Shown here piece after piece: positions 1-30,642 of a DNA stretch of 30,642 bases (positions are counted from its first letter, which is position 1; every line of letters starts with the position of its first letter). This stretch comes from Rickettsiales bacterium (GTDB lineage Bacteria; Pseudomonadota; Alphaproteobacteria; Rickettsiales; UBA1997), in the NCBI GenBank assembly GCA_947455845.1, contig CANGQE010000001.1, positions 1 to 30,642 on the forward strand, read 5' to 3'. The translations under genes and the position numbers were made by a program. The notes beneath the pieces are model-generated. The model saw nothing but the letters and a program-made list of their open reading frames with translations, made no database searches and was not told where the DNA came from.

Positions 1-78
1 ATTCTGTAATATCGAAATAATCTCATCTCCCAGCTCTTGTAAATTTATTTCCGACAACTTTTTCTCCCACTCAGTCAT
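1..78 (-). CDS. 5' fragment of an unknown CDS running off the left edge (MTEWEKKLSEINLQELGDEIISILQN...)
   Basis: ATG at 78 followed by 26 open codons to position 1; GAGG-like SD about 12 nt upstream. Too short to assign. Confidence 0.45.
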   Translation of the reverse strand, partial: MTEWEKKLSEINLQELGDEIISILQN

Positions 79-126
79 AATTATTATATCGCCTCAACAT
101 TATTTAGTTCCGAGATTGTCTCGCGC

Positions 127-257
127 AAATCACCCGTCTGATCGCTTCGCGATCATCCACCCTCTTTTTCAAAGAGGGCTTTCCGCGCGAGTAGCCCTCT
201 TTGAAAAAGAGGGAGGGAGCCCGCCGTAGCTTTAGCGTAGGTGGGCGGAAGGGTGAT

Positions 258-260
<3 letters not shown>
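127..260. repeat. Family A palindromic repeat doublet (units 127-183 and 193-260, inverted)
   Basis: Both units follow AAATCACCC-[hairpin]-CCCTCTTTTTCAAAGAGGGCT; the same units recur at 6692-6875 and 12479-12624. Confidence 0.9.
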
Positions 261-2881
<2,621 letters not shown>

Positions 2882-2907
<26 letters not shown>

Positions 2908-4825
2908 TTTTAAATAAATGGCTTGCGACCTGATAATAGCTGATGGCATCATCTAATTTCTTAGCTTCATATTCTTGGATTAAAACTTCCTTAGAGCCAT
3001 TCCAGCCGTATTTTTCAATAGTTACGTCAAAAACTTTTTTCTCTTTCTTGGGCTTGAGTAAATACAGCCTGTCGCCTTGAAAATAGCCAACATACGAGTA
3101 AGTGCTGACGAAAGAATGTTGATCAATAGTTTTGGAATTATTGATTACATCGGTACCGAAAAATTTTGATTTGTAACTCAAGTTCATCAATCCCATTAAG
3201 GTGGGAGCAATATCAATTTGGCTGACATTTTTATTAAAAACCTGCGGCTTGATAATTTTGGGAGCGTAGAAAATTGCTGGAATTTGATAGCGCCACAAAG
3301 GCACGTCAGTATTACCGGCCGAACCGGCGCAATGATCAGCAACTAAAACAAAAATGGTATTTTCAAACCACGGTTTTTTGCTGGCCTCTTCGATTAATTT
3401 CCCGATAGCGTAATCAGTATATTTCACCGCACCGTTACGACCGGTTTTTGAATCAATATCAATTTTGCCCTCAGGATAGGTAAAGGGACGATGATTAGAA
3501 GTAGTCATAATAAAGCTAAAGAATGGCTTACCAGCGGCATAAGATTTATCAGCTTCTTTGATGGCTTTATTGAATAAATCTTCATCAGCAACTCCCCACG
3601 CATTTGAAAAAGAAATTTCTTCTTTGGAAAATTGGGGGCGATCAACAATTTCAAAACCATTATTTTCGTAAAAATAATTCATGTTGTCGAAATAGCCGTC
3701 ACCACCATAAAGAAATTTGGCCTCGTAGCCACGATCTTTAAGGGGACTGGAAATATTAAAAAGATTTTCATTATTAGATCTTCTTACAATTGAATTTCCG
3801 GGTGTTGGCGGTATTGAAAGAGATAAAGCCTCTAATCCTCTAACCGTACGCGTTCCTGTCGCTTTCATGTTAGTAAAAAACAAACCTTCTTTAGCTAAAC
3901 GATCAAGATTTGGCGTAATATTTTCTTCGCTGCCAGAGGACTGCAGGAACTCTTCACTTAGGCTTTCAATCGCAACTAATATTACATTGTATTTTTTTTC
4001 TGTGCCATTTTTTGGCTGAGCAATTAAGCGCGAGATATCTTCTTCATTTAAGAATTTAGAAGAAGGCTCTTGTTTAGAAATTAAATTACGCAAATTAGCT
4101 AAAGCCTCTTTGGCATCTTGAGTTGCGTAAAGCTGGTCGTAGTCAATCTGATTATTGCGATAAGCTGAGAAGAGTTGGTAGATGCCATTTGAGGCAATTT
4201 CTTTGGCGTAATTATTTTGGAAAACTTTGCCCAATTTTGAACTATCGACGCTAAAGAATGCCGCTACTAGGACTGATGCAAATATTGCAAAGTTTTTAAG
4301 ACGAGAAGAGAAATTTGCGATCTCCGGAGTAATAATTTTTTTATAAGTTAATAAAAAAATCGTCGCTGAAGCTGCAAAAATCAAGCTCACCAATATGCCC
4401 ATTGGGTAAGATTCCATGATATTAGAAATTACTTCCGTAGTGTAGATCAGGTAATCAACAGCAATAAAATTAAATCTGGTTTGAAATTCATCCCAGAAAA
4501 CTATCTCCGAAAAAACTGAGAAAGTAATCACGAATAAAAACAGAAAGTAAAAAATTCTATTGATAATTTGATGTTGTTTTGCCGAGAAGATTTTAGCGGG
4601 AATAAAAGTGTAGTAAGCTAGAGGAATAAGGGCTATGTAAGATATGCTTAGTAAATCAAAAAAGAATCCGATGGTGTAAATTTTTAACAAAAGTAGTGCC
4701 GAAAAATCAATTTCGGCTCTTTGTAAAAATAAAAAAACCGCACGTATCCCGAAAGACAAAACGGCGAAAATAGCAAAAATTTTTGCCCAAGAAGAAGCCT
4801 GAACAAGGCTGAGAAACTTTTTCAT
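2882..4825 (-). CDS. LTA synthase / phosphoglycerol transferase-like sulfatase-superfamily membrane protein
   Basis: N-terminal multi-TM region with FWDEFQTRFNFIAVDY; ESLS, catalytic-Thr region TGTRTVRGLEA, TTSNHRPF and VADH motifs. Confidence 0.88.
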
Positions 4826-4829
4826 ATGA

Positions 4830-5219
4830 TTACTTTTTAAACATCTGCAACATACGCCAAGTCACAAAAAACCCACCAAAGATATTTACCGAAGCAATCA
4901 TGATTGCCAAAAAACTTAGAATCGACATGAATGAGAAAGTAGTTGCCGAACCAAGCGCGATTATTGCGCCCACTACAATTACACCAGAAATTGCGTTAGT
5001 AACTGCCATTAAAGGCGTGTGCAAGGCGGGAGTTACTTTCCAAACTACAAAATAACCAACGAAACAAGCTAAAATAAAAACAGTCAGACCAAAAACAAAA
5101 GGGTCAACTCCACCACCGTGGCTGGCATCGTAGCTTAGTTCGGCAATCTTATTTATTAAGAGGTCGGAGCTTTTAGTAATTTGATCGGAAAGCTCGATGA
5201 TTTCTTGAAGGCTGCTCAT
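4830..5219 (-). CDS. pntA: NAD(P) transhydrogenase subunit alpha part 2 (membrane domain, PntAB type)
   Basis: [18 protein letters not shown] and [18 protein letters not shown] signatures. Confidence 0.95.
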
Positions 5220-5255
5220 TTTAGAGGATTAATTGATTAGTAGATTGATGCCTCG

Positions 5256-5285
5256 AAGTTACAAAGTTATGGCAAGTTTTGTCAA
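5256..5285 (-). promoter_or_regulatory. Putative sigma70 promoter for the pntA2-sulfatase-PAP2-thiC operon
   Basis: TTGACA (5285-5280), N18, TAACTT (5261-5256) on the minus strand. Confidence 0.4.
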
Positions 5286-5354
5286 TTAAAAACTAGATAA
5301 TATTGCACTCAGTCTTCTCTGAAATCTTCCCTCATTGTCCTATTGGCAACCCAA

Positions 5355-5454
5355 AGTTTGTCACCCCGCACTTGCTGCGGGGTCCACCGTGCAACACAAT
5401 AATTACTTAATGCGTGACTCGGTGGACCCCGCAGCAAGTGCGGGGTGACAAACT
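5355..5454. repeat. Family C inverted-repeat doublet (GTCA ends outward)
   Basis: Perfect 35-bp arms at 5355-5389 and 5420-5454 containing GTCACCCCGCACTTGCTGCGGGGTCC; 30-bp spacer. Confidence 0.95.
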
Positions 5455-5514
5455 AAAGTGGCGTGGTAGAACTAAAATATTCTGTAATTTTTCAACCCCT
5501 CAAAAAAAACTAAG

Positions 5515-5550
5515 TTGACTTCCTCCAAGCCAAATCCTAAAAAGGCGCGC
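5515..5550 (+). promoter_or_regulatory. Putative stable-RNA promoter for tRNA-Gln
   Basis: TTGACT-N17-TAAAAA followed by a GC-rich discriminator GGCGCGC. Confidence 0.5.
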
Positions 5551-5613
5551 TCTTTTTTACGATTTTGGTTTTGTAAAATATTTTTTTACTAAATCACTTT
5601 TAAGAAAAAGTTT

Positions 5614-5688
5614 TGGGACGTCGCCAAGCGGTAAGGCAGCGGTTTTTGATACCGCCATCCGTAGGTTCGAATCCTGCCGTCCCAACCA
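5614..5688 (+). tRNA. tRNA-Gln (TTG)
   Basis: Acceptor TGGGACG/CGTCCCA, anticodon arm GCGGT-TTTTGAT-ACCGC, GTTCGAATC T-loop, encoded CCA. Confidence 0.96.
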
Positions 5689-5813
5689 CTTTTTTTAGAG
5701 CTGTAGAAAAGATTTACCAAAATGAACGAGTTATTTGCGAATAATCCTACCTTCCTAGCAACTCTCCCCCACACTCCCCAAACCCAATCTCAATTTAATA
5801 ATTTACACACAAC

Positions 5814-6248
5814 ATGGATAATTACGGAAACCGCGACGATAACAATCGCAGCAATTTTAGAGAAGAAAATCTCAGAGACGGCGGCGACAGAACGCAGCTT
5901 TTTATCGCAAAAGGCCGCAATGATGGCATGGATTCAAGATCTTTAGTAGATTTCGTATCTTCCGAAACTCAGATCGATCCTAACGAAATCAGCAATGTAA
6001 AAGTTTTAGACGATTTTTCTTTTTTCGCAGTAACGCATGAAGATGCTGAAATGATTTTAGATTTTTTCCAAGAAAAAGCCGGCGACGGACGTCCTTTGGT
6101 TTCTAAAGCTAAAAGAAAAAAACCAAGCGGCGAAAATGGCGGCGGATACAGAAACAATAACGATCGCAACGGCGGTGGTCGCAGAGATTACGGCGGCAAT
6201 AGCGGTAACTATGGCAACATGCGTAGAGATTACGGCAATCGCGATTAA
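5814..6248 (+). CDS. Stand-alone DbpA/DeaD-type RNA-binding domain protein with a G/R/N-rich tail
   Basis: 41/74 ungapped identities (hand count) with the C-terminal domain of the helicase at 18670-20331; followed by an intrinsic terminator. Confidence 0.85.
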   Translation: MDNYGNRDDNNRSNFREENLRDGGDRTQLFIAKGRNDGMDSRSLVDFVSSETQIDPNEISNVKVLDDFSFFAVTHEDAEMILDFFQEKAGDGRPLVSKAKRKKPSGENGGGYRNNNDRNGGGRRDYGGNSGNYGNMRRDYGNRD

Positions 6249-6274
6249 TTTAATTTAGTCTTTTAAATTAATAG

Positions 6275-6308
6275 AAGCCCCGCTAACAAAAGTTAGCGGG
6301 GCTTTTTT
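6275..6308 (+). terminator. Rho-independent terminator
   Basis: 13-bp stem AAGCCCCGCTAAC/GTTAGCGGGGCTT, 4-nt loop, T-tract. Confidence 0.85.
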
Positions 6309-6330
6309 GTTTTCTACACCCAACTAAATT

Positions 6331-6690
6331 ATGAACTTAAAAAAACTTACAGCGTCAGAAGAGCGAGTAATAATTCACAAAGGCACTGAACCGCCCTTTA
6401 GCGGCGAATATTACGAAAATAAAAAACGTGGAAAATATTTGTGCAAACATTGCGGTGCTGAGCTTTTTAGCAGTGACCATAAATTTGAATCAGGTTGCGG
6501 CTGGCCTAGCTTTGATGATGAAATTCCTGATTCGGTAGAGAAAGTTCCGGATGCTGATGGTCGAAGAATTGAGATTTTATGCAAAAAATGCGGTGGGCAT
6601 TTGGGACATATTTTTCACGGGGAAGGCTTTACTAAGAAGGACGCGCGTTATTGTGTTAATTCGATTTCGTTGGAGTTTGTGGAGGAATAG
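6331..6690 (+). CDS. msrB: Peptide-methionine (R)-S-oxide reductase MsrB
   Basis: GTEPPFSG, two CxxC motifs, SGCGWPSF, GHLGHIF, RYCVNS. Confidence 0.96.
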   Translation: MNLKKLTASEERVIIHKGTEPPFSGEYYENKKRGKYLCKHCGAELFSSDHKFESGCGWPSFDDEIPDSVEKVPDADGRRIEILCKKCGGHLGHIFHGEGFTKKDARYCVNSISLEFVEE

Positions 6691-6691
6691 G

Positions 6692-6875
6692 AAAGCCCTC
6701 TTTGACAATTGCTTTAGCAATTGAAACTCACGCAAAAATAACAAAAATCTTGTGAGTAAAAAGAGGGTGGATGATCGCGACAGCGATCAGACGGGTGATT
6801 TGCTTGTCACTTGTTCATTTTAAATCACCCTTCCGCCGCTGTCGCGGCTCCCTCCCTCTTTTTCAAAGAGGGCTT
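6692..6875. repeat. Family A doublet with a 53-bp nested insert in the left terminal palindrome
   Basis: Units at 6692-6801 (interrupted at 6705-6757) and 6821-6875, between convergent msrB and pirin. Confidence 0.9.
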
Positions 6876-6887
6876 GGAGCGCATTTT

Positions 6888-7583
6888 TTACAGATCAAAC
6901 AACAAAAACTCCGAATTTTTTACCGCTTTTAAATTCACTAAACTTTCATTCTCAATCGCCGCCGCATCACCATCTTTAAGGCTTTCACCATTCACAGAAA
7001 TCTCTCCCGAAATCACCTGCACCCAAACTTTACGCCCCGCTTTAATTTTAAAATCCAAACTCCTCTCCGCTAAAAATTTCCCTAAAAAAATCTCCGCATC
7101 TTGATTAATTGCAATTGATCCATCACGTCCCGAACCAGAAACCACCAACGCCAAATCGTTCTTCTCAAAACTTTTCCCAAAAGATTTTTGATCGTAGCGC
7201 GGAGTAATTTGTTTCTCTTTTGGCAAAATCCAAATTTGCAAAAGGTGAGTTTCTGCGGTTTTTGAGTGATTAAATTCCGAATGAAAAACTCCTGTCCCCG
7301 CACTCATTATTTGCACCTCTCCCGCTAATATTGCCGAGGCATTTCCCATTGAATCTTCGTGAGCTAAAGCACCGGAAATTACGTAGGTGATAATTTCCAT
7401 ATCTTTATGCGGATGCTTGCCAAATCCGGCTCCGGCAGCAATTTTATCTTCGTTAATTACGCGCAAATTACCAAATTCCATGTGATTTGGATCGTAATAA
7501 TTGGCAAAAGAAAAACTGTGAAACGATTGCAGCCAGCCATGATTAGCAAAGCCTCTTTCGCTTGATTTACGTATTTTAATCAT
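6888..7583 (-). CDS. Pirin family protein (YhhW-like)
   Basis: HGWLQSFHSFSFA, GFGKHPHKDMEIITYV, QIMSAGTGVFHSE and LQIWILP motifs; AGGTGGGAG SD upstream. Confidence 0.93.
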   Translation of the reverse strand: MIKIRKSSERGFANHGWLQSFHSFSFANYYDPNHMEFGNLRVINEDKIAAGAGFGKHPHKDMEIITYVISGALAHEDSMGNASAILAGEVQIMSAGTGVFHSEFNHSKTAETHLLQIWILPKEKQITPRYDQKSFGKSFEKNDLALVVSGSGRDGSIAINQDAEIFLGKFLAERSLDFKIKAGRKVWVQVISGEISVNGESLKDGDAAAIENESLVNLKAVKNSEFLLFDL

Positions 7584-7652
7584 ACTCCCACCTTTTAAAA
7601 AAAATTATCGCCCCTAAGTTAGAAACCTTACCCAACTTTAATCCGCATTAAA

Positions 7653-8264
7653 ATGAAAACTCTAGTTGTAAAATACCTACCCTCCGGCGCCAATTCCAAA
7701 ACTAAAAAGCTTTTGGATTTATTTTTAAACGGCATTAAAGGAAAAGATATTGAAGTAGTTGATCTACTGGAAGAACCAATGCCAATCTTTGACGAAGAGT
7801 CAGTTCAGGCCTATTACAAACGCAATTACAACGGCCAAAAATTAAACGAAAATGAAGCGCGACTTTTAGAACAAAATGACCATCTCGTCGCTCAATTAAA
7901 ATCTGCTGACATTTTAGTAATGGCCTATCCGATGCATAATTTTGGCATGCCTGCCGCGGTTAAAGCTTATTTAGATGCGGTAATTATGAAGGGAGAAACT
8001 TTTGAACCTGGTAAAAAATTAATGGCAGGAAGAAAAGCTCTAACCCTCTTCACCTCAGGAGGCGTCTATTCCGAAGATAGTTTTAATTTTGAATATCCAA
8101 ATTGGGATACGATCAGACTACTTGCAAAAGTTAATTTCGGATTTATGGGATTTGATGAATCAGAAACAATCTCAACCTCACTTCGTGATGAAGAAAAAGC
8201 AGAAGAAAGATTGCTTGAGGCCAAGAAAAAAATTCATCAAATCGTTCAAAAATGGTACCGTTAA
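7653..8264 (+). CDS. FMN-dependent NADH-azoreductase / flavodoxin-like fold quinone reductase
   Basis: ADILVMAYPMHNFGMPAAVKAYLD and TSGGVYS motifs typical of the AzoR/AcpD family. Confidence 0.82.
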   Translation: MKTLVVKYLPSGANSKTKKLLDLFLNGIKGKDIEVVDLLEEPMPIFDEESVQAYYKRNYNGQKLNENEARLLEQNDHLVAQLKSADILVMAYPMHNFGMPAAVKAYLDAVIMKGETFEPGKKLMAGRKALTLFTSGGVYSEDSFNFEYPNWDTIRLLAKVNFGFMGFDESETISTSLRDEEKAEERLLEAKKKIHQIVQKWYR

Positions 8265-8267
8265 TTA

Positions 8268-8981
8268 ATGTCTAAAAGTTTTGAGCAAGACCGTTATTTC
8301 GTAGTTAAAAATGCCATTTCCAAAGAGCTGGCTGAGTTCTGCTACAACTATTTTATTAACAAAAGAATGGTGGCGAAAACTTTAATTGCAGCGTCCCATC
8401 TTCCCGCCGGCGCTGAATATTTCGGCACTTGGGAAGATTCGCAAATTCCCAATACTTACTCGCACTATTCCGACATTGTAATGGAAACTTTGTTGCAAAA
8501 AATGAAGCCTGTCATGGAGCAGACAACTAAATTAAAGTTAATTGAAACCTACTCTTACGCCCGAATTTATAAGCAAGGCGATACCTTGCATCGCCACAAG
8601 GATCGCCCTTCTTGCGAGATTTCTACCACTCTAAATTTAGGTGGCCCCAATTGGTCAATCTTTTTAGAACCCGACCCCACCAAAGGCGGCATAGTCGGCG
8701 ATAAATATATTTCAGGAAATACTGCCGGTGTAGAAGTAAAATTAGATGCCGGCGACATGCTAATTTACCGCGGTTGCGACTTAGAGCATTGGCGCGAACC
8801 TTTTGATTCCGATGGCTGCGCCCAAGTATTTTTGCATTACAATAATGCCTCTTCTGTTGACGCCGAACTCAACCGCTTTGATCGTCGGCCGCATCTAGGG
8901 CTTCCATCTAGTTTCAAAAAAATAATCAAACCGGCAAGGCCAAGCTCTTTCGTATTTTCCAAGGGACCTAAGCCTTACTAG
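8268..8981 (+). CDS. 2-oxoglutarate/Fe(II)-dependent oxygenase, phage-associated type
   Basis: HxD motif in LHRHKDR, distal His in LEHWRE, YSYARIY and QVFLHY strands. Confidence 0.8.
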
Positions 8982-10798
8982 AAATGCGAGGATAAGCCCT
9001 CTTTGATAATCTCTAAAAAAACCTCACCATATTTTTTGATTTTAGCTTCGCCAACACCACTGATTTTACCCATTACACTCAAGGATTCAGGACGCAGTTT
9101 TGCCATTTCGATTAGAGTTTTGTCGTGGAAAACTACGTAAGGTGGGACTTTTTGATCTTTGGCGATTTCTAGTCTTTTGGCTTTTAGTTTGGCAAATAAA
9201 TTATTCTCAAAATCACCACTTAGCTCAGAAAGAACTTTAGTTTTACTAGCAGTTTTTTTGTCAGCTTTAACTTTGCCAACATGTTTACGCATTTGAATTG
9301 AACTTTTCTCTTGCAGAAATTTACGGCCGGCATCAGTAATTTTTAAACCGCCAAAGCCTTCAATATCAACCTTCAGCAAATTCATGGCGATTAATTGGCG
9401 GAAGATGCTTTGCCATTCGACTTTACTTAATTCTTTGCCAATGCCGAAAGTGCTGATGCGATCGTGACCAAAATTTTTCATGCGGTCGTCAGAATTTCCC
9501 AGTAACACTTCAATCAAATACCCAACACCAAATCTTTGCTCAGTGCGGTAAACACAAGAAATTGCTTTTTGGGCGGCAATTGTAGCATCAAAGGTTTCAG
9601 GCTTGATTAGGCAATTGTCACAATTGCCACAGGGCTCACTAATATCGCCAAAATATTCGAGTAAAATTTGGCGGCGGCAGGTTGAGGCTTCGCACAAACC
9701 TAAAAGCGAATTTAATTTTTGGCGTTCAATGCGTTTTTGATTTTCTTCGGCATTTGATTCTTCAATAAAATTTCTTTGCATCGCCACATCGGCCAAACCG
9801 TAAGACATCCAAGCATTGGCGGGAAGTCCATCACGACCAGCTCGACCGGTTTCTTGGTAGTAAGATTCGATGTTTTTGGGAATATTCATGTGAGCAACAA
9901 AACGCACATCAGGCTTGTCGATGCCCATGCCAAAGGCAATTGTGGCCACCATGATTACCGAATCTTGTAGTAAAAACTTTTCCTGATTTTTACGGCGCAA
10001 ATCTGCGGTCATTGCACCGTGGTAAGCAAAGGCATTGTAGCCTTCTTCTTTTAGCCACTCCGCAGTTTCTTCTGTGCTTTTTCGTGACAGACAATAAACA
10101 ATGCCGCTGTCATTTTGGTGATTTTCTTTAATGAAATCTAAGAGTTGTTTTTTGCTACTTTGGCGTAGCGCAATGGTGTAAGTGATATTGGGACGATCAA
10201 AACTGGCAGTAAAAATTTTAGCATCTTCAAGGGCAAGACGCTTAATAATATCTTTTCTAGTTGGCACATCTGCCGTTGCCGTAAGTGCAATACGCGGAAC
10301 TTTGGGAAATTTTTGTGCTAAAATTGCCAGCTCGGTATAAACCGGTCGAAAATCATGCCCCCATTGCGAGACACAATGAGCCTCATCGATGGCAAAAAGA
10401 GAAATCTTTACATCCGTGAGTGATTCAAGGAATTCCTCCATCAGCAAGCGCTCTGGTGCCACATAAAGCAAATCGAGTTTTTTTTCTTTGATTTGGTTTT
10501 TAACTTCCCAGACTTGCGCTGACGTCATGCTCGAATTAATCGCTGCGGCATTTACTCCTGCTTGAATTAAGGCGCTGACCTGATCTTGCATCAAAGCAAT
10601 TAGTGGCGAAATAACAATTGCTACCCCATCCAAACATAAGGCCGGAATTTGGTAACAAAGCGACTTGCCGCCACCTGTCGGCATAAGCACGAAGCAGTTC
10701 TTACCAGCAATTACGTCATTGATGATTTCTTCCTGATTACCACGAAATTTATCGTATCCGAAAACTTTTTTGAGAATCTTAGAGGGTGAGTTTTGCAT
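8978..10798 (-). CDS. recQ: DNA helicase RecQ
   Basis: [38 protein letters not shown], Zn-binding Cys cluster and HRDC-like C-terminus; start moved to MQNSP (10798). Confidence 0.96.
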
Positions 10799-10805
10799 CG
10801 CGAGA

Positions 10806-11000
10806 TTAACGATCTCCGCCGCTGCCACCTTTAAGTCTTTTAGTAGCAACGTTTTTTGCGCCTTTAACTACTGATGTGTTAGCCACTACAGCAGCACCTT
10901 TTTTACCACCTTTTCCGCCTCTGCTATTATGAGGATCGGCAACGAAAGGGGAGAGTTTTTTTACAGGTTTGAATTCTGGAGTAGATGCGCTGGTTGTCAT
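10806..11000 (-). CDS. Small basic Gly/Lys-rich hypothetical protein (64 aa)
   Basis: ATG after an AT-rich leader; stop 7 nt before the recQ ATG; fills the gap between the repeat and recQ. Confidence 0.55.
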
Positions 11001-11022
11001 AAAATTTTAAATTGAGTTGTGA

Positions 11023-11117
11023 CGATAGATCCTGAAACAAGTTCAGGATGACGCCGAGAGTGAGAGGCTGCATCCCCCAAAGACTCCGTCATCCTGAACT
11101 TGTTTCAGGATCTATCG
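11023..11117. repeat. Family B inverted-repeat doublet
   Basis: Perfect 31-bp arms at 11023-11053 and 11087-11117; 33-bp unique spacer. Confidence 0.95.
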
Positions 11118-11137
11118 CCATTGTGACTTTAGTATTT

Positions 11138-12454
11138 TTATTTCGCGCCAAAAATCTGCGCGAAAATGTGATCCACATTTTTAGTGTGGTAAGAAAGATC
11201 GAAAATTTCTTCTAGTTTCTTGTCGCTGATTTTTCCTTGAACTTCGGGATCAGTTTTGAGCAATTCCAGAAAATCAATATCATCTTTCCAAACTTTCATG
11301 GCGTTGGTTTGAACGATGCGATAAGCATCTTCACGAGAAATTTTAGCGTCTTCAATTAACGTTAAAAGTACACGTTGAGAAAAAACTAAACCCTTTAAAC
11401 GGTTGAGATTTTTCTGCATATTTTCCGGATAGATCAAAAGATTTTCGATCATTGAAGCAAGGCGAGTAAGCGCGAAATCTAGCGTCACTGTTGCGTCTGG
11501 CCCGATCATTCTTTCAACTGACGAATGCGAAATGTCACGCTCGTGCCACAAGGCAACATTTTCTAAAGCCGGTGTAACAGCGCTGCGCACGATGCGGGCA
11601 AGTCCTGTTAAATTTTCACTCAATACCGGATTTCTTTTGTGCGGCATTGCTGAAGAGCCTTTTTGGCCTTTGGAGAAAAACTCTTCCACTTCCAAAACTT
11701 CGGTGCGCTGTAAGTGCCTGATTTCAGTGGCCAGATTTTCAATTGAAGAAGCAATTACGCCTAAAACTGAAAAGAAAAAAGCGTGACGATCTCTTGGAAT
11801 TACTTGGGTAGAAACTGATTCCTGCTCCAACCCCATTTTTTCTGCGACATATTTTTGCACGAAAGGATCAATATTAGCAAAGGTTCCAACCGCTCCCGAA
11901 ATTGCACAAACTGCGATTTCTTTTTTAGCATCTTTTAGGCGTTTTAGGTTTCTTTCAAACTCAGAATAAAAACGCGCAAGCTTTAAACCAAAAGTTACGG
12001 GTTCAGCGTGGATGCCGTGTGAACGACCAACACAAACCGTGTCTTTATGTTCAATGGCACGTTTTTTTATTGCCGCTAAAAGTCTTTCTAAATCAGCAAT
12101 TAAAATATCAGAAGCTTGGGAAAGTTGGGCGGAAAGGCAGGTATCAAGCACATCTGAACTTGTCATTCCCAAATGAATGAAGCGCGAATTTTCACCAACT
12201 AATTCAGCAAGGTGAGTTAAAAATGCAATTACGTCATGCTTGGTTACAGACTCAATTTCATCGATTCGAGCCTCATCAAATTTACCACCGGCTTTATTGA
12301 AATTTTCACGAATGCGTAAAGCTGAACCAGCATCAGCAATTCCTAGTTTTTCTAGGGCTTCGAGCGCGTAAATTTCAATATCGAACCAAATATTGTATTT
12401 ATTTTCTTGTGACCAAATTTTGGTCATTTCAGGGCGGGAGTAACGAGGGATCAT
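11138..12454 (-). CDS. purB: Adenylosuccinate lyase
   Basis: MIPRYSRPEM start, TKHDVIAF, GRSHGIHAEP and GSSAMPHKRNP signature. Confidence 0.97.
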   Translation of the reverse strand: MIPRYSRPEMTKIWSQENKYNIWFDIEIYALEALEKLGIADAGSALRIRENFNKAGGKFDEARIDEIESVTKHDVIAFLTHLAELVGENSRFIHLGMTSSDVLDTCLSAQLSQASDILIADLERLLAAIKKRAIEHKDTVCVGRSHGIHAEPVTFGLKLARFYSEFERNLKRLKDAKKEIAVCAISGAVGTFANIDPFVQKYVAEKMGLEQESVSTQVIPRDRHAFFFSVLGVIASSIENLATEIRHLQRTEVLEVEEFFSKGQKGSSAMPHKRNPVLSENLTGLARIVRSAVTPALENVALWHERDISHSSVERMIGPDATVTLDFALTRLASMIENLLIYPENMQKNLNRLKGLVFSQRVLLTLIEDAKISREDAYRIVQTNAMKVWKDDIDFLELLKTDPEVQGKISDKKLEEIFDLSYHTKNVDHIFAQIFGAK

Positions 12455-12478
12455 TGTATACAAAGTTAAATTTAGTGG

Positions 12479-12624
12479 AAAGCCCTCTTTGTAAAAGAGG
12501 TAGGGAGCCGCGCTGTAGCGTTAGCGAAAGCGTAGCGGAAGGGTGATTTAAAATGTCCAAGTTTAGAGAAAATCACCCGTCATCGCCTATCGGCGATGCC
12601 ACCCTCTTTTTCAAAGAGGGCTTT
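12479..12624. repeat. Family A doublet (146 bp, MITE/REPIN-like terminal inverted repeats)
   Basis: Begins AAAGCCCTCTTTG and ends CAAAGAGGGCTTT; internal GGGTGATTT-N20-AAATCACCC. Confidence 0.9.
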
Positions 12625-12629
12625 GAGTA

Positions 12630-14006
12630 CTACAAAATAAATTTCGAAAGATCGGTTTTGCCTGAGACTAAATCGCCAAGATGTTCATCAACGTATTTCT
12701 GATCAATCACTACGGCACTGCCATTTTTCATGTCAGTCGCTTCAAAACTTACATCCTCAAGAATTTTTTCAAGCATGGTGTGTAAACGACGCGCGCCGAT
12801 ATTTTCAACTTCGCCGTTAACTTTGAAAGCAACTTTTGCAATTTCGCTAATGCCGTCTTCAGTGAAATTTAATTTCACATTTTCAACTCCGATCAAAGCC
12901 ACATATTGCTTGATTAGACTTGATTCCGGTTCACGTAAAATTCGCACTAAATCTTCCTCTGTAAGCGGTTTTAATTGAACGCGGATTGGAAAACGACCTT
13001 GTAATTCCGGCAATAAATCTGCGGGTTTAGCCACGTGGAAAGCACCCGATGCAATGAATAAAACGTGATCGGTTTTGATGATGCCGTATTTGGTAGAGAT
13101 TGTTGTTCCTTCAACTAAAGGCAATAAATCACGTTGCACACCTTCACGAGAAACATCGGATCCGCCGCTTTTAATGCTGCCACGAGCACAGATTTTATCT
13201 ACCTCATCAATGAATACGATCCCGTCATTTTCGACTGATTTCATGGCAGCTTTGATGATTTTATCTTCGTCGATCATTTTATTTGATTCTTCTTCAATCA
13301 AGTTTTTCAACGCATCTTCCACCGTCATGCGGGCTTTTTTGGTTTTTTCACTACCCATTGCTTTGCCGATCATTTCGCTAAGATTAATCATGCCAATCTG
13401 ACCACCGGGAATGTCGAAACTATTAGAAACAGAAGATCCCGAATCAAGAACTTCAATTTCTATTTCGCGATCATTAAGTTCGCCGCGATCAAGCATTTGT
13501 GAAAATTTTTCTTTGGTTTCATCTAAAGCGCTTTCGCCAACCAAAGTTTTTAGAATTCTTTTTTTTGCATGTTTTTCGGCTTTATCATGCACATCTTTTT
13601 TCATGTCGTTTTTGATCGTTTTGATCGCAACTTCTACAAGATCGCGGATGATTGAATCAACATCACGACCAACATACCCCACTTCAGTAAATTTAGTAGC
13701 TTCAACTTTGATAAATGGTGCATTAGCAAGCTTGGCTAGGCGTCGCGCCACTTCTGTTTTCCCAACTCCTGTGGGCCCAATCATTAAGATATTTTTCGGC
13801 ATGATTTCTTCACGCAAAGGACTTTCTACCAGTTTGCGGCGGTAGCGGTTACGTAGTGCAATTGCCACGGCTTTTTTAGCTTCATGCTGACCAACAATGT
13901 AACGGTTTAACTCATCAACAATTTGTTTAGGGGTAAGACCCATTGCAGAATTTTGCGGCACAATTTTTGCATCAGAATTCGCCGCAGCTTTAGAATTTTT
14001 TTTCAT
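12630..14006 (-). CDS. hslU: ATP-dependent protease ATPase subunit HslU
   Basis: [57 protein letters not shown]. Confidence 0.97.
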
Positions 14007-14122
14007 TTTTGAATCGTTTTTTCAGGAGGAATTTTAATGCCGTTATAGCTAGCGGAGTTTAGTAAAATTACTAGTAGCAAAATTACTAGGCTGATAAAGA
14101 AAATTGCTAGGAAGATTTTCAT
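14003..14122 (-). CDS. Small single-pass membrane peptide (39 aa, [39 protein letters not shown]), not in the ORF track
   Basis: Hand-translated; ATG 9 nt after the engB stop; its TGA overlaps the hslU ATG (ATGA); about 19-residue hydrophobic stretch. Confidence 0.6.
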
Positions 14123-14131
14123 AGGTTAATT

Positions 14132-14773
14132 CTATAAATGCTGCAAAACTTCCACGATCGAATCTTGAATTTCTTTAATACCATAGCCCTTAGAGCTACT
14201 GGTCGCAATAATTTCAGGATGCGCCGCCGGCCATTTGGCAATTTCAGCCGTAATTTTCTCTTGAGATTTGGCCAGTTCTTCTTTGTTCAATTTATCAGTT
14301 TTAGTCAAAATAACCTGAAATGAAACCGCCATGGCATTAAGCATATTAGTCATGTCGCGATCGCCTTCTTTCAAACCCTTAGTCGGATCAATCAGCAAAT
14401 ATAAACGCTTTAGATTTGGCCTCTTCATCAAATATTCCAAAGCAGTCTTTTGCCAATGCTCGGTATGTTTGGCACTCGCTTTGGCAAAACCATATCCGGG
14501 CATGTCCACCAACACAAAACCTTCGGAAAAGCTTTGAGTAAATCCATCGGCAATTTTAAAAAAGTTAAGCTGGCGTGTTCTTCCGGGAGTAGTTGAAACA
14601 ATGGCAATTTTTTTATTAACAATGGCATTAATCAAACTTGATTTACCAACATTGGAAGCCCCAATAAAGGCAATCTCAGGCCGCGAATCTTGTGGAATCT
14701 GCGAATAAGTATGAGCCCCAAAAAGGAATTCACATTCGCCGTTAAAAATTTTCTTAGGATCTAGTTTTTTCAT
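14132..14773 (-). CDS. engB: Ribosome biogenesis GTP-binding protein YihA/YsxC (EngB)
   Basis: GASNVGKSSLIN, TPGRTRQLNF, DMPGYG and TKTDK motifs; ATG 14773 preferred over the upstream TTG. Confidence 0.93.
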   Translation of the reverse strand: MKKLDPKKIFNGECEFLFGAHTYSQIPQDSRPEIAFIGASNVGKSSLINAIVNKKIAIVSTTPGRTRQLNFFKIADGFTQSFSEGFVLVDMPGYGFAKASAKHTEHWQKTALEYLMKRPNLKRLYLLIDPTKGLKEGDRDMTNMLNAMAVSFQVILTKTDKLNKEELAKSQEKITAEIAKWPAAHPEIIATSSSKGYGIKEIQDSIVEVLQHL

Positions 14774-14876
14774 TTTTTGAAATGGTGAGTATCGTTCTTT
14801 GATGTCGTAATAAGCGCCGCAAATTTCTTTGAAATCAGTCAACTATCTCATGATGCCTTTAGGTTTTTAAACATCC

Positions 14877-15755
14877 TTAAGTTTTTCTCTCAAGAAACTC
14901 AATCATCTTCGCCGCCACGTCAATTCCAGTAGCGCCTTCTATTCCTTCGAGTCCCGGTGAGGAATTAACTTCTAAAAGTTTAGGACCGGAATTAGAGCGA
15001 ACCATATCAACTCCGGCAACTTCGAGGCCGACAACTTTGGCGGCTTTTATTGCCAAATCACGCTCTTCGGAGCTGACTTCAATTGCATTTGCCGTAGCGC
15101 CAAGATGGATGTTGGCACGGAATTCGCCTTCTTGAGCAATGCGCTCCATTGAAGCTACAACTTGGTCTCCGATCACAAAACATCTAATGTCCTGACCCTT
15201 GGATTCTTTGATATATTGCTGCACTAAAATATCGGCTTTCAAGCTTCTAAAAGCATTTATTACACTTTCTGCTGCCTTGTTAGTTTCTGCCAAAACCACA
15301 CCCACACCTTTTGTTCCTTCAAGCAATTTAACCACTAGCGGCGCGCTTTCGACCAACTTGATTAAATCTTTCGTATCATAAGATGAGTTAGCAAAACTAG
15401 TTAGAGGCACGTTTAAGCCATGCTGAGACAAGATTTGCAATGTGTGCAATTTATCACGAGATTTAGTGATTGCTTCTGAGCCATTGAGACAATTGATTCC
15501 CATCACTTCAAACTGCCTAATAACCGCAGATCCGTAAAATGTCATTGAGGGTTTGATACGTGGAATTACGTAGTCGATATTTTCTACTTTTCTGGCTTCG
15601 TCGTAGAAAATTTCACAGCCATTAGATGCCACTTTTATGTAACATTCTCCAACATTCACAAACTCAATATCATGGCCACGTTTTTTGGCCGCTTCCATGA
15701 TTCTTTGGTTGGAATAGAGAGTAGGATTTGAAGCGAGAAGTATTATTTTTTTCAT
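14877..15755 (-). CDS. rimK: RimK-family alpha-L-glutamate ligase
   Basis: SRDKLHTLQIL, KLLEGTKGVGV, EFRANIHLG and LEVNSSPGLEGIE ATP-grasp motifs. Confidence 0.92.
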   Translation of the reverse strand: MKKIILLASNPTLYSNQRIMEAAKKRGHDIEFVNVGECYIKVASNGCEIFYDEARKVENIDYVIPRIKPSMTFYGSAVIRQFEVMGINCLNGSEAITKSRDKLHTLQILSQHGLNVPLTSFANSSYDTKDLIKLVESAPLVVKLLEGTKGVGVVLAETNKAAESVINAFRSLKADILVQQYIKESKGQDIRCFVIGDQVVASMERIAQEGEFRANIHLGATANAIEVSSEERDLAIKAAKVVGLEVAGVDMVRSNSGPKLLEVNSSPGLEGIEGATGIDVAAKMIEFLERKT

Positions 15756-16258
15756 ATTTTACTGATGTCTAAACAGGGTTTAGTTGATTGGTAAAGATCG
15801 ATAATTTCTTTTCTTTTGGACTTGCCGAGAACGAAAGATTTGGAAGTATCAACCAGCATTTTTGCTTGTTTGATTGCCTCGCGTCCAAGTAACATGCGAA
15901 AGGCCATTGAGTCACGATTGGCAAGGGTAATTTCGACTCTGATTTTCTTATCGCCAACGCGCAAATCAGATTTAATCACAAATCTTTTTTCTTTTTTTCC
16001 ACCCGAATCTGAAACCATTCTGCGATCGATCACCCGTGCTACACAAGTGCGCACTAGCTGCTTATTTTTTTGCAAAGGGTGAATGTCAAATTTCACATAT
16101 TCGACATTTTCGATGTAGAAATTTTCGATGTTAAAGGCGTGCAAGGATGAGGTTTTAGCTCCAGTGTCAATCTTGCCTTTAATCGCAGGCAAGCTTAGAC
16201 AATCAAGCCCAAACCACTCTTTCCAGCCAATTGTTTTTTTAAAAATTTTCTTATTCAT
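15752..16258 (-). CDS. RimK-associated putative ATP-dependent zinc protease family protein (retropepsin-like)
   Basis: IGWKEW, KIDTGAKTSSLHA, EITLANRDSMAFRMLLGREA; overlaps both the kdsB stop and the rimK start. Confidence 0.88.
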   Translation of the reverse strand: MNKKIFKKTIGWKEWFGLDCLSLPAIKGKIDTGAKTSSLHAFNIENFYIENVEYVKFDIHPLQKNKQLVRTCVARVIDRRMVSDSGGKKEKRFVIKSDLRVGDKKIRVEITLANRDSMAFRMLLGREAIKQAKMLVDTSKSFVLGKSKRKEIIDLYQSTKPCLDISKI

Positions 16259-17003
16259 TAGATTTCGTCGCAATCAACTTAGTTACAATTTCCAGATCTT
16301 CTTTGGTATCAACCGATAGCGGATGGGCATCAACAATTTTAACAAAAATATTCATGTCATTTTCAAGCGCGCGTAATTGCTCTAGGCTTTCACGCTTCTC
16401 CAACATTGATTGTGGAAGATTAACAAATTTTTCCAATGCCGCTTTTTTGTAAGCGTAAATTCCGATGTGGTGAAAATAATCTGCCGATTTTTCTTTAGAA
16501 AAAGGAATGGGACAGCGTGAAAAATAAAGTGCCTTTCCCAGATTTTCTTCTCTAAATGAAATAGCAATTTTGACAACATTTGGGTTATTAATTTCTGCTT
16601 CATTTTTTATTTTTGACGCAACGGTAGCAATGTCACAATCATGCTCTAAAGCCGCTTGAGCAGCAGCGCGAATTACTTGCGGATCAATATTTGGCAAGTC
16701 ACCTTGAAGGTTTAAAATAATATCAAAATTGCCGTTAGAGAAACTTTTGTAAGCCGCGTAAATGCGATCAGTTCCTGATGGCAAATTCGGATCAGTAATG
16801 ACAAATTTTCCACCGAATTTTTTTACTTCTGCTGCAATTTCTTCACCGTCACAGGCAATTATTACTTCTCCTAAATCCGCTGCCAGAGCTTGTTCGTAAA
16901 CTCTTTGGGTCATGCTTTTGCCGCAAATATCCGCTAGGGGTTTATTGGGTAAACGAGTTGAGGCAAGGCGTACTGGAATTATTGTTAGGACTTTATTTTG
17001 CAT
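16251..17003 (-). CDS. kdsB: 3-deoxy-manno-octulosonate cytidylyltransferase
   Basis: IPVRLASTRLPNKPL, SGTDRI, NLQGDLP, LEQLRALE; start at MQNKVL (the ORF-track extension runs into a repeat). Confidence 0.96.
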   Translation of the reverse strand: MQNKVLTIIPVRLASTRLPNKPLADICGKSMTQRVYEQALAADLGEVIIACDGEEIAAEVKKFGGKFVITDPNLPSGTDRIYAAYKSFSNGNFDIILNLQGDLPNIDPQVIRAAAQAALEHDCDIATVASKIKNEAEINNPNVVKIAISFREENLGKALYFSRCPIPFSKEKSADYFHHIGIYAYKKAALEKFVNLPQSMLEKRESLEQLRALENDMNIFVKIVDAHPLSVDTKEDLEIVTKLIATKSNE

Positions 17004-17048
17004 TTTTTTCTTGAGGAGTTTTTGATTAGTGCGGGTAAATAAAACACC

Positions 17049-17178
17049 TACCGCGCCAACTAGACCACATCGTAAAGACAGGGTGACACGAAGTGCCATT
17101 AGGAACAATGTTTTTAGTTTGTACTAACACTCTCAACTTGTCACCCCGTCTTTACGAAGGGGTCTAGTTGGCGTGGTA
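17049..17178. repeat. Family C-variant inverted-repeat doublet
   Basis: 40-bp arms at 17049-17088 and 17139-17178 with 4 mismatches; core GTCACCCCGTCTTTACGAAGGGGTCT. Confidence 0.85.
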
Positions 17179-17261
17179 ACAATATTTTTCTTAAAGAAAT
17201 TTAAAACCAACCCATTCCCCACCCTAGATAAATCGCGCTTTTCAAGAATTCTACAAATTTG

Positions 17262-17297
17262 TTGCATTTTTAAGATTCCTGACTTTAATGCGCCGCT
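17262..17297 (+). promoter_or_regulatory. Possible promoter for tRNA-Lys
   Basis: TTGCAT-N18-TAATGC followed by GC-rich GCCGC; weak match. Confidence 0.3.
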
Positions 17298-17400
17298 CCT
17301 TAACTTGAAGCTGTTGAAAAACAAACTTCTGGCTTAGGTGAAAGAAAATATTTGTTCGTAAAATGTTAGGTACTATTTACTAAAAAATTACGCAACAAAT

Positions 17401-17476
17401 GAGCACGTAGCTCAGTCGGTAGAGCACCTGACTTTTAATTAGGTGGTCGTTGGTTCGATTCCAACCGTGCTCACCA
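17401..17476 (+). tRNA. tRNA-Lys (TTT)
   Basis: Acceptor GAGCACG/CGTGCTC, D-arm GCTCAGTCGGTAGAGC, anticodon loop CTTTTAA, GTTCGATTC T-loop, CCA. Confidence 0.96.
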
Positions 17477-17485
17477 TCTACTGAC

Positions 17486-17524
17486 AAAAAAAAGCCGGCC
17501 TCCAATTTGGAAGCCGGCTTTTTT
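17486..17524. terminator. Bidirectional Rho-independent terminator
   Basis: A-tract, GCCGGC stem with inner TCCA/TGGA pairs, GCCGGC, T-tract; lies between tRNA-Lys and the convergent ORF. Confidence 0.8.
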
Positions 17525-17604
17525 GTTTTTCATGCTATTTTAGTATTGGCAACAATTGTGCTAGCAGCTGCCCGTATGTATTTGCTTGGCTAAAGAAATA
17601 CTAA

Positions 17605-18579
17605 TTATTTCTCATGCTTATGCATTCGTCTTCCTCTTGATGAATTAAGAAAATTTTCAACATCATTCAATTTGGTCACAGATTTTGGGCTACATTTTGA
17701 CTGGGCTAATTCTTCAGATGTAATCTTCTCAACATTCGGATTATAAGGAAGAAGGGTGGCCACATACTCTTTGCTAAAATCGCAGTTACTGGCCAGAAGT
17801 TCGGCAGCCCGCTCATTCTCCAACACCCGAACAATATGCTCTTCCTGCCTACTGTCATAAATATAAAGTTTTAGGTGGGGCTTTTTCTGTAAAATGGCGA
17901 TCAACTCTTGTCTATCTTCATCGTGATGCGTAGCGGGAACAATCTCATCAAGCTCCGCGCTATCAAATGAAACATCTAGAAAAATCCCTAATACCGGATT
18001 AGTTTCGCCATTTTTTTGAATACACAAAGCTTCATTGGTGGCTGTAATATTACTTTTAAAATATTTACGCCAAACATTTTCAGCAAAAACATTTATATCT
18101 CCTGTTTCCAAGATTTCGCAATTAACCTGCGCCTCTTCTAAGCGAGGCAATTTGCGCAAAACAGCCTGATTGGTTATGGCCTGATTAGATCTATCCCAAG
18201 GTCTTAATACCTGTTTTTTCCCTGCATATTTGCTGTCGCTTTTTTCGATGACATATTCTTCATCCAAAACAACATCATGTGATGCACTTGCTACAAAATC
18301 AGCGTAAGGAACATCAACTTTATTGGGATCAATTACAAAACCGATTTGATAGCCGCACCATGGGACTATAGGAACATTATTACCTCTACTACCAGACCAT
18401 GCTACAGTTGTGGCCCTAGCAACCTGAAATGGTCCATATACTGTTACTCTTTGTTTTTTGTCGGAATGGCTGGGGAAGTGCTCGACTACATCTCTAAGTT
18501 CACTCAAAAACTCCACCATCGAAAAGATGATGTAATTCGCCTCACTTGGATTTGGCGGCTTTTCGTATTTTTCTGGCAT
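17605..18579 (-). CDS. Hypothetical protein (324 aa), no recognisable domain
   Basis: Long open frame between tRNA-Lys and the helicase; soluble composition with a basic C-terminus. Confidence 0.75.
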   Translation of the reverse strand: MPEKYEKPPNPSEANYIIFSMVEFLSELRDVVEHFPSHSDKKQRVTVYGPFQVARATTVAWSGSRGNNVPIVPWCGYQIGFVIDPNKVDVPYADFVASASHDVVLDEEYVIEKSDSKYAGKKQVLRPWDRSNQAITNQAVLRKLPRLEEAQVNCEILETGDINVFAENVWRKYFKSNITATNEALCIQKNGETNPVLGIFLDVSFDSAELDEIVPATHHDEDRQELIAILQKKPHLKLYIYDSRQEEHIVRVLENERAAELLASNCDFSKEYVATLLPYNPNVEKITSEELAQSKCSPKSVTKLNDVENFLNSSRGRRMHKHEK

Positions 18580-18611
18580 GGATTAAATTACAGCTTCGGA
18601 AAACAAGCACA

Positions 18612-18629
18612 CCGCTGGTCGAGCGGATT
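18612..18629. repeat. Family E short hairpin repeat
   Basis: CCGCTGGTCGAGCGGA is identical to 30606-30621. Confidence 0.55.
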
Positions 18630-18633
18630 GTTA

Positions 18634-18661
18634 AGTGCAGGATTTTTTAGAATCCTGCACT
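18634..18661. terminator. Stem-loop downstream of the DEAD-box helicase (possible terminator or stabiliser)
   Basis: 11-bp stem AGTGCAGGATT/AATCCTGCACT; lacks a good U-tract in the helicase direction. Confidence 0.4.
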
Positions 18662-18669
18662 ATTTTTAC

Positions 18670-20331
18670 CTATTGCTTTTCTTTCGCTCTAGTAACCAAA
18701 GATCTTTTGCCACCAGATTGTTTTTGGAAAGAGTGCAAAACTTTTTCCGCATCTTCAAAAGGAACAGCGAAGAATGAGAAGGCGTCAAACATCTTCACAT
18801 CGTCGATGCGGCGTTGATCAACGCCGGTTTCATTTTGAATGAACTCAACCAATCTTTTTGGATCCATGTTGTCGTTGCGCCCCTTAGCGATAAATAAACG
18901 CGCAGTTCCTTTACGATCAACATAACTTCTGCGACCTTGATCGCCGATTGGACGATGTCCGCTCATACCGCGGTCATCGTAGTAATAGTCTTTATTTTTG
19001 CTGTATTCGTTGATTTCGCTGTAACTTTTTTCGTTAAGCTCGTCTTTGAAAGCTAGCTTCAACAAGGCAGCAATTGCTACTTTTGGATCAACCGCTTCAG
19101 CCAAAATTTCATCAACAATTTCACCAACATCCGAGAAATTTCCGGCTGAGATAATTTCAAGAAGGGAGTTTTTGATGCGTTGTTTTTTGCTTTCAATCAC
19201 GTCAGAAACATTTGGAACTTTTTGTTTCGTGATCGTCATGTTCGACATTTTTTGGATCGTAACTAGCTTACGATATTCCGAAGGCGTGATCAAAGTGATC
19301 GCGATTCCAGTTTTACCAGCTCTTCCGGTACGACCAATTCTGTGCACGTAGCTTTCAGGATCTTGAGGTAAAGCGTAGTTAATTACGTGAGTAAGATTGT
19401 CGATGTCAATACCACGAGCAGCAACGTCAGTTGCAACTAACACGGTGATTTTTTTAGCACGGAATTTTTGCAAAACTTTTTCTCTTTGACCTTGAGAAAG
19501 ATCGCCGTGAATCGCTTCAGCTCTACAGCCACGATTAGCCAACTTGTGTGAAATTTCATCAGCATCAATTTTGGTACGGCAAAAAACTAAACCGTAAAAA
19601 CTTTCTTCAACGTCGATGATTCTAAAAAGAGCTTCGAACTTGTCAGATTGAGGAACTTCGAAATAAATTTGCTGGATATTGGCTTTGCTAATATTGTCTT
19701 TAGCAACTGCAATAACTTCATATTCATTCATGTATTTCTTAGCTAAACGCTCGATGTGAGCAGGCATTGTAGCAGAGAATAAAACTGTTCTGCGCTCTTT
19801 CGGAGCAGCTTTCAAAATTGCTTCAATATCATCAATGAAACCCATGTTTAACATTTCGTCAGCTTCATCTAAAACGATGTAAGAAACTTTTGAAATGTCT
19901 AGAGTGCGGCGCTGCAAGTGATCCAAGATACGACCGGGGGTTCCGACAACAATATCAACACCACGTTGTAAACGTGAAATTTGACGCTCGATTGGTTGAC
20001 CACCGTAAACCGCAATGATGCGGGTTTTCTGCTCTTCAGCAAATGAACTTAATTCTTCGGCAACTTGAATCGCTAATTCACGAGTTGGAGCCAAGATGAT
20101 AGCCTGAACTCTTTTAGAATCAGGAACGATATTTTCGATGATCGGAATTCCGAAAGCTGCAGTTTTACCAGTTCCTGTTTGAGCTTTACCGATTAAATCT
20201 TTTTTATTTGCGAGAAGAAATGGGATGGTTTGCGCTTGAATTGGAGTTGGTTCTTCAAAACCTTTTTTGTGTAAAGAATTGAGCATCATATCAGAAAGAC
20301 CGAGCTCTCTGAATTTAACTAGAGTGGACAT
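18670..20331 (-). CDS. deaD: DEAD-box RNA helicase with C-terminal DbpA-type RNA-binding domain (DeaD/CsdA-like)
   Basis: Q motif, AQTGTGKT, PTRELA, LDEADEM, SAT, HRIGRTGRAG and a C-terminal RBD. Exact orthology is uncertain. Confidence 0.85.
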   Translation of the reverse strand: MSTLVKFRELGLSDMMLNSLHKKGFEEPTPIQAQTIPFLLANKKDLIGKAQTGTGKTAAFGIPIIENIVPDSKRVQAIILAPTRELAIQVAEELSSFAEEQKTRIIAVYGGQPIERQISRLQRGVDIVVGTPGRILDHLQRRTLDISKVSYIVLDEADEMLNMGFIDDIEAILKAAPKERRTVLFSATMPAHIERLAKKYMNEYEVIAVAKDNISKANIQQIYFEVPQSDKFEALFRIIDVEESFYGLVFCRTKIDADEISHKLANRGCRAEAIHGDLSQGQREKVLQKFRAKKITVLVATDVAARGIDIDNLTHVINYALPQDPESYVHRIGRTGRAGKTGIAITLITPSEYRKLVTIQKMSNMTITKQKVPNVSDVIESKKQRIKNSLLEIISAGNFSDVGEIVDEILAEAVDPKVAIAALLKLAFKDELNEKSYSEINEYSKNKDYYYDDRGMSGHRPIGDQGRRSYVDRKGTARLFIAKGRNDNMDPKRLVEFIQNETGVDQRRIDDVKMFDAFSFFAVPFEDAEKVLHSFQKQSGGKRSLVTRAKEKQ

Positions 20332-20517
20332 GTTTTTTTATTTTTAATTGTAAGTTAGAACCTGTTTAGGACGTTTTTTTAAACCCATCTGTGTCGCAGA
20401 AATATCAGGATATTTTGGAGAACTATTGTGAGAAACTCAGCAAAAACAGAGGGATGGTGTGTTTAGAAAATATTCTAAACTGATTCATGGATCCCGCGAA
20501 TGCAGGACTTGCGCCGC

Positions 20518-20545
20518 ATCGTAGCCACATAGTTTTCAATGTCAA
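20518..20545 (-). promoter_or_regulatory. Putative sigma70 promoter for the helicase, implying a 5' UTR of about 180 nt
   Basis: TTGACA (20545-20540), N16, TACGAT (20523-20518), then GC-rich GCGGCGC. Confidence 0.5.
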
Positions 20546-20547
20546 AT

Positions 20548-20629
20548 TTATCAGTTATCAGTTAACAATTAGCAATTAACAGTTGGTTCCAACACCAAAT
20601 GCTAATTGCTAACTGATAATTGTTAATTG
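20548..20629. repeat. Family D: inverted arrays of CA(A/G)TTA(A/G/T) heptamers
   Basis: CAGTTAT-CAGTTAA-CAATTAG-CAATTAA-CAGTTGG ... CTAATTG-CTAACTG-ATAATTG-TTAATTG; second copy at 24196-24268. Confidence 0.85.
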
Positions 20630-21159
20630 ACGTCCGTCATTCTGTACAAAACATGCCTAGACAGCGGATGGTCTAACGCCAATTTCGGATGAAAAAAATC
20701 TCCATTAAAATCACGCTTCATCCCGATCTTTTCCATTACCGCAATGGAGCGCAAATTTTGCGGCACGGTGAAAGAGACAATTTCTTTTAATTGAAAATTT
20801 GTGAAACCAATTTGCAGCACTGTTTTTGCTGCCTCGGTGGCGTATCCTTTACCCCAAGCGTGAGAAGCAAGACGCTAGCCAATTTCAACACAAGGCGTGA
20901 AATTACTTTCGAAGTCGGGAATATTTAATCCAACGAATCCGATCATTTCGGCAGTTTCCTTTACTTCAACCGCCCACAAGCCAAATCCATGTTTTGCAAT
21001 GTGGTCATTGGCTTTGAGGATAAAATTTTGACATTCTTCTAAACTCAATGGCCCACGTAAAAATTCGATTACTTTTTCATCTTGATTGATTGCGGTGAAG
21101 GCTAAGGCGTCATTTCCTTGCCAAGATCTTAAGACTAATCTTTCAGTTGTGATTTGCAT
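20623..21159 (-). pseudogene. RimJ/RimL-type GNAT acetyltransferase interrupted by one in-frame TAG
   Basis: The two track ORFs join in one frame (179 codons): ...PCVEIG*RLASHAWGKGYATEAAK...; TAG at 20877-20875 replaces the conserved Trp of EIGWRL. Confidence 0.85.
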
Positions 21160-21206
21160 TGGTTTGAAGTTATTTAATAAAACTTATTTCTTACCTCGCA
21201 TCACGA

Positions 21207-21288
21207 TGGACCCCGCAGCAAGTGCGGGGTGACAAGTTTAGAGTAGGTACTTTAAGATTTTGTCACCCCGCACTTGCTGCGGGGTCCA
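21207..21288. repeat. Family C inverted-repeat doublet (GTCA ends inward)
   Basis: Perfect 29-bp arms at 21207-21235 and 21260-21288. Confidence 0.95.
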
Positions 21289-21454
21289 CCTCGTCACGCA
21301 GTAAAAACTCAATTAAAAAAACAAATTCTCTACACAGTGTATAAAATTGAATAAATAGGCCCACAAGCAATAGTAGTAAGTCTTACTAGGCTAAATAAAT
21401 TAGCCATTTTAATGCCAAAAATACACTTTTAAGACTCACGTCTTTTTTTAGATT

Positions 21455-22525
21455 TTACCTCTTCCCCACCGCCTCAGCAATATTTTTAAATCCTTCCGCA
21501 GCAACTCTCTTACTCAAATCTTTTTTAATTTTCTCAACCAGTCCAAAACCTTGATAAATAAAGGCGGAATAAATTTGCACCAACGAAGCACCACATTTGA
21601 TTTTTTCGTAAGCATCTGCCGCAGATGAAATACCCCCCACCCCTATTAGAGGAATTTTACCTTCGGTGAATTTGTAGAAATTTTTCAAGGCTTCATTAGA
21701 TTTTCTAAACAATGGAACGCCGCTTAAACCACCGGTTTCAGCACTGTAATGATTCTTTAATTGCGGATCACGATCAATTGTAGTATTGCTGATAATCATG
21801 CCGTCAATGGCGTTTTTAATGACGATTTCGGCAATTTTTTCTTGCTCGCTTAAGGTTAGGTCTGGTGCAACTTTCAATAAAATCGGGGTGTTTTTTTGTG
21901 ATTTATTTTGCAGCTCAACTTTCTTCTTTCTGATCTCGCTTAAAAACAAATCGAGATGATCTTCATTTTGCAAATCACGCAAATTTTTAGTGTTTGGCGA
22001 AGAAATATTCACCGTGATGTACGAGGCTTTTTCGTAAAACTTTTCCAGTAGCGGTAGGTAGTCTAAAAGAGCATCTTCAGTGTCTTTATTCTTGCCGATA
22101 TTAATTGCCAGCGGCACTGCAATTTTTGGCAAAGTTGCGGCAATATTTTGGGCAAAAACTTCTGCTCCGAAATTGTTAAATCCTAAACGATTGATAATTG
22201 CTTCATCTTCAGGAAGGCGAAAAATTCTTGGCTTGCTATTTCCAGCTTGAGCGAGAGGAGTAACTGTTCCGCATTCAACAAAACCAAAACCTAACTTGGA
22301 TAAGGTTCCGGCTATTTCAGCATTCTTATCAAAACCGGCAGCCATGCCGATAGGATTAGTAAAATCAAGGCCCCACAGCTTCGTATGTAAATTATCATAT
22401 TTACGGTTGGCGCATAAAAGAGTGGCCGTTCTGGGGCATAATTTTAGAAAATTTATTGCCTGATTGTGAGCTTTTTCCGGATCAGATTTAAAAATTACCG
22501 GACGTAGAATTTTATAAATACTCAT
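21455..22525 (-). CDS. pyrD: Quinone-dependent dihydroorotate dehydrogenase
   Basis: NPIGMAAGFDKN, GTVTP, INRLGFNN, NISSPNT, KVAPDL, NTTI, GGLSG. Confidence 0.97.
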   Translation of the reverse strand: MSIYKILRPVIFKSDPEKAHNQAINFLKLCPRTATLLCANRKYDNLHTKLWGLDFTNPIGMAAGFDKNAEIAGTLSKLGFGFVECGTVTPLAQAGNSKPRIFRLPEDEAIINRLGFNNFGAEVFAQNIAATLPKIAVPLAINIGKNKDTEDALLDYLPLLEKFYEKASYITVNISSPNTKNLRDLQNEDHLDLFLSEIRKKKVELQNKSQKNTPILLKVAPDLTLSEQEKIAEIVIKNAIDGMIISNTTIDRDPQLKNHYSAETGGLSGVPLFRKSNEALKNFYKFTEGKIPLIGVGGISSAADAYEKIKCGASLVQIYSAFIYQGFGLVEKIKKDLSKRVAAEGFKNIAEAVGKR

Positions 22526-23196
22526 GAGTTTGTCTCTGTTTTTTTGCTGCCTAAAAGCAATAAACTCGTGCTTATGGCAACTATAATTAAAATTACGTCA
22601 GATGAACGTTTTAGTAAAAAATTATCAGATAATTTATCCTTGAGGCGCGCCCTTTTTTTCTCATTGATTTCAAGATCGGTAACGGCTTTATCCGACCAAT
22701 TATCTTCAAACTTTTTCCCCAAATAAAATTTCTTAACTGCAATATGTGCGGGGTGAGATGGTAAAATAATTGGGTTTTTAATTACCTCAACTTGCCTAGT
22801 TGATTTTTTTTCATACACGATTTCCGTAATTTCAGGAATGTTTTTTGTGATTAGAAATAGCCCAAAAAAAACGGTTAAGAACACCAAGCCCATTAGCGGG
22901 AAGAGGGTTAGAGTAATTTTAGAATATTTAGTTTTTATCTCTTCTTTGTTAACTAAATAAATTGGGTTGTAATTGGAAATCAAAAATAAAATCACCATCG
23001 AATAAACGATCAGAGCTAATACGATTTCTTTAAAAGAGTTGTAGTTTGAAATCGACAAACTGAAGAAAAGTACGGCAACTAAATGGGCAATGATTAGGCT
23101 GGTAACAGTGGTGGTGCGGGTTTTGACAGCAAAAAGAATTAGGAAGTTGATGGTGATGAAGGTTAGTAATGTGAAAAATTTAGCGTCGAAAAGCAT
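22522..23196 (-). CDS. Five-TM membrane protein, possibly a highly divergent NuoJ/ND6-like paralog
   Basis: Five hydrophobic segments in 3+1+loop+1 spacing; IVYSMVILFL resembles NuoJ VVYVGAVAVLFL; ATGA overlap with pyrD. The CDS is likely; the family call is tentative. Confidence 0.5.
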   Translation of the reverse strand: MLFDAKFFTLLTFITINFLILFAVKTRTTTVTSLIIAHLVAVLFFSLSISNYNSFKEIVLALIVYSMVILFLISNYNPIYLVNKEEIKTKYSKITLTLFPLMGLVFLTVFFGLFLITKNIPEITEIVYEKKSTRQVEVIKNPIILPSHPAHIAVKKFYLGKKFEDNWSDKAVTDLEINEKKRARLKDKLSDNFLLKRSSDVILIIVAISTSLLLLGSKKTETNS

Positions 23197-23232
23197 TTAA
23201 AAAATGTGGGTGGATTTAAGTCGTTTCTCGCA

Positions 23233-23322
23233 ATAGATCCTGAAACAAGTTCAGGATGACGGAGTTTTTGTAGAGCCTCCTCCCTCCCCATATCGTCATC
23301 CTGAACTTGTTTCAGGATCTAT
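23233..23322. repeat. Family B inverted-repeat doublet
   Basis: Perfect 29-bp arms at 23233-23261 and 23294-23322; 32-bp unique spacer. Confidence 0.95.
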
Positions 23323-23343
23323 CCTCTTCTCAGAGCAAAATTA

Positions 23344-24183
23344 TTAATCCCTCAACAACTCATTAACCGAAGTTTTAGAGCGGGTTTTTTCATCAACTTT
23401 TTTGACAATCACTGCCGCGTAAAGCGAAACATTTTTGTCGCCTTTGCTTGAAGCAATATTTCCGGGAACTACTACTGAATAAGCTGGGACGCGACCATAA
23501 AAAATTTCACCGGTCTCACGATCAATAATTTTGGTTGAAGATCCGATGTAAACTCCCATTGAGATTACCGAACCTTTTTCAACAATTACACCTTCGGCAA
23601 TTTCACTGCGTGCACCGATAAAACAATCATCTTCAATAATTACCGGATTGGCTTGTAAAGGCTCGAGAACTCCACCGATTCCGGCTCCACCGGAGATGTG
23701 GCAATTTTTACCGATCTGAGCGCAAGAACCCACAGTTGCCCAAGTATCAATCATTGTACCTTCGTCAACATAAGCGCCGAGATTTACAAAAGATGGTAGT
23801 AAAACTACGTTTTTAGCAATGAAGGCTGAGTGACGCACAACCGCTCCGGCAACAGCGCGGAAGCCAGCTTTGCGAAAATCTTCATCAGTCCAATTGGCAA
23901 ATTTTAAAGGCACTTTATCAAAATAACTAAGAGCGTTGCCAGTAACAGATTGCTGCTTACTCAAGAAATTATCGTTAAGCCTAAAAGAGAGTAAAATCGC
24001 TTTTTTGATCCATTGATTAACTTGCCAAACATTATCTTTTTTCTCACAGATTCTGATTTGACCCGCATCAAGCATAGCCAATGTTTGGTTAACTGCATCG
24101 CGTACTTCACCTTGAGTAGCTAAATTAATTTCCGCTCTTTTTTCAAAAGCATTTTCGATGATTTGGGAGATGTTGTTTGTCAT
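23344..24183 (-). CDS. dapD: Tetrahydrodipicolinate N-succinyltransferase
   Basis: [47 protein letters not shown]. Confidence 0.97.
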
Positions 24184-24195
24184 GATTTAAATGAA

Positions 24196-24268
24196 GTTAT
24201 CAATTAACAATTAGCAATTAACAGTTGGTTGAACAAATGTTAATTGCTAACTGATAATTGTTGAATTG
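24196..24268. repeat. Family D heptamer inverted array, second copy
   Basis: CAATTAA-CAATTAG-CAATTAA-CAGTTGG ... TTAATTG-CTAACTG-ATAATTG; fills the hemY-dapD gap. Confidence 0.85.
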
Positions 24269-24272
24269 CTTG

Positions 24273-25583
24273 TTAGTTATTCCATTCCAGCGAATCGTAA
24301 GAACCGCAAGAGTTACATTTCGCACTCCATTTCGAGCTTAGATGTCCGCAGCTATTACAAAGATAATGGTCATCTTTGCTCAGCATTTCCGAAGTTGCGA
24401 TATTCTTTTTAAATTCCTCAACGTTACCTAAAGCCTTTTCCGTAAAGGCCAAAAGCCGGTAAGCGCGGTAAGTTTTTTGACGCAAAAGAGATGAATTTAG
24501 AAATTCTTTCGCTTCCCTGTAAGATCCCACTCTAAAGGCCACTAACCCAAGAGCGACCTTCCCCAAAGGAGACTCACTATTAAGGTCAGAAAGCTTTTTC
24601 ATCGCCTTGATACGATCTTTGGCGCTGCCTTTACGATTAGTAAGATCAAAAATTTCTGCCAAGATCAAATGCGGATTAGCGCGCCACAAATTCTTAATTC
24701 TCCAATTTGTTTTAAAAGAGAATCCTAACTTCAACCAAGATTTTAACATTATTTCCAATGCCGGTAGAAAATCATTTTCAGCCTTTAGAGCAATTTTAGC
24801 GTATCTGATTGCCTGTAAGAATTTCTTTTGCTGATAAGCTTCAAGACCCAAAGCTGAATTGATTACAGCTACGTCTCTTTTTTGCAGATCATCTTTAAAC
24901 TGATCCGATCCATATTCAGCAATTAGACTCTTCGCTTCTTGCCACATACCGCGTTTTTTATAAAGAGCGAAAAGAGTTTGAGCAGTTTCAAAGATACCAT
25001 GTTTTAGGGCCAATATTTGCTTAGCGTAAGCAATCGCTTTAGCCTCATCATCATTTTGCATTGCCAGCTTTAATTTTGATTTCAGCACTAAAATTTTGGC
25101 ATGCTTATTGTCACCAAATTTGGCGAAGAGCTCGGCAGACTCAGAAAAATCTCCCTTCTCAAAAGCGATCTTGCCGAGAAAGAACTGATTCAGTGGTTGG
25201 TTCTTAATTAATTTAGAAAATTTTTTCTGCAAATCTCGCGATGATTTTTCATCACGCACTTCCAAAGACAACATAAGATCAGCCATTACGTCAAAAGCCT
25301 TGCTATGCCTTTGCAACAGCTTTTCCAAAAGTCTGGTGTAATTTTTTTTGAAAAATAACTTAAGCAAATTGGGAAATTTTATCGCCAGAATTCGCGCCAA
25401 TAAATAAGATACCGAGCAAGCCAAAACTGTGAAAAAAATTGCCAATAAAAATGCGGTTAAAATATCAGTTTGCGCCTGATATCCTAGCCAAGTAATAACC
25501 ACATCTCCATTGTGATCCAGCATCCAAACTAGTGAGGTGGCGAGAGCAAAAGTAACTAGTAAAAACCACAAAATTGTGAACAT
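24273..25583 (-). CDS. hemY: HemY_N-domain/TPR membrane protein with C-terminal zinc ribbon (alphaproteobacterial HemY-like)
   Basis: Two N-terminal TM helices with GDVVITWLGY, helical repeats, terminal CxxC...CxxC; gene order after hemD and the mitofilin-like gene. Confidence 0.75.
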   Translation of the reverse strand: MFTILWFLLVTFALATSLVWMLDHNGDVVITWLGYQAQTDILTAFLLAIFFTVLACSVSYLLARILAIKFPNLLKLFFKKNYTRLLEKLLQRHSKAFDVMADLMLSLEVRDEKSSRDLQKKFSKLIKNQPLNQFFLGKIAFEKGDFSESAELFAKFGDNKHAKILVLKSKLKLAMQNDDEAKAIAYAKQILALKHGIFETAQTLFALYKKRGMWQEAKSLIAEYGSDQFKDDLQKRDVAVINSALGLEAYQQKKFLQAIRYAKIALKAENDFLPALEIMLKSWLKLGFSFKTNWRIKNLWRANPHLILAEIFDLTNRKGSAKDRIKAMKKLSDLNSESPLGKVALGLVAFRVGSYREAKEFLNSSLLRQKTYRAYRLLAFTEKALGNVEEFKKNIATSEMLSKDDHYLCNSCGHLSSKWSAKCNSCGSYDSLEWNN

Positions 25584-25584
25584 A

Positions 25585-26487
25585 TTAACTTAGACTTTTT
25601 AGGTAATTGAAAATTTCCTGATCCAGTTTTTGCACTTCGGAAGCCACACTTAAATCATCCAGAAATTTTGCTAAAATTTGGTGATAATTTTGATCGAGAG
25701 TAAGAATTGACGTCAAAGCTTCACGATAATTTTCTTCCCGCAACAATCGTTCGGTCTTAGCAATCACGCCATCCACATCAGCAGAACTTTCATCACTAAT
25801 TTTGCGAATAACTACCAATCGAGAAATATTATGACGGATTTTTGCCAATATTCCTGAATCAGAATTGCCATTTTTTGCCACGATAAGATCGGGAATCAAA
25901 GCGGAAAAATCTTTTGTGAGATTTTTCTTACCGGAAAAGTTAGGTAATAATGGGGTTAATTTAGCAACCTTGTCTTGCAGATTTGCATCAAAGGAGCTTA
26001 GTAACTCAAAGTTTTTTAAGGCTTCGTCGTAAGATTCATCAGCATAAATTTTTTGCCGCAAATCAACATAAGTAAAAATTAATTTACTGACCTTTTCCTG
26101 ATTTTTATATTTAATGAATTCTTCTCTTAACTCTTGAGCCTGACTCTTCAAATCATTAATCTGCACCTGATTTTTTAACAACATTTGGTAAATAAATTCC
26201 GCACCTTTTTCTTTGAGCTCATTAACACTCAGATCCATCAAAGCATGGGAATTATCCTCGGCACCATTGTGATCCGGCGAGAGATCGAAAATTTCACTAT
26301 CGACATTATCAAATTTTTCAACTTCAGCTTTTGCTGCCACCTCTTGGCGCACCTTGGTTTTCCAATATTTCAATCCGAAATATCCAAAAATAACTAGCGA
26401 GACCAGAATAACAAATTTAGTCAGAAAGTTTTGCTTTTTCTTAACGGCGTCATCTTTTTTATTTAAAACATCCGAGCTTTCAGTCAT
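25585..26487 (-). CDS. Mitofilin-domain (alphaMic60/COG4223-like) membrane protein
   Basis: N-terminal TM, coiled coil, C-terminal ISRLVVIRK...GVIAKTERLLREENYREAL; located between hemD and hemY. Confidence 0.65.
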   Translation of the reverse strand: MTESSDVLNKKDDAVKKKQNFLTKFVILVSLVIFGYFGLKYWKTKVRQEVAAKAEVEKFDNVDSEIFDLSPDHNGAEDNSHALMDLSVNELKEKGAEFIYQMLLKNQVQINDLKSQAQELREEFIKYKNQEKVSKLIFTYVDLRQKIYADESYDEALKNFELLSSFDANLQDKVAKLTPLLPNFSGKKNLTKDFSALIPDLIVAKNGNSDSGILAKIRHNISRLVVIRKISDESSADVDGVIAKTERLLREENYREALTSILTLDQNYHQILAKFLDDLSVASEVQKLDQEIFNYLKSLS

Positions 26488-27178
26488 AAAAATTTTTTAA
26501 AATTGGAGATTCTTTAAAAGTTGTAGAATTGGTAAATCCAAAATTTTTTACATCATGAAGAATTTTATCACTCAAACACAATAGTTGCGAGCTCTTGAAA
26601 TATTCAAGCATATTGTGCTTGGTGGCCAATTTAAAAAAAATTTTGGCGCTGTTTTGCGAGAAAATTAAAACCTGATCAAAGTGATTATTTTGAGAAAATT
26701 GCAAAAACTGCGGAGATAAATTTTCTACTTCATGAGTTTGGTAACAAGGAATATTTTGTACTTTAAAATCAGATTTTTCTAACTCACTTTTAAAGTCTAA
26801 GCTAATGATTGAGCCGTGAAAATTAAGGATTAGTCCCAATTTATCTTGAGTCTCTAAGATTAAATTTTTCAAAGAATTTGCCGAATTTGCCGGCGCTAAA
26901 ATGATATTTTTAAATCCATTTTCTAACAAACTTTGTGCAGTTTTTTTCCCTACTGCAAAAATTTTAATATTTTTGGGCAGGCCAGAATTAATAATTGCGT
27001 CGCAAGCATTTAAACTCGCAATAATTACGGCAGAAATTTGTGGTAAAATAATCTTGCTAACATCAATTTTTTGCACTGAAAAAAGCGGCTCAATAAATAC
27101 CCCAAAACCTTTGTCTTCAAAGACTTTGGCAATTTCTTGAGCACGATCTTGCGGCCTAGTTATCAGGACATTTTTCAT
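26480..27178 (-). CDS. hemD: Uroporphyrinogen-III synthase
   Basis: VLITRPQ start, IIASLNA, FAVGKKTA, CYQT, IFSQNSA. Confidence 0.88.
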   Translation of the reverse strand: MKNVLITRPQDRAQEIAKVFEDKGFGVFIEPLFSVQKIDVSKIILPQISAVIIASLNACDAIINSGLPKNIKIFAVGKKTAQSLLENGFKNIILAPANSANSLKNLILETQDKLGLILNFHGSIISLDFKSELEKSDFKVQNIPCYQTHEVENLSPQFLQFSQNNHFDQVLIFSQNSAKIFFKLATKHNMLEYFKSSQLLCLSDKILHDVKNFGFTNSTTFKESPILKNFYD

Positions 27179-27271
27179 TAATTGATTGCCAAGTTAAAAT
27201 TAAAATTTACTTTGCGCCACCTCGCACCTTTTGACACCAGAACAATTTCAATTTCAAAATCATAACTGCAA

Positions 27272-28459
27272 ATGAATATTCACGAATATCAGGCTAAAAG
27301 TCTGTTGAAAAAATTTGGCGTTGCCGTACCTGAAGGACACGCAGCATTTTCGGTTCCAGAAGCCGTCGAAGCCGCAAAAGCATTGGAAGCAGACGGAAAT
27401 AAAGTTTTCGTTGTAAAAGCCCAAATCCACGCCGGTGGACGTGGTAAAGCTGGCGGCGTTAAAGTTGTAAAATCAGTTGAAGATGTAAAAGAAAAAGCCT
27501 TTCAAATTTTAGGAATGACCTTGGTCACCCCTCAAACAGGCTCCGAAGGAAAAGTTGTTAGAAGACTTTACATCGAAGCTGGATCTAACATTAAAAAAGA
27601 ATACTATTTGTCAGCAGTTGTTGATCGCAAAAACAAAGCCATCGTTTTCATGGCTTCAACTGAAGGTGGTGTTGAAATTGAAGAAGTGGCAGAACACAGC
27701 CCAGAAAAAATCATTTCAGTTGTAATTGACATTGCTACCGGAATTCAAGGTTGCCACGCTCGTAAATTAGGCTTCGCTTTAGGATTTAAAGGCGAAACTT
27801 TAAAAAAATTCTCTAAATTAGTTTTCTCCCTTTACAAAGCTTTCAACGAAACTGATGCCTCACAAGTTGAGATCAATCCTCTAGTTGAAACTGCTGAAGG
27901 CGATATCATCGCATTAGATGCTAAAATTAATTTCGACGACAACGCTTTGCACCGTCATGATGACATCAAAGAATTGCGCGACTTAGATGAAGAAGAGCCT
28001 CTTGAAATCGAAGCTTCAAAATATGATCTAAGCTACATTAAAATGGACGGTAAAATCGGTTGCATGGTTAACGGCGCCGGTCTTGCAATGGCCACAATGG
28101 ACATCATTCAACTTTACGGCTCTTCTCCAGCTAACTTCCTAGACGTTGGCGGCGGAGCTACTCGTGAAAAAGTTACCGCAGCTTTTAAAATCATTCTTTC
28201 TGATCCGAATGTTAAAGGGATCTTGGTTAACATCTTCGGCGGCATCATGCGTTGCGATATCATCGCTAACGGCATTATTGAAGCGGCAAAAGAAGTTCAT
28301 TTAAGCGTTCCTCTAGTGGTTCGTTTAGAAGGAACTAACGTTGAACTTGGTAAAGAAATTATTGCCAAATCTGGTCTAGCTGTAATTTCAGCTGACGACT
28401 TAGCCGACGCCGCTGCCAAAATTGTTAAAGCAGTTAAAGACGCCGAACTTTCAAATTAA
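27272..28459 (+). CDS. sucC: Succinyl-CoA synthetase beta subunit
   Basis: [46 protein letters not shown]. Confidence 0.98.
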
Positions 28460-28471
28460 TTTTTTAAAAAA

Positions 28472-29356
28472 ATGTCAGTTTTAGTTAATAAAAATACCAA
28501 ACTTATCTGCCAAGGCTTCACCGGAGCTCAAGGTACTTTCCACTCTGAACAAGCAATTGCTTACGGAACTAACATGGTTGGCGGAGTTACACCGGGAAAA
28601 GGTGGATCTACTCACCTAGCTCTACCGGTTTTCGACACCGTATTTGACGCTAGAAAAAAGACTGACGCTAATGCATCAGTAATCTACGTTCCACCTCCAT
28701 TCGCTGCTGATGCTATTATTGAAGCTATCGAAGCTGAAATTGAATTGATCGTTTGCATCACTGAAGGCATCCCTGTTCTTGACATGGTTAAAGTTAGAAA
28801 AGCTTTAAGCGGTTCAAAATCAAGACTAGTTGGCCCTAACTGTCCGGGTGTTATCACTCCGGGTGAATGCAAAATCGGCATCATGCCGGGTCACATTCAC
28901 AGAAAAGGTTCTATCGGAATTGTTTCTCGTTCAGGAACTTTAACTTACGAAGCCGTTCATCAAACTACTCGCGCCGGATTAGGCCAAAGTACTTGTATCG
29001 GTATTGGTGGCGATCCTGTTAACGGAACCAACTTTATTGATTGCTTAGACCTATTCTTGTCTGACCCTGAAACTCAAGCCATGATCATGATTGGCGAAAT
29101 CGGTGGATCTGACGAAGAAGAAGCTGCAGAATTCTTGAAAGCCGAAGCTAAAAAAGGCCGCTTCAAACCAACAGTAGGTTTCATCGCTGGCCGCACTGCT
29201 CCTGAAGGACGCAGAATGGGTCACGCCGGTGCGATTATTTCTGGTGGTAAAGGTGGAGCTGAAGGCAAAATTGATGCCATGAAATCAGCAGGAATCTCTG
29301 TTGCTGATAGTCCAGCATCTCTTGGCAAAACTATGGTTGAGCTACTTAAAAAATAA
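28472..29356 (+). CDS. sucD: Succinyl-CoA synthetase alpha subunit
   Basis: [20 protein letters not shown], phospho-His motif RMGHAGA. Confidence 0.98.
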
Positions 29357-29368
29357 TTTTTAAAATTC

Positions 29369-29421
29369 ACTCGTGACGAGGTGGACCCCGCACTTGCTGC
29401 AGGGTCCACCTCGTCACGAGT
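29369..29421. repeat. Collapsed family C doublet forming a single long hairpin (possible terminator after sucD)
   Basis: 20-bp perfect stem at 29369-29388/29402-29421 around CGCACTTGCTGCA; right flank identical to 21282-21298. Confidence 0.88.
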
Positions 29422-29517
29422 ACTATGTAACTTTCTAAATCACCACCCTCCTCAAAAAGGAGTTAACAACCAAGTCCACCAACAATTAAATACTAAACCA
29501 CGAATAGGAGAAACCAC

Positions 29518-30576
29518 ATGAACGATCGCAAAAAAGCCTTAGACGCAGCATTAGCCCAAATCGACAAAGAATTCGGTAAAGGCTCAGCCATGAAATATGG
29601 TTCAAAACCCGTAACCGACATCGAAGTAATCCCAAGCGGATCTTTATCTTTAGATATCGCCCTTGGAGTTGGCGGTTACCCGCGCGGCAGAATCATCGAA
29701 ATTTACGGACCTGAATCTTCAGGTAAAACCACTCTAACTTTGCATGCCATTGCCGAAGCCCAAAAGGCCGGCCTTTCTTGCGCCTTCATTGACGCCGAAC
29801 ATGCTTTCGACCCTGCTTACGCCAAAAATCTTGGCATTAATTTGGAAGAATTAATCATTTCTCAACCTGACAATGGCGAAGCTGCTCTTGAAATTGGCGA
29901 CACTTTAATTCGCTCCGGCGCAGTTGATTTAGTTGTTGTTGACTCAGTTGCTGCACTAGTTCCACAAGTTGAATTAGAAGGCGGCATGGGCGACAATCAA
30001 ATGGGTTTACAAGCTCGTTTAATGAGCAAGGCTTTAAGAAAATTAACTGCCACAGTTTCCAAAACTAACTCGACCATCATTTTCATTAATCAAATCAGAA
30101 TGAAAATCGGTGTAATGTTTGGTTCTCCTGAAACTACATCAGGCGGCAATTCATTAAAATTCTACGCCTCAGTAAGATTAGACATTCGCAGAGGTACTGC
30201 AATTAAAGACCAAGAAGAAGTTCTTGGAAATGAAACCAAAGTTAAAGTTGTAAAAAACAAAGTTGCTCCACCTTTCAAAACCGCAGATTTCGAAATTATC
30301 TACGGCGAAGGTGTTTCTCGCATCGGTGAAATTATTGAACTTGCTGTTAAGCATGAAGTTCTTGAAAAGTCGGGTTCTTGGTACGCTTACAAAGGTGCTA
30401 AAATCGGTCAGGGTAAAGAGAATACTAAAAATTACTTGAAAGAAAATCCTAAAGTTGCGGAAGAAATTGAAAATCTAGTTCGCGAAAAACTTGGCGTTGC
30501 TAAACAAAAAAAATCTGCTGGAAAAGTTGAAGATACATCAACTGAAGTAGCGGATAAAAAACGTAAGGCCGAATAA
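29518..30576 (+). CDS. recA: Recombinase RecA
   Basis: [38 protein letters not shown]; AGGAG SD upstream. Confidence 0.98.
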
Positions 30577-30602
30577 CAATTCTACTTGTCATACTTCCCA
30601 CA

Positions 30603-30630
30603 AATCCGCTGGTCGAGCGGAGTCGAGACC
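30603..30630. repeat. Family E hairpin repeat (may continue beyond the window)
   Basis: AATCCGCTGGTCGAGCGGAGTCGAGACC; 16-bp identity with 18612-18627. Confidence 0.55.
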
Positions 30631-30642
30631 TACCCTAAGTTA

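Follow-up and report, generated by a model that had tools for sequence, protein, structure and literature searches.

A stand-alone DbpA/CsdA-type RNA-binding domain protein encoded downstream of tRNA-Gln in a narrow lineage of Rickettsiales

A short open reading frame of a Rickettsiales bacterium encodes a protein, here called solo, that consists of a DbpA/CsdA-type RNA-binding domain between two disordered arms and is separated from the DEAD-box helicase core to which this domain usually belongs. Comparison of its sequences across related genomes indicates that solo is a real, lineage-specific gene under selection. The DNA analysed is a stretch of 30,642 nucleotides (hereafter the window), which is contig 1 of a metagenome-assembled genome (MAG) of 1.31 Mb in 188 contigs with a completeness of 76%. 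The features of the solo locus and of the paralogous helicase gene in the window are summarised in Table 1.

Table 1 Features of the tRNA-Gln/solo locus and of the paralogous helicase gene in the window
Feature	Position	Strand	Basis and remarks
Putative sigma-70 promoter	5515..5552	+	Read from sequence: TTGACT (5515-5520), 17-nt spacer, TAAAAA (5538-5543), GC-rich discriminator GGCGCGCTC (5544-5552)
tRNA-Gln, anticodon UUG	5614..5688	+	ARAGORN; Rfam tRNA 61.4 bits; 125 nt upstream of solo
Spacer and leader, 125 nt	5689..5813	+	Composition, RNA fold, motif comparison
Solo, N-terminal disordered arm, residues 1-26	5814..5891	+	N/D/R-rich; pLDDT <50 at residues 1-23
Solo, RRM-like DbpA/CsdA-type RNA-binding domain core, residues 27-102	5892..6119	+	PF03880, AF2 fold, dN/dS; ends in basic SKAKRK
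Solo, C-terminal disordered tail, residues 103-144 and stop	6120..6248	+	Translation; pLDDT about 40; G/N/R/Y/D-rich
Intrinsic terminator	6273..6306	+	Terminator scan: 15-bp stem, 8 GC pairs, T-run
Parent paralog, Hera/CsdA-type DEAD-box helicase, no tail	18670..20331	-	Pfam, NCBIfam, BLASTP against solo
Helicase RNA-binding domain, residues 476-553	18673-18906	-	Within the helicase 18670..20331

The solo ORF (5814..6248, forward strand) codes for 144 amino acids and starts at the first ATG, four codons past an in-frame stop. A Pfam search detected PF03880 (DbpA) in residues 29-95 with an E value of 5.5e-15 and 55.6 bits, compared to a gathering cut-off of 25.6 bits. It was the sole family found at E values up to 1, and DEAD, Helicase_C, PF00076 (RRM_1) and PF00313 (CSD) were absent. 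The usual context of PF03880 is that of a C-terminal appendage of a DEAD-box helicase core, whereas a tRNA gene lies upstream of solo, in keeping with the original prediction of a protein with its own ATG and no preceding helicase core. A six-frame scan of the own genome likewise recovered the domain of solo, and the solo and helicase copies are the only ones present in this genome.

The AF2 model of solo, calculated from a 45-row alignment, has a core (residues 26-98, pLDDT about 90) with the order beta-alpha-beta-beta-alpha-beta, formed by strands at residues 26-31, 60-64, 69-74 and 96-98 and helices at residues 41-52 and 75-89. In Foldseek, the best PDB matches were the E. coli DbpA RRM, the YxiN RNA-binding domain (RBD) and the RRM-like domain of CsdA, followed by eukaryotic RRMs including that of hnRNP A18. 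Fold and matches thus show the RRM-like architecture of PF03880. Residues 1-23 and 106-144, about half of the protein, are predicted to be disordered. The disordered tail described in the original prediction was found again in the translation and in the model; it contains RRDYG twice and has a net charge of +3.

The helicase in the window has 553 residues and features, according to Pfam, the domains DEAD, Helicase_C, DeaD_dimer (PF25399, residues 373-431) and DbpA. BLASTP aligned it with solo over 83 positions with 44 identities (about 53%, E 1e-23), and the earlier ungapped count of 41 identities in 74 positions from LFIAKG onward was exactly reproduced. The helicase ends with ...RAKEKQ* straight after its domain and does indeed lack a tail. 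Among the NCBIfam models, the furthest-reaching match of the full-length protein was to the DeaD model (positions 5-536). Since a DeaD dimerisation domain is present, the helicase falls into the Hera/CsdA class. In the DbpA/YxiN subfamily, the core passes straight into the RNA-binding domain without a dimerisation domain, which is not the case here. The claim that solo is of the DbpA type and targets hairpin 92 of 23S rRNA therefore lost its basis, as such targeting is not implied by a parent of the Hera/CsdA class. This class binds RNA stem-loops broadly, and Hera binds stem-loops and most tRNAs (PMC7566566).

Orthologs of the helicase were found in 41 of the 44 genomes of the genus. Tail-less helicases are encoded by all 14 solo-bearing species for which this feature was determined, and also by 17 species lacking solo, which speaks against the originally proposed tie between solo and a tail-less helicase. 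A minority of the family helicases keep an Arg/Gly/Asp-rich tail past the RNA-binding domain, namely those of G048 (50 aa), of G139 and G098 from the sister genus g18 (27-40 aa) and of G003 (8 aa). Nearly all remaining helicases of the genus finish at RAKDKK*. This distribution indicates that the tail was lost within the helicase family. Searches of the tailed-helicase bearers G048 and sister genus g18 did not reveal a solo.

A word-indexed protein search yielded 44 clusters of 116-208 aa with 53-93% identity to solo, all of which contain PF03880 alone. The aligned solos share the N-terminus MxNYExRDN, the domain, an invariant SKAKRK-type motif and R/D/G/N-rich tails with repeats such as DRPRRDFG. 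The genus comprises 44 species genomes; tRNA-Gln was located in 41 of these and 30 loci were examined. An intact solo ORF (133-198 aa) was present at 15 of the 30 loci, in all 15 species on the same strand as the tRNA and 50-240 nt downstream of it. The original prediction of a helicase-free, separately encoded paralog of the helicase C-terminal domain thus holds in at least 15 species. At the other 15 loci, unrelated genes come after the tRNA, and in no case a helicase. No solo remnant was detected at the solo-less tRNA-Gln loci with tblastn (E values up to 10) or blastn, and solo was not found in the solo-less congeners that were searched by protein or inspected at the tRNA-Gln locus. Judged from these genomes, solo is dispensable in many congeners.

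Selection on solo was estimated with the Nei-Gojobori method from 76 codons of the core. The dN/dS ratio was 0.02-0.10 in close pairs (dS 0.09-0.38) and 0.1-0.28 in distant pairs. In matched species pairs, dN was about 0.19 for the solo core and about 0.045 for the helicase domain, so that amino acids change 3-4 times faster in the solo core even though purifying selection on it is strong. The closest public records with a solo are MAGs from freshwater lakes that bear the label 'Rickettsiales bacterium' or 'uncultured Alphaproteobacteria'. DNA of the window is present in lake and freshwater metagenomes of several studies, some of which contain 65% or more of its sampled words.

In a maximum-likelihood tree of 51 domain cores, which comprises only 77 columns and has an arbitrary root, the 15 solos form one clade (100/99). 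The solo subclades mirror the helicase subclades of the same species. Together with the single clade, this pattern is consistent with a single duplication and subsequent vertical descent. Among full-length helicases, the closest relative identified with BLASTP and phmmer is the helicase of family f1. In several relatives the helicase matches extend to solo residue 4-6, so the N-terminal arm of solo corresponds to the R/D-rich linker of the helicase. Residues 5-138 of solo are also colinear with positions 466-602 of the 628-position NCBI equivalog model of E. coli DeaD (E 3.6e-5). An ancestral helicase with a tail is suggested by the persistence of tailed helicases in G048 and sister genus g18. 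In the simplest history, solo would have arisen through partial (3'-end) duplication of an ancestral tailed helicase gene, and the helicase line would have shed its tail later.

Basic residues kept across the solos and the helicase domain of the window are K33 and R35 of the AKGRN loop, K63, R93, and K100, R101 and K102 of the KAKRK motif. The basic loop and the KAKRK motif are also the most conserved positions of solo. Ten positions are fixed differently in solos and helicases, including R-to-Q at 28, R-to-S at 57, H-to-D at 83 and G-to-E at 91. With the terminal basic motif left out, the mean net charge of the core is -7 in solos compared to +1.1 in helicase domains. This loss of about 8 charge units could mean a weakened or altered contact with RNA. 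The core charge ranges from -1 to -7 and the charge of the C-terminal tail from +3 to +6, each in 14 of the 15 orthologs; overall, the protein is close to neutral. Both arms are rich in R, D, N, G, Y and F and vary in length across the orthologs (16-45 aa for the N-terminal arm, 14-82 aa for the tail). The tails lengthen and shorten by repeats, for example four copies of DRPRRDY, and the shortest one (14 aa, in G016) is net negative.

The position of solo just downstream of tRNA-Gln, as originally predicted, was confirmed at a distance of 125 nt, and the strong terminator behind the gene was found as well (Table 1). A comparable GC hairpin with a T-run is located past the stop codon of most solo orthologs. 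In most of the 15 relatives, the sequence TTGACT-17-TA(A/G)AAA plus GCCGCGCTC precedes tRNA-Gln, about 50-60 nt before the 5' end of the mature tRNA. A consensus promoter scan with default settings did not flag the putative tRNA-Gln promoter of the window; we take its arrangement to be that of a stable-RNA promoter with a GC-rich discriminator. The leader is depleted in G, with a single G in its last 70 nt, and lacks a Shine-Dalgarno site. It appears to be unstructured (RNA fold z-score +1.48), since 190 of 200 shuffled sequences fold at least as well. The motif CAAACCCA..AATTTAAT ahead of the solo ATG is common to the spacers of the relatives. Within the spacer, neither a terminator nor a promoter-like site ahead of the ATG was found, the single match (5795-5822) crossing the ATG, and an Rfam scan of the leader gave nothing above threshold besides the tRNA. 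Across the window, the starts of 19 ORFs show almost no Shine-Dalgarno sequence and have A/T- or C/A-rich upstream regions, which suggests that initiation independent of this sequence may be the norm in this genome.

The spacer between tRNA-Gln and solo is only 50-51 nt long in four species, too short for a canonical promoter, and none of these spacers contains a terminator. The neighbours of the tRNA-Gln/solo pair vary: pntAB, ftsY or an ABC permease gene were found upstream and msrB, recQ or polA downstream. We infer that co-transcription of tRNA-Gln and solo is the best reading of the locus, because the two genes are adjacent in 15 of 15 species while both outer neighbours change, the spacers are short and no terminator intervenes. 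In freshwater metatranscriptomes, short contigs of low depth touch the solo ORF over only about 60 nt in libraries X25 and X26 (those listed are 151-251 nt long). No contig of the four libraries bridges tRNA-Gln and the solo ORF, and tRNA-Gln itself is covered by contigs of many organisms. As assembled contigs were used and the libraries may hold DNA, neither transcription nor silence follows from these matches.

Integration of an island at the tRNA was dismissed, as the window contains the tRNA 3' end only once. Two relatives (L026 in G011 and L025 in G046) carry an insertion of about 150 nt in the spacer between tRNA-Gln and solo. It is flanked by a direct repeat that consists of the tRNA-Gln 3' end (..CCGTCCCAACCA) and the next 9-31 nt, and a palindrome resembling a T arm, GGGTTCGAACCTTAGGTTCGAC, lies inside it. 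Parts of this insertion also occur downstream of tRNA-Gln in the solo-less loci L030, L039, L040 and L016. The insertion resembles a small mobile element with the 3' end of the tRNA as its target. Within the window itself, a long hairpin-forming element lies at 5355-5454, between pntAB and the tRNA promoter; it gave several sub-threshold Rfam matches to unrelated hairpin families and is probably a palindromic repeat element.

The occurrence of PF03880 outside the solo lineage was surveyed by genome scans. Within the order, the domain was present in 17 of 151 genomes, and the genome analysed here was the only one with a short frame. In the class Alphaproteobacteria, 59 of 400 genomes had a single match, and every one of these matches lay in an open frame of at least 585 aa. 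For the phylum, the short frames among the 150 matches listed (there were 244 further matches) were two contig-end truncations and one frame of 316 aa. The latter (G635:C11:892294-892506) is located within a large contig and could be a truncated or domain-reduced helicase; its genome contains a further copy of 605 aa.

Searching 1.84 billion representatives with phmmer resulted in 320 matches to solo. Many of these are short, and those that were opened turned out to be fragments. P0145 and P0189 are the 3' part of a helicase frame of 650 aa that contains one in-frame stop, P0081 is the 3' part of a frame of 665 aa that spans an N gap, and the P0106 cluster was rejected as an independent solo family as it includes a 595-aa member. 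A gut metagenome contig (ENA ERZ943916; L098:1558-3507) contains a 650-aa DEAD-box helicase frame with a single in-frame stop at the conserved Tyr of ...ES-Y-IHRVGRTGR; gene callers report it as two proteins, a 'helicase' of 331 aa and a 'DbpA protein' of 168 aa. This stop could be a sequencing error, a pseudogene mutation or a recoded stop. A true stand-alone PF03880 copy outside the solo lineage was not found in the genomes and databases sampled. Most other short 'DbpA-domain proteins' in databases thus appear to be helicase fragments, which should be kept in mind during annotation. Likewise, we found no literature on a stand-alone DbpA domain protein; the PF03880 literature that was found treats the domain as a helicase appendage.

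Among known systems, the C-terminal modules of E. coli DeaD/CsdA (RBD, PDB 5B88) and T. thermophilus Hera belong to the same PF03880 family as solo and share its fold. The C-terminus of E. coli DeaD (NC_000913) consists of an R/D linker, the domain and a GGERREGGR-type tail, which corresponds to the three-part layout and arm composition of solo. The order of the DeaD/CsdA/Hera module, an R/D-rich linker followed by the RBD and an Arg/Gly-rich extension, is thus retained in solo. The parent helicase of the window has the CsdA/Hera architecture of core, dimerisation domain and RBD. In contrast to these proteins, solo has neither helicase core nor dimerisation domain, is encoded separately with a start and a terminator of its own, and has an acidic instead of a neutral or basic core. 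Its identity to the E. coli DeaD domain is low (15 of 43 aligned positions, E 1e-4). The RBDs of DbpA and YxiN (PDB 7PLI, 7PMQ, 3MOJ and 2G0C) belong to the same Pfam family and are the best structural matches (Foldseek probability 1.00, E 2e-4 to 4e-4), but share only 16-18% identity with solo. The dimerisation domain of the parent helicase has no counterpart in DbpA and YxiN, so their specificity for hairpin 92 is not transferable.

A likeness in build exists with cyanobacterial Rbp, plant GRPs and vertebrate CIRBP/hnRNP A18, which like solo combine one beta-alpha-beta-beta-alpha-beta domain of roughly 80 aa with a disordered Gly/Arg/Tyr-rich tail. Such small RRM plus glycine-rich proteins (Rbp, GRPs, CIRBP) are ATP-independent RNA chaperones and serve here as a functional model for solo. 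Solo differs from them in its domain family (it lacks PF00076), its independent origin from a helicase appendage, the second, N-terminal arm and the acidic core. For the gene arrangement, the E. coli unit thrU-tyrU-glyT-thrT-tufB is an example of tRNA-mRNA co-transcription. Both loci place a gene for a protein of the RNA or translation apparatus straight after a tRNA gene, on the same strand and with no terminator in between; for tRNA-Gln/solo, co-transcription is deduced from conserved adjacency and short spacers.

Taking family and locus together, solo is somewhat more probably than not an ATP-independent binder or chaperone of structured RNA that is made together with tRNA-Gln. This function is suggested by the known role of the Hera-type family, by the likeness of the arms to those of DeaD, and by the basic loop and KAKRK motif that solo has kept. 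Transcription would start at the conserved tRNA-Gln promoter and yield a tRNA-mRNA co-transcript. Processing of the tRNA would then free the solo mRNA, and the level of solo would follow stable-RNA synthesis. The protein would be translated from the G-depleted, unstructured leader and would bind or chaperone structured RNAs such as rRNA and tRNA precursors and mRNA stem-loops without ATP. Contact with RNA may be made jointly by the Arg-rich arms and, within the domain, by the conserved basic loop and KAKRK motif. The own genome also encodes an ordinary cold-shock-domain protein (contig C3), so there is no obvious vacancy for solo to fill. A role of solo as a replacement for Csp was discarded, as the genome has this gene.

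The reading of solo as a decaying remnant or gene-calling artefact, i.e. a truncated helicase fragment, draws on the many short PF03880 'proteins' in databases that are artefacts: both distant examples examined belong to full-length helicases, and a third cluster has a 595-aa member. For solo itself we regard this reading as excluded for practical purposes, as a tRNA instead of a helicase core lies upstream, the ORF is intact in 15 species, dN/dS is well below 1, the N-terminus is conserved and a full helicase is encoded elsewhere in the same genomes. The original prediction had named a full helicase at the relatives' locus, as the sign of a truncated remnant, and neutral evolution of the ORF as observations that would speak against it; none of the relatives examined carries such a helicase, and the core is under purifying selection instead. 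It is unlikely, but far less so than a remnant, that solo regulates or competes with the helicase by taking the same RNA sites or by docking on it, which would tune or block its recruitment, or by lending it the Arg/Gly tail in trans. Solo is the closest paralog of the helicase RNA-binding domain and the helicases of solo-bearing species are all tail-less as far as determined, while tailed ones occur in G048 and g18, where searches showed no solo. However, the 17 solo-less congeners with tail-less helicases do without such compensation, and the ten fixed substitutions and the charge shift argue against a shared recognition surface. The trans cofactor of the original prediction is also disfavoured by analogy, as the core of YxiN does not regain ATPase activity when its isolated RRM is provided in trans (PMC5389509).

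Two further explanations start from the charge pattern of solo, and we assign a low probability to each. As a condensate scaffold, solo would use the mutual attraction of its acidic core, its Arg-rich mixed-charge arms and RNA to form RNA-protein droplets like those of E. coli DeaD, which phase-separates according to PMC12758526 (citing Hondele 2019). The predicted disorder of about half of the protein, the composition of the arms, the opposite charges of tail and core in nearly all orthologs and the tail repeats are consistent with this role. All of these points concern composition, though, and tail length is poorly conserved, as seen in G016. The core may instead have been re-purposed for binding of a protein, e.g. 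a ribosomal or degradosome component, without direct contact to RNA, in which case the arms would be solubilising or would tether the protein to RNA. The strong acidification of the core and the loss of R28, R57 and the H83 position in all solos point in this direction, and a dN above that of the helicase domain under continued purifying selection is as expected after neofunctionalisation. Against this stand the conservation of the AKGRN loop and the KAKRK motif, which exceeds that of all other positions, and the lack of a partner candidate encoded nearby, with neighbours that vary.

Rather speculatively, several of these elements may be combined in a freed domain with a new function. Expressed from a stringently controlled stable-RNA promoter in a fixed ratio with tRNA-Gln, solo with its acidic RRM-like core and Arg-rich arms might be a dedicated chaperone of, or a decoy for, tRNA and rRNA precursors that competes with the Hera/CsdA helicase, or else an RNA-dependent condensate scaffold. 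If true, this would be a bacterial case of a helicase accessory module becoming an autonomous RNA-granule or chaperone protein.

To our knowledge, the C-terminal RNA-binding domains of DbpA, YxiN, Hera and CsdA have been studied only as tethers that bring the helicase core to RNA. The domain of solo and its likely activity are familiar, whereas its stand-alone state, the acidified core and the fixed linkage to a tRNA are unusual. In solo, a known accessory module of helicases has become a gene of its own that is kept by selection within one narrow lineage. Small (133-198 aa) and easily expressed, the proteins of this family can show what the domain and DeaD-like Arg/Gly arms do without an ATPase. 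They allow to ask whether arms of this kind are enough for bacterial chaperoning or condensation, and how the liberation of a domain becomes fixed in streamlined genomes of 1.1-1.9 Mb.
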